Source of the DNA: a virus
Length of the DNA stretch: 43,089 nt
Direction: 5' to 3' (one strand)
Virus record (IMG/VR): IMGVR_UViG_3300042934_000110
Coordinates: 1-43,089 of that record
Below the pieces are notes generated by a model that had not been told where the DNA came from, made no database searches, and was given only the letters and a program-made list of their open reading frames with translations. The translations under genes and the position numbers were made by a program. Positions 1 to 43,089 of this stretch are shown in pieces. Positions within the stretch are counted from its first letter, which is position 1, and each line of letters opens with the position of its first letter.

Positions 1-127
1 GGCAGCGGCATCGCCAACGCGGCAGCCGCCCAGGTTAAGGGGGCGTCTGTCGACGCCACCCTTAACGACATCGACCGAGAGTTAGCCGAGGCAGAAACCG
101 GCATCCAACAGAACTTCGAGGTCGGGC
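1..127. repeat. Exact 127-bp copy of 42963..43089 (contig-end overlap; circularly closed assembly)
   Basis: Compared base by base: positions 1-127 equal the last 127 bases of the window. The reading frame that opens at 42729 continues seamlessly through it. Confidence 0.95.
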
Positions 128-297
128 AGTACAACCTGAAACAGCAAGTGCAAATGATGACCCAATCCGCCAAGGATAGCCTACGCGGTCGCATTGACCC
201 CACCACCGGCCAACAGAACCCACTTGTTAACGGCCTATTGGCCGCTGGCTCTGCGTATGTGGGGCAAGCGTTCCGCTTCGGCTCCACATCTACTTAA
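1..297 (+). CDS. Internal virion protein A-like, 3' part of the wrap-around gene that starts at 42729
   Basis: Frame 1 is open from base 1 to TAA at 295-297 and continues the frame of 42729..43089. It sits between tail tubular B and the lysozyme-domain internal virion protein, as in phiKMV-type genomes. The joined product is 176 aa. Confidence 0.75.
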   Translation, partial: GSGIANAAAAQVKGASVDATLNDIDRELAEAETGIQQNFEVGQYNLKQQVQMMTQSAKDSLRGRIDPTTGQQNPLVNGLLAAGSAYVGQAFRFGSTST

Positions 298-306
298 GGT
301 ATTCCC

Positions 307-2931
307 ATGGTACAGCGCAATACACAAGAGTTCGATTTACAGGTGCCCGGTACGCAGCAGGTGCAAGGGCTCCAACTCGGCCCCGGCAAGGTTGAACGTT
401 CTGACTATACCGGCCCATCTGCGGGCTCGATTGCCTTGGATGGCCTGCTGTCAATTGCACAACAAGGAGTCTCCCAGAAGCTGGACCAAGAGGTACAGCA
501 GGCGTATCTCAACGGTACGCGGGCCAGGATGGCCGGGGAGTCCCAAGAGGCAGTGGACTCCGACATCTTTAGCGCGCCGTTCGTGAACGGCGGCTACCAA
601 GATGAAGACTACCGCATTGAGCAGGCGAACATGGCCCGCGAGATGTCGGAGCTTATCGCGACCAAGGGGCAGAGCATGTCGCCTGCGGAGTTCGGTAAGC
701 TCGTGCAACAGCGCGCCGGAACGTTCACGGGCAACTTTAGCAAGATGAGCGCCCAGGGCCAAACGCAGGCCATGGCTTCACAAGAGAGCATGGAACGCTC
801 CCTGTTCACCAAACAGGCAGGGGCGTATAGCAAGTGGTCTATCAACGAGGGCGCTAAGCGCTACTTGGTCCAGGGGAATCAAATCATCACCGACCTTGCT
901 GGTTCTGGTGATGACCCCGTGACCTACCAAGCAAACACCGAACGCGCTGCGCTGCTGTACACGGACCTCATGACATCCGACAAGCTCCCGGCAGAGATGC
1001 GGCAGACGGTCGCCGGGCAGTACCTGAGCGCGCTAGTAAACGCCGACCAGCGCCAAGTAGTCGAGCAGCTTCGCGACAGCGGTGCACTCAATGAGATGTC
1101 TTTCGAGGACCGTAAGGCACTGGATACGCAGCTACGGGAGAGCACCACCCGCACCACGGCGTTGGACTCCCTCGGGGTGATTCAGGACAACAGCGCGTTC
1201 GAGGCGCGTGTCGGGCGTGGTGAGGTGGGCGGCGATGAGCTGACCAGCTACATAGTGCGCGAGGTCGAGGCCAAGCGCATGACGTACTCCCAGGCGAAGA
1301 CCCTGCGGATGACCGCCATTAAGGGTATGGCAAACCATGACGACCAAGTGGCCCTGATGTCCGCCATCGGGAACCGTGACCCCGGCACCATTGCAGCGTT
1401 GGGTTACACAGTGTCCGAGGGCCTGGAGGCCATGGATAAGCAGCTTGCCAAGAACGGCGTAAGCGTCACCGAGCGGCTTAAGGCCGGTGTGTCTGCGGGC
1501 CTGTCCTTGGGCGCTATGCCAAAGTCCTTCGGGGACACCATCGGCCAAGGCGTACGCAGCATCGCTGCTACCCCATCCGGGGAGCCCATCCCGGCTGCGC
1601 TGGTGGAATCCATGAACGGGGTTATCTCTACGCTGACCATCGCGGAGCAGAAGAACCCCGGCGCCCGTGCTGTGCTCCTTGCAGCCATGCCGGATGACAC
1701 CAAGGCCACCATGTCGTACGTGCTGGCCCAGCAAGAGCACGGCGTGTCGCCTGAGCAGTCCATCAAAGAGTACACGATTAACCGCGATGCTTTCGCCAAG
1801 CTGGATGCGCTCGACCAAGGGTTGAAGACCCAGACGTTCCGCAAAACCTTGCTCGACCGTGTAGATTCGGAGGTGTACAGCGGCGTCACTGGGCGGCTGG
1901 GGAACTTCCTGCGCGGGGAGTCCAACCTTTCAAGCAACCCCTACCAAGCGGCTGTTATGGGCGCGGCGTTAACCGATGAGCTGACGAACATCACAAGTGA
2001 CCGCAACAACATGGGCCTGAATGCCGATAGCGCACTGGATTTGGCCGTAGCAAACGTGCAGGCCCGTACCATCACAGTCGGCGAGTCCGGGGCGTTTGGT
2101 ACCGGTGAAGTCCGTCGCGGGTTGATTCTGCCCCGTGGTGTTGATGTGGCCCAGGTGTTCGGTTCCACAGACAAACAGCGTATCGGTACTATGTTGTCGC
2201 AGGACTACCCAGCGGTGGCCGAGGGGTTCGAGTCGAACTTCGCGTTCAACAAGGCCACCGGGCGCTTGGAGAATATCCAACTCAACGACAAGGGCCAAGT
2301 GGTGCAGCGTACCGCTATCGACCCCACCGCCATCGGCAAGCGTATCGAGGCAGAGCAGACCCGTATCCTTGACGAGGCGAACGCCGCGCACTTCGGCGCA
2401 GCTATTGACATGGGCGGGCAACCGTTCCGCATCGACGGCGGGAACTCCTACGGCATCCCCGTGCGCATCGCGTACAACTTCCGCAAGGAGTTAACCGGGA
2501 TGGAGGGTCTCCGGTTGGAGGTGTACAAGGACCGCAACGGGCTCGCAGTCGGCGTCGGGCATAACGTGTCCGGGCAGATGAAGGAAGGGCAGAAGATTAC
2601 CCGCGAGCAGGCAGAGCAATGGTACCGCGAGGATACCGACCTCGCCATGCAACAGGGTACCCAACTGGCCCGAGAGCTTGGTGTACAAGACCCCAATGCA
2701 ATCGCCGCCCTATCCGGGGCAGTGTTCCAGCTTGGCGCGGAAGGTTTGAGGAAGCACACCAAGACCGCCGAGGCTATCCGTGCGCGAGACCTAGATGCAT
2801 TCGTGCGCGAGGTTAGTACAAGCGACTGGGCGAAACAAACACCGAACCGCGTTGAGTGGTTCGTACAGAAAATGGCGCCACACTTCTCGGGACTTGGTGT
2901 CCTGAGCAACACAAGCGCCCGCTACCAATAA
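307..2931 (+). CDS. Internal virion protein B with C-terminal lysozyme (GH24-like) domain
   Basis: 874-aa ORF with TAAGGT 6 nt upstream of the ATG. The C-terminal part contains MEGLRLEVYKDRNGLAVGVGHN (Glu-x8-Asp lysozyme-type motif) and ends in a T4-lysozyme-like fold signature. Position matches the peptidoglycan-degrading ejection protein of phiKMV-like phages. Confidence 0.85.
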   Translation: MVQRNTQEFDLQVPGTQQVQGLQLGPGKVERSDYTGPSAGSIALDGLLSIAQQGVSQKLDQEVQQAYLNGTRARMAGESQEAVDSDIFSAPFVNGGYQDEDYRIEQANMAREMSELIATKGQSMSPAEFGKLVQQRAGTFTGNFSKMSAQGQTQAMASQESMERSLFTKQAGAYSKWSINEGAKRYLVQGNQIITDLAGSGDDPVTYQANTERAALLYTDLMTSDKLPAEMRQTVAGQYLSALVNADQRQVVEQLRDSGALNEMSFEDRKALDTQLRESTTRTTALDSLGVIQDNSAFEARVGRGEVGGDELTSYIVREVEAKRMTYSQAKTLRMTAIKGMANHDDQVALMSAIGNRDPGTIAALGYTVSEGLEAMDKQLAKNGVSVTERLKAGVSAGLSLGAMPKSFGDTIGQGVRSIAATPSGEPIPAALVESMNGVISTLTIAEQKNPGARAVLLAAMPDDTKATMSYVLAQQEHGVSPEQSIKEYTINRDAFAKLDALDQGLKTQTFRKTLLDRVDSEVYSGVTGRLGNFLRGESNLSSNPYQAAVMGAALTDELTNITSDRNNMGLNADSALDLAVANVQARTITVGESGAFGTGEVRRGLILPRGVDVAQVFGSTDKQRIGTMLSQDYPAVAEGFESNFAFNKATGRLENIQLNDKGQVVQRTAIDPTAIGKRIEAEQTRILDEANAAHFGAAIDMGGQPFRIDGGNSYGIPVRIAYNFRKELTGMEGLRLEVYKDRNGLAVGVGHNVSGQMKEGQKITREQAEQWYREDTDLAMQQGTQLARELGVQDPNAIAALSGAVFQLGAEGLRKHTKTAEAIRARDLDAFVREVSTSDWAKQTPNRVEWFVQKMAPHFSGLGVLSNTSARYQ

Positions 2932-2940
2932 GGTACACAA

Positions 2941-5900
2941 ATGGCAGGTTCGTTGAGAGTAAAACCGGAGGATCGATTACCTCTGGACGCGTTGCAGAAG
3001 GCGCTGCACCCCGAGGTGGCTACAGGCTTGGACCAGTTCCCGGACGTAGACGGCGGGCCTGCTGGCGTGACGGTGCAGGAGAAGTACCAGCGCATCCAAG
3101 AGCAACCCATTGAGGCTGCCCAGGTCGAGGCTAACGACAGCCTCGCAGACAAGGTAAACGCCGCCGCGCAGGAATCATACACAGGGTACATTCTGGAGGC
3201 TACCGACCGTGCGTTCGAGGGGCAGTACCGCGACTACGATCCAACGTTCCAGGGCTCGCGTAGGGCCTTGGAGCTGGTCCAGCGTATGGGCCTGGAGGCG
3301 TCCGAGGAGAACTTAGAGCTGCTGGGTAGGGCAGGTACCGCCGAGGACCAGTTAGAGATAGCCCAGGGGCTCCAGCAGCACCAAACCAACCAAGAGATAC
3401 TGAGCCGCCACGGCGGTTACGCCCTGGCCTCGGGTATGCTAGACCCCGCGTCATTGGTGGCAGACTTCGCCACGTTCGGTACCGTCAAGGCCCTTAAGCT
3501 GGGGCGCCTTGCCTCGGCTGGTCTGGGTGCCACTGTAGGTACCGGGCTGGTGGGCGCAGCGGACGCAGCGGGCAAGAGTACCACCGGGTTTGACTACGTG
3601 CTAAATGCTGCCCTTATGGGTGGCTTTGGTGCCCTGTTCGGTGGCGGTGGTATTGGCGGTGCAGGTGGTGGCGGTTGGGCAGGTAGTATGCGTATCCCTG
3701 GCACGGACGGCAAGATCGCCCGTGCAGTGAACGCCTTTACGTCGGAGACCGACAAGCTAGCGAAGGCCACCCCAGAAGCTGGGCCGCTCATGTCCACGCT
3801 GGTAGATGACCCTGTGCGCCGAGACGGTCTACTGACCAACAACAACGCAGCGAGCTACCATCGCCGATTTACCAACGAGGCGGACGGGTACATGCAATCC
3901 TATGACTCGATGTTAGAGGACGGTTTGCGCGAGCAGCAAGGGTGGTCGTTTGTGTCCCGCAAGCTGGACCTGTCCGGCAAGTACGGGGCGGCCCGCGATG
4001 ACTTGAACAAGGAAGTGGCGGCAGAGCTGCTGCGGCGAAACGATGAGTTCCAGAAGTTCGGTAACGTGTCACCGGCCCCGCGAGGTAACCCGCTTGTGCA
4101 ACGGTTGGCCGATGAGAGCGACCGTATCCACGCGCGTATCGGGGAGCAGGCCAGAGAAGCCGGTGTACGGGGTTTCGAAGAGTTCACGGCACAGCCTGGG
4201 TACTTTCACCGGAGCTGGAACGACTCCCTTATCCGTGGCATGGATAACGCGGAGAGCGGACTACCTAAACGCCTTATCGCGCAATCCGCCCTAGCGGGTA
4301 TCAAGGGCATTGACGCAGACGATGCAGACGCCATCGCGACCGCGTTGATTCAACGCGTCAAGGACAAGGCGGCAGGCACCCGGTCGGACTTCCTCGGCGG
4401 CTTGGGTAAGACTGACACCGCATTCATCCGAGAGGCGCTGGAGCAGGCGGGTGTAGGGCAAGGCAGGCTCGATAGCATCATGTTCAAGATCGAGCAGAAG
4501 GCGTCGGACCAAGGCACCACCAAGTACGGTAAGCATCGCCTGAGCTTCGACATGACCGCCAGTATCAAGGGTGCGGACGGCAACATCTACCGCATGACGG
4601 ACCTGATCGATACCGACCTCGACAGGGTTATGGAGAACTACACCAGCAGCATGGCAGGCCGCATGGCGCTGGCTAAGGCCGGTGTGGCTGCGGATGACGC
4701 GGGCCTGGAGTTGTTCAAGCGGAATTACCTTGAATCAATCAAGACACTACCCCAGGCGCAACAGCAGGACTTGCTGTTGCAACTGGACGGCCTACTTGGT
4801 GACTTCACCGGCAACCGCCCGGAACCAAACGTACTAGGCCCTGTCGTGCAGCGGGTCAAGGCCCTAGCAGACGCGACCATGCTCTCTGGCTCCGGGTTGT
4901 GGCAGGTTGCAGAGTACAGCACCATCGCCGCCCGGCACGGCCTGTACGAGACTGGGAAGCAATTTATGAAGTCGTTCCCCGGCATCCGTAACGTGTTGAA
5001 CAACGCGAGGACTAACCCGGACTTGGCGGACGAGTTGCGCACTGTACTGCACCTCGACCTAGCCCGTGATATCCGGGTGCGTCCATGGAAGCGTCAACAC
5101 GACGTGAACTTGGCCGCAGGTGACACAGTGCTAGACCGGCTCCTGCACGCGGGCAAGCAGGCGGTACCGTACCTCAATGCCATGAAATACGTGCACGCCA
5201 ACCAAGCGCGCCTGAACGCCAATCTCGTACTAAACAAGATGGCCCGCGCCGCTAAAGGTGACGCCAAGGCGTTGGCGACTATCAAGGCGTACGCGCCCGA
5301 TATCGACTGGGCGAAAGTACAGGCCGCAATGCAGGCTAATGTTACATACAGTGGTAAGAACGCGTCGGCTATGAACTGGGCCGGATGGTCGCAGGACGCT
5401 ATAGATGAGACGATGAACGTGGCCCTGCGCATGATGGACGACACCCTACTTTTCGGCCGTCCAGGCCAAGGGGCATCGTTCGCCCGCTCCGCTGTAGGCC
5501 AAGTACTCGGCCAGTTCCAGTCGTTCGTTTCCTTCGCCCACAACAAGACACTACGCGGCACCCTCCAAAACGGCGGGCCGCGTGCCCTCGCCACCGTGCT
5601 CGCCTTTCAGTACCCGATGACCTTCCTAATGGTATCGGTGAACGAGGCGCGCAAAGGTGACTTGGATTTGTCGGACAAGGGTTTGCAGAAGGTCGCAAAG
5701 GGTGCCATCGGGTACACAGCCGGTTTGGGCTTTATCAGTGGCGCGGCGAGTATCGCCGGGCTGACCGGTGGCCGCGCAGGTATGTCCGTTCCCCTCACAG
5801 GGATCATGGATGCACCGGGGCGTGCCCTCGGTGGCGCGAACAAGATGTTTAACGGGGAGTTCCGCGAGGGGTCTGCCGATATTGGTAAGGCCGCAACGCA

Positions 5901-5967
5901 GGTACTTCCGTTCATAAATGCAATGCCGGGCACTGCCATGGTGCTAGATGCCTGGAAAGGTGAATAA
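2941..5967 (+). CDS. Internal virion protein C (large ejection/core protein)
   Basis: 1008-aa ORF directly after the lysozyme-domain protein and before the tail fibre. It has a Gly-rich hydrophobic segment (GGFGALFGGGGIGGAGGGGWAG). Assignment rests on size and synteny. Confidence 0.75.
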   Translation: MAGSLRVKPEDRLPLDALQKALHPEVATGLDQFPDVDGGPAGVTVQEKYQRIQEQPIEAAQVEANDSLADKVNAAAQESYTGYILEATDRAFEGQYRDYDPTFQGSRRALELVQRMGLEASEENLELLGRAGTAEDQLEIAQGLQQHQTNQEILSRHGGYALASGMLDPASLVADFATFGTVKALKLGRLASAGLGATVGTGLVGAADAAGKSTTGFDYVLNAALMGGFGALFGGGGIGGAGGGGWAGSMRIPGTDGKIARAVNAFTSETDKLAKATPEAGPLMSTLVDDPVRRDGLLTNNNAASYHRRFTNEADGYMQSYDSMLEDGLREQQGWSFVSRKLDLSGKYGAARDDLNKEVAAELLRRNDEFQKFGNVSPAPRGNPLVQRLADESDRIHARIGEQAREAGVRGFEEFTAQPGYFHRSWNDSLIRGMDNAESGLPKRLIAQSALAGIKGIDADDADAIATALIQRVKDKAAGTRSDFLGGLGKTDTAFIREALEQAGVGQGRLDSIMFKIEQKASDQGTTKYGKHRLSFDMTASIKGADGNIYRMTDLIDTDLDRVMENYTSSMAGRMALAKAGVAADDAGLELFKRNYLESIKTLPQAQQQDLLLQLDGLLGDFTGNRPEPNVLGPVVQRVKALADATMLSGSGLWQVAEYSTIAARHGLYETGKQFMKSFPGIRNVLNNARTNPDLADELRTVLHLDLARDIRVRPWKRQHDVNLAAGDTVLDRLLHAGKQAVPYLNAMKYVHANQARLNANLVLNKMARAAKGDAKALATIKAYAPDIDWAKVQAAMQANVTYSGKNASAMNWAGWSQDAIDETMNVALRMMDDTLLFGRPGQGASFARSAVGQVLGQFQSFVSFAHNKTLRGTLQNGGPRALATVLAFQYPMTFLMVSVNEARKGDLDLSDKGLQKVAKGAIGYTAGLGFISGAASIAGLTGGRAGMSVPLTGIMDAPGRALGGANKMFNGEFREGSADIGKAATQVLPFINAMPGTAMVLDAWKGE
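5336..5358 (+). promoter_or_regulatory. Candidate phage-RNAP promoter, copy inside the internal virion protein C gene (CTAATGTTACATACAGTGGTAAG)
   Basis: 19 nt are identical to 35276-35294 and 20 nt identical to 35203-35222. Confidence 0.5.
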
Positions 5968-8280
5968 ATGTCCCAAACCCCAACTACCGAAGACCTATAT
6001 GAGGGGGACGGTGTACAAACCGTCTTCGCCCTGACCTTCAGCTACATTGATGCCGACGAGGTGTTCGTAACGGTTAACGGGGTTAATACTCCATATACCT
6101 GGGTGGCCGGCAGCACCGCGTCTGTGCAACTTAGCGCGGCACCTGCGGACGGTACAGTGGTGCGGGTGTTCCGTAACACCAAAGCGTTCACCGTCCGCCA
6201 CGAGTTCGCAGGCGGCGTGCCTTTCCTGCCCCGCTATGTGGACGAGAACAACCGCCAGCTGTTATACGTTGCGCAGGAGACTGTCGAGGTTGCCAACGAG
6301 GCGCTGGAACAGACGCTGATTAACATCGGCATCTCAGACGAGGCGTTGTCGCTTGCGCAGTCGGCAGCCCTCGCCGCCGCCGCCGCCCAGGCGTTAGCAA
6401 CCGATGCTAACGCAGCGTCCACCACCGCACTGGATGTGGCTAACGCGGCATCTGACCTTGTTGGCGCACAAGCTGCCCTTGTGACCTTGGCTGTGGATAC
6501 TGCGCAGGCAGCGGACCAGAAAGCCACCGAGGCATTGGAGCTGGTTAACGAGGCAGGTGTTGCGAGCTTCAATACGCGCACTGGTGCCGTGGTCCCCGAG
6601 GCGGGTGACTACACAGACGCACAGATTACCTCTGGTGGTGGTACTGTGGCTACCAAGTTCGCGGCCCTGGCTGCGTCTGGGCATGTCGGTACCCTCGGGG
6701 CGCTCAACGAAAGCCAGCTCAATGACACTAACATCGCCTCTGGGCGGTACGCTGTCGTGGCCGCTGGGCTTGGCCTTCTGCCAATCAACGTGAACAGCTA
6801 TCTCGACGTGTATGACAACGCGTCAGCCGGGTTCGCCCGCCAGCGCGTTACCCCCGTAACCTCTAACCGAGAGTTCACCCGTAACTGTGTGTCCGGGGTG
6901 TGGCAGGGCTACATCGAGCACATCACTACCGACGCATCGTTCGTGGCGCACAAAACCGCCTTACGAGCAGTGCTGAAAGGTTCCGTCCAGGCAGTGACCG
7001 TTCTCGGTGACGCGGCTGCCGGCGATGGCGGCGGCGCGACGTACTACTACGACGCTGCTGATACCACATCTGCGGATAACGGCGGTTCTATCATCGTCGG
7101 TACGGATGGTGGACGGTGGAAGATTACCGACCTTGCGAACGCTACCGTGTTGGTGTTTGGCGGTAAAGCCGACAACAACTTCGATAACTCCCCAGTTGTA
7201 CAGCGTATGCTGACTGCCGGACTTCGCGAGATTGTGTACGGCCCAGGGGTGTACATGCACCGCTCGCCTATCACCATCCCCCAAACCACCAACTTGGCGG
7301 TTCGTGGTTCCAGCTTCCGACGCACGCAAATAACCTCCACCGCTGCGGTGGGGTTCGCGACGTACAGCTATCAGCGGGCATCCGGTGCCGGTGGTACTGT
7401 GACGACCTTCGATAAGCTGGCGTTCGTCTGGTCTGGTACCGCCCGTGCCGCCGGGTCCGCAGCAATCAAGTACTACGGTTTCAGTGACGCCTTATCGGAT
7501 AACTGGTTCCGTACTGAGGATTGCACGTTCCAGAACTTCGAGGCAGCACGTAACGCTAAGTGGGCCGGGCAATGCTACAGTACCCGCGACTTCTTTGCGA
7601 ATAACCGGTACGACAACTACATGTTACGCGGCTGTTCCTTCTGGTACTTCACGGAATGCATGTCCTTTAGCCCGACGTTCATATTCGCACAGGACACTAT
7701 CCACGATGCCTTCTCTAACGGGTTGTTTATGGATCAGTGTCACAACATCACAGCCGCTAACGAGTGCCTCTTTATCGAGGGGTGGCAGGCGGTGTTTATC
7801 GATCAATGTGGTTTTGACCTGGGCTCTGGTGGTGCGGCGGCGCTGTATTTCAACTGGTGCCAAGACGTATACGTGGACGAGTGTTTCATCTCGTCTAACG
7901 GCGTAGCTGACCGCGTTGGTGTTGTGTTCGTGAACTCCCACACCGGTGGTGTGACCAAGAGCACCCTTGTCAATAGCAAGATCGGTATCACTACCTCGCC
8001 TCCGGCTGGGATGGGTACTCATATTGTCATTGACGGCAACAAGTTCGAAGGCAACCGCGACAACGATGTACTCATGTACACCGGGAGCAAGGCGAACAAG
8101 GTTGTCAACAACCACTTCCAAACCGTGCCGAGTCGCACAGGTAGCAACTTCGAAGTGTACGCGAACACACCCGGCACTGATGGCAACATAATCGCACACA
8201 ACACCTTCCGGGGCACGGCTTACACCCTGTTTACCGGTAGCAACTCCATCACATCCCCGAACCTCTTCGGGGTGTTCTAA
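5968..8280 (+). CDS. Tail fibre/tailspike: T7 gp17-type N-terminal adaptor plus right-handed beta-helix (pectate-lyase-like) depolymerase domain
   Basis: The N-terminus MSQTPTTEDLYEGDGVQTVFALTFSYIDADEVFVTVNGV resembles the T7 tail-fibre N-terminal domain. It is followed by an Ala-rich coiled segment. VLVFGGKADNNFDNSPVVQRMLTAG and many Asn/Gly/Cys-ladder-like repeats are typical of pectate_lyase_3 tailspikes. Confidence 0.85.
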   Translation: MSQTPTTEDLYEGDGVQTVFALTFSYIDADEVFVTVNGVNTPYTWVAGSTASVQLSAAPADGTVVRVFRNTKAFTVRHEFAGGVPFLPRYVDENNRQLLYVAQETVEVANEALEQTLINIGISDEALSLAQSAALAAAAAQALATDANAASTTALDVANAASDLVGAQAALVTLAVDTAQAADQKATEALELVNEAGVASFNTRTGAVVPEAGDYTDAQITSGGGTVATKFAALAASGHVGTLGALNESQLNDTNIASGRYAVVAAGLGLLPINVNSYLDVYDNASAGFARQRVTPVTSNREFTRNCVSGVWQGYIEHITTDASFVAHKTALRAVLKGSVQAVTVLGDAAAGDGGGATYYYDAADTTSADNGGSIIVGTDGGRWKITDLANATVLVFGGKADNNFDNSPVVQRMLTAGLREIVYGPGVYMHRSPITIPQTTNLAVRGSSFRRTQITSTAAVGFATYSYQRASGAGGTVTTFDKLAFVWSGTARAAGSAAIKYYGFSDALSDNWFRTEDCTFQNFEAARNAKWAGQCYSTRDFFANNRYDNYMLRGCSFWYFTECMSFSPTFIFAQDTIHDAFSNGLFMDQCHNITAANECLFIEGWQAVFIDQCGFDLGSGGAAALYFNWCQDVYVDECFISSNGVADRVGVVFVNSHTGGVTKSTLVNSKIGITTSPPAGMGTHIVIDGNKFEGNRDNDVLMYTGSKANKVVNNHFQTVPSRTGSNFEVYANTPGTDGNIIAHNTFRGTAYTLFTGSNSITSPNLFGVF

Positions 8281-8289
8281 GGAAGTATC

Positions 8290-8580
8290 ATGGCAGCTAA
8301 GCAAAGTGTGCTTGCAGAACTGCACGCGCTGCTGGCCGGACAAATGATCGACGAGATTAACTGGTATCGGGAGAATGAAATCCCGGTACCAGCCGCCGAT
8401 AAAGCAGCGATTGCAAAGTTCCTCAAAGACAACAGTATTACTTGCGACCCGGCAGACGCTGGGGACTTGGAGCGCTTGCGTGACGAGTTCAAAGCGAGTT
8501 CACAAGCCCGCCGAGAGAAGGCTAAGCAAGCCTTGGCACTCAGTACGGAAGACATAATCGGATTGTACGGGGCGAACTAA
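8290..8580 (+). CDS. Terminase small subunit (phiKMV type, 96 aa)
   Basis: Small ORF immediately upstream of, and overlapping (TAATG), the large terminase. GGAAG RBS. Size and position are typical. Confidence 0.7.
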   Translation: MAAKQSVLAELHALLAGQMIDEINWYRENEIPVPAADKAAIAKFLKDNSITCDPADAGDLERLRDEFKASSQARREKAKQALALSTEDIIGLYGAN

Positions 8581-10367
8581 TGGACACACGCGCACGTTGG
8601 GCAAAGGCCCAGCTTGTGCGGGAGATGTACCCGGAGTTCGTGGACTTCTGCCGTGACGCCTTTAACTACATCGGGTTCTCCCTGACGTGGATGCAGGCGG
8701 ACATCGCAATGTTCATGCAACACGGACCCGCCGAGCAAATGGTACAAGCCCAACGCGGCGAGGCCAAATCAACCATCGCCTGTTTCTACGGCGTGTGGGA
8801 ATTGATACAAGACCCGTCCAAGCGGATTATGTTAGTGTCGGGTGCAGAGGATAAGGCTAAAGAGAACGGAATTCTCATGAAACGCCTGATCATGCAATGG
8901 GATGTACTCGATTACATGCGCCCCGATAAAGGCGCAGGGGACCGCACGTCCGACCTTGAGTTCGACGTACACTGGTCCCTCCGGGGTGTTGAGAAGTCTG
9001 CGTCGGTTAACTGCCTGGGCCTTACCGGCTCCTTGCAGGGCTACCGTGCAGACGTATTGATCCCGGACGACATCGAGACCACCAAGAACGGTCTAACGGC
9101 TACAGGGCGCGAACACATTGCGCTCCTGTCCCGCGAATTCAGCTCGATTGTGACCCACGGTCGCATCATGTACCTGGGCACCCCGCAGACGCGGGAATCC
9201 ATCTACAACGGTCTGCCGCGCCGGGGTTACACTGTGCGCATCTGGCCTGGGCGGTTCCCATCCCTTGAGGAAGAGGAACGTTACGCCGAGTACTTAGCCC
9301 CGAGCATTGCCGAGCGCATCACCCTCCTGGGTGAGAAGTGCCGCAGCGGTAAGGGTCTCGACGGCTCCCGTGGCTGGTCCACTGACCCAGAGCGGTACAC
9401 CGAAGGCGACCTGTGCAAGAAGGAACTAGACCAAGGCCCCGAGGGTTTCCAGCTCCAGTTCATGCTTGACACTACCCTGTCGGATGCTATGCGTCAACAG
9501 TTGAAGTTGCGCGACCTTATTATCGGCGATTTCAGCATCGACAACGTACCCGAGCGCCTGTCCTGGGCAGCAGACAAAAAGCTGCGCTTGGAGATTCCAC
9601 AGGACTTCCCGTTAGCCAAGGCAGAGATGTACCTGCCTGCATTTATATCCGAGCACTTCGCCCCGCTGCAATCCATCACCATGACCGTTGACCCTGCGTC
9701 TGACGGCGGCGATGAGCTTGCGTTTGCGATTGGCGGTGTGGTCGGGCCGTACATGCATCTTTTGGCTGTGGGCGGCTTCAAGGGTGGCTTCGCAGAGGAC
9801 AACCTAGAAAAGCTCGTGCAGCTCGTTATACAGTTCGGCGTACGCGGTGTGCTTGTAGAGCGCAACATGGGCGCGGGTGCTGTAACGCAGCTCATCCAGA
9901 ACTACTTCAACAGCATTGACCCAGTGACCGGCAAACGCCGCGTGCAGGGCTGTGGTGTCGATGAGCGCTGGGCCAGCGGGCAGAAAGAGAAGCGCATTAT
10001 CGACACCTTACGTCCAATCATCCAGCGCCATCGCCTAGTTGTACACCGGGCCGCCCTGGATATGGACTTGGAGATGTTGAAGCAGTACCCCATGGATAAG
10101 CGCAGCACTCGCTCGTTCTTCCACCAGCTGCACAGCATCACCACAGATAAGGGCTCGCTTGAGAAAGACGACCGCCTGGATGCTGTGGAAGCACTCGCCC
10201 GCGAGCTTGTTGGGTTCCTTATTGTTGACGAGGAACTGGAACAACGCAAGCGCGAAGTAAAGGAGTTCAAGGACTTCTTGAATGACCCTCTAGGCTCTGC
10301 ATCCCGCAAGCCTACGCCACAAGGCACGAAACGTTCACACCGCGCCATCAAGCGCAGGGGCATGTAA
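8580..10367 (+). CDS. Terminase large subunit
   Basis: 595 aa. Has a T7 gp19-like Walker A variant (QAQRGEAKS), LIPDDIE (Walker B-like) and a C-terminal nuclease region. Synteny supports the call. Confidence 0.9.
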   Translation: MDTRARWAKAQLVREMYPEFVDFCRDAFNYIGFSLTWMQADIAMFMQHGPAEQMVQAQRGEAKSTIACFYGVWELIQDPSKRIMLVSGAEDKAKENGILMKRLIMQWDVLDYMRPDKGAGDRTSDLEFDVHWSLRGVEKSASVNCLGLTGSLQGYRADVLIPDDIETTKNGLTATGREHIALLSREFSSIVTHGRIMYLGTPQTRESIYNGLPRRGYTVRIWPGRFPSLEEEERYAEYLAPSIAERITLLGEKCRSGKGLDGSRGWSTDPERYTEGDLCKKELDQGPEGFQLQFMLDTTLSDAMRQQLKLRDLIIGDFSIDNVPERLSWAADKKLRLEIPQDFPLAKAEMYLPAFISEHFAPLQSITMTVDPASDGGDELAFAIGGVVGPYMHLLAVGGFKGGFAEDNLEKLVQLVIQFGVRGVLVERNMGAGAVTQLIQNYFNSIDPVTGKRRVQGCGVDERWASGQKEKRIIDTLRPIIQRHRLVVHRAALDMDLEMLKQYPMDKRSTRSFFHQLHSITTDKGSLEKDDRLDAVEALARELVGFLIVDEELEQRKREVKEFKDFLNDPLGSASRKPTPQGTKRSHRAIKRRGM

Positions 10368-10585
10368 TGGATATCAAAGACGTTGTTATTGACAGAGCAG
10401 CGACCGCTAGCCCTTCGCTTGGGTACCTGGGCATCTGGCTCTCGGGCATGACCATAAGCAATTGGGTCGCGGTGCTGACTGGTGTACTCGTGGTCTGCCA
10501 AATCGTTAAGACGGTGGTAGAGCTGCGCAACCTGCGGGCTGCACGCAAAGAGGCCGAACATGTCACTCAAAAGCAGGCTAGTTAA
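10367..10585 (+). CDS. Holin (two-TMD, pinholin-like)
   Basis: 72 aa with two hydrophobic segments (LGYLGIWLSGMTI, WVAVLTGVLVVCQIV) and a charged C-terminus. TAATG overlap with terminase. It overlaps the start of the SAR endolysin. Confidence 0.75.
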   Translation: MDIKDVVIDRAATASPSLGYLGIWLSGMTISNWVAVLTGVLVVCQIVKTVVELRNLRAARKEAEHVTQKQAS

Positions 10586-11057
10586 TCTCGGTGCGACCGG
10601 CGCTGTACTGCTGGCTGCCACCTTCCTCGGTCCAATCGAAGAACTACGTACAGTCCCCTACCAAGACATTGGGGGCGTTAATACGTGGTGCTACGGCCAA
10701 ACGGTAGGCATCCCCAAGGCGCAGTTCACTGTCGCCGAATGTGATGCAGACCTACTGCGTTCCGTTAGCCGGTACACCGAGGCCATCAAGCCGTACACCG
10801 CTGGGGCACCCGCCCCGGTGGTAGCGGCCATGGTGTCCGTGCAGTACAACACGCAAGCCCCTGGCGCGCCGCATGCTCGCTTCCTAGAGCCCCTGGCGCG
10901 TAAGGACTGGCGGGCAGCCTGTGCCGCGATTACAGCCCCTTGGAAGGGCAAGTACGGCGTTGCCCAGGGGTTCAAGGCTACGGTCAAAGGCAAGCCCTCC
11001 AAGGGCCTGGAGAACCGGCGCGCCAAGGAGTTCAAGCTATGCGTATCGGGGTTGTAA
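10560..11057 (+). CDS. SAR endolysin (GH24 lysozyme with N-terminal signal-arrest-release segment)
   Basis: The N-terminal weakly hydrophobic Gly/Ala-rich segment LVNLGATGAVLLAATFLG is followed by EELRTVPYQDIGGVNT, matching the Glu-x8-Asp-x5-Thr catalytic triad spacing of SAR lysozymes. Confidence 0.85.
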   Translation: MSLKSRLVNLGATGAVLLAATFLGPIEELRTVPYQDIGGVNTWCYGQTVGIPKAQFTVAECDADLLRSVSRYTEAIKPYTAGAPAPVVAAMVSVQYNTQAPGAPHARFLEPLARKDWRAACAAITAPWKGKYGVAQGFKATVKGKPSKGLENRRAKEFKLCVSGL

Positions 11058-11380
11058 TCGGCGCCTTTATGGTGCTGCTGGGCCTGCTGTGTGGGGCCTC
11101 ATGGTACGCCCTGGGGCAGCACACACGGGCCGTCCAGGCCGAGGCTTTGGTAACGGACCTGTCGGGTAAGCTCGACGCTGCCAAGGCACGCACAAGCCGT
11201 ATCCAAGCCGCTGTGCTCACTGTGGAGGCACAACGTAATGAAGCGCAACAGAAGCTCCGCAAGGCTCTTGAGGGCAACCGGGGGTGGGCTGATAGCCCTG
11301 CTCCTGGGCCTGTCTCTGACGAGCTGTGCAAGCGTCTCAGATGTACCGGAGTTCATCCCGTGCCAACACCCGCAGGTTGA
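11039..11380 (+). CDS. i-spanin (Rz-like)
   Basis: ATG at 11039 with AAGGAG 8 nt upstream. N-terminal TMD (MRIGVVIGAFMVLLGLLCGASWY), then a coiled-coil periplasmic domain. The upstream part of the 10940 ORF overlaps the endolysin and lacks an RBS. Confidence 0.8.
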   Translation: MRIGVVIGAFMVLLGLLCGASWYALGQHTRAVQAEALVTDLSGKLDAAKARTSRIQAAVLTVEAQRNEAQQKLRKALEGNRGWADSPAPGPVSDELCKRLRCTGVHPVPTPAG

Positions 11381-11489
11381 TCTATCGACTAACGGCGGGT
11401 ACGCACAGGGGCTGCTGGACTACTCCACAGCCCTCGACACATGCAATGCAATTAACGGGTTAATACCCACCACCCCAAGCAAGGAGTAA
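11238..11489 (+). CDS. o-spanin (Rz1-like lipoprotein), overlapped architecture
   Basis: Starts inside Rz in another frame and extends beyond it. Has a signal sequence plus lipobox LSLTSC, and the mature part is Pro-containing. Confidence 0.8.
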   Translation: MKRNRSSARLLRATGGGLIALLLGLSLTSCASVSDVPEFIPCQHPQVDLSTNGGYAQGLLDYSTALDTCNAINGLIPTTPSKE

Positions 11490-11495
11490 CACCCC

Positions 11496-11687
11496 ATGGC
11501 CGGTATCGTATCCGCAACCAAGGTCCAAGTTGAAACCCTGTACCGCGCAGTGCGCAAGCTGGAACTGGAGCTGCGGTTCTACAACCAGGGCACCGAACAA
11601 CCGGGCACCACGCCTGCTTCGCGTGCCGCTGCAATCGATGCACTGGTGGACGCTGCTGTGGCAGCCATTGCCCCAGTGAACACCTAA
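11496..11687 (+). CDS. Hypothetical protein (63 aa, helical)
   Basis: ORF with AAGGAG 9 nt upstream and T/C-ending codon preference like the virion genes. No family recognised. Confidence 0.6.
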   Translation: MAGIVSATKVQVETLYRAVRKLELELRFYNQGTEQPGTTPASRAAAIDALVDAAVAAIAPVNT

Positions 11688-11727
11688 CCCACAACGCGGG
11701 CGGCTACGGTCGCCCTCTGGAGCACAT

Positions 11728-12408
11728 ATGAGTTTCGCTACCGCAACACCCGCCCAACGCCGCAAGGTGCGTGACGAGGCCACTAAGGCTATGTTCGCCG
11801 CACAACCATTCGCACAAAACGCCGTAACCCCTACCGCTGCCGAGAGCACTGCCGTAGGTACTGTCCTGGCGGGCCTGAGCACCGCGCTGGCAGATGTGGG
11901 CGTAACCGCTGCCCTGCCTGCAACCCAAGCCGTGGTATCCGATGGCGGGAACGTCACGGTCAAGAACTCCGCAGGCACTGTATCCAAGACCGGTGTGGCG
12001 ACTGTGGCGGCTAACGCTATCACTGGCGTAGCCCTGGCGAGCACCGAGGCCATCCTATCGAACGGTGGCACCGCAGTCATCCAGAACTCTGGCGGGCAGT
12101 TCCAACGCTCTGGTACTGCCGCTGTAGCCGCAGGCGTCGTCACTAACCTGACCCTGCCCGCCGACGTGGCCTGCGTAGTGAACGCTGGTGCCGTGGTTGT
12201 GCGGAACTCTGCGGCCACAGCCATAACAGGCACGCACACTGCTGCTGTAGCTGCGGGCGTGCTGTCACAGGTGACCCTGGCGAGCACTGTTGCCCCTGTG
12301 ATCAGCGGCGTAAAGATCAACGCTACGTCGGTGACCGGTACCGGGAACTTCGCAACCATCACCGTAACGAACGGCGTAATCACTGCAATTGTACTGAGCG
12401 CAAGCTAA
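11728..12408 (+). CDS. Hypothetical Ala/Thr/Val-rich protein with four tandem ~40-aa repeats
   Basis: 226 aa with GGAG 7 nt upstream. Residues ~63-223 form four units beginning LPATQAVV / LASTEAIL / LPADVACV / LASTVAPV, each containing an (S/N)xGG..V.V(K/Q/R)NS core. Codon usage resembles highly expressed late genes. Confidence 0.75.
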   Translation: MSFATATPAQRRKVRDEATKAMFAAQPFAQNAVTPTAAESTAVGTVLAGLSTALADVGVTAALPATQAVVSDGGNVTVKNSAGTVSKTGVATVAANAITGVALASTEAILSNGGTAVIQNSGGQFQRSGTAAVAAGVVTNLTLPADVACVVNAGAVVVRNSAATAITGTHTAAVAAGVLSQVTLASTVAPVISGVKINATSVTGTGNFATITVTNGVITAIVLSAS

Positions 12409-12422
12409 CCCATAGGTGACCC

Positions 12423-12842
12423 ATGACCACGATTGCGTATCTCGATGGAGTGTTCGCGTACGACTCGCGTATCAGCTCTGGCAGCGACATCATTACGGAC
12501 AAGTACCAGAAGAAACAAACCCGTGGCGGTGTGACGTTTGTGCTCGCAGGCTGCGTGCCTGACTTTGAGCCGTTCATGCAAGCGTACTTGGCTGGCTGCA
12601 AGGTCTCCGGCTTGAACGTACGCGCATTCGTGGTCAAGGGTGACCGCATCACACAGGCAAGCGCTTGTGACGACGACATGTGGGAAAGCCCTGTGCATAA
12701 AGGCGAGCCCATGGCAATCGGCTCTGGTGCTGCGCATGCTCTAACCGCAATGGACTGTGGGTTATCTCCTGTCGAAGCTGTGCGTATGGCAATGAAGCGT
12801 GATGCATGTACCGGTGGCACGATCAGAACGTACCGGGTGTGA
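12423..12842 (+). CDS. Minimal HslV / proteasome beta-subunit-like Ntn hydrolase (139 aa)
   Basis: By-eye alignment to E. coli HslV recalled from memory. MTTIAYLDG vs MTTIVSVRRNG (Thr directly after the initiator Met). DKYQKK vs KGNVKK. FVLAGCVPDFEPF vs IAGFAGGTADAFTLF. PMAIGSGAAHALTAM vs LIAIGSGGPYAQAAA. C-terminal DACTGGTIRTY vs DICIYTNHFHTI. Confidence 0.7.
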   Translation: MTTIAYLDGVFAYDSRISSGSDIITDKYQKKQTRGGVTFVLAGCVPDFEPFMQAYLAGCKVSGLNVRAFVVKGDRITQASACDDDMWESPVHKGEPMAIGSGAAHALTAMDCGLSPVEAVRMAMKRDACTGGTIRTYRV

Positions 12843-12854
12843 CAAGACGAACGG

Positions 12855-12881
12855 AGTACCGTGCAGCAGATGTACGGTACT
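12855..12881 (+). other. Hairpin (8-bp stem AGTACCGT / ACGGTACT, 11-nt loop) just after the last right-end gene
   Basis: Perfect inverted repeat read directly. There is no U-run, so it is not a canonical intrinsic terminator. Confidence 0.45.
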
Positions 12882-12971
12882 TGACAGGCTGGAATGGGAG
12901 TGCATAGGCGGCTTAATTTGGAGCGCTCGTGCGTCAGGCTCTCCGACCCCGATCACGCCGAGTCTTCCCCG

Positions 12972-12994
12972 TAGGCCCTAGGCCAGGGTAGGCC
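12972..12994. repeat. Three closely spaced TAGGCC hexamers
   Basis: cgTAGGCCcTAGGCCagggTAGGCCatcg, read directly in the non-coding region. Confidence 0.6.
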
Positions 12995-13034
12995 ATCGTC
13001 GATGCTGCGGGAGATTTGTGCTTCCATGATGGTT

Positions 13035-13063
13035 AGTGTAGCTAGGTCTAGCCAGGGTGTCAA
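13035..13063 (-). promoter_or_regulatory. Candidate leftward sigma70-like promoter (minus strand TTGACA-17-TACACT)
   Basis: The + strand reads AGTGTA(13035-13040)-17 nt-TGTCAA(13058-13063). It is the only good minus-strand promoter-like site I saw in non-coding DNA, and it could be chance. Confidence 0.3.
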
Positions 13064-13160
13064 CACCTGTTTGCATCTTTCTTCATCGGAGTTGCTGTGA
13101 GGTTCCACCTTCGGTGGTGTCGCTGTCCAGGGTTGGCTGTGCCTGGGTGTGTCTGCGTGC

Positions 13161-13215
13161 TGGCATACCTTTTTGTGTTTGCTTCACTGTGCGTTCGGGG
13201 TGGCATACCTTTTTG
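13161..13215. repeat. Direct repeat TGGCATACCTTTTTG x2 with 40-bp period, inside an A-depleted, T-rich non-coding tract
   Basis: Identical 15-mers at 13161-13175 and 13201-13215. The surrounding ~13050-13390 has very few A residues on the + strand. Confidence 0.8.
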
Positions 13216-13389
13216 CACATTGGATTGCCTGTCTGCTACCTGTCTTCAATCCTGTCATTACCTAGAGGTTGCTCTATCAGTCTTCTCTTTCTCTCTGCTT
13301 CCCTTCCTTGCGTCAGGTAGGGTCCCCAATCCCTAACCGTGTCGATCAGGTAGTAGCTCCTTCGTCTCTCCTCCGCTTCTCTCCACAGT

Positions 13390-13412
13390 ATGTTACATTA
13401 CGGAGAGGGTTG
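13390..13412 (+). promoter_or_regulatory. Degenerate copy of the ATGTTACAT...GGAGAGGG motif (possible weak or vestigial phage-RNAP promoter)
   Basis: atgttacattacggagagggttg shares ATGTTACAT and GGAGAGGG with the copy at 35276-35306. Confidence 0.3.
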
Positions 13413-13470
13413 ATCTAGAGCCTTTGCTAGAGGATGCTGAGACGCTAGCGCAATGGATTGCTCATAGGGC

Positions 13471-13499
13471 TTGACGGGGAGTTAAGAGTTAACTACAGT
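13471..13499 (+). promoter_or_regulatory. Sigma70-like early promoter (TTGACG-17-TACAGT)
   Basis: -35 at 13471-13476, 17-nt spacer, -10 at 13494-13499. Preceded by TAGGGC as at 14780 and 17227, and followed by the AACGGAG RBS and a small ORF. Confidence 0.65.
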
Positions 13500-13526
13500 G
13501 CGCGTACCACAACGGAGAAAACGTCA

Positions 13527-13646
13527 TGAAAGCAGCCATCTTAGTACTCTGCGCAATCAACCACAGATGGATGACTCCCGAAGGCGCGTACCGTATCAAG
13601 GTAGGCTTTGCTGACGGTGAGTTCACACCAGTTAAGTTCCTCTAAC
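13527..13646 (+). CDS. Small hypothetical early protein (39 aa)
   Basis: ATG with ACGGAG 8 nt upstream, 28 nt after the promoter -10. Sequence is MKAAILVLCAINHRWMTPEGAYRIKVGFADGEFTPVKFL. It falls below the ORF-track size cutoff. Confidence 0.4.
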
Positions 13647-13668
13647 CAACACAGCTAGGAGATACACC

Positions 13669-14382
13669 ATGACTACACAAGATGCAGTGCAACAGGTACC
13701 GGCCCAATCCGTTTACACCTTGGAGCTGGCGGTAGGTGAAGAGGTAGCGCACAAGGAGTACATGGATTACACCAGAGCTAAGCAGGCTTACGACGATGCT
13801 GTGGCGGATACGCTGGCCCTAACGCTGGTAGGTGTGACGCGTGTCGAGTTATTCAGCGAAGCAGTGGGCAGCCTGGATAAGTGGGTGCGTGATGAGCCTG
13901 CACTCGCAGGCCCTGTGCCGCCTGCTGGTGGGGAGCCGGAAGTGTTGTTAGAGGTTGAATATTTGGGCGATGGCGGCGGCGGTTGGAATGAAGTAACCCC
14001 AGAATGGTTCGAGAAAGCAAAACAGTCCGAGTATTACAGGACGCGGGTTATCTATTCGCCAGAGCACGTCACCCGGCTACAGGCTGAGGTCGGCCGCCTC
14101 GATCGAGAATCCCAGAATCTGAGCAATCAACTCGGTGCATGTGACCGAGAGCGCAGGGCCTTCAGGGACGAACTGACCAAGGCGCGGGAGTTGTTGACCG
14201 GTAGTTTGCGTACTGGCGATGGGTATGACGCGCTGATCGAGGAATACCTCTCCAACCAATCCGCGCCAGCCGACAAGGTGTGTGAGCACAACCGCCAAGT
14301 GTACAACGTAATGGAAGATCACCACACGTGCGTAGACTGCAATGCACGTGGACCATTCCCAGCTAAAGGGATGAAACCATGA
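13669..14382 (+). CDS. Hypothetical early protein (237 aa; coiled-coil, C-terminal Cys/His cluster)
   Basis: AGGAG RBS. C-terminal CEHN...HHTCVDC may bind metal. No family recognised. Confidence 0.75.
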   Translation: MTTQDAVQQVPAQSVYTLELAVGEEVAHKEYMDYTRAKQAYDDAVADTLALTLVGVTRVELFSEAVGSLDKWVRDEPALAGPVPPAGGEPEVLLEVEYLGDGGGGWNEVTPEWFEKAKQSEYYRTRVIYSPEHVTRLQAEVGRLDRESQNLSNQLGACDRERRAFRDELTKARELLTGSLRTGDGYDALIEEYLSNQSAPADKVCEHNRQVYNVMEDHHTCVDCNARGPFPAKGMKP

Positions 14383-14627
14383 GCCTGTCTAGCACGAGCT
14401 TCAACACCGCCAGTATGGTGGCTAAGGTCAAGATAGCAATGCAGGTCGCCACGTACGACGGGCACGCAGAGTTGTACGGGCGCAAGGGTAAGCTGTTGAT
14501 GCAGGTGCATTACCATCCGGGTTGCCGCCAGCCTTTCCAGTTCTTCAACGCCGACCAAGGCGATGTGTCTGCACTCGTTCTTGCCGGTGCGCGGCAATTC
14601 CACGCCAGGGTTGGTGCGTATGCTTAG
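14379..14627 (+). CDS. Hypothetical early protein (82 aa)
   Basis: ATGA start/stop overlap with the preceding gene. Confidence 0.65.
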   Translation: MSLSSTSFNTASMVAKVKIAMQVATYDGHAELYGRKGKLLMQVHYHPGCRQPFQFFNADQGDVSALVLAGARQFHARVGAYA

Positions 14628-14790
14628 CCTCATGAACAGGGCCGCTAAGGCCCGTGGGCAGGCCAAGGCAGCGTACTGGCGGGCGCAGTGGAAGGAGGGC
14701 GACTACAAGCTGCGTGGTCGTCGGCCTTGGGCTATCCGCACTGAGTTGCAATTCTTTCACCAAGTTGCATTGTTAGGGCTTGACAGGTAG
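14620..14790 (+). CDS. Hypothetical early protein (56 aa, basic)
   Basis: The ATG at 14620 overlaps the stop of the upstream gene (ATGCTTAG). The upstream part of the 14563 ORF overlaps that gene. Confidence 0.5.
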   Translation: MLSLMNRAAKARGQAKAAYWRAQWKEGDYKLRGRRPWAIRTELQFFHQVALLGLDR

Positions 14791-14808
14791 TTAACTGTTA
14801 ACGATACT
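14780..14808 (+). promoter_or_regulatory. Sigma70-like early promoter (TTGACA-17-GATACT)
   Basis: -35 at 14780-14785 and -10 at 14803-14808. Upstream GTTGCATTGTTAGGGC resembles the context of the 17227 promoter. Downstream is an AACGGAG RBS and a small ORF. Confidence 0.65.
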
Positions 14809-14841
14809 GGGCCATCGAAACAAACAACGGAGCAAGACGAA

Positions 14842-15009
14842 ATGACCGAAGTGGACAAACGCAGAGCAGATGAACTCATCAGCGGGTATATGGCATCAGC
14901 ACCAAAGTACAGAAAGGCGAGGATTAAAGCTTGTGAGTTGCAGGCGGTCTTAAACCCCCACGCTTCAGATTATTGGATGTACATCGCTAAAAGCCTAAGC
15001 GAAGCCTAA
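14842..15009 (+). CDS. Small hypothetical early protein (55 aa)
   Basis: ATG with ACGGAG upstream. Sequence begins MTEVDKRRADELISGYMASAPKYRKARIKACELQAV. Below the ORF-track cutoff. Confidence 0.5.
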   Translation: MTEVDKRRADELISGYMASAPKYRKARIKACELQAVLNPHASDYWMYIAKSLSEA

Positions 15010-15025
15010 CAACCCCGCCCACCTC

Positions 15026-15046
15026 AAGCCCCTTAACTGGGGCTTT
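15026..15046 (+). terminator. Hairpin AAGCCCC-ttaact-GGGGCTT followed by T (weak terminator or attenuator)
   Basis: 7-bp GC-rich perfect stem read directly. There is only a short T tail. Confidence 0.35.
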
Positions 15047-15073
15047 GCCAGTACCAACATAGGAGCACCGCCA

Positions 15074-15430
15074 ATGACCAGTCAAGAGTTTCTGCTTAGC
15101 CTCAAAGCCCTGCGGGCGCAGTACGATGTCCAGTTGTGGACCGGTACCGAATACAACCGCAAGCTTCTGCAACTTCACGCAGACCACGCCGCCGCCCTGC
15201 TGGTCGAGCAACCTGGGCCTAATGCCGTAGAGGTACCCGCCCCGGCGCCTGCACTCTCGCGTGGCCTGACGTACGCCCATACTGAGTGGGCAAGCCAACA
15301 CGATTGGTACGTGAGCCGTGGTCTGGATAGTGAAGGGTATTATGTGCGGGTGCGCAATGATGACCCGAACGCGGGCAGGTCGCTTGAGTTCCGAGACTAC
15401 AACGAGCTGCGCGCCTGGGCAGGGTACTAG
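15074..15430 (+). CDS. Hypothetical early protein (118 aa)
   Basis: ATG with TAGGAG RBS 8 nt upstream. Confidence 0.7.
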   Translation: MTSQEFLLSLKALRAQYDVQLWTGTEYNRKLLQLHADHAAALLVEQPGPNAVEVPAPAPALSRGLTYAHTEWASQHDWYVSRGLDSEGYYVRVRNDDPNAGRSLEFRDYNELRAWAGY

Positions 15431-15431
15431 C

Positions 15432-15683
15432 ATGGACATACGCACATGGTTTTGGCTTGAAGGCGTAGTAGGTGCGGCCAACCTCGAACGTATGGTGTAC
15501 GTCACCCTAGATACAGAAGCGCTATTGGGCAGATCCCTAGACTTCTTTGTAGTGGACGATGTGTTCGGGCGCGAGAGCGAACCTAAGCACACTAGTCACC
15601 GGACTGTCCGCACCGGCTCAGACATCAAGGGCAAGTTCGGGCGCAGTGTTGGACCACGCGACAAATGGGGTAAGTTGAAATGA
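15432..15683 (+). CDS. Hypothetical early protein (83 aa)
   Basis: The ATG lies one base after the stop of the upstream gene. The upstream portion of the 15318 ORF overlaps that gene. Confidence 0.6.
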   Translation: MDIRTWFWLEGVVGAANLERMVYVTLDTEALLGRSLDFFVVDDVFGRESEPKHTSHRTVRTGSDIKGKFGRSVGPRDKWGKLK

Positions 15684-16003
15684 ACAGCACGCCTTGCCTG
15701 CACCAACTGGTGCAGGAGTACAACGGCATAGCGATGCGTGAACAGTTGGTGGAGATGGTCCGTAACCAGCAAACGGCCTTCCTGGATCGCGCTGTACACG
15801 ATTGCTTGTCCCGGCTAGGGCTCACACTACCCGAGGCGCTAACGCGTCTTATGCGGCACTTAGGGCCGTCCTGGGAGGAACTGTACCTAGACGGCGAGCG
15901 TGTGCTGCGCGTGTCCTGGCTGCACGAGGACGGCAGTTGCCACATGTCGCGAACTTTTCACGGCCCTGCGGAACTTCCCAGGAATCCACCTGTCACAGTG
16001 TAG
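15680..16003 (+). CDS. Hypothetical early protein (107 aa)
   Basis: ATGA overlap with the preceding gene. Confidence 0.65.
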   Translation: MNSTPCLHQLVQEYNGIAMREQLVEMVRNQQTAFLDRAVHDCLSRLGLTLPEALTRLMRHLGPSWEELYLDGERVLRVSWLHEDGSCHMSRTFHGPAELPRNPPVTV

Positions 16004-16015
16004 GACCAAGACGCC

Positions 16016-16044
16016 TTGACGTGCACTCGCGGTTGGTCTAAGGT
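16016..16044 (+). promoter_or_regulatory. Sigma70-like promoter (TTGACG-17-TAAGGT)
   Basis: Read directly in the gap between genes. Confidence 0.5.
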
Positions 16045-16104
16045 TGCACTGACCGCCCACACAACGTGGGCCTACGTAAGGACATGACGAACGAGGATTT
16101 ACCT

Positions 16105-16656
16105 ATGTCACGTAAAACAGAACTGAGCACTATCTTGCGCCATATCGAGAAGGCGCACGAGACCACCGAGACCCATGCCTCGGCCATCCTTGAGGCTATC
16201 CGCCGTGAAGGCGCCAGCACGCTCCAGGCGTTTGACGTGATGGTGTCAGAAGCGTACGACAAGAACGGGTGGAGTCAGCGTATCGGCAGGCCACAGGCAG
16301 GTGATGTTCCTGCGCCGGTAGTAGTTAAGGTGTACGTGAGTACCATTCGTGCCGCGTACCGCCTGGATGTGGACGTAGCCAAGGCTGAGACGATGCAGGA
16401 GCTACGCAACCACGTACGGGCAGCAAGGGCCAAGATCGGGTATAAGAGCGCTGAGAAGGCCGCACAGGAGGCGCCAGAGCTGGCGGGTGTGAGTATCCAG
16501 AGCCCGGGCACCTTGACGGGCGCGCTGCTGCACGACCTGTACGCCGTACGTGTTGCCCTGGATGAAGAGGGCGCCAAGGCCCTGGACCAGCAATTGCACG
16601 CGCTGTTGAAGCAGTACATCAAGCAAGCGCCGCCTGCGCTGCGTCTGGTGGCTTGA
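16105..16656 (+). CDS. Hypothetical early protein (183 aa from ATG 16105; alternatives GTG 16066, ATG 16084)
   Basis: GAGGA lies 7 nt upstream of ATG 16105. Helical, with no family recognised. Confidence 0.7.
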   Translation: MSRKTELSTILRHIEKAHETTETHASAILEAIRREGASTLQAFDVMVSEAYDKNGWSQRIGRPQAGDVPAPVVVKVYVSTIRAAYRLDVDVAKAETMQELRNHVRAARAKIGYKSAEKAAQEAPELAGVSIQSPGTLTGALLHDLYAVRVALDEEGAKALDQQLHALLKQYIKQAPPALRLVA

Positions 16657-16674
16657 GGTTAACGCGTAAATAGC

Positions 16675-16724
16675 AGTTGCTTCATAGAAGGCATTCGAGT
16701 AGAGTGCCTTCCATTGAGACAACA
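16675..16724 (+). promoter_or_regulatory. Conserved post-gene element, copy 1: AGTTGCTT - hairpin (GAAGGCA/TGCCTTC) - TGAGACAACA
   Basis: Shares both flanking boxes and the hairpin architecture with 18765-18815. Confidence 0.55.
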
Positions 16725-16820
16725 GCAACAAGTACAGCGGGTCTAAGGGACCCGGTAAGGTGGGCAACGGCACACACCCTGTACTCGTAGGTCAAACAGT
16801 TAACGCGTTAAGCGTATCGG

Positions 16821-16848
16821 TTGACAAGCTGGCAAGATGCTGTAGAGT
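16821..16848 (+). promoter_or_regulatory. Strong sigma70-like promoter (TTGACA-16-TAGAGT)
   Basis: Consensus -35 read directly in a 660-bp non-coding region. Confidence 0.6.
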
Positions 16849-16961
16849 AAGCGGCACAGGTTAGGGTCACCTTAAAAGACTCGGCACTAACGGTACTGGC
16901 CCAACCTCATAAGGGCAAGCGGGGCCTAGATGAGCTGAGTCACACACTAGGCAACACGATG

Positions 16962-16990
16962 TTGACAGAACAGCAACAACGATATAGCAT
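16962..16990 (+). promoter_or_regulatory. Strong sigma70-like promoter (TTGACA-17-TAGCAT)
   Basis: Consensus -35 and 17-nt spacer, in the same non-coding region. Confidence 0.6.
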
Positions 16991-17201
16991 GTGCAACATG
17001 AAACACGGCGAAGAACTCGCCACCGCTACAAAGACCCGTCGAGTGAGACCGACGCTAATAACTCGCCCCTGCTGAATCTCCTGGGGCTATGTAAAACGGA
17101 GATGAACGTACGCCACGTCCACGGTTATGCAGTGGGTCCGGCGAGAATTGACCTAGAGTCGATCTATCCAAAGCGAGACAGTACGCTTGTAGATCCCTCA
17201 A

Positions 17202-17297
17202 GGTTGCATTCTAGATAGCCTAGGGCTCGACAGAGCAGGCGGGCGAGCTAAGTTGGTGCCGTATTTCACACCTACCCAGACTATCTAGAATGCAACC
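17202..17297. repeat. 17-bp perfect inverted repeat GGTTGCATTCTAGATAG / CTATCTAGAATGCAACC bracketing a promoter
   Basis: Arms at 17202-17218 and 17281-17297. The 62-bp spacer contains TAGGGCTCGACA...TAAGTT. Confidence 0.85.
17227..17254 (+). promoter_or_regulatory. Sigma70-like promoter (TCGACA-16-TAAGTT) with the TAGGGC upstream box
   Basis: Weaker -35. It shares the TAGGGCT(T/C)GAC context with the promoters at 13471 and 14780. Confidence 0.45.
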
Positions 17298-17314
17298 CGA
17301 CACCGGAGTACACC

Positions 17315-17539
17315 ATGTCCAAGAATCTGGCAGCGTTCATGCGAGGCCGTAAGAAGGACGGCAGTATTAAGTCCAAGGGCGTGGCGGCAATCGAAGACAC
17401 GATAGCCCGCTTTGTAAACGACAGCAGCCCCGAAGCACGTAAAGCGTACCGGGCAAGTCGAGACCAGTTGCACGACACTGACCCATCCCCAACATCAAAA
17501 GGCGCGTGGTTCCCAAAAGGGAATCGCGAAGCAAGATAG
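17315..17539 (+). CDS. Hypothetical early protein (74 aa, basic)
   Basis: ATG with CCGGAG RBS 8 nt upstream. Confidence 0.7.
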   Translation: MSKNLAAFMRGRKKDGSIKSKGVAAIEDTIARFVNDSSPEARKAYRASRDQLHDTDPSPTSKGAWFPKGNREAR

Positions 17540-17558
17540 AGTTAACGGAGTAAACACT

Positions 17559-17951
17559 ATGTCCCAAGAAGTTCCCGCGTTCGTACTGATTACCCTGCCG
17601 CTGGGTTGTGAGCGGGCCGAGCGTTCCGCGCTCCGCGATGCTGGGTTGCCGGTGTTCATCAAGGGCCTGAGTCTCTTAGATCAGGCTAACGTGTACGCCA
17701 TTGCAGCCGACGCTATGTACAGCACGGCGCACCGCGACAGCATATTGGATATGCTGTCGGTACTGGGCGTTCAGAGTATCATGCACGTAGGCGCCGACCG
17801 CAGTGTAGCGCTGTGCCGCAAGGACAATAACTACCTTCCTATTGGTGCGCCGGTAATCGGTACCTGGGAAGAGACGAAGCAAGAGGAGCGCGGGTTCAAT
17901 ATCCGTGGCCGATCATTCCGAATCAAACACACTCAAAAGGAAATCGCATGA
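17559..17951 (+). CDS. Hypothetical early protein (130 aa)
   Basis: ATG with ACGGAG RBS. Confidence 0.7.
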   Translation: MSQEVPAFVLITLPLGCERAERSALRDAGLPVFIKGLSLLDQANVYAIAADAMYSTAHRDSILDMLSVLGVQSIMHVGADRSVALCRKDNNYLPIGAPVIGTWEETKQEERGFNIRGRSFRIKHTQKEIA

Positions 17952-18097
17952 AACTTTTCGCCGCTCTAATCCTCGCTGCCATGTTGACCGGCTGCGTGTT
18001 CCAACCCATCCATGTGGAAGTGTACAACGCCGTGAACGTCGAGGATTCCGACGTAGGTTTGGATGCTTCCCGCAACGTTAACGAGGCTATCGACTAA
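17948..18097 (+). CDS. Small predicted lipoprotein (49 aa)
   Basis: ATGA overlap with the upstream gene. MKLFAALILAAMLTGC is a signal peptide plus lipobox (LTGC). Below the ORF-track cutoff. Confidence 0.6.
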   Translation: MKLFAALILAAMLTGCVFQPIHVEVYNAVNVEDSDVGLDASRNVNEAID

Positions 18098-18267
18098 GCC
18101 TGTAATCGCACTGCATCCGGCTTTCGGACAGTGCTGACCCTTGCAGAAGGATATCGCCATGTAACGGAGTAACGGCCGTGTGCCGCTAACCTACCAGGGA
18201 TGCTTACCTTATATGACCGGGCAATCAGCCGCTTAGCCCACGGCACAACCAAACAAAGGATATACCC

Positions 18268-18756
18268 ATGTTCAAGTCTTCCATGTTCTCCGCTTTCGCT
18301 GCCCTGTCCGTCCTGATGACCGCCCAAGCCGAAGGCGGCGAAGGTGCTGCCCCTACTGTGCCGCAGACCCGCGCCGAGAAGCTGACCGCCAAGGCCAAGG
18401 CCCTGTTCGACCTCGTCACCGCCAAGACCGCCGAGTACCACGATGTCGTTGCCGAGCTGCAAGCCATCGAACTGGTTGCCAACGTCGCAGCCGGTGATAC
18501 CGTGAACGGCAGTACCGGTATCGGTGCCAAGAAACAACTCGTGTCCGGCGTCGTCCTGGGCGTCTCCGAAGACGAGAAGGGCAAGCTGATCAAAGTGCAG
18601 TCCGGTACCGGCTTCGACACTACCGTGTTCACCCTGCGTGCTGCGCAAATCACCAGTGTCGTGCCCGCTGTTGCCCTGGAAGAACAGGCTAGTGACGAGG
18701 TTGTGGAACAACCGGCTGAAACTCCGGCGTTCGATGCTGAAACCTATGCCGCGTAA
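18268..18756 (+). CDS. Predicted secreted/periplasmic early protein (162 aa) with acidic C-terminal tail
   Basis: AAAGGA RBS. MFKSSMFSAFAALSVLMTAQA-EGG looks like a Sec signal peptide with an AQA cleavage motif. Strongly biased, GC-ending codons. Confidence 0.75.
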   Translation: MFKSSMFSAFAALSVLMTAQAEGGEGAAPTVPQTRAEKLTAKAKALFDLVTAKTAEYHDVVAELQAIELVANVAAGDTVNGSTGIGAKKQLVSGVVLGVSEDEKGKLIKVQSGTGFDTTVFTLRAAQITSVVPAVALEEQASDEVVEQPAETPAFDAETYAA

Positions 18757-18764
18757 CACGCGGT

Positions 18765-18815
18765 AGTTGCTTGAGTAGATAGCCCGGCAACGTCGGGCTA
18801 TCCGCTGAGACAACA
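18765..18815 (+). promoter_or_regulatory. Conserved post-gene element, copy 2: AGTTGCTT - hairpin (GATAGCCCG/CGGGCTATC, 7-nt loop) - TGAGACAACA
   Basis: 9-bp perfect stem. The flanking boxes are identical to copy 1 at 16675-16724. Confidence 0.6.
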
Positions 18816-18832
18816 ACCGAGGATAGCAAACC

Positions 18833-19018
18833 ATGAACATTCCTATGTCGAATGCAAGTAAGGCCGCACTCCGTAACGGGTGGGCGTACCGTACACCGCT
18901 GGTTGTGATGCTGCATATACGCACGTTGAATCCCCGCGCTGCTAATGAACTTGAAGGCGTGATAACAGTTAGTCCGGGCGGCGTTGCGATAGTTCCCGAA
19001 CTTTGGTGCACCCGATGA
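18833..19018 (+). CDS. Hypothetical early protein (61 aa)
   Basis: GAGGA RBS upstream of the ATG. Confidence 0.55.
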   Translation: MNIPMSNASKAALRNGWAYRTPLVVMLHIRTLNPRAANELEGVITVSPGGVAIVPELWCTR

Positions 19019-19156
19019 ACGGTACAGAGCAACTCATGAGCGGCACGATTGTCGTTCTTCTTTTCCTGTGCTGGGTTATCGGAAGTTCCCGCGACCGGTA
19101 CAAGTGCCGGTATGACATGGTCTACAGCAAGGCCGCCGAACTGGAGCGAAAGCTTA
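19015..19156 (+). other. Coding-like segment (TM helix, MNGTEQLMSGTIVVLLFLCWVIGSSRDRYKCRYDMVYSKAAELERKLN) with no stop of its own
   Basis: ATGA coupling to the upstream gene, higher third-position GC than the competing frame, and a clear hydrophobic helix. This frame then runs on as junk-like sequence to 19629 while the +1 frame becomes coding at 19157. Confidence 0.4.
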
Positions 19157-19867
19157 ATGCAGCAACTGTTAAAGAACTATCAACTAGCCGTAGCCGTGGA
19201 GATGCATCTGCACCCCGATTTGCGCGCTCGACTTCATACGCTGCGGGATATCGTGACGGTGTTCGAAGCGAACAGTCACGACCCTGTGGGTACTTTGACC
19301 TCCCTACATCGCAAGCAACTTGCTGCACTGGTGTGGCTACAGCGGTGCAAAGTAGCGGCGGGCGTGTACAACCTCCCACTTCTTTCGCCGACGTTCTGCG
19401 AAATGATCCGCACCGAAACGGCGGATTGGCCGTTCACCGGGAACTCCCAGGAGCCGGAGCATCTGCGGTGCCCAGAGGCTGTGCTGCACGAGGTGTGCCC
19501 GCAGCTGGGCCGAACTGTATGGGAGCTGTTCCGTGCGGCCCTTGGCCCTGTGTATACGCTGATCCATGGAACCGTACCTACTGCTGTGGCCGCCGCGCAA
19601 CTGACGCGGTACACCCTGCAACGGAATAGCTTGGGCGGCTGGCATCAAGACGAAGACAGCGACTTCACTGCCGTCGTTGAGCTGGCACCCGAGTTGCATA
19701 TCGGTGGTGGGACTGACGTAATGTCGGCGCCGCTTACCGTGACGTCTGTACCCACACTTGCCAAAGGGCACGCCCTGTTGTTCTGCGGCAAAACTACCCA
19801 CCACCGAGGAAGGCCCATCACGGAAGGCGTGCGGGATCTACTCGTCTACTGGACAGAAGCCAAATGA
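19157..19867 (+). CDS. 2OG-Fe(II) oxygenase superfamily protein (prolyl-4-hydroxylase-like)
   Basis: GGWHQDEDSD (HxD) and GKTTHHRGRPITEGVRDLLVYW (distal His plus Arg) match the 2OG-Fe(II) oxygenase facial-triad pattern. The start is uncertain (ATG 19157, ATG 19112 or TTG 19049). Confidence 0.7.
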   Translation: MQQLLKNYQLAVAVEMHLHPDLRARLHTLRDIVTVFEANSHDPVGTLTSLHRKQLAALVWLQRCKVAAGVYNLPLLSPTFCEMIRTETADWPFTGNSQEPEHLRCPEAVLHEVCPQLGRTVWELFRAALGPVYTLIHGTVPTAVAAAQLTRYTLQRNSLGGWHQDEDSDFTAVVELAPELHIGGGTDVMSAPLTVTSVPTLAKGHALLFCGKTTHHRGRPITEGVRDLLVYWTEAK

Positions 19868-20481
19868 ACCAGTCCCTGCCGCTGTTCCCTCTCCAGGCAC
19901 CAGACCCAGAGGTCGGTTACCGTGAGGCTATCGACCTCGTGGCGGATATCTTGCACGTCTGCAACGATATCCTGCACGCGCAGTACGTGGCAGTTGCCGG
20001 TGGTTGCGCCAGGGATTTGGCGCACCGCTTGGCGCCTCGGGACATTGACCTCGTACTGTGCCCGCGCCACGAAGATGATGAGTTCGTGTTGTTGCAGGCA
20101 CTGGAACTCGGCCTCGGATACAAGATCGTGCAAGAGTTTGAACGCGTCAGTGGTTCTGCTTTCCTGCACGACACGAACAACACCTCTGATTACGAGGCCC
20201 TGGAGCACGACAACCGGTGGTCTCGTGTGGTCAAGTTAGAGGCCCCTGGCAAGCTCCCGGTAGACCTGTTGGTCAGTACCTGTGACAGCCTGGAGGACGC
20301 TATCAGCCTGTTCGACTTCAACCTCAATCAGTTCGCCATCTTGCGCCCGTTCACCGCGCCACGTTTCTTTGGCGAGTGCCAAGGCGAGCTTATCCAGAAC
20401 CGCGAGGCGAGTGTTTCGCCGGAGCGTAAAGCCCACATCCAAACTATCGCCCTTAAACTGGGCTGGAGCGTTCAAGCATGA
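19864..20481 (+). CDS. Truncated CCA-adding enzyme / poly(A) polymerase-family nucleotidyltransferase (head domain only, 205 aa)
   Basis: VAGGCARDLAHRLAPRDIDLVL matches the GGxxRD...DxD Pol-beta NTase motif of class II tRNA nucleotidyltransferases. LFDFNLNQFAI resembles the RDFTINA motif. ATGA overlap with the oxygenase gene. Confidence 0.7.
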   Translation: MNQSLPLFPLQAPDPEVGYREAIDLVADILHVCNDILHAQYVAVAGGCARDLAHRLAPRDIDLVLCPRHEDDEFVLLQALELGLGYKIVQEFERVSGSAFLHDTNNTSDYEALEHDNRWSRVVKLEAPGKLPVDLLVSTCDSLEDAISLFDFNLNQFAILRPFTAPRFFGECQGELIQNREASVSPERKAHIQTIALKLGWSVQA

Positions 20482-20990
20482 AATTCACTGACCTGACAAG
20501 CTATCATCGCAGCATGTTGACCATGCTCTGCACAGGGCAGACCTTCTCCACTGCCGAACTGGGCAGAGGCTGCAACCCGTCCCTCAAGCCCGACCAAGCA
20601 GCAGCTTCTTTGCTACGCCTGCGTGACCTGGGTTTGGTGTTCTCCAATCAGAAACCGCCCGGTCAGGCATACGCTATGTGGAAGGCTAGCGAGTACGGGC
20701 AAGCTGTGTTCATGTCTCGGCCCGCCGAAGTAACGATGCCCTGTAGCAACCCGGTGCTGGACGCCCTGCCTACCGCAGAACCGGCCAAGCCGTACCGCGT
20801 ACTGCGCGTCAGTGACGCCGAAGTCACCCTCTTCGGCACCAAGTTCGCCACCGAAGAGGAGGCGGACCGCTTTGCCCGTACGAACATCCACAACGCTGGG
20901 CCGGACGTGCGGAACTACGTCGTCACCGTGCACGCGGCTATGAAGTTTGTTGCGCCTGTGCACGCCTGTGTGGAACGCATCGACCTGTAA
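20478..20990 (+). CDS. Hypothetical protein, possible winged-helix DNA-binding N-terminal domain (170 aa)
   Basis: ATGA overlap with the NTase gene. The N-terminal SMLTMLCTGQTFSTAELGR...LLRLRDLGLV is wHTH-like. This is a weak call. Confidence 0.55.
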   Translation: MKFTDLTSYHRSMLTMLCTGQTFSTAELGRGCNPSLKPDQAAASLLRLRDLGLVFSNQKPPGQAYAMWKASEYGQAVFMSRPAEVTMPCSNPVLDALPTAEPAKPYRVLRVSDAEVTLFGTKFATEEEADRFARTNIHNAGPDVRNYVVTVHAAMKFVAPVHACVERIDL

Positions 20991-21022
20991 GAGTTAACCC
21001 GTTAACACTGGAGTTCATTATC

Positions 21023-21493
21023 ATGAGTAAGACGCAAAAGGCGCTAGGTAAGTTGCGCCACAAGATTGCACAAGCCGAGACCGATGCGCGGACCGCCCGC
21101 CGCATCCACGAGCAAGCCAAGGGCGTGACCTCGTTGAACGATATGCTGAACGCTACAGTGGTCGAGCAGAACGAGCGGATGGAAACCCTCGCGTCGAACT
21201 GCACGCACTACCGCCAGCGCATGGCTGACTTGCAGGACAAGGTCAGCGAGTTGGAGGACCGTAACGGGGATCTGTACTCGCGCCTTAAAGACGCAGGCGC
21301 CGCCCACAATGCAGCCGTCGAGTGCATGTATCAAGAACACCGCCAGTTGTTGCAGCTGGAGCGCAAGGGCCACGCCAAGCGATTGGCCGAGGCGCAAAGT
21401 TACCTGCGCCTGAGCCGCGTCAGTACCATTGTTGTAACCATCGCCCTCCTGGCCGTTGTGGGCTGGCCGTATGCCGTCAAGCTGGTGATGTAA
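21023..21493 (+). CDS. Hypothetical coiled-coil protein with C-terminal TM anchor (156 aa)
   Basis: GGAG RBS. Heptad-rich sequence ending in VSTIVVTIALLAVVGWPYAV. Confidence 0.7.
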   Translation: MSKTQKALGKLRHKIAQAETDARTARRIHEQAKGVTSLNDMLNATVVEQNERMETLASNCTHYRQRMADLQDKVSELEDRNGDLYSRLKDAGAAHNAAVECMYQEHRQLLQLERKGHAKRLAEAQSYLRLSRVSTIVVTIALLAVVGWPYAVKLVM

Positions 21494-22317
21494 TGGCTAT
21501 CCCACCGTCAGAGTTCTTGCAGCATGCTAAGTCCTTGGCGGTAGGGCAGACCGGGCGGTTCTATCACAGGTGCGGCCCAGGCAAGGTGCTACACGTCGGG
21601 AACGAGGGGGACAGGTACTGGTGTAAGTGCTACCGGTGCCACCAGGGCGGTGTGGTCGAGAAGACGCACGCCATCCTGGCCCGCATTCCTGACCAGAAGC
21701 GTTTTATGCCGTGGCCTGACGACGCAAAGGACTTGGCGCACTGGCCGGTGTACACGCAGGAAGTGCTGTTAAAGCAGCTGCTTACCAAGGGCATCGACCG
21801 TTATGTCATGTTGGGGGATACACATGTTTGGTACAGCGAGAAACAAGGGCGGCTGTTGTTCGGTACTCGTCTTGGTTGGCTTGGTCGCGCTACTCGGGGT
21901 CAGTCACCTAAGTGGACCGGCTACGGATACCCGGCGCCGGATTATGCTGCCCATCCACAGGATGCGGATAAAGAAACGGTGGTCGTGACGGAGGACTACC
22001 TATCAGCCTTGAAGGTACGTTGGGCCATCGGAGGTACTTACGATGCGACGGTGCACGCACTGTTGGGAACCGAACTACGGACGCGGCACCTGTCGGACTT
22101 GCTCGACGCAGGTACCTCCAGACTGGTTACATTTCTGGACGGCGACGGCGCTGGTCGTAGGGGTAGCGTTGATGTTGCCCGGCGCGCTCGTGGCATGGGT
22201 ATCGCTACGGCTGATGTTGGGCCGCCAGAGGGATTAGATCCCAAGGACTTACATAAAGAGCAGATACTAACCCTGCTAGGAGGTGTGTTATCGAGTTACC
22301 AATCCTCCAAGCCTTGA
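21493..22317 (+). CDS. DNA primase (zinc finger plus TOPRIM)
   Basis: ATG at 21493 (TAATG overlap). HRCGPG...CKCYRCH zinc-binding motif, then VVVTEDYLSALKV and FLDGDGAGRRG TOPRIM motifs. The upstream part of the 21322 ORF overlaps the preceding gene. Confidence 0.85.
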   Translation: MAIPPSEFLQHAKSLAVGQTGRFYHRCGPGKVLHVGNEGDRYWCKCYRCHQGGVVEKTHAILARIPDQKRFMPWPDDAKDLAHWPVYTQEVLLKQLLTKGIDRYVMLGDTHVWYSEKQGRLLFGTRLGWLGRATRGQSPKWTGYGYPAPDYAAHPQDADKETVVVTEDYLSALKVRWAIGGTYDATVHALLGTELRTRHLSDLLDAGTSRLVTFLDGDGAGRRGSVDVARRARGMGIATADVGPPEGLDPKDLHKEQILTLLGGVLSSYQSSKP

Positions 22318-23576
22318 GAGACAAGAACAAGTTTCGCACGTTGCTTGGCGCTGTACCGTTGGAGATGTTGGGCCAGGAAGCTAACCTTATTATCGGGTGG
22401 TACAAGCTGTACTGGGACAACTACAAGGGGCACGAGTTCTTGGACGTGGACGCCCTGGAGTCCCTGATTAAGCTGCGTTCTGGGTACCCTGCGGAGACGC
22501 TGGGGCTCGTCATGCGCTTGACCGGCATGCTACGTAAGCCTATCGAACAAGCGACCCTGGACGGCATTGTAGGCCAGCTCACAGAGTTGGACCTAGCGGG
22601 CCGTGCCGGGGCGTTGATTGCCCGGCACGCGGCGGGTGAGGATATCAACTTGCCGTATGAGCTGCATAAGCTCACATCGTCCGCCAAGGAACGTATGACG
22701 CAGGGCAGCGCCCATGAGTGGATCGACAGGGACGTGGTGTCCATCCTTGAGGAGGAGGCCGGGGACCATGGTATCAAGCTGCCTACGCTGCTGCTGTCGC
22801 AGAGCATCAAGGGCTTGCTTGGCGGGGCCAGCGTTGCGGTAGCGGCCCGGCCCGACAAGGGCAAGACGTCTCTACTCGCAGCTATCCTGACGCACGCCGC
22901 CCCACAGTTGCCGAACTACTTCGATGAAGACCGCCCGATTCTGTGGCTGAACAACGAGGGCCGAGGCTGCCGCATCATCCCGCGTGTGTACCAAGCGGCC
23001 TTGGATTGCAACGTTGACCAGCTGTACGCCAAGTCTAACGCCGGGGTGCTGGTGCCCGAGTACATCGCCAAGGTAGGAAGGCGCGACCGTATCCGCATCA
23101 AGGATATGCACGGCGCCACACTGCCGGAGCTGGAGCAGGTTATCGAGGCTATGAAGCCCGCTATTGTGTGTTGCGACATGGTGGCGAACTACCGGCTCCC
23201 TGGCGGTGGTGGCGGTGGGAACAAGACGGACGAGGTCGAGGAGAAGTGGATACAGCTTCGTGAGATGGCTGTACGTCACGACTTCATCCACTTCGGTACC
23301 ATCCAAGTTTCCAACGAAGGTGGCGACATGCTGTACCCCGCTTACTCCGCGCTCAAGGATTCCAAGACCGGCGTGCAGGGTGCGACAGACGTAATCCTCA
23401 TGATGGGCGCCATGGATGACCCCAAGATGCAGAGTCTTCGCGGTCTGAGTACCCCGAAGAATAAATTCGCCTTACCCGGCAAGCAATCGCATGTACAGGG
23501 TGAGGTTTACTTTGACGCGGCTAACTGCCAATTCCGTGATGGTGCGGAAGGGTACAGCCCACAGAAGGTAGTTTGA
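22314..23576 (+). CDS. Replicative DNA helicase (DnaB/T7 gp4 helicase-domain type)
   Basis: Walker A ARPDKGKTSLL and RecA-like core. The start is uncertain (TTG 22314 overlapping the primase stop, or ATG 22365). Confidence 0.85.
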   Translation: MRDKNKFRTLLGAVPLEMLGQEANLIIGWYKLYWDNYKGHEFLDVDALESLIKLRSGYPAETLGLVMRLTGMLRKPIEQATLDGIVGQLTELDLAGRAGALIARHAAGEDINLPYELHKLTSSAKERMTQGSAHEWIDRDVVSILEEEAGDHGIKLPTLLLSQSIKGLLGGASVAVAARPDKGKTSLLAAILTHAAPQLPNYFDEDRPILWLNNEGRGCRIIPRVYQAALDCNVDQLYAKSNAGVLVPEYIAKVGRRDRIRIKDMHGATLPELEQVIEAMKPAIVCCDMVANYRLPGGGGGGNKTDEVEEKWIQLREMAVRHDFIHFGTIQVSNEGGDMLYPAYSALKDSKTGVQGATDVILMMGAMDDPKMQSLRGLSTPKNKFALPGKQSHVQGEVYFDAANCQFRDGAEGYSPQKVV

Positions 23577-23577
23577 T

Positions 23578-23946
23578 ATGGGCAAGTCTGATGGTGTAAT
23601 GCAAGTTACTGACGAACAAGGGCGACGTGGTGCCGGGCGTACTATGGCTACCCTCCTGGCCGCCCAGTTGTGGGCTTTGGATCACGACGTTGCGGTGTTC
23701 ACGGACGGCTCCGTCCAGAACGCCAAGTGGTTGGCGTCACTGCACCCTAGGGTAGCGCAGCGTATTAGTGTTATCCATGCGCGTACCCTGGAGGAAGTTG
23801 AGAACCGCCTACTTGGTACCCGGTTCGGCAAGGTGTTCGTGGACCATGCCATTGTCGAGCGCTCGGAGGATGAGTTAGAGCGCCGTATCCGGGCCCTCCG
23901 TGATAACCACAAGCATCAACTACGCGACAAGGAAACCATTCGATGA
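23578..23946 (+). CDS. Hypothetical protein (122 aa)
   Basis: Lies between helicase and ligase. Contains GRRGAGRT (Walker-A-like, with Arg in place of Lys). Confidence 0.65.
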   Translation: MGKSDGVMQVTDEQGRRGAGRTMATLLAAQLWALDHDVAVFTDGSVQNAKWLASLHPRVAQRISVIHARTLEEVENRLLGTRFGKVFVDHAIVERSEDELERRIRALRDNHKHQLRDKETIR

Positions 23947-24920
23947 GCAAGGTTAAACCACGGGTACTTCCCGTAAAGGCACACCGCGCAGTCGATTGGA
24001 ACGAGAAGGCCATCCGCAAGGTGATCGCCGAGCGTGGGTATGTCTTAGCCGGTATCAAGGTGGACGGCATGCGCTGTCACGTCTTGAAGATCGACGGCGA
24101 GGTGGTGTTCCTAACCCGCGCTGGTATCGAGATTTCTGCCCTGTCGCCGTACAAATCGCAGTTCGCGGACGCATGGCAAAAGAACTGGGCCCTAACGGAT
24201 GAACTCGTGTTGGATTGCGAGGTTTGGATTCCTTCGATGAACTTCGAAGAGGGTGGCGGTATGCTTCGCCGAGACGACCCAATCGCCCTCGGCCTCGTGC
24301 AGTTCGTGGTGCTGGACATTATCAGCAAGGGCCAGCTCTGTGCAGAGCCGCAGGACCTGACCGCCGCGTACGTGGCCCGGCACACCGGCATCGTTGGGCG
24401 GTTCTCGTCCGTGTTCGGGGAGCGGAACCTCGACCTTATGGTATCCGAGGCGCTGGCTAAGGTGACCGATATTGCCGACCTGCCCCGCATCTACGGTGTA
24501 TCTCGGCAGATGGGTTTCGAGGGTCTGGTAGTCAAGGACCCATCCCTCGCTCCACGGAACGGCAAGGTGTCCGGGATGTGGAAGGTCAAGCCGGGCTGTG
24601 GTGCAGAGTTTGCGCCAGGGTGGGAAGGTGACGGTAAGATCGTGGGCTACGTCTGGGGCGATGATGCCAAGGCAAACGCCGGTAAGATCGTGGGTTTCCG
24701 TGTGGCACTGGAGGACGGGACGGAGGTTAACGCCACGGGGCTGACCCAAGCACTTATGGATAAGATGACCCACGTCTTTAAGTCCAACTTTACCAAAGAC
24801 GCGTACATGGGCCGCTATGTTGAAGTCACCGCCATGGAAAAGACCGCAGGCGGCTCCCTCCGGCACCCGTCCTTCCGCAGATTCCGCGACCTCGATAGCG
24901 CACAAGGGGCAAAGTGCTAG
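23943..24920 (+). CDS. ATP-dependent DNA ligase
   Basis: KVDGMR (KxDG adenylation motif), EGLVVKDP and WKVKP motifs. Confidence 0.9.
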   Translation: MSKVKPRVLPVKAHRAVDWNEKAIRKVIAERGYVLAGIKVDGMRCHVLKIDGEVVFLTRAGIEISALSPYKSQFADAWQKNWALTDELVLDCEVWIPSMNFEEGGGMLRRDDPIALGLVQFVVLDIISKGQLCAEPQDLTAAYVARHTGIVGRFSSVFGERNLDLMVSEALAKVTDIADLPRIYGVSRQMGFEGLVVKDPSLAPRNGKVSGMWKVKPGCGAEFAPGWEGDGKIVGYVWGDDAKANAGKIVGFRVALEDGTEVNATGLTQALMDKMTHVFKSNFTKDAYMGRYVEVTAMEKTAGGSLRHPSFRRFRDLDSAQGAKC

Positions 24921-25384
24921 ACCGCCTGCGGCTCGACCCGCTGACCGGGTACTTGTTCTGGACCTATGCGGCGCGTCGAAACCAGCGGGCGGGTACAGTA
25001 AACGCGGATGGTTATCGGGTGCTGCAAGTGCGCAGGCGGGAGGTGCTAGCACATCGAGCGGTTTGGTTCCTTTACTACGGCCATTGGCCCAGGACACAGC
25101 TAGACCACATCAACGGCGACCGGGACGACAACCGCCCGGTTAACCTGCGAGAGGCTACAGCAGTACAGCAGATGCAAAATCGGGCTATGCCCAAATCAAA
25201 CACGAGCGGCGTGCACGGTGTGACGTGGAACAGGGTGGCGGGTAAATGGCAGGCATCTATTAAGGTGTCCGGTAAGAACCACCACCTTGGCGTATTCCAC
25301 AACATCGAAGACGCAGCCACCGCCCGGCGCAACGCAGAGTTGCGTTTTGGCTTCCACCCTAACCACGGGAGACTAAAGGCATGA
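24914..25384 (+). CDS. HNH homing endonuclease with AP2-like DNA-binding domain
   Basis: LDHINGDRDDNRPVNLREA (HNH core) followed by SGVHGVTWNRVAGKWQASIKVSGKNHHLGVFHNIEDAATARR (AP2 fold signature). The GTG start overlaps the ligase stop. Confidence 0.85.
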   Translation: MLDRLRLDPLTGYLFWTYAARRNQRAGTVNADGYRVLQVRRREVLAHRAVWFLYYGHWPRTQLDHINGDRDDNRPVNLREATAVQQMQNRAMPKSNTSGVHGVTWNRVAGKWQASIKVSGKNHHLGVFHNIEDAATARRNAELRFGFHPNHGRLKA

Positions 25385-25638
25385 AACGGTTGTTAGCGTT
25401 CTTTCACTACCCAGAACCCGGACCGGCTCGCGGTTTACACCTGATTCATAGGGCAGGAGAGGAGCCGAGGTATGGTGGTGTGCTACCGGCAGCGTATTAC
25501 CACACCTTCGGCCTCTTACTGAACCTCAGTTCCATGTGGATCGGTGCACATTACAGCCCAGCGCATAAGCGTTTGTGCGTTAACCTTCTGCCCTGCGTAA
25601 CGCTGTGGTGGACCAAGCCCGGAGGACAGTTGCCGTGA
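25381..25638 (+). CDS. Hypothetical protein (85 aa)
   Basis: ATGA overlap with the HNH gene and GTGA overlap with the DNA polymerase. Confidence 0.55.
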   Translation: MKRLLAFFHYPEPGPARGLHLIHRAGEEPRYGGVLPAAYYHTFGLLLNLSSMWIGAHYSPAHKRLCVNLLPCVTLWWTKPGGQLP

Positions 25639-27992
25639 GAATCCGTATCCTCGATTTGGAGACTCAAAACCACCCGTACCTGGGCGCTGTAGCTTCGGCG
25701 CACTGCCCAGACAACTACATCGTTATGGCCGGTTGGCGCGACGATGTAGACGGGGTGCCTGGGCTCGTGGAGCATCGGCACTTCCTGAACCAAGCCGACG
25801 CGGACGATACTGCGTGGTTCAACCTCGACGGCGTAGACCTCATGGTCTGTCATAGCGCGATGTATGAGCTGTCGTGGTTCATCACCCGGTACCGTGAGGA
25901 GTTGTTGAAGTTCCTGAAACGCGGCGGGCGCGTGTTGTGCACACAGCTCGCAGAGTACCTGTGCAGCCACCAGACGTGGACGTACCCGGCACTCAACGAG
26001 GTGGCGCAGAAGCACGGCGGTACGCCGAAGGTGGACGGTGTTAAGATGCTCTGGGAACAGGGCGTGCTTACTGCGGACATCGACCCGGCGTTGTTGAGCG
26101 AATACCTCATCGGCCCAAGCGGCGACATCGAGAACACCGCCCGAGCGTTCTACGGCCAGATGCAGTACCTTACCCAGATGGGCATGTGGCGCATGTTCCT
26201 TGAGCGCTGCGAGGGTATGGTGTGCTTCGCGTTCTGCGAGGCGGCAGGGCTGTACGTTAACAAGGAAGTCGCCGAGCGTAACCAAGCGGAGCAGCTTAAA
26301 GAGCTGGACGAAATCAACGCCGAGATTGAGAAGCTGTTGCCTGTACTCCCTGATACGTTCGAGTGGAACTGGGGCAGTGACTTCCATATGTCGGCGCTGT
26401 TGTTCGGCGGGGAGGTGAAGTACCAAGAGCGTGTGCCGCGTACGGATGCGGAAGGTAACGTGATGTACGAGAAGGTGGATTGTTATGCCTTCGGTAAAGG
26501 AGAGGACGCGGAGTATGTCCCACTGGCCTTGTTCGACAACGTAGATGGCCCGGCGCTGTTCAGTCAGTACGTAGACAACTTCGGCAACGCTGATCGTTAC
26601 AGCGCCGGTAAGAACAAGGGCCAGTTGAAGCCGCATAAGGTCGTGACGGATACGCCACAGACCAAATGGGCCGACACCACGTTCAAGTTTCCCGGCCTGC
26701 TACCTATCGCAGCAATGCCCAAGGTGCTCGCGGACAAGTTCGCCTTTGACCCGAACGCCCGCCGTAATGGGGAGTACGTCGGTAAAAGGTTCTTGCCCTG
26801 CGGTACTCCGGTGTACAGCACCAGCGGCGAAGTGTTAACGGCGTTAAGTGTTCACGGCTTCGAGGCTGGTAAGTTGCTCAGTCGTAAGGCTACCCTGGAC
26901 AAGGACAACGGCACGTATTACATCTCGCATGAGTACAACGCGGACGGGTCCATCAAGAAGACCAAGGGCATGCTCCAGTACGTCGGCCCGGACAACATCA
27001 TCCACCACAGCTTGAACTGCACCGCGACATCAACCGGGCGCCTGTCGTCCAGTAACCCGAACCTGCAAAACCTGCCGCGTGATGGTACGTCGAAGGTGAA
27101 GCAGATGTTTACGTCCCGCTTCGGCGATGACGGGGTGATTATCGAGGTGGACTACAGCGCCTTGGAGGTTGTGATGTTGGCGGGGCTGTCCGGGGATCAG
27201 GCGCTACTTAAGCACTTGATCAACGGGGACGACATGCACTGTCTGCGCCTCGCTGCCAAGCTCAAGGAGCCGTATGCGTCCGTCTTGGAGAAGTGCACGA
27301 ACCACGACCACCCGGACCACAAAGCGTACAAACAGATGCGGACGGACATAAAACCGCCGTCTTTTGCTGCGCAGTACGGGGCGTCGGCGCAAGGGATTGC
27401 GTTTGCTACTGGGGTGAGCCTGGAGTACGCCGAGGAATTCTTAGCCGAGGAAGCGAAGCTGTTCCCCCGTGCGATTGCGTTCCGCGACGTGGTGTACAAG
27501 GAAGTTTGCAAGACCGGCGCCCTACCCCAGGGCCTGTGCCGGGAGCAAGACGACGCCGGGAACTTCCGCGTGTACCGACGCGGGTACTACCAAGCCGATG
27601 GCGGCACCTGCTACAGCTTCCGCCAGTTCGACGTGTGGAACCCCGAGACCCGCCGCCGCGAGTTGGACTACAAGCCTACCCAAATCGCCAACTATTGGTG
27701 CCAGGGTGAGGCCGGGTATCTCATGACGTTGAGTGCTGGGCGTGTAATGCGCTGGGCCATTCAGCATCCTGAGTTCCTGCGCAAGTTCTTCATCATCAAC
27801 AACGTGCATGACGCCCTGTACTTCGACTGTCATAAGGACGTGTTCCGCGAGGTCGGCTTAGCTGCTAAGGCCATCTTGGAAGACGCCCCGTTGTATATGT
27901 CGCGAGAGCTTGGCTACAACATCTCGCACGTCCCGTTCCCTGCTGTTGCCGAGGCAGGGCCATCCATGTATGCAAAGGAAGTAATTCAATGA
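25635..27992 (+). CDS. DNA polymerase, family A (with N-terminal 3'-5' exonuclease domain)
   Basis: GTG 25635 with GGAGGA 8 nt upstream. ILDLETQN (Exo I), DYSALEVVMLAGLSGD (motif A), RTDIKPPSFAAQYGAS (motif B), VHDALYFD (motif C). Confidence 0.92.
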   Translation: MRIRILDLETQNHPYLGAVASAHCPDNYIVMAGWRDDVDGVPGLVEHRHFLNQADADDTAWFNLDGVDLMVCHSAMYELSWFITRYREELLKFLKRGGRVLCTQLAEYLCSHQTWTYPALNEVAQKHGGTPKVDGVKMLWEQGVLTADIDPALLSEYLIGPSGDIENTARAFYGQMQYLTQMGMWRMFLERCEGMVCFAFCEAAGLYVNKEVAERNQAEQLKELDEINAEIEKLLPVLPDTFEWNWGSDFHMSALLFGGEVKYQERVPRTDAEGNVMYEKVDCYAFGKGEDAEYVPLALFDNVDGPALFSQYVDNFGNADRYSAGKNKGQLKPHKVVTDTPQTKWADTTFKFPGLLPIAAMPKVLADKFAFDPNARRNGEYVGKRFLPCGTPVYSTSGEVLTALSVHGFEAGKLLSRKATLDKDNGTYYISHEYNADGSIKKTKGMLQYVGPDNIIHHSLNCTATSTGRLSSSNPNLQNLPRDGTSKVKQMFTSRFGDDGVIIEVDYSALEVVMLAGLSGDQALLKHLINGDDMHCLRLAAKLKEPYASVLEKCTNHDHPDHKAYKQMRTDIKPPSFAAQYGASAQGIAFATGVSLEYAEEFLAEEAKLFPRAIAFRDVVYKEVCKTGALPQGLCREQDDAGNFRVYRRGYYQADGGTCYSFRQFDVWNPETRRRELDYKPTQIANYWCQGEAGYLMTLSAGRVMRWAIQHPEFLRKFFIINNVHDALYFDCHKDVFREVGLAAKAILEDAPLYMSRELGYNISHVPFPAVAEAGPSMYAKEVIQ

Positions 27993-28207
27993 TGCTGAAC
28001 CACAACGCGGATTGTCCGGCTGCCCTGGGGCCGTCCTGCACCTATGGTAGGAACGCCGCCCACCGCTTCGGTGCGGCTTTCCGTAACGGGTCGGTAGGAT
28101 TGCACGCCTATGTAGGCGGGCAACTTACGTACCACAACGTGAAGTGCAGCACCTACCGCAAAGCACAACGTAAATTGATTCAATGGCTCAAAGGATACAA
28201 CGTATGA
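27989..28207 (+). CDS. Hypothetical protein (72 aa, Cys-containing)
   Basis: ATGA overlap with the polymerase stop. Confidence 0.55.
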   Translation: MMLNHNADCPAALGPSCTYGRNAAHRFGAAFRNGSVGLHAYVGGQLTYHNVKCSTYRKAQRKLIQWLKGYNV

Positions 28208-29238
28208 CCCAGCTTACTAAACTGCAACAACTCAAGGCCCAGGCGGAAGCCAACGTCGCTGTGTCCTCGGTGGACATGTCCGAAGTTAGCAAGGGTGGTG
28301 GTGCTCGTCGCCTGTTCCCTGCGGGCATGGCGTACGCCCGGATGATTCGTTACATCGAGTTCGGCAACCACCCTCGCGAGTTCGGTGGCGTGGCGAAAGC
28401 ACCGGCCCCCGTTGTGCGCATCGCGTTCGCCCTGTGGGGCGATGCCGACCCGCTGAACCCCGGCCAAGAGGGTAACCAGTACCACCACGTCCACGAGGGC
28501 GTGGTTAAGCCGGGGATTATCAGCTCGTTCGACCTGACCCTGGGCAACAACGAGAAATCCAAAACCAAGATCGCGTTCGACCGCATGAACTGGCGTGGCG
28601 GCTCCAAGAACTTCGCCCAGTTCGTTGGCGAACCGTTCCTAGTGCCTATCCTCATCAAGAAGGGCGCCAAGGCCGACAGCAAGCCATACAACGAGATTGA
28701 CTGGAAGAACATTCTTCCACCATTCGACCCGATGACTCGCCAGCCGTATGCCATCCCAGAAGCAGCGGATGAGCTGTACCAATTGTTCCTGTGGGATAGC
28801 CCGAATAAGGCGGCGTGGGACGAACTGTTCATCGACGGCAAGAACGACGACGGGAAGTCGAAGAACTTCTTGCAGGCCAAGTGCCTGGAGGCCCTGAACT
28901 TCCGTGGCTCTGCCCTAGAGCAGATGCTTGGCGGCGCCCTGCCGGACCTGAGCGGCGGCGTGGAAGGCGAGACCGATCCAGACGAGCAGACCGGCGCAGG
29001 TGAGGCTAGCACCCCCGTAACGGCAGTGCCAGCGGTTCCCGGCGTACCCAACGCTTCGGCTGTTGCCGGTCTGCCGGGTGTCCCTACCTCGCTGCCTGAC
29101 GTGCCTTTTGACGGCGGCGTGGCGGTTGCCGCTACTGTGGCAACGGCTGCCCCGGCAAACGTTCCTACGCCTACCACAGCGGCTCTCCCAGGTATGCCGG
29201 GCGTACCTTCCCTGGCGGGTATCCCTGGCCTGTCGTGA
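28204..29238 (+). CDS. Conserved hypothetical replication-module protein (344 aa) with C-terminal PG(V/M/I)P repeat tail
   Basis: ATG 28204 (ATGA overlap, AAGGAT RBS). The last ~80 aa are Pro/Ala/Val-rich with VPGVP, LPGVP, LPGMPGVP and IPGLS repeats. Confidence 0.7.
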   Translation: MTQLTKLQQLKAQAEANVAVSSVDMSEVSKGGGARRLFPAGMAYARMIRYIEFGNHPREFGGVAKAPAPVVRIAFALWGDADPLNPGQEGNQYHHVHEGVVKPGIISSFDLTLGNNEKSKTKIAFDRMNWRGGSKNFAQFVGEPFLVPILIKKGAKADSKPYNEIDWKNILPPFDPMTRQPYAIPEAADELYQLFLWDSPNKAAWDELFIDGKNDDGKSKNFLQAKCLEALNFRGSALEQMLGGALPDLSGGVEGETDPDEQTGAGEASTPVTAVPAVPGVPNASAVAGLPGVPTSLPDVPFDGGVAVAATVATAAPANVPTPTTAALPGMPGVPSLAGIPGLS

Positions 29239-30215
29239 GGCTGTTTAAAGGTGTGGATCTGGACGCGCTCCCCGCGCAGTTCGATCCACGCGCACCGGGT
29301 AAGCGTACCCTGATTCTTGACGGCGACGGCCCTTGTTACCGCGCCGTCACGACAGCCAAGACGCTACCCACCGCTATGCGGCGGTTCGTCCAGCTCGTGT
29401 TGGAGATTCAATTCCTGACGAACTGTTCGGACGTGCGTATCCACCTAACAGCCAAGGGGAGCCGTAAGGCAGACCGCAAGCTGTACCCGACGTTCTGGCC
29501 GTACCAAGACAAGCGGAACTCGGCGAGTAAGCCTAAACCGCCGCTCTTGGAACCTCTCAGGCAGGCCGTATACGACGCCCTGCAACGCGAGACGGGCGAG
29601 CTTCCAAACGAGTGGTGGTGCGAGTTGCACAACTACTGGGAAGCGGATGACGGCATCATCATGGACAGTGTCCGGCTCATGGACGACGCCGTGGTGTGGT
29701 CCGAGGACAAGGACATGCGCCTCGCCCCCGGCCCGTACTTCGAACTAAAAACCGGCATGACTGACTTTCTCGACAACCGTTACGGGTGGATCGGTGAGGC
29801 ATTCACTGACGCAGGGGAGCTCAAGGTCATAGGGCACGGTACCAAGTTCTTCTGGGCGCAGATGCTCATGGGTGACAGCGCAGACCGTGTGCGCGGCCTG
29901 GACCGGTACAACGGGAAGTTAATCGCTGAGCGTGGCGCGCTGGATGTGCTGCAACCGATCATGGATGAGAGCGAGGCGGCGAACCATGTACTTGCAGCCT
30001 ATGCAAGACACGGGCAGAACCCGTTAGCGGAGGCCGAGATGATGTGGTTACGTCGGTCCAGCACCGACAGCGCGCATCGTTACATCACAGAGCTGGACCT
30101 GTTGCCGCCACTCAGGCAGTGGATGGACGACCTGCACGGCTACCACCAAGAAGTGCTGACTATCCGCCGTGCCGAGAAGCTGGAGCGGGAACAGGAGGCC
30201 GAGGACGATGAATGA
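29235..30215 (+). CDS. 5'-3' exonuclease (T7 gp6 / FEN-like)
   Basis: LILDGDGPCYRA and YWEADDGII acidic metal-binding motifs. Synteny supports the call. Confidence 0.85.
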   Translation: MRLFKGVDLDALPAQFDPRAPGKRTLILDGDGPCYRAVTTAKTLPTAMRRFVQLVLEIQFLTNCSDVRIHLTAKGSRKADRKLYPTFWPYQDKRNSASKPKPPLLEPLRQAVYDALQRETGELPNEWWCELHNYWEADDGIIMDSVRLMDDAVVWSEDKDMRLAPGPYFELKTGMTDFLDNRYGWIGEAFTDAGELKVIGHGTKFFWAQMLMGDSADRVRGLDRYNGKLIAERGALDVLQPIMDESEAANHVLAAYARHGQNPLAEAEMMWLRRSSTDSAHRYITELDLLPPLRQWMDDLHGYHQEVLTIRRAEKLEREQEAEDDE

Positions 30216-30394
30216 ACTCCCAACCCTCACGCAACTACTCCCAAGACGTGAAGCGAGCCTACCTAGCCCTGTGGTGGACGCTGCACAAGGAGGCATACTT
30301 GTATCGTCGCCCGCCGAACAAGCTGCGCCCCTCAACGCGGAAGTACCTCGCCAAGTTGCTCAAGTACCGGATGCGGGCAAGAACCGGACGCTAA
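30212..30394 (+). CDS. Small basic hypothetical protein (60 aa)
   Basis: ATGA overlap with the exonuclease stop and GAGGA 6 nt upstream. Third-position GC is clearly higher than in the competing frame of the 30169 ORF over the same bases. Confidence 0.6.
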   Translation: MNSQPSRNYSQDVKRAYLALWWTLHKEAYLYRRPPNKLRPSTRKYLAKLLKYRMRARTGR

Positions 30395-30414
30395 AGCCAA
30401 TCCCACGCACGAAC

Positions 30415-30822
30415 ATGAAAGCCATGACCGTTAAGATTCTCAAGGATCAAGGCGGGCTGTGTCTGTTGTGCAAGTGCCGGATTGACCTGAGCATTCCCAA
30501 GGAGGGGTGCCTTGACCACGACCACGAGAGTGGCGAGGTACGCGGTGTGCTGCACCGGAGCTGCAACGCAGCCGAAGGCAAGGTAGCCAACGCGGCAGGA
30601 CGCTGGGGCGCTAAGGGTATGAGTTACGAGCTAATCGTGCCCTGGCTGGAAAACCTCCTGGCGTACTACAAAGGCGAGGGCACCGGGTACATGTACCCCG
30701 GCCATAAATCCCCGGAACAGAAGGCAGTCGCGGCACGGTTGAAGCGGAACACCCGCGCAGCCGAGAAGCGGGCGTCTACGAAGGTCCGGTCTATGTCATT
30801 CAAACCAAAGGTAGACCAATGA
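30415..30822 (+). CDS. Recombination endonuclease VII (Holliday junction resolvase)
   Basis: GGLCLLCKCRIDL...CLDHDHESGEVRGVLHRSCNAAEGK matches the Endo VII zinc/catalytic motif. The start was moved to ATG 30415 because the upstream part of the ORF has non-coding-like codon statistics. Confidence 0.8.
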   Translation: MKAMTVKILKDQGGLCLLCKCRIDLSIPKEGCLDHDHESGEVRGVLHRSCNAAEGKVANAAGRWGAKGMSYELIVPWLENLLAYYKGEGTGYMYPGHKSPEQKAVAARLKRNTRAAEKRASTKVRSMSFKPKVDQ

Positions 30823-31811
30823 GTAAGCAAAGCCCCATCCGTTCGCAATTCACGGATGACCAAATCCGGGCAGCTTACGAGCTGTCGCCCGGAGAGTTCA
30901 AGAAGATTGCCCGGCGCCTGGAGTACGCTGGTAATGGGCGGGACCTCGTGTCCCGCCAGCTGGCGCGGGCTTGGTGTGTTGAGCTGGGCCTACATGAGCC
31001 GAAACCTCACAAGGTCAAGGCAGTGGAACCCACCGGCCCACGCGTCCTGCTGATCGACATCGAGACGGCGCCAGTGATGGCGTACGTCTGGAGCCTGTGG
31101 AAGCAGAACGTCGGGTTAAACCAGATTGCACGGGAGTGGAACATCCTGTCGTTCTGCGCCAAGTGGCTGGGCGAGCCCGAGATTATCTACCACGACATCC
31201 GGGACACCCCGCACGACGACTCCTCGCTCATGCAACCCCTCTGGGACTTGTTGAACGAGGCGGATATCGTTATCGGCCAGAACGGCAAGCGCTTCGATAT
31301 GCCGAAGATCCAGGCGCGCTTGGTGATGGCGGGTTTCCGTCCGCCACGTCCCTACAAGGTTATCGACACTTTGTTGATGGCGCGCCAGCAGTTCATGTTC
31401 ACCAGCAACAAGCTGGAGTGGATGACCGGCGAGACTTCTGGCCTTACCGAGATTCAGAAGTCCAAGCATGCCAAGTTTCCCGGCTTTATGTTGTGGGCCG
31501 AGTGCATGAAAGGTAACCCCGAAGCCTGGGACGAGATGAAGGAGTACAACATCCCGGACGTTACGTCCATGGAAGAGTTGTATTTGAAACTTCGGCCTTG
31601 GTATGTCGGGCACCCTAACGTAGCGGTGTACAAGGATAGTGATGCGATGGCCTGTCCTAAGTGCGGGTCTCACGACCTGGAACAAGACGGTTTCAGCTTC
31701 ACACAGTCCGGTAAGTACGAGCTGTACTTGTGCAATGGTTGCCATGGCTGGAGCCGAGGCCGCTACACCAAGAACAGTACCGCTGTCCGCAAAGCAACTT
31801 TGAGTAACTGA
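30819..31811 (+). CDS. DEDD-type (DnaQ-like) 3'-5' exonuclease with C-terminal zinc ribbon
   Basis: LLIDIETAP (Exo I), GQNGKRFDMPKI (Exo II), YNIPDVTSMEELY (Exo III-like). C-terminal CPKCGS...CNGCHG. Confidence 0.7.
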   Translation: MSKQSPIRSQFTDDQIRAAYELSPGEFKKIARRLEYAGNGRDLVSRQLARAWCVELGLHEPKPHKVKAVEPTGPRVLLIDIETAPVMAYVWSLWKQNVGLNQIAREWNILSFCAKWLGEPEIIYHDIRDTPHDDSSLMQPLWDLLNEADIVIGQNGKRFDMPKIQARLVMAGFRPPRPYKVIDTLLMARQQFMFTSNKLEWMTGETSGLTEIQKSKHAKFPGFMLWAECMKGNPEAWDEMKEYNIPDVTSMEELYLKLRPWYVGHPNVAVYKDSDAMACPKCGSHDLEQDGFSFTQSGKYELYLCNGCHGWSRGRYTKNSTAVRKATLSN

Positions 31812-31812
31812 C

Positions 31813-32367
31813 ATGGCAAGATTTGCGAAGTTTACGCCGGGGTCCAAACAAGATAAGTACCTGATGGTGGAGTTTACACCGCAGCTTACGGACACTGTGC
31901 GTATGAACATGGCAGGGCCATGTTATTACCGCGAGGGGTTCTGGTATGTCCCATTCGGGCTTGGTGTGCCAGCCGACCAGGGTATTGTGTGGGACGGCCC
32001 GGCAACAGGGTACCCCGACGGTAACCCAAAGTCGGCACAGGGCGCCAAGAAGTACAGCCTTCGGTACTTACCGCTGTCTGCGGCAATCGAAGTTAACCGG
32101 GCGCTAGAGGACGGCGCCAAGAAGTACGGCGCTGCGAACTGGCGCGAGAAAGGTGTTGCGGCAAGTGTGTACGTTGACGCGTGCAAGCGACACCTCGACC
32201 TGTACTTCGACTGTAAGCAAGACAACGCCAGCGACAGCGGTGTACACAACCTGGGCCACGCTATGGCCTGTCTCGCAATCATCATCGACGCTGAGAAGGC
32301 GGGCACGTTGACCGACGACCGCCCGTTCCCGTTCCCCGACGGTGACAAGCTCCTGATGCGGGGTTGA
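31813..32367 (+). CDS. All-alpha MazG-like nucleotide pyrophosphohydrolase (dATP/dGTP diphosphohydrolase N-terminal-domain-like)
   Basis: KKYSLRYLPLSAAIEVNRALEDGAKKYGAANWRE...ACKRHLDLY...DSGVHNLGHAMACLAIIID resembles the phage MazZ/DUF5664-type family as I recall it. Confidence 0.5.
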   Translation: MARFAKFTPGSKQDKYLMVEFTPQLTDTVRMNMAGPCYYREGFWYVPFGLGVPADQGIVWDGPATGYPDGNPKSAQGAKKYSLRYLPLSAAIEVNRALEDGAKKYGAANWREKGVAASVYVDACKRHLDLYFDCKQDNASDSGVHNLGHAMACLAIIIDAEKAGTLTDDRPFPFPDGDKLLMRG

Positions 32368-32368
32368 T

Positions 32369-32638
32369 ATGTTCGCAGCCTTAACAGTGTTCGCCGCAGC
32401 CTACGCCGCAGTATTACTGTTAAGGCTGCAATCCAAACTAATGCGCGATGATAAGTGGGTGCCCTGCTTCTTTGTAAGTTGGATGATCATGTTCGCGCAG
32501 ACCGCAGGAACTTACGCAATCGCCCATAACACGCTACCAATAGGTTGGTTCCTTTGGTGGTGTGGTTGGGGCGGTTCTCTTGGGATTGTTTCGTCCCACT
32601 TTATTTATGCTTGGTACGACAAAAGGTTTAAGAAATGA
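32369..32638 (+). CDS. Small membrane protein (89 aa, ~3 TM segments)
   Basis: Three hydrophobic stretches, and lower GC than its neighbours. Confidence 0.6.
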   Translation: MFAALTVFAAAYAAVLLLRLQSKLMRDDKWVPCFFVSWMIMFAQTAGTYAIAHNTLPIGWFLWWCGWGGSLGIVSSHFIYAWYDKRFKK

Positions 32639-32820
32639 ATGCGCGTAAAGTATACCGCTCCCCGTACAACACGCTCTCCAACGATATGCAGGCGTGTATC
32701 GACACCGGCAACCATGCCGAAGCTAAGTTGGTGTTAAAGCAGGCGCAGGAAGCGCTCGAAGCCAACGATATCACCTTGCAGCAAATGGGCGACATCCAAT
32801 CGGACTTTAACACGCTCTAA
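32635..32820 (+). CDS. Hypothetical protein (61 aa)
   Basis: ATGA overlap with the upstream gene. Confidence 0.55.
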   Translation: MNARKVYRSPYNTLSNDMQACIDTGNHAEAKLVLKQAQEALEANDITLQQMGDIQSDFNTL

Positions 32821-32828
32821 GGTGTACA

Positions 32829-35273
32829 GTGGACTTGATCGCAGAGCAGCACCGTATGGAAGTAGCGGCAGACGATGCCGCCGCAACTCAAGCCATCCGC
32901 GACCACGCGGAGATAATCGCAAAGGGGGATATCGACAAGTTACCACGCGGTAAAGCCCTCATCGGGCGTATGTTCTCCGACGTGCAGAAGAGTATCGAGG
33001 CGGAGCAAGCGAAAGTTATTCGTGGCGTGGGTGGCAAAGTACGTGGCTGGTTGCGCAAGATACCCTCCGACGTTGCTGCGGTTATTGCACTACGTTGCAC
33101 CATGACGTACATCCTGCAATCAACCATGCGGCACAAGGAAGCATCCCCGGCCACAATGCAACGTATCTCCGTTGGTATCGGTCGGGCCTGGGTGTCCGAG
33201 ATTCAAGTCCGTCAAGCCGAGGCAGTTAGCCCGGCGTACTACGATGCTGCGATGAAGTCCCTAAGCCGGGCGAATATCAGCAGCCCTATGCACATCCGCA
33301 AGACCCTGGCGCGAGTGGTAAAGAACGTTCTCGACGGGCAGTACGACGCCGAGCTATCTGATACTGACCTGCTGCACCTGGGGAAGCATGGCCTACAGGC
33401 ATGCATGGACGCGGGTTTGGTAGAGGTATCCCGCACCACGAGTACCCGTGGGCACTTGGTGCAGTACGTTATCCCGGACAACATCATGGCATTCCTCTCC
33501 GACTCCAAGGAGATGCAACGCATGGTGACGCCGCAGGATTGCATCATGATCGTGCCCCCAATCGCCTGGGAGGCGACTACAGGCGGTGGGTACCTGACGG
33601 AGCGTAGGCAGTTGAAGTTCCCGCTACTGCAAACTAAGCGCCGGGTTCGTAGGCACATGCAGAAGGCGTACCGAAAGCGCTGTAGCCGCGACGAGATGCC
33701 CCAGGTGTACGAGTACGCAAACTACCTCCAGAGCATCCCGTACCGCATGAACCCTGATGTGTATGCCCATGTGCGCCGAGTGTGGGATGCTGGCGGCGGG
33801 GCGCTCAAGATGGTGACGCAGAACCCACCACCTAAGCCGGAGTTCCCTTTACCTGAGAAGTGGGCAAAGGCCAACGGTACGGAAGCAGAGCTTGAGCTGT
33901 TCCGCTCTTGGAAGCGCCGGACAACGAACTGGCACGAGGAGCGTCTTAAACACAAGTCGTTGGTGTGGGAAATGGGTTCCTTTGTCAAGAACGTGAAGCG
34001 GTACAGCGAGCATGACGCGTACTTCCCTGTGTTCCTCGACGGCAGGGGCCGCCTGTACTACCGTGGCACGCCGAACCCGCAAGGGTCAGACGCTGCCAAG
34101 GCCGTTATCCAGTTCGCCCGTAAGAGGCCCCTAGGGGCGCGTGGGGTGTATTGGCTGCGGGTGCATATCGCGAACTGCTTCGGGTTCGATAAGGTGAAGT
34201 TCGACCAGCGCGCAGCCTGGACTATGGAGCACTGGGATGAGCTGGTGACCGGGCTGGAGTGCCCCGAACACTCCGCCCTGTACCAACAGGCGGATAGCCC
34301 GTTCTGCGCCATAGCGGCGGCTATGGAGCTTCACAGCGCCTTCCGTAGCGGCAACCCCGAGACGTTCCGCTCCGGCCTACCCGTGCACATGGATGCAACC
34401 TGTTCCGGTCTACAACACTTCTCCGCGATGCTGCGAGACGAGGTCGGTGGGGCTTTCGTGAACCTCACAGCAGGCGGGGCGCAGAAGGCCGACATTTACC
34501 GCAGGGTGGCGGAGCTGGCCGCCTTACAGGTCCAGCGGGACGCGGCAGGCGGTAACGAGTACGCCCAGCACTGGTTGGACATCGGCGTCTCTCGCGACAT
34601 GGCGAAAAGTCCGGTGATGACATATGTGTACGGCGCCACCCTCACGTCCGTTACTGACGGTATCGAGGGCAAGCTTGACGAGCTAGGGTGGAAGCTTCCA
34701 GGGGTCAGTACGGCGAAGATGGCAGGGTATATGGCTAAGCTCATGTTCCGCGCTATCGAGGACACTGTACCAGCAGCAGCAGCCGCTATGCGGTACCTAC
34801 GCGGCTTGGCGCGACAGATGGACCGCAAGGCACCTATACAGTGGTCCACCCCCATAGGAATGTACGTCAATCATGACTACCCCGACGAGGAAATGGTCCG
34901 GGTAGCCGTGCGCTCGTGCGGTATCTCCCTGGCGGTTATGTATCAGCAGCTCGAAACCACCAAAGCACTACGCATGCAGAATGCTATAGCCCCGAACTTT
35001 GTGCACAGCCTTGACGGTGCACACCTGGGGTTCACCGCACTGCGTATGCAGGCCCTGGGTTTGGAGATGGTCTGTATCCACGACAGCTTTGGTACGCACC
35101 CTTGTGACGTGGACGAGATGCACAGGCAAATCCGGGAGGCATTCATCCACCTGTACACCTGCAAGGACCACCTTAACGACCTAGCGGAGCAGCTAGGGTT
35201 AGATGTTACATACAGTGGTAAGGGTAGCTTGGACCTCGCTAGCGTGAGAGATTCAGAGTTCTTTTTCTGCTGA
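32829..35273 (+). CDS. Single-subunit DNA-directed RNA polymerase (T7-like)
   Basis: 814 aa with HMDATCSGLQHFSAM, PNFVHSLDGAHL and IHDSFGT catalytic motifs and an aromatic C-terminus (EFFFC). GTG start with AAGGTG RBS. Confidence 0.93.
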   Translation: MDLIAEQHRMEVAADDAAATQAIRDHAEIIAKGDIDKLPRGKALIGRMFSDVQKSIEAEQAKVIRGVGGKVRGWLRKIPSDVAAVIALRCTMTYILQSTMRHKEASPATMQRISVGIGRAWVSEIQVRQAEAVSPAYYDAAMKSLSRANISSPMHIRKTLARVVKNVLDGQYDAELSDTDLLHLGKHGLQACMDAGLVEVSRTTSTRGHLVQYVIPDNIMAFLSDSKEMQRMVTPQDCIMIVPPIAWEATTGGGYLTERRQLKFPLLQTKRRVRRHMQKAYRKRCSRDEMPQVYEYANYLQSIPYRMNPDVYAHVRRVWDAGGGALKMVTQNPPPKPEFPLPEKWAKANGTEAELELFRSWKRRTTNWHEERLKHKSLVWEMGSFVKNVKRYSEHDAYFPVFLDGRGRLYYRGTPNPQGSDAAKAVIQFARKRPLGARGVYWLRVHIANCFGFDKVKFDQRAAWTMEHWDELVTGLECPEHSALYQQADSPFCAIAAAMELHSAFRSGNPETFRSGLPVHMDATCSGLQHFSAMLRDEVGGAFVNLTAGGAQKADIYRRVAELAALQVQRDAAGGNEYAQHWLDIGVSRDMAKSPVMTYVYGATLTSVTDGIEGKLDELGWKLPGVSTAKMAGYMAKLMFRAIEDTVPAAAAAMRYLRGLARQMDRKAPIQWSTPIGMYVNHDYPDEEMVRVAVRSCGISLAVMYQQLETTKALRMQNAIAPNFVHSLDGAHLGFTALRMQALGLEMVCIHDSFGTHPCDVDEMHRQIREAFIHLYTCKDHLNDLAEQLGLDVTYSGKGSLDLASVRDSEFFFC
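35202..35223 (+). promoter_or_regulatory. Candidate phage-RNAP promoter, copy inside the 3' end of the RNAP gene (GATGTTACATACAGTGGTAAGG)
   Basis: Exact repeat of the ATGTTACATACAGTGGTAAG 20-mer at 5339-5358. Confidence 0.5.
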
Positions 35274-35275
35274 TC

Positions 35276-35299
35276 CTAATGTTACATACAGTGGAAAGG
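35276..35299 (+). promoter_or_regulatory. Candidate phage-RNAP promoter, intergenic copy just downstream of the RNAP gene (CTAATGTTACATACAGTGGAAAGG)
   Basis: Lies in the only gap between the RNAP and the late genes. A TAAT...ACA.T.GG.A layout loosely parallels the T7 class III promoter. A strong purine-rich RBS and a GTG start follow. Confidence 0.55.
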
Positions 35300-35309
35300 A
35301 GAGGGAAGG

Positions 35310-35513
35310 GTGAAGAAAGATAACAGTAATCCTATACCTACATTCTCAGAAGAACAATATAGATACCTTGTAAGCTCATTCCCCGCAATGGTTATACAAC
35401 ACACACATACCTTATCTGAGGTAATGCTAGGTGCTGGGGAGCAACGGGTACTGGAGCTGGTTCGCAAGAACATAGGCTACACGAAACCCAGGCGCTTACG
35501 TGATGAGGCTTGA
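35310..35513 (+). CDS. Hypothetical protein (67 aa) in an AT-rich island
   Basis: GTG start with GGAGAGGGAAGG upstream. Visibly AT-rich compared with the rest of the genome. Confidence 0.55.
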   Translation: MKKDNSNPIPTFSEEQYRYLVSSFPAMVIQHTHTLSEVMLGAGEQRVLELVRKNIGYTKPRRLRDEA

Positions 35514-35922
35514 CGTTTTATCGCTGGACGAAGGCGACCCCACCAACGTCGTGCAACTACTCCCCCAAGCCCTAGTGGAAACACCCGAGCTTGGGTGGGG
35601 TGGCTCTTTTGACGAGGTTGCGGCGAGGGTTCGCCGGGAGACCGAGCAACACACTCGCGTCGAACTGGTGGCGTATCAAGATGGGCACTTAGTCGGCTGT
35701 GCAGTCCTCGTACCTGATGAGGATATGCACGTAGGTCGCAACCTAAGTGTTATGTGGAACTATGTACTTACCGACCATCGGGGCTTGATAGGCCGTGAGT
35801 TCATGCGGCTAGCGGTACGTATCGCCAAGCAATGGGGTTTCCCTGTGCTGACGTACACACACCGCTTAGGCGTCGGGAAGTACGCAATCACTTACAGGCG
35901 GTTGCATGGGCAAGAAAGTTAA
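35503..35922 (+). CDS. GNAT-family N-acetyltransferase-like protein (139 aa; GTG 35500 is an alternative start)
   Basis: VAYQDGHLVGCAVLV ... NYVLTDHRGLIGREFMRLAVRIAKQWG resembles GNAT motifs A/B (beta4-alpha3 with an R-G-x-x-G-type acetyl-CoA loop). It overlaps the upstream small gene by 11-14 nt. Confidence 0.55.
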   Translation: MRLDVLSLDEGDPTNVVQLLPQALVETPELGWGGSFDEVAARVRRETEQHTRVELVAYQDGHLVGCAVLVPDEDMHVGRNLSVMWNYVLTDHRGLIGREFMRLAVRIAKQWGFPVLTYTHRLGVGKYAITYRRLHGQES

Positions 35923-36268
35923 GAAGCTCGTGAACAAGGTAAAGAAGTTCACCGAGAAGATGGACCCACTCGGCGCAGGGTTGTTGAACCCGTACGCTGA
36001 CGGGCTGTCTGATCAGTTCCTTGGTACGGATAACTCCGGTGCCAAGGCCGCAGCCCGAGAGGCAGAGCGGCAAGCCAACGAGCGACAGCAAAGCCTGTTG
36101 GCGGCGATGAACAACACGGCACAGAACGCTAACGTGGACCTGTCGCTGGACAACATCCCAGATACAGAAATCGGCGGTACGGCAACGGGTCTCGCTAATG
36201 CGCAGACCAACAAGCGCAAGAAGGCCGGGCCGGGCGGTGTAGCTGCATCATTAGGGATTAACGTCTAA
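35906..36268 (+). CDS. Small virion-associated protein upstream of portal (120 aa, Lys-rich N-terminus)
   Basis: Position equivalent to the small structural protein preceding the portal in phiKMV-like phages. TAATG overlap with the portal gene. Confidence 0.6.
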   Translation: MGKKVKKLVNKVKKFTEKMDPLGAGLLNPYADGLSDQFLGTDNSGAKAAAREAERQANERQQSLLAAMNNTAQNANVDLSLDNIPDTEIGGTATGLANAQTNKRKKAGPGGVAASLGINV

Positions 36269-37821
36269 TGAGACAGGGAAAGCCGACCGCTGTCCAACTC
36301 TGGGCGCAGTACCGAGACGAGAACGTCATTCGAAAATGCGAGCAGTTTGCGCGGTTTACTATCCCGTCTATGATGGTTGACCCGCTCCAGGCTGGACCGC
36401 AAGAAATCGAGCACGACTTCCAATCGGTTGGCGCGGTTCTATTAAACAACCTCGCATCGAAGCTGGTGTCTGCGCTGTTCCCCACAGGTGTGCCGTTCTT
36501 CAAGAACACTATCACCAAGGGGCTACAGCAAGCGGCAGCCGAGCGGAGCATCGACGACCAGCAGCTCGCGAGTATGCTCGCCCAAGTGGATCGTGATGCA
36601 GCCGAACGACTGTTCCTAAACGGAGCACTCGCTAAACTAACACGCGTGATCAAGCTCCTGGCTATTACGGGGAACGTGCTGCTATACCGCGACCCGGAGA
36701 CATCCAAGTTTGTGGTGTGGTCTATCCGCTCCTTTGTCGTCCGGCGCACTACCGCAGGCGAGTACCGTACAGTCGTATTGAAGCAGTTGTTCAAGTTCGA
36801 CGAGTTACCAGAAGCTGTACGTACCGATTTTGAAGCGAAAAACCCTGGCCGCATGAAAGCGGATTCCGAGGTGGATTACTTCACAGTCATAGAGAAACAA
36901 CCGGGCGCTGTGAATCCGCGAGTGGTGGTATGGAACGAGGTTGATGGCATCCGCGTCGGCCCAGAGTCCAGCTACCCCGAGCATTTGTCTCCTTGGATTC
37001 TCGCTACTTGGAACCTTGACGACGGGCAGCATTATGGTACTGGGCTTGTAGAAGACTTTACCGGTGACTTTGCAAAGCTCTCGTTAATTTCCGAGCAGTT
37101 AGGTTTGTATGAGCTGGAGGCGTTGTCCATCCTGAATTTGGTGGACGAGGCAGCGGGCGGGATTGTCGACGAGTACCAAGAAGCCGATACCGGCGACTAC
37201 GTACGCGGCAAGACTGCGGCCATCACATCCTACGAGCGCGGGGACTACAACAAGATCGCGGCAGTTCGTGAGTCCATTGGAGAGGTTATCCAAAGGCTGA
37301 GCCAAGCGTTCATGTATACCGGCAACACCCGGAACGCAGAACGAGTTACCGCCGAAGAGATTCGAGCGTTGGCCCGCGAGGCAGAGGCGGCACTAGGGGG
37401 CGTGTACTCGCTCTTGGCTGAATCTCTGCAAACCCCGCTGGCTTACCTCACGATGTCCGAGGTGTCCCCGGCCCTTATGCAAGGGCTGGTGAGCAAGATG
37501 TACAAGCCCAGCATTATCACCGGAACCCAGGCGCTTAGCCGGGCGGTGGCGGTGCAAAACCTCTTGGCCGCAACGCAAGAGGCGGCGGCGATTGTCCCCG
37601 CCCTGACGCAACTGGATAAACGCATCGACCCTGTGAAGCTGATGAACATGCTTTACAACGCTCGAAGCGTTGACACCACTCTCCTGTTCAAAGACCCGGA
37701 AGTCTTGGCCGCAGAGGCTAAGGCGCAAGAGGACGCAGCGGCGCAGCAGCAAGAAGCTGCAAGCGCGCTCCTGATCCAGAACGGGGCACAGGTGAGTGAA
37801 ACACTCACGCAAGTAGGATAA
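36268..37821 (+). CDS. Head-tail connector (portal) protein
   Basis: 517 aa, positioned before scaffold and capsid, with T7 gp8-like size and acidic C-terminal region. Confidence 0.88.
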   Translation: MRQGKPTAVQLWAQYRDENVIRKCEQFARFTIPSMMVDPLQAGPQEIEHDFQSVGAVLLNNLASKLVSALFPTGVPFFKNTITKGLQQAAAERSIDDQQLASMLAQVDRDAAERLFLNGALAKLTRVIKLLAITGNVLLYRDPETSKFVVWSIRSFVVRRTTAGEYRTVVLKQLFKFDELPEAVRTDFEAKNPGRMKADSEVDYFTVIEKQPGAVNPRVVVWNEVDGIRVGPESSYPEHLSPWILATWNLDDGQHYGTGLVEDFTGDFAKLSLISEQLGLYELEALSILNLVDEAAGGIVDEYQEADTGDYVRGKTAAITSYERGDYNKIAAVRESIGEVIQRLSQAFMYTGNTRNAERVTAEEIRALAREAEAALGGVYSLLAESLQTPLAYLTMSEVSPALMQGLVSKMYKPSIITGTQALSRAVAVQNLLAATQEAAAIVPALTQLDKRIDPVKLMNMLYNARSVDTTLLFKDPEVLAAEAKAQEDAAAQQQEAASALLIQNGAQVSETLTQVG

Positions 37822-37824
37822 CCC

Positions 37825-38721
37825 ATGACCGCTAACGTACAGAATCTGCCTGCCGGCCTTCAAGGCCGTGTCGCCCAAGCAACCACGACACCGGCCCCCG
37901 CGCCGTTGGTTGCCCCAATCGACCAAGGCCCCGTTACACAGCCCGCACCAGCTACAGCCCCACAGGCCGCCCCTACCGCGGAAGCACCGGTAAACCCGAT
38001 GCTCTCCCACGTATCGCAGCCAAAAGAACCAGAAGCCGCCCCGGTCGATTTGACCGGGGCACCGCCGATTGTTCCCACCCTGGAGCCTGTAAAGGTACCG
38101 GGCAACGAACCGGAGGCCGTGCAGACAGCAAGCGTTAGCGCCATGGCTGGTGAGCTGGCAAAAGACCCCAACCTCGCCCCCGCCGTGAATTACCTTGATG
38201 CGTTCTGCACAGAACACAAAGTGGACATGGCGCGGGCGTTCGGTAACGCAGCCGAGGAAGGCGATGCGCGGTTTATCGACCGGGCGTACCTCAAGGATGT
38301 GTTGGGCGACAAGGCCGACGCGGTTATCAAGACTGCTGAGGGTGTGCTGAATTACACGAACGCTTACGCGGAGCAAACCGTTAACGCCGTTATCACCTTA
38401 GCCGGTGGTGAGGCGCAATGGACTGCCGCCGGTGACGCGTTCAACAAGCACGCCCCTGCGGAAGAACGAAAGCTTATCGCCGAGATGTTGGACAGCGGTT
38501 TGCGTGAGAAGGTTACGTACGCTGCAAAGCGCATCATGGAATACGCCACGCAGGCGGGCGCCATCTCATCGCACAACGCCCCCGCAATCGGGCAACCCGG
38601 CACACAGAAAGGTCTGAGTAAGGCCGAGTACGTAGCCGCAATCAGCGAGCGCAATATCTCGCCTGAGAAATACGAACAGTTAAAGACCCTGCGCAAGCTG
38701 GGTCAATCCCAAGGTCTGTAA
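37825..38721 (+). CDS. Scaffolding protein
   Basis: 298 aa with an Ala/Pro/Glu-rich N-terminal half, lying between portal and capsid. Confidence 0.8.
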   Translation: MTANVQNLPAGLQGRVAQATTTPAPAPLVAPIDQGPVTQPAPATAPQAAPTAEAPVNPMLSHVSQPKEPEAAPVDLTGAPPIVPTLEPVKVPGNEPEAVQTASVSAMAGELAKDPNLAPAVNYLDAFCTEHKVDMARAFGNAAEEGDARFIDRAYLKDVLGDKADAVIKTAEGVLNYTNAYAEQTVNAVITLAGGEAQWTAAGDAFNKHAPAEERKLIAEMLDSGLREKVTYAAKRIMEYATQAGAISSHNAPAIGQPGTQKGLSKAEYVAAISERNISPEKYEQLKTLRKLGQSQGL

Positions 38722-38779
38722 CCGTCCCTGACCTCTGCGGAGTAAGTCAAACGGTAACCCTCCATCTTAAGGAACACAC

Positions 38780-39778
38780 ATGACTGCACTTACCAGCCTG
38801 ACCCGCCCACAATGGGGTGGCCCTAACTCCGACGTGGACATCCACATCGAAGAACACCTGGGTATCGTCGATAAGACCTTCGCGTACAGCTCCCAACTCG
38901 CGAACGTGATGAACATCCGCAACCTGCGCGGCACCAACACTGCGCGCATTGACCGTTTCGGTGACGTGAAGGTCGGTGGCCGCAAGTCCGGCGAAGCCCT
39001 GGTACAGTCGAAGGTTGTGAACGATAAGTTCAACCTGACCGTCGATACCGTGCTGTACCTGCGCCACGAGTTCGACAAGTTCGACGACTGGACCACCGAC
39101 CTGCAATACCGCAAGGAAATCGCTGAACTCGACGGCACCGCCATGGCGAAGCAGTTCGACCAAGCCTGCCTTATCCAGGCCGCCAAGTGCGCCGACTTCG
39201 TAGTACCTTCTGGCCTGGAAGGTTCGTTCAACGCGGGTATCTTGGTGCCTGTCACCGTTAGCGGCCTGCCTGCCAACGGCGAAGCAGACGCCGACCTGCT
39301 GGTACGTGCCCACCGCAAGGGCCTGGAAGCCATGATTGCCCGCGACCTGGGCGACAAGGTATACAGCGAGGCCGTTACCTACATGGACCCCGGTATCTTT
39401 ACCATCCTCTTGGAACACAAGAAGCTGATGAACGTGGAGTACCAAGCCATGGGTGGCGTGAACGACTACGCCCGCTCTCGCATCGCTGTGCTGAACGGCG
39501 TTAAGGTTGTCGAGACCCCACGCGTTGTAACTGCTGCCATCACCGACAACCCGCTGGGCTCCGCGTTCAACATGACCGCCGCCCAAGCCCGCCGCCGGAT
39601 GATTACCATCATCCCTTCTTTGACCCTCGTTACCGCGCAAGTGCATGCACTGACCGGCGACTACTGGGAAGACAAGCGGGAATTTTCTTGGGTGCTGGAC
39701 ACCTTCCAATCGTACAACATCGGCCAACGTCGCCCTGACGCTGCCTCGGTTGTCGATGTGACCGTGACCAACGCGTAA
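38780..39778 (+). CDS. Major capsid protein
   Basis: 332 aa with AAGGAA RBS and strongly biased codon usage. Followed by the only canonical intrinsic terminator. Synteny supports the call. Confidence 0.9.
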   Translation: MTALTSLTRPQWGGPNSDVDIHIEEHLGIVDKTFAYSSQLANVMNIRNLRGTNTARIDRFGDVKVGGRKSGEALVQSKVVNDKFNLTVDTVLYLRHEFDKFDDWTTDLQYRKEIAELDGTAMAKQFDQACLIQAAKCADFVVPSGLEGSFNAGILVPVTVSGLPANGEADADLLVRAHRKGLEAMIARDLGDKVYSEAVTYMDPGIFTILLEHKKLMNVEYQAMGGVNDYARSRIAVLNGVKVVETPRVVTAAITDNPLGSAFNMTAAQARRRMITIIPSLTLVTAQVHALTGDYWEDKREFSWVLDTFQSYNIGQRRPDAASVVDVTVTNA

Positions 39779-39784
39779 GACCCT

Positions 39785-39818
39785 AGCCCGTCCTCCTAAC
39801 CGAGGGCGGGCTTTTTTC
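39785..39818 (+). terminator. Rho-independent terminator after the capsid gene
   Basis: AGCCCGTCCTC-ctaacc-GAGGGCGGGCT (11-bp stem with one G-U pair) followed by TTTTTT. Confidence 0.85.
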
Positions 39819-39832
39819 GTATATGGTGACCC

Positions 39833-40396
39833 ATGACATTGCTAGAAGCCGTGAACCTCGTACTGCGCAAGATCGGGGAAATTCCCGTGACCAGCGTAGA
39901 TGAGCAGTACAGCACGCTTACCATCGCACTACCCGCGTTAGAGGAGGCACGGGTACGTCTCCTGTCCGAAGGGTACTGGTTCAATACCTTTTACAGCTAC
40001 CAGCTTGCCCCAACCGTAACGGGCGAGGCACTGACCCCCGCTGACTGTTTGAAGTTCTTCCCGCAAGACGACCGATTCTCGTGGATCGGCGAACGGGTGC
40101 GCATGACCGAGGACGGTAGCGTATTCGTGAATGCGGTAGTGGTCGGGCGGTTGATTATCGACATCCCGTTCGAGCAACTACCTGAAGTGTGTCAGTACGC
40201 GATTGCGTACAGCGCGGCTTACGACACCTACGTGTCTGACATCGGGGATGATGATATCGCCAAGAACTTGGGCGCCCGCAGGGATGAGTTCCTAGAACAA
40301 TTGAACGGCGACCATACAGTCAGCCGTAACCAGAACAGCCGTACACGTAAGCAAGTGCTGCGTTGGCGGCGGGCGTTGCGTACAGGGGGCTCCTAA
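39833..40396 (+). CDS. Tail tubular protein A (T7 gp11-like)
   Basis: 187 aa with N-terminus MTLLEAVNLVLRKIGEIPV, typical of gp11-like adaptors. Synteny supports the call. Confidence 0.85.
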   Translation: MTLLEAVNLVLRKIGEIPVTSVDEQYSTLTIALPALEEARVRLLSEGYWFNTFYSYQLAPTVTGEALTPADCLKFFPQDDRFSWIGERVRMTEDGSVFVNAVVVGRLIIDIPFEQLPEVCQYAIAYSAAYDTYVSDIGDDDIAKNLGARRDEFLEQLNGDHTVSRNQNSRTRKQVLRWRRALRTGGS

Positions 40397-42729
40397 TGGC
40401 CTACAACGAATCCAGTTACAAGAATCTCTTGTTTGGTGTCAGTCAGCAAGCACCGCAGGACCGGTTACCCGGACAGTTAGACGCACAGCTCAACATGACC
40501 TCCGATTTGGTGGCAGGCCTGCGGCGGCGCCCCGGTGTGGGTATCATCGGGGGTGTAGGGGCGTACAGCGCTGACGCGAACATCAAACAGTACAACACCG
40601 ACATGGGCGGCGTGTCTGTGTCCATCATCGTGGATACCGGCGCGGGTAACTTGCGCGTGGTCGAAGAGAATACAGGTGGGGTGCTAGCCACCCTGGCTAA
40701 CCCGTACCTCGTAGCCGCGAACTCACGGGCTGTCCGTATGGTGACTTTGAACGACGCCGTGTGGATATGCAACGTGGACCAGAAGCCCACCACGGTACCT
40801 AGCCCCGACAAGGTCACGTACCCCAACCCCGACTTGATGGGGTATTTCTACATCGTCACCGGGCAATTCTCCAAGGAGTACCGCGTAACCCTCACGAACC
40901 GCGCCACGGGTGCGGCCGTGGATGTTGCGTACACGACGCCCTCTGGCGGCGCTGCTGGTGACGCTGCCCTGACCACCCCCGAGTACATCGCCACACAACT
41001 GGCAACGGCGGGGGCGGCTGCGTGGGGCGCCTATGGGGTTACCATCACCCGCGCAGGTGCTTACGTCACCCTGCAATCTACCGGGGTTAACCTCACAGTC
41101 AGCTCCGTGAGCGGTAGCGTGTACCTGCGTGCAAGCAACGCAGGGAGCATCCGCGATGCGGCTGAACTACCAGCCCGCCTCGCCGCAGCAAACGGCTACA
41201 TCGTCGCCACAGGCTCGGGTAACGTCAAGACGTACTACCGGTATGACGACGCCCGCAAAGTATGGGTAGAGGACTCTGCCTGGGCGGATATGGTATCTAT
41301 GTCGAACATGCCCCTTCAACTTGTCCGCTCCTCGTTAGGGGTGTACACCCTTACGACCCCAACGTATGAGCGACGGGCCGCTGGGGACGCGAAGTCCAAC
41401 CCGGTGTTGAAGTTCGCCTCGGACGGGGTCACCGGCCTAGCAGCATTCCAGGGCCGCTTGGTCCTGCTGTCTAACGAGTACGCCTGCCTAAGCGCCAGCG
41501 ACAACCCGCTGCGCTGGTTCCGTAGTACCTTGTCCACGGTGGCGGATAACGACCCCATCGAGGTAGCGGCGCAGGGCAGCCTCACGGCCCCGTATGAGTA
41601 CGCCGTGAACTTCAACAAGGACTTGGTAATGTTCTCCCGGCGTTATCAGGGGATCATCCCAGGCGGCTCACTGGTGACCCCGCGTACCGCTAACGTGGCC
41701 CTCATGACACGTTACGAGGTGGATACCCTGGCAGAACCCACGGCGGCAGGCCGGTCCATTTTCTTCGGTGCCCCGCGTAGCCTTGGCTTTGTCGGTGTGC
41801 ATGAGATGGTGCCGAGCCAGTACAGCGACAGTCAGTACGTAGCCGACGACGTGACTAGCCACATCCCCCGGTACATCAAGGGGCCTTTCCGGTTCATGGT
41901 CTCCAGCACCACGAGCAACATCATGGTGGCCGGTACCAATGAACCGAATGAGCTGCTGATTCACGAGTACCTGTGGAGTGCTGCGGAGAAGGTGCACGCA
42001 TCTTGGCATAAGTGGAAATTCGCTTGGCCTGTGCTCGACGCGTACTTCTCTGGGGATGTGTTGGTGACCTTGTTCGGCGTCAACGGGCAGTTGGTTATCT
42101 GCCGTATCGACATGCAACGCGGCGCGGGTGATGTGAGCCCTACCGTTCCCCGTCTAGACTTCTACGTCGATGCAACTTGTACGGTGGCCGGTAAGCTGTC
42201 CGTTCCTGTGATCGTAAAGTCTACGGGCACTGACCTGCGCGCCTTCAAGATTGAGGGTGATAACGCGTACTTGGGGCAGAAGGTATTCTCTAGCACCACG
42301 TCTGGCGGGTTCGAGGTGCTGGACATCCCAGAGGCTGTGCCGGGCGACGTGTACACTGTCGGGTACCTGTACGAATCTGCTTTTACCCTAACGCCGCCCG
42401 TGATCAAGGACGTTAAGGACGTACCGATTACAACCACCCGTGCGGTGCTGCACAGGTACCGGGTGTCAGTGATGAACACCGGGCAGTTCCGGTACAACGT
42501 GGCCGATGCTATCCGCCAGACGGGTGACACCACCACTACACCTTTGCGCCTGTACAGCCAGCAACTCGGGGCCGGTCTACCGTTAGCCGACACGGCCACG
42601 GTGACTATACCTGCGCGGGTGGATATGCGTACTGCCCTGCTGACGCTCTCTACCGACGATTACTACGACTTGAACGTAAGTAGCATCGAGTACGGCTTCC
42701 GCTACCACCAACGATTCAGGAGAGCGTGA
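40396..42729 (+). CDS. Tail tubular protein B (T7 gp12-like nozzle)
   Basis: ATG 40396 (TAATG overlap). MAYNESSYKNLLFGVSQQAPQDRLPGQ is a typical gp12-type N-terminus. 777 aa. Confidence 0.88.
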   Translation: MAYNESSYKNLLFGVSQQAPQDRLPGQLDAQLNMTSDLVAGLRRRPGVGIIGGVGAYSADANIKQYNTDMGGVSVSIIVDTGAGNLRVVEENTGGVLATLANPYLVAANSRAVRMVTLNDAVWICNVDQKPTTVPSPDKVTYPNPDLMGYFYIVTGQFSKEYRVTLTNRATGAAVDVAYTTPSGGAAGDAALTTPEYIATQLATAGAAAWGAYGVTITRAGAYVTLQSTGVNLTVSSVSGSVYLRASNAGSIRDAAELPARLAAANGYIVATGSGNVKTYYRYDDARKVWVEDSAWADMVSMSNMPLQLVRSSLGVYTLTTPTYERRAAGDAKSNPVLKFASDGVTGLAAFQGRLVLLSNEYACLSASDNPLRWFRSTLSTVADNDPIEVAAQGSLTAPYEYAVNFNKDLVMFSRRYQGIIPGGSLVTPRTANVALMTRYEVDTLAEPTAAGRSIFFGAPRSLGFVGVHEMVPSQYSDSQYVADDVTSHIPRYIKGPFRFMVSSTTSNIMVAGTNEPNELLIHEYLWSAAEKVHASWHKWKFAWPVLDAYFSGDVLVTLFGVNGQLVICRIDMQRGAGDVSPTVPRLDFYVDATCTVAGKLSVPVIVKSTGTDLRAFKIEGDNAYLGQKVFSSTTSGGFEVLDIPEAVPGDVYTVGYLYESAFTLTPPVIKDVKDVPITTTRAVLHRYRVSVMNTGQFRYNVADAIRQTGDTTTTPLRLYSQQLGAGLPLADTATVTIPARVDMRTALLTLSTDDYYDLNVSSIEYGFRYHQRFRRA

Positions 42730-43089
42730 TGTTTTGGATGCTCGCGGCGACCGCCGCATTAGGTGCCGTGAAAACCGGTATCGAGAACAAAGAGAAGGCG
42801 CGCCAAATCAAGGCGCAAAACAAGGTAAACGCCGCAGCGGACTTGCAGACCACTGTGAACAACGCCCAGAACATTGGTGCACTGTTGGTCCAGGGCGGGC
42901 AGCTCCGCGTAAGCGCCGCTAAGCAGTTCAACGAGGCCGAGCGCGAGGCATACAAGGCCAAAGGCAGCGGCATCGCCAACGCGGCAGCCGCCCAGGTTAA
43001 GGGGGCGTCTGTCGACGCCACCCTTAACGACATCGACCGAGAGTTAGCCGAGGCAGAAACCGGCATCCAACAGAACTTCGAGGTCGGGC
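42729..43089 (+). CDS. Internal virion protein A-like, 5' part (continues at window position 128 and ends at 297)
   Basis: The ATG overlaps the tail tubular B stop (TGATG). N-terminal hydrophobic segment MFWMLAATAALGAV. The frame is open to the window end and continuous with 1..297 through the 127-bp overlap. Confidence 0.75.
   Translation, partial: MFWMLAATAALGAVKTGIENKEKARQIKAQNKVNAAADLQTTVNNAQNIGALLVQGGQLRVSAAKQFNEAEREAYKAKGSGIANAAAAQVKGASVDATLNDIDRELAEAETGIQQNFEVG
42963..43089. repeat. Second copy of the 127-bp terminal overlap
   Basis: Identical to 1..127. Confidence 0.95.

Follow-up and report, generated by a model that had tools for sequence, protein, structure and literature searches.

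The gene at 12423..12842 on the plus strand of the window (the whole 43,089-nt stretch of viral DNA that we analysed) encodes a protein that is, with near certainty, a member of the PPH family of proteasome-like Ntn hydrolases. We consider it probable, at about 0.6, that this protein acts without an ATPase as a threonine peptidase or amidase of the proteasome type, expressed late and accessory to the phage. An earlier sequence-only reading had described it as a phage-encoded minimal HslV/proteasome-like Ntn hydrolase, and this description is borne out by a match to PHROG_1040, by a profile match to proteasome beta5 and by an AlphaFold2 (AF2) model compared with Foldseek. The novelty that was attached to it was overstated: PPH was described in 2021, and IMG and GenBank already annotate such proteins as HslV-type peptidase or proteasome beta. 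The window protein is a further member of a described, widely annotated and functionally uncharacterised family, and it is not an HslV orthologue. The gene and the codons discussed below are located as follows.

12414..12419, plus strand: Shine-Dalgarno-like AGGTGA, read from the sequence, 3 nt 5' of the PPH ATG
12423..12842, plus strand: PPH gene, proteasome-like Ntn hydrolase; ATG start, 139 aa and a stop codon
12426..12428, plus strand: Thr2 codon (proteasome Thr1, the N-terminal nucleophile after Met loss), aligned to beta5i Thr1
12462..12464, plus strand: Asp14 codon (proteasome/HslV Asp17), an invariant column, paired with Asp17 in the profile and hhalign alignments
12510..12512, plus strand: Lys30 codon (proteasome/HslV Lys33), at least 90% conserved and aligned with Lys33 of HslV and beta5i
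12549..12551, plus strand: Gly43 codon (oxyanion-hole Gly47), at least 90% conserved and aligned to the Gly of beta5i SGCAAD
12720..12728, plus strand: Gly100-Ser101-Gly102 codons (proteasome Gly128-Ser129-Gly130), aligned to the GSG of beta5i and HslV
12798..12803, plus strand: Arg126-Asp127 codons (proteasome Asp166 region), R126 invariant and D127 at least 90% conserved, aligned to beta5i HRD

The product begins MTTIAYLDG. Its start codon is supported by the homologues, as MTTIA forms the first five residues in almost all of them. The MTTI start and the segments to which the sequence-only reading had pointed are all present, namely DKYQKK at residues 26-31, VLAGCVPDF at 40-48 and AIGSGAAHALTAM at 98-110. 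Two open reading frames run antisense across the gene on the minus strand (12380..12820 and 12405..12737); these are probably by-products of the GC content of ~59%.

The resemblance to the proteasome-beta/HslV Ntn fold goes far beyond chance, and the homology is secure. The protein matches PHROG_1040, “peptidase HslV family,” over its whole length (E=1.1e-31), and 76 homologues were recovered from among 5.8 billion proteins, with near-full-length matches at 34-91% identity. Nearly all of these are 135-158 aa long, and several are named proteasome subunit or HslV peptidase in their source. The family comprises 418 clusters at 50% identity and E<=1e-30. Its profile aligns end to end with proteasome beta5/beta5i in the PDB (E=1.7e-12), with Thr1 on Thr1. 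The AF2 single-chain model, computed from the family alignment of 72 members, has a pLDDT of 95.9 and a pTM of 0.89, so that the structure prediction suggested as a check yields, for the single chain, a confident proteasome-beta fold. The top Foldseek matches of this model in the PDB are 20S beta5, HslV (1g3i, 1m4y, 6kui) and BPH (5ovs), with a probability of 1.00. In a viral structure library the model also matches many phage proteins, some of them labelled proteasome subunit, Ntn hydrolase or HslV.

A second suggested check, against the Pfam Proteasome profile PF00227, gave a divided result: 43 of the 72 aligned homologues match it (E<=0.01), but the window protein alone matches nothing in Pfam, even at E<=10. 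Searched singly, it also found nothing with phmmer against the PDB sequences, nothing with BLASTP against E. coli HslV, and neither an HslV match nor anything else above cut-off in NCBIfam. The best NCBIfam result was a partial archaeal proteasome-beta match (E=0.0056, 16 bits relative to a cut-off of 224). As the single sequence misses the Pfam and NCBIfam thresholds as well as the PDB and HslV, the fold assignment rests on profiles and predicted structure. The protein is a homologue and a superfamily member rather than a canonical proteasome beta subunit. At the nucleotide level, megablast of positions 11000-14500 found no match among GenBank phages.

The PPH family was defined by Fuchs et al. 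(2021) as proteins of ~140 residues from Caudovirales and their proteobacterial hosts, with WP_042125023.1 as the published representative. According to these authors its members have no propeptide and no S12/H5, lack helix H2, an absence shared only with RPC, and keep the catalytic triad Thr1/Asp17/Lys33 together with the oxyanion Gly47 (Fuchs et al., 2021). The window protein agrees with this description in its size, in its lack of H2, in its triad and Gly47, and in its origin from a tailed phage of Proteobacteria. We found homologues in 81 phage records, in 108 IMG/VR stretches and in Pseudoalteromonas. The exact window protein carries the IMG name “ATP-dependent protease HslVU (ClpYQ) peptidase subunit,” and GenBank phage annotations of the homologues include HslV-family peptidase, proteasome subunit beta and nucleophile aminohydrolase. 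A search of the literature since 2021 for a function of PPH or of phage HslV returned only the defining paper, and no function or activity is reported.

The predicted structure shows where the protein has been shortened. DSSP assignment of the AF2 model gives one 13-residue helix (45-57) between strands 37-43 and 66-72, where proteasome subunits and HslV carry two long ones, H1 and H2. Further on come H3 (103-111) and H4 (116-126), directly after which the chain ends with strand 134-138. In the hhalign alignment a gap of ~20 residues in PPH lies opposite HslV ~70-90, where helix H2 sits. The model thus indicates that the absent segment is H2, one of the two apical helices. There is no propeptide, with Thr directly after Met1, and no C-terminal S12/H5 extension. 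In the model only the beta-sandwich core, a short H1, H3 and H4 are left, and H2 is missing. With H2 lost and H1 short, one face of the sandwich is less covered than in ring-forming relatives, and the self-compartmentalising protease that the sequence-only reading had envisaged is therefore not established.

The residues expected of a proteasome-type active site are strongly conserved. In the alignment of 72 homologues M1-T2-T3-I4-A5, D14, G100, A106, D111, G113 and R126 are invariant, and K30, G43, G102 and D127 are conserved in at least 90%. The equivalents of Thr1, Asp17, Lys33, Gly47, Ser129 and Asp166 all fall into one or the other of these classes. Alignments to beta5i and to E. coli HslV place PPH residues on Thr1, Asp17, Lys33, Gly47, Gly128-Ser129-Gly130 and Asp166. 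In the hhalign comparison of the family with E. coli HslV, D14 pairs with Asp17, K30 with Lys33, LAGCVPD with FAGGTAD and AIGSGAAHA with AIGSGGPYA. The N-terminal threonine, whose conservation had been proposed as a test, is invariant in the 72, and among a larger set of 218 retrieved relatives (median length 144 aa) 206, or ~95%, start with M-T-T and two more with V-T-T. The remaining ten comprise four with an internal MTTI behind a probably mis-called start, four with a single substitution (MST, MTI, MTC, MTTY) and two that begin otherwise, one of them truncated. As a profile match to the fold was found and the N-terminal Thr is conserved, the identification stands.

The gene is also under purifying selection, with a dN/dS of 0.15 relative to a 73%-identical orthologue on the metagenomic contig L001. 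Together with the conservation of the active site, this strongly suggests that the protein is catalytically competent. An activity other than proteolysis, as a connectase-like ligase or transpeptidase, as a small-molecule amidohydrolase, or as a catalytically idle scaffold or decoy, appears quite improbable to us. The Ntn/proteasome fold does include the ligase connectase and many amidohydrolases, PPH resembles connectase in having lost part of the first helix pair, and “nucleophile aminohydrolase” is a name that GenBank annotators sometimes use. However, a full catalytic set kept under purifying selection argues against a dead decoy, and the best sequence matches are to catalytically active beta5-type subunits.

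If the protein is a peptidase, a further question is whether it is served by an unfoldase. In HslV the apical helices H1 and H2 make up the HslU-docking face, as HslUV structures (e.g., 1G3I) show. The absence of an ATPase partner nearby, noted in the sequence-only reading, is confirmed in the window, where tblastn with E. coli HslU gave nothing significant (best E=0.095) and no adjacent hslU was seen. The same search of 88 related PPH loci gave nothing at E<=0.01, and no ATPase other than terminase recurs among the clustered neighbours of PPH. As the phage encodes no ATPase, any unfoldase would have to be the host's. PPH could then serve as an alternative proteolytic core for host HslU or another host AAA+ unfoldase and so redirect ATP-dependent degradation, and the fold and active site that it has in common with HslV are in keeping with this. 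We nevertheless regard it as highly improbable, because the missing H2 and the shortened H1 correspond to the HslU-facing apical helices of HslV, because the profile fits proteasome beta5 better than HslV, and because no co-occurring AAA+ partner was reported by Fuchs et al. (2021). For none of the new homologues did these authors find an AAA+ partner or an informative gene context. Separately, the candidate of an HslV orthologue working with HslU was rejected for the lack of hslU, of H2 and of an HslV model match.

The late expression that forms part of our preferred reading follows from the position of the gene in the phage genome, for which the following features are relevant.

8580-10367, plus strand: terminase large subunit
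10367-11489, plus strand: holin, endolysin and spanins
11728..12408, plus strand: upstream repeat protein, 226 aa, PHROG_9732, 14 bp from PPH
13145..13170, plus strand: first terminator-like hairpin 3' of PPH, the only such site found in 11300-13800

The window is a complete phiKMV-like (Krylovirinae) podovirus of the Pseudomonas type, and all its long ORFs are on the plus strand. Its single-subunit RNA polymerase (32829-35273) shares 83% amino acid identity with the enzyme of Pseudomonas phage phiB1_1 and 76% with the one of MR5; these two members of Autographiviridae, Krylovirinae, are the closest isolates. The spanins are followed by a 63-aa ORF, the 226-aa repeat protein and PPH, which has the same orientation as the preceding gene and starts 14 bp after it. 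Downstream of PPH lie ~830 bp of lower GC without long ORFs, and then the early genes. Our scan of 11300-13800 found no terminator-like site between the spanin/lysis genes and PPH, and the hairpin at 13145-13170 is likely to be the end of the late transcription unit. As none was found between the lysis genes and this hairpin, PPH would be the last gene of the late unit with its structural and lysis genes. For the window phage the late expression is deduced from gene position alone. The hairpin itself lies within a 40-nt tandem repeat at 13133-13212.

PPH is absent from both phiB1_1 and MR5, where its place is taken by other small genes or by an SGNH hydrolase. The right end holds variable cargo, and a phage of this type can do without PPH. 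The metagenomic relative L001 has the same gene layout as the window, and the TerL and endolysin genes of the two differ by a dN of 0.01 and a dS of 0.3-0.6. For PPH the dN is 0.18 and the dS 1.2, with 73% amino acid identity. PPH is thus far more diverged than its flanks, which points to an exchanged cassette rather than to simple divergence. A more distant podovirus, Pseudomonas phage HHBS14_1, also carries PPH after its lysis cassette.

Such a pattern is what could be expected of a counter-defence or host-takeover protease, i.e., an active Thr peptidase that late in infection would cleave particular host proteins, such as defence effectors or sensors that respond to late phage proteins. The location in variable right-end cargo that the nearest isolates lack, the divergence of the PPH allele between two otherwise near-identical phages, typical of an exchanged accessory cassette, and the differing position of PPH across phage types would all suit this role. 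On the other hand, PPH has no match in PADLOC or among anti-defence families, a product that appears only at the end of the cycle would come too late for most defences, no target is known, and the strong sequence conservation (MTTIA, ALTAMDCG) is unlike that of many fast-evolving anti-defence proteins. We therefore consider this role unlikely.

The sequence-only reading had also raised processing of the neighbouring repeat protein. That protein consists of about four 40-aa repeats (PHROG_9732, E=7e-46) and has homologues in podoviruses of Pectobacterium, Dickeya, Escherichia and Pseudomonas. The first three of these hosts are absent from the PPH matches, and no Pseudomonas phage is among the listed matches of both genes. 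In L001 the orthologue of the repeat protein is only 144 aa long, its length varying independently. As the listed matches show the two genes together in this lineage alone and the length of the repeat protein is independent of PPH, this substrate is disfavoured, and we treat the repeat protein as context only rather than as a demonstrated partner.

In order to describe the surroundings of PPH in other phages we surveyed 80 IMG/VR loci along with isolate and metagenome loci, called their ORFs and clustered the neighbours. Collapsing the PPH sequences at 90% identity gave 50 dereplicated groups. In this set, which derives from the best 80 matches to one peptide pattern and in which closer relatives are over-represented, PPH has terminase, portal or head genes on its own strand no more than 5 kb away in at least 35 of the 50 dereplicated loci, and manual review of the unclassified loci lifts the number adjacent to packaging or head genes to ~40. 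The most common order, seen in 26 groups, is NinG, late regulator, lysis genes, PPH, small and large terminase, portal and MuF; two more groups (L056 and L073, in which the terminase ORF had been mis-called on the opposite strand) join after manual correction, which gives 28 of 50. A “putative phage metallopeptidase,” PF18894, adjoins PPH in 17 of the 50 groups, usually directly 3'. The podovirus arrangement of the window, with PPH after the lysis cassette, accounts for three groups. PPH has the orientation of its neighbours in every locus inspected.

In myoviruses of the PAK_P3 type PPH is found among DNA-metabolism genes. Published RNA-seq data for PAK_P3 show that transcripts of the PPH homologue gp143 rise by a factor of 14 between the early and late stages (log2 3.8, adjusted p 1e-8; PMC4933390, table S5). 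In these other phages PPH thus almost always belongs to a late operon beside packaging or head genes, a pattern absent from the 2021 description.

Nine of the 50 groups have PPH inside the structural gene module. Three of these (L047, L059, L090), and also Vibrio phage 2.095.A, have the order portal, MuF, PPH, scaffold and major capsid, in which PPH occupies the usual prohead-protease slot, and in L002 and L042 it lies among head-completion genes. These loci, some with PPH in the protease slot and two with it beside head-completion genes, could be explained if PPH were a virion or head morphogenesis protease that trims scaffold, MuF-type or other head proteins or is itself packaged, a Thr counterpart of the prohead proteases or of Prp/Rrp; Rrp does perform a site-specific trimming, that of bL27 (preprint 10.64898/2026.08.10.744006). 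We find such a role very unlikely for the window protein. In the window PPH is far from the capsid genes, and the closest relatives, which have to build the same head, lack it. In other phages it is mostly upstream of the terminase genes and outside the head module, and in PAK_P3 among DNA-metabolism genes. A by-eye comparison of the scaffold and capsid N-termini of L090 revealed no obvious common motif. Heads of the T7/phiKMV type, moreover, assemble without proteolysis and need none. As a candidate, the prohead protease of the window phage itself was rejected, since a head of the T7 type does not require one and PPH is missing from the nearest relatives; for other PPH phages it is a lead.

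A broader version would make the PPHs site-specific processing enzymes of late infection instead of bulk degraders, an Ntn class of maturation protease that trims a head, scaffold, MuF-type or defined host protein. We hold this to be distinctly unlikely as a general account of the family. Its corollary, that the PPHs would parallel Prp and Rrp and that the podovirus copy might be a mobile version acting on a late substrate, is drawn by analogy and seems to us similarly unlikely.

Returning to the ATPase-independent accessory threonine peptidase or amidase, we suggest the following course of events. Host methionine aminopeptidase would remove Met1 and expose the Thr nucleophile, which together with Asp14, Lys30, Gly43, Ser101 and Asp127 is predicted to form a standard proteasome-type active site. 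The protein would then work as a threonine peptidase or amidase, made late as the product of the last gene of the late unit. Lacking a dedicated AAA+ unfoldase, the enzyme should attack peptides, proteins that are unfolded or only loosely folded, or one particular cleavage site, and would not be an ATP-driven degradation machine. The gene is accessory and non-essential, and it lies in the variable right end.

To our knowledge, proteasome-fold proteases were long held to be cellular, and PPH is the sole mainly viral family among them. The window is a clean and complete podovirus genome with PPH as plainly dispensable cargo that closes the late operon, and this makes it convenient for genetics. 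If the head and packaging context seen in other phages reflects function, the PPHs would make up a catalytic class that is new among phage maturation enzymes. If it does not, PPH is probably another accessory host-interaction gene.

In comparison with the published PPH proteins (Fuchs et al., 2021), we see nothing of substance that is different in the window protein. Its setting at the right end of a phiKMV-like (Krylovirinae) podovirus belongs to a lineage that was not singled out in that study and has a parallel in Pseudomonas phage HHBS14_1.

HslV (ClpQ) has in common with PPH the N-terminal MTTI, Thr1/Asp17/Lys33, the GxxxD and GSG motifs and the overall fold, with a Foldseek TM-score of 0.71 normalised to the 139-aa query. 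In both, Thr follows directly after Met, and the N-terminus reads MTTIA in PPH and V/MTTIV in E. coli HslV. The sequence-only reading had estimated PPH to be about 35 aa shorter and to lack the helical insert. Indeed, at 139 aa it is 37 residues shorter than E. coli HslV (176 aa), with H2 absent and H1 shorter, and the hhalign comparison of the PPH family with HslV reaches a probability of only 65%.

The 20S beta subunits (beta5/beta5i, PF00227) provide the best profile and structural matches, with the active-site residues all in register. PPH differs from them in having no propeptide, no alpha partner and ~60 residues fewer, and structural alignments give 14-21% identity. BPH of Thiobacillus denitrificans (5OVS), a group-I bacterial proteasome homologue without a known unfoldase, is matched by Foldseek with a probability of 1.00. 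Unlike PPH, it is ~185 aa long, retains H2 and bears a long acidic pore loop. It assembles into heptameric double rings.

Finally, Rrp (SP_1145) of S. pneumoniae TIGR4 is a proteasome-like Ntn hydrolase of a mobile element that trims the N-terminus of bL27 site-specifically (preprint 10.64898/2026.08.10.744006). By description rather than by sequence it can be likened to PPH, as both are horizontally mobile, have the proteasome fold and lack an ATPase partner. Rrp is unlike PPH in being Anbu-like with extra domains and in having a Gram-positive host.

The right ends of the window and of its metagenomic relative L001, which has the same layout, were compared gene by gene. Over the segment compared (window 8580-12842, L001 2400-6420), the terminase and endolysin proteins share about 98-99% identity with a dN of 0.01, but the proteasome-like hydrolase PPH shares just 73%, with a dS of 1.2. 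This points to recombinational exchange of the right-end cargo. The features discussed here are as follows.

11496-11687, + strand, 63-aa ORF downstream of the spanins
11728-12408, + strand, 226-aa repeat protein (PHROG_9732)
12423-12842, + strand, PPH
13133-13212, 40-nt tandem pair enclosing a terminator-like hairpin
13145-13170, that hairpin
13471-13499, sigma70-like site

The closest isolates, which have no PPH, carry other cargo at the corresponding position (phiB1_1 41025-41503; MR5 38949-40265). Small ORFs are found in each, one annotated “NAD/FAD-utilizing enzyme,” and MR5 has an SGNH/GDSL hydrolase in addition. As the cargo at this equivalent site differs, the right-end position marks an accessory-gene hot spot in Krylovirinae.

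The repeat protein upstream of PPH consists of about four 40-aa repeats rich in Ala, Val, Thr and Gly. Its L001 orthologue is only 144 aa long, and the repeat number thus varies between the two. Among podoviruses, Escherichia Lidtsur and the PhiM1/Peat1-like phages of Pectobacterium encode homologues at ∼39-40 kb of their ∼43-kb genomes, close to the right end and directly downstream of the large terminase gene. The 63-aa ORF had no PHROG match. Its L001 counterpart has the same length and position (dN 0.07), and phiB1_1 and MR5 also have a 63-aa ORF there, alike in length and place.

Downstream of PPH, 12843-13668 lacks long ORFs over about 830 bp and includes the tandem pair and the sigma70-like site; its AT skew is negative and its GC content 0.53. 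The assembly is probably circularly permuted, with this segment as the physical end of the genome or as a region of terminal repeat and early promoters.

No informative gene context for PPH was reported in the paper describing the family (Fuchs et al. 2021). In 29 fetched loci, representing 17 of the 50 dereplicated groups, PPH adjoins a gene for PF18894, “putative phage metallopeptidase,” which is absent from the window. This gene lies mostly immediately 3′ of PPH and upstream of the terminase genes, carries an HExxH motif and corresponds to PHROG_513, labeled there as transposase.

L007 6437-7060, PF18894 gene (phiAH14a gp59)
L090 5001-5441, PPH
L092 (Vibrio phage 2.095.A, MG592664) 5001-5441, PPH

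In several siphovirus-type contigs (L047, L059, L090) and one isolated Vibrio phage, 2.095.A, the order is portal/MuF, PPH, scaffold/major capsid. The usual occupant of that slot is the prohead protease.

Follow-up and report, generated by a model that had tools for sequence, protein, structure and literature searches.

The three overlapping genes described here, in a window of 43,089 nucleotides, belong to recognizable phage families with predicted functions, and the block that they form is mostly ordinary rather than a new system. The phage itself is a Krylovirinae-like Pseudomonas podophage. The block is probably a lineage-specific juxtaposition of accessory genes (an oxygenase, a "mini" nucleotidyltransferase [NTase], and a partner of the NTase), with no three-step pathway running through them. 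The genes are as follows:

Positions 19157 to 19867, plus strand: ORF1, 236 amino acids (aa), lysyl-hydroxylase (PLOD/LH)-like 2OG-Fe(II) oxygenase (phrog_61; E value, 3e-16).
Positions 19864 to 20481, plus strand: ORF2, 205 aa, stand-alone class-II-type NTase head (phrog_1614; E value, 4.3e-26).
Positions 20478 to 20990, plus strand: ORF3, 170 aa, two-domain partner protein (AF2 model; pLDDT, 82).

An earlier, sequence-only reading of this DNA had described three genes linked by ATGA overlaps. Direct inspection confirmed that the genes are real and lie on the plus strand, with start and stop codons overlapping at positions 19864 to 19867 (ORF1/ORF2) and 20478 to 20481 (ORF2/ORF3). The motifs named in that reading were also found (WHQDED and HHRGR in ORF1; GGCARD...DIDLVL and LFDFNLNQF in ORF2). 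The ATG start of ORF1 at 19157 is backed by the starts of its homologues (MQQLLKN, MQRLLQN, and MQHLLKD), and GGAG Shine-Dalgarno-like motifs occur at positions 19143 to 19146 and 20465 to 20468. ORF1, ORF2, and ORF3 each have homologues on other phage contigs, at 36 to 89% identity. Over the C-terminal third of the oxygenase, comparison with a related locus (L003) gave 2/79 amino acid differences and 16/74 synonymous differences; synonymous change far exceeds amino acid change, and ORF1 is therefore a real gene. Two further candidates were rejected. An alternative-frame ORF over the 5′ half of the oxygenase is unusually open, yet its synonymous sites are unconstrained, and it was not accepted as a proven overlapping gene. 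A programmed frameshift joining a membrane ORF to the oxygenase would require a +1 shift.

Other four-base overlaps were observed in the same genome (22314/22317, 23943/23946, 29235/29238, and 30819/30822). Because this compact genome has many such overlaps, they are by themselves uninformative about shared function; of the proposed translational coupling, the overlaps stand, but they carry no sign of a joint role. Scanning the block for sigma-70-like promoters revealed none that was plausibly positioned, the sole match, at 20478, being the start codon of ORF3. The same block contained no terminators on the coding strand and two terminator-like matches, both on the minus strand. Sigma-70-like promoters cluster at 13.4 to 17.0 kb, and a 156-aa gene followed by primase, helicase, and ligase genes lies directly downstream of the block. 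This arrangement places the block at the early/middle boundary, so its original assignment to the early region is only approximate. No tRNA genes were detected in the whole window. A megablast search of 50,697 phage records with the block as query found nothing, and relatives of the block are therefore found at the protein level only.

By profile comparison, ORF1 appears nearest to the lysyl hydroxylases of the collagen type, and its HxD...H...R set is intact. A profile built from 16 ORF1 homologues matched the human LH3 lysyl-hydroxylase domain (E value, 1.3e-14) and mimivirus L230 (1.6e-8), versus 0.12 for prolyl 4-hydroxylase (P4H) and 0.68 for a TET-like enzyme. In a Pfam scan, ORF1 did not reach gathering thresholds. 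The initial description of a P4H-like 2OG-Fe(II) oxygenase thus holds and can be made more exact, as lysyl-hydroxylase-like. Assignment as a TET/JBP-type DNA base oxygenase was rejected on the same comparison (0.68 versus 1e-14 for lysyl hydroxylases). The double-stranded beta-helix of LH3 (the PLOD3 LH domain) and L230 aligns with ORF1 over ∼175 residues. The HxD...H iron triad and the C-terminal 2OG-binding arginine are all kept, in register with LH3, at two sites:

Positions 19643 to 19651, plus strand: HxD iron-binding motif of ORF1 (H163-Q-D165), invariant in 16 homologues and aligned with the HxD of LH3 and L230.
Positions 19802 to 19834, plus strand: distal iron-binding histidine H216 of ORF1 (codon at 19802 to 19804) to the 2OG-binding arginine R226, both invariant in 16 homologues and matching the H...R of LH3.

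Like L230, ORF1 is a virus-encoded copy. Unlike LH3-type enzymes, it is a stand-alone protein of 236 aa without glycosyltransferase domains, and, unlike collagen-type lysyl hydroxylases, it has no evident collagen-like substrate. The product of this Pseudomonas-podophage early gene is predicted to be catalytically intact and would most likely hydroxylate a protein side chain, of either the host or the phage.

ORF2 belongs to a widespread family. At an E value of ≤1e-3, 2172 representative clusters (50% identity) matched the family (phrog_1614), and almost all of 150 representatives were 140 to 230 aa long. Alignment of the ORF2 family by hhalign with phiKMV ORF16, a 205-aa protein encoded between helicase and ligase, gave a probability of 98.5% (E value, 1.7e-15), and alignment with Gp22 of Klebsiella phage fHe-Kpn01 gave 98.7%. 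In E. coli, experiments have shown Gp22 to be toxic on expression (PMC7291057). In T7-like Pseudomonas phages, the NTase gene lies between gp3.5 and gp4; tblastn located it in 217 phage records, and the same small NTase fold is present in BFVD for podophages of many hosts. The claim that this gene combination falls outside the canonical phiKMV/T7 gene set therefore fails for the NTase, with phiKMV ORF16 a member of the family and T7-like Pseudomonas phages among the carriers. In every lineage examined (Studiervirinae, Krylovirinae, and Slopekvirinae), the gene lies beside primase, helicase, ligase, or DNA polymerase. ORF2 resembles phiKMV ORF16 and fHe-Kpn01 Gp22 (PHROG 1614, "Poly A polymerase head domain-containing protein," Autographiviridae) in its stand-alone form (182 to 205 aa), in the motifs GGxxRD, DxD, a third Asp, and FD[FC]NLN, and in its place in the replication module. 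It differs from them in belonging to a subclade (36 to 98% identity) from P. syringae/fluorescens-type phages, and in that this subclade lies upstream of primase, whereas the phiKMV ORF16/Gp22 type follows helicase or DNA polymerase. Moreover, ORF2 is followed by ORF3, whereas the phiKMV and fHe-Kpn01 annotations have no ORF3-like gene beside the NTase. Literature searches found no biochemical characterization of the mini-NTase family.

To relate the oxygenase to the NTase, a synteny survey compared 66 loci with the window. The two genes were adjacent in only 6 of these loci and lay 7 to 9.6 kb apart, in different expression classes, in 30 others that hold both. Adjacent and overlapping copies were observed in the window, L003, L004, L006, and L007, and near-adjacent copies in L008 and L009; Pseudomonas podophages frequently carry each of them. 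These observations would suit a two-step modification, the third hypothesis of the sequence-only reading, in which ORF1 hydroxylates a nucleic acid or protein and ORF2 nucleotidylates the new hydroxyl. However, many NTase loci have no oxygenase, among them those of Klebsiella, Dickeya, Yersinia, Aeromonas, and P. aeruginosa phages and, within the window's own subclade, MR5, pphageB21, and L005. In phi-2, a 376-aa gene lies between the two, and the nearest relatives of ORF1 are protein lysyl hydroxylases. Thus, the pair does co-occur side by side in 6 loci, but the wide separation in 30 loci and the many NTase phages without an oxygenase make a two-step pathway unlikely. The gene distribution largely refutes such a pathway and does not support a functional link between the two genes, and we give sequential hydroxylation and nucleotidylation very little credence. 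Adjacency in about four fairly divergent lineages (the window clade, L006, L008, and L009, with NTase identity down to 36%) may nevertheless reflect a selective advantage.

The AF2 model of ORF2 (pLDDT, 84; pTM, 0.82) was compared with the PDB using Foldseek. CCA-adding enzymes were the best matches (E value, 1e-5; TMq, 0.54 to 0.57; TMt, ∼0.29), with alignments of ∼200 columns that cover the whole query against targets of 410 to 460 residues. These results agree with the initial recognition of a class II NTase catalytic head that lacks body and tail domains. The probable catalytic features are as follows:

Positions 19999 to 20049, plus strand: motif A of ORF2 (G46-G47-x-x-R50-D51...D60-x-D62), with the catalytic carboxylates, invariant in 121 homologues.
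Positions 20263 to 20265, plus strand: D134 of ORF2, probable third catalytic carboxylate from its place in the nucleotidyltransferase fold, invariant in 121 homologues.
Positions 20311 to 20334, plus strand: motif-B-like FDFNLNQF of ORF2, with D151, N153, N155, and Q156 invariant.

Motif A is the sole stretch of ORF2 that matches CCA enzymes by sequence (human, Planococcus, Thermotoga, and E. coli), and the ORF2-family profile aligned with the single E. coli Cca sequence over motif A only (79%). In motif B of the canonical enzymes, RRD reads the ribose 2′-OH, and in motif D, EDxxR serves as the protein template for base selection. ORF2 keeps only the aspartate of RRD (D151); the arginine positions are L149 and F150, the latter at least 90% conserved. 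At this motif, a local alignment of ORF2 with E. coli Cca places 'LEDAISLFDFNLNQFA' opposite 'LEDDLKRRDLTINALA' (score, 40; shuffles, 28 ± 4.7). ORF2 is without EDxxR; a contracted "S-P-E-R" with an invariant R188, a possible counterpart of motif D, lies at the equivalent point after "VSP." The class II CCA enzymes and bacterial poly(A) polymerase (T. maritima 3H3A, A. aeolicus 3WFR, E. coli Cca, and PcnB) share with ORF2 the head-domain fold and motif A, along with the D-[FL]-[TN]-x-N segment of motif B, whereas ORF2 has half their length, no body or tail for a tRNA or RNA primer, hydrophobic residues for the motif B arginines, and no canonical motif D. ORF2 did not match the Pfam PolyA_pol model (PF01743) at an E value of ≤1, and its relatives scored 17 to 21 bits versus a cutoff of 23. 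Neither ORF2 nor ORF3 had a match in Pfam or NCBIfam, and phmmer of both against PDB sequences gave none.

Repair of tRNA 3′ ends was the first hypothesis of the sequence-only reading. In this scheme, defence nucleases directed at the anticodon or the acceptor would cut host tRNAs, and ORF2 would restore their CCA or terminal nucleotides. The idea draws on the nearness of the solved CCA-adding folds and on the motif A match to the human, Planococcus, and Thermotoga enzymes. Many databases name the homologues "tRNA nucleotidyltransferase," and a phage without tRNA genes depends on those of its host. However, the missing tRNA-binding domains (205 versus 410 to 460 residues; TMt, ∼0.29), the change of the motif B arginines to L-F, the absent EDxxR, and the subthreshold PolyA_pol scores all argue against this role. 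A homologue produced on its own in E. coli proved toxic, which is unexpected of a repair enzyme, and the gene resides in the DNA replication module wherever it was examined. We regard tRNA repair as unlikely.

The fixed position in the replication module and the loss of the ribose-reading arginines could mean that ORF2 acts on DNA or dNTPs rather than RNA. A distant relative bears on this question. On sequence profiles, the ORF2 family appears homologous to the N-terminal NTase domain of Gad2: hhalign against a nine-sequence Gad2 profile gave a probability of 95% (E value, 3e-8) over 97 columns, versus 24%, over motif A only, for the ORF2-family profile against a single Gad2 sequence. Precomputed matches to PF26128 ("Gad2"), marked weak, exist for NTase homologues, including one 98% identical to ORF2 (P0001); the local Pfam scan apparently lacked this model, in that Gad2 itself gave no PF26128 match. 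Experiments have verified that Gad2, a toxic protein from Bacillus phage SPbetaL7 with an NTase domain, inhibits Gabija (10.1101/2023.05.01.538930); according to PMC12904381, Gabija senses DNA ends and targets DNA. Both Gad2 and ORF2 are phage encoded, and in both motif B has the variant form "FDF[TN]," lacking the arginine pair; toxicity on expression has been seen for Gad2. The two differ in that the residue of Gad2 aligned with D134 of ORF2 is Q, and in that Gad2, at ∼400 aa, carries a large C-terminal extension, whereas ORF2 ends shortly past the NTase core; some listed Gad2 homologues are short (214 to 278 aa). Gad2 hosts are Firmicutes, whereas the ORF2 family members here are Pseudomonas-phage proteins, and an anti-Gabija role would be by analogy.

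A DNA-directed enzyme would extend DNA 3′ ends, at genome ends or replication intermediates, or make a nucleotide-derived product, and would serve replication or blind defences of the Gabija or RecBCD type. The constant neighbourhood of replication genes across the three subfamilies, the homology to a domain of a protein that inhibits a DNA-end-sensing system, and the loss of the 2′-OH-reading pair point in this direction. In contrast, the best structural matches are RNA specific, the matches to Pol lambda and Pol mu are confined to the generic core, and gene position reflects the timing of expression as much as function. Taking both sides together, we consider a DNA-directed role rather unlikely.

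ORF3 is rare, with only 23 clusters in 5.8 billion proteins, and is composed of two domains joined by a linker in the AF2 model:

Positions 20478 to 20717, plus strand: N-terminal MarR-like winged-helix domain of ORF3, residues 1 to 80 (Foldseek matches to ZitR, Rv0880, NadR, and MarR).
Positions 20784 to 20948, plus strand: C-terminal beta-beta-alpha-beta domain of ORF3 (KPYRVLRV...TLF...FARTNI...NYVVTVH), found beside the NTase in the window, L001, and L003 to L009.

The winged helix, suspected from sequence at the outset, was borne out by the predicted structure. In the AF2 model, pLDDT exceeds 90 over residues 1 to 80, and Foldseek matches had E values of 3.5e-4 to 6e-3 over 76 to 87 columns (root mean square deviation, 1.7 to 6.0), with the MarR family reached at 3.5e-4 over 78 columns. 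The winged-helix core of MarR, ZitR, and NadR superposes on ORF3; however, only ∼78 of the 135 to 146 target residues align, and ORF3 is without the dimerization helices, the rest of the protein being the linker and the unrelated C-terminal domain. That domain had no match in PDB, Pfam, or PHROGs, and an ORF3 profile against the PDB gave only an insignificant match to YgaV (E value, 0.058).

The two domains of ORF3 have different histories. The winged helix is exchanged between close relatives and occurs without the NTase in Ep4, VSW-3, L070, and L071; in L004, where ORF3 retains only 47% identity against 87% for the NTase, the N-terminal domain has been swapped. The C-terminal domain is kept beside the NTase even at 36 to 39% NTase identity (L008 and L009), and it differs or is missing in ORF3 relatives that do not adjoin the NTase. 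Homologues of ORF2 and ORF3 occur on shared contigs, and the junction between them is tight and conserved across relatives. Because the C-terminal domain adjoins this NTase subclade and is found nowhere else, these data suggest that ORF3 is a partner or adaptor of the NTase. We infer that it would tether or regulate the enzyme, and it might supply the nucleic-acid-binding surface missing from the truncated NTase or restrain NTase toxicity. Most members of the NTase family (the 180- to 190-aa class of T7-like/phiKMV-like phages) have no ORF3-like partner, and the pphageB21 group, of the same subclade, has an unrelated downstream gene; the partner is therefore not generally required.

A winged-helix domain followed by a second domain is also the layout of AbiEi. 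ORF2 and ORF3 could by this likeness form a toxin/antitoxin-like pair, in which a MenT/AbiEii-like ORF2 extends tRNA acceptor ends and blocks host translation while an AbiEi-like ORF3 restrains or times it. The toxicity of Gp22, the occurrence of MenT1 among the Foldseek matches of ORF2 (rank 23; E value, 4e-4), and the conserved ORF2/ORF3 junction fit such a pair. In AbiE, the antitoxin gene precedes the toxin gene, whereas the winged-helix gene here lies downstream. Neither protein matched PADLOC at an E value of ≤1, in a library that presumably holds the AbiE models; the fold of ORF2 is closer to class II CCA enzymes than to DUF1814 proteins; and most NTases of the family stand without such a neighbour. 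We therefore find a toxin/antitoxin-like pair improbable.

Returning to the juxtaposition of accessory genes, ORF2 is predicted to be a catalytically intact member of a widespread stand-alone "mini" class II NTase family of the Autographiviridae, and it would transfer nucleotides to a 3′-OH without a template. Host RNA 3′ ends (tRNA or mRNA) are the single most likely target, offered as a guess rather than as a probable assignment. DNA ends come next, as a lesser possibility, on a par with a protein or small molecule. The distant homologue Gad2 suggests, by analogy, that ORF2 would serve host takeover or counter-defence. One bolder reading, which we hold to be a long shot, is that the NTase and ORF3 make up a two-subunit end-modifying enzyme that disarms host defence by nucleotidylating a specific DNA or tRNA 3′ end, as a Gad2-like activity of the anti-Gabija type. 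In such an enzyme, the C-terminal domain of ORF3 would dock on the NTase, and the winged helix would provide in trans the nucleic acid recognition that CCA enzymes obtain from their body and tail.

For Pseudomonas phages, ORF1 adds a second, independent candidate for phage-directed protein modification. Among genes without an assigned function in the replication modules of T7-like/phiKMV-like phages, the mini-NTase is one of the most widespread, and many of the phages that bear it are candidates for therapy. The profile link to Gad2, the toxicity of one member, and the dedicated partner together provide a testable lead for the NTase family, one that could give it a role in anti-defence or host shut-off. 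If the two-subunit arrangement were true, it would be the first function for the whole phiKMV ORF16 family.

The three genes of the block are linked by ATGA start/stop overlaps at 19864 and 20478. These coordinates and overlaps, as well as the motifs quoted in the sequence-only reading, were all confirmed in the sequence.

Features of the block and of the ORF overlapping it (window coordinates).
19015-19629, + strand: membrane ORF, frame +2 relative to the oxygenase, starting in the 139-nt gap 5' of it
19157-19867, + strand: ORF1, oxygenase, 236 aa
19864-20481, + strand: ORF2, nucleotidyltransferase (NTase), 205 aa
20478-20990, + strand: ORF3, 170 aa
20478-20717, + strand: ORF3 N-terminal winged helix, residues 1-80 (AlphaFold2 [AF2] model, pLDDT >90)
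ORF3 C-terminal domain: small beta-beta-alpha-beta (AF2 model)

The window, which comes from a JGI metagenome contig, represents an entire podophage genome (43,089 bp) in circularly permuted form, and its replication and structural genes share ~78% nucleotide identity with those of the Krylovirinae P. syringae phages pphageB21, phiB1_1, and MR5-MR18. For the block itself, megablast against 50,697 phage records detected no nucleotide-level match. A cluster of sigma-70-like promoters upstream (13.4-17.0 kb), together with a 156-aa gene, primase, helicase, and ligase directly downstream, places the block at the early/middle boundary. Because four-base gene overlaps are common throughout this genome, the ATGA overlaps alone are no sign of shared function.

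Upstream of the block, a 49-aa ORF at 17948-18097 (start MKLFAALILAAMLTGC) carries a lipoprotein-type signal with a lipobox and possibly encodes a small early lipoprotein; it is kept in the related loci L003, L004, and L006 and weakly matches phrog_18517. The close relative L004 has an HNH endonuclease gene (PF13392) inserted in its early region at 539-892, which the window lacks. In the deposited record of MR5 (L001), gp14c, annotated on the minus strand (3627-4421) over a plus-strand ORF (3684-4097), is probably a mis-called gene. By eye, the plus-strand ORF looks homologous to window 18268-18756, with an AEKLT...AEY motif in both.

ORF2 matched PHROG 1614 "nucleotidyltransferase" (E 4.3e-26) but no Pfam, NCBIfam, or PADLOC model. 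An ORF2 profile search returned >160 clusters, chiefly 180-190-aa Pseudomonas podophage proteins, and an exhaustive HMMER search extended the family to 2172 clusters (50% identity, E<=1e-3), nearly all of 140-230 aa. Across a 121-sequence alignment, G46, G47, R50, D51, P58, D60, D62, R118, D134, D151, N153, N155, Q156, G170, and R188 were invariant. The AF2 model (pLDDT 84, pTM 0.82) superposed best on class-II CCA-adding enzymes (T. maritima 3H3A, E 1e-5, TMq 0.54-0.57), with poly(A) polymerase, MenT1, TENT5, and Pol lambda ranking lower. Since the whole model fits ~200 columns of these 410-460-residue CCA-adding enzymes, the earlier description of ORF2 as a catalytic head only was right. By sequence, however, the match to class-II CCA enzymes was confined to motif A. 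A weak local alignment with E. coli Cca (score 40 versus 28 +/- 4.7 for shuffles) set "LEDAISLFDFNLNQFA" opposite "LEDDLKRRDLTINALA", so that in ORF2 L-F takes the place of the two motif B arginines, and in this comparison the canonical EDxxR was not seen after motif B. The earlier proposal that ORF2 repairs tRNA 3' ends is possible but disfavoured.

The sequence-only reading had also placed the block outside the canonical phiKMV/T7 gene set, which proved wrong for the NTase: T7-like Pseudomonas phages have it, and phiKMV ORF16 (205 aa, annotated as a nucleotidyltransferase, with helicase on one side and ligase on the other) belongs to the same mini-NTase family of stand-alone small phage proteins (hhalign probability 98.5%, E 1.7e-15). 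By tblastn, the family was present in 217 phage records, with Pseudomonas, Klebsiella, Aeromonas, Dickeya, Yersinia, Proteus, and others as hosts, and in BFVD the ORF2-like small fold was shared by podophages whose hosts span a dozen genera. In every case examined, the gene lay in the replication module.

Position of the mini-NTase gene.
T7-like Pseudomonas phages: between amidase gp3.5 and primase-helicase gp4
fHe-Kpn01: 3' of DNA polymerase
Ahp1: flanked by ligase and polymerase (PMC5014404)
phi-2, MR5, and the window: upstream of primase

In L076-L078 and PlaquesPlease (gp25/gp26), the NTase gene in the gp3.5 (amidase)-gp4 (primase-helicase) slot shares 14 nt with the start of gp4. One T7-like genome with the NTase in this slot lies within a 1.6-Mb assembly contig of Pseudomonas weihenstephanensis.

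Two family relationships bear on function. Gp22 of fHe-Kpn01, a mini-NTase family member (probability 98.7%, E 2e-16), proved toxic to E. coli in experiments (PMC7291057). In addition, precomputed Pfam matches to PF26128 "Gad2" were present on ORF2 homologues, one of them 98% identical to ORF2. Gad2, a phage protein of 400 aa that contains an NTase domain, is an inhibitor of the Gabija defence and itself toxic (10.1101/2023.05.01.538930); its mechanism was not yet known in 2026 (PMC12904381). A profile of nine Gad2 N-terminal domain sequences from the supplement of 10.1101/2023.05.01.538930 aligned with the ORF2 family over 97 columns (probability 95%, E 3e-8), and a "FDF[TN]" variant of motif B is common to both. 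In the literature, we found no substrate defined for any mini-NTase family member.

ORF3 belongs to a family of only 23 clusters among 5.8 billion proteins. In its AF2 model (pLDDT 82), the winged helix suspected earlier was borne out by superposition on MarR-family proteins (E 3.5e-4, ~78 columns), and the C-terminal domain had no match in the PDB by structure superposition or profile search. ORF3 is a MarR-like winged helix joined to a novel C-terminal domain. The latter (KPYRVLRV...TLF...FARTNI...NYVVT[LV]H) was kept in every ORF3 that follows an NTase (the window, L001, and L003-L009), even where NTase identity falls to 36-39%. The winged helix occurs in two variants that are discordant with the NTase tree. 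For example, the L004 NTase is 87% identical to that of the window but its ORF3 only 47%, owing to a swap of the N-terminal domain; its C-terminal domain is clearly conserved. Such shuffling within a 170-aa phage protein can be followed by comparing window 20478-20717 with L004 4615-5058 and L006 4612-5067. ORF3 relatives in Ep4, VSW-3, L070, and L071 have other C-terminal domains and lie in early regions with no NTase. Because the C-terminal domain is kept beside the NTase while the winged helix is swapped, the former is the NTase-tied part. We infer that it serves in docking or regulation, and that the winged helix is a module for nucleic-acid binding that can be exchanged. Counter to a partner role, most mini-NTase family members are without an ORF3-like neighbour, and the pphageB21 group carries an unrelated gene in its place.

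ORF1 matched PHROG 61 "2OG-Fe(II) oxygenase" (E 3e-16). A 16-sequence ORF1 profile matched the lysyl-hydroxylase domain of human LH3 (E 1.3e-14) and mimivirus L230 (E 1.6e-8), versus E 0.12 for prolyl 4-hydroxylase and 0.68 for a TET-like enzyme; the oxygenase assignment therefore stands, with P4H-like refined to lysyl-hydroxylase-like. With H163, D165, H216, and R226 invariant, ORF1 thus appears to be an active, protein-hydroxylase-type enzyme. A tblastn search located homologues in 192 phage records, of which 187 belong to Pseudomonas phages. Those in MT711890 (PlaquesPlease), MT711889 (Waldo5), and PV477980 (Laces98) are labelled "glycosyltransferase", a name probably transferred from bifunctional LH3/L230, although the ORF1 homologues have the hydroxylase domain only.

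The membrane ORF encodes a transmembrane helix (TIVVLLFLCWVIG) and has counterparts in related phages.

Counterparts of the membrane ORF.
L003: 3152-3766
L006: 3191-3763
L008: 6319-7041
L009: 167-919
phi-2: SBWP25_0007

In all six loci, the window included, its frame runs on without a stop for 455-470 nt inside the oxygenase gene, and in synonymous-codon shuffles its observed open length was reached in 0-1.1% of trials. Synonymous divergence of the oxygenase was not lowered across the overlap. The ORF may be an overlapping gene with an unconstrained tail. The phi-2 annotation gives it as a membrane protein of 290 aa, whereas of the oxygenase only a 121-aa fragment is called.

To ask how the three block proteins travel, we compared 66 loci, comprising relatives of the window and 59 IMG/VR loci retrieved with the NTase profile. 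The oxygenase adjoined the NTase in only six, with gaps of 0 nt (L003, L004, L006, and L007), 38 nt (L008), and 164 nt (L009). In 30 further loci, apparently from T7-like Pseudomonas phages, it lay upstream at a distance of 7-9.6 kb, within the early region; in the rest, many of them short, no oxygenase was detected within the available stretch. In the NTase subclade to which the window belongs, the oxygenase is missing from MR5, pphageB21, and L005. In phi-2, a 376-aa gene separates the two. Coupling between oxygenase and NTase is not supported. The distribution is in keeping with accessory genes that are independent of each other and abut by chance in some lineages, and counts against the earlier suggestion of a two-step pathway in which hydroxylation is followed by nucleotidylation.

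The gene identities proposed earlier were right but have been refined: ORF1 is lysyl-hydroxylase-like, ORF2 a class-II-type head that stands alone, and ORF3 a MarR-like winged helix with a novel C-terminal domain. The best account is that ORF2 would be a host-takeover or counter-defence NTase, with ORF3 as its lineage-specific partner, beside a putative protein hydroxylase unrelated to it. RNA 3' ends would be the single most likely target of ORF2, with DNA ends or protein as live alternatives. The block genes are new members of families already known but uncharacterised, and only the pairing of the NTase with the ORF3 C-terminal domain and the link to Gad2 are points worth experiment.
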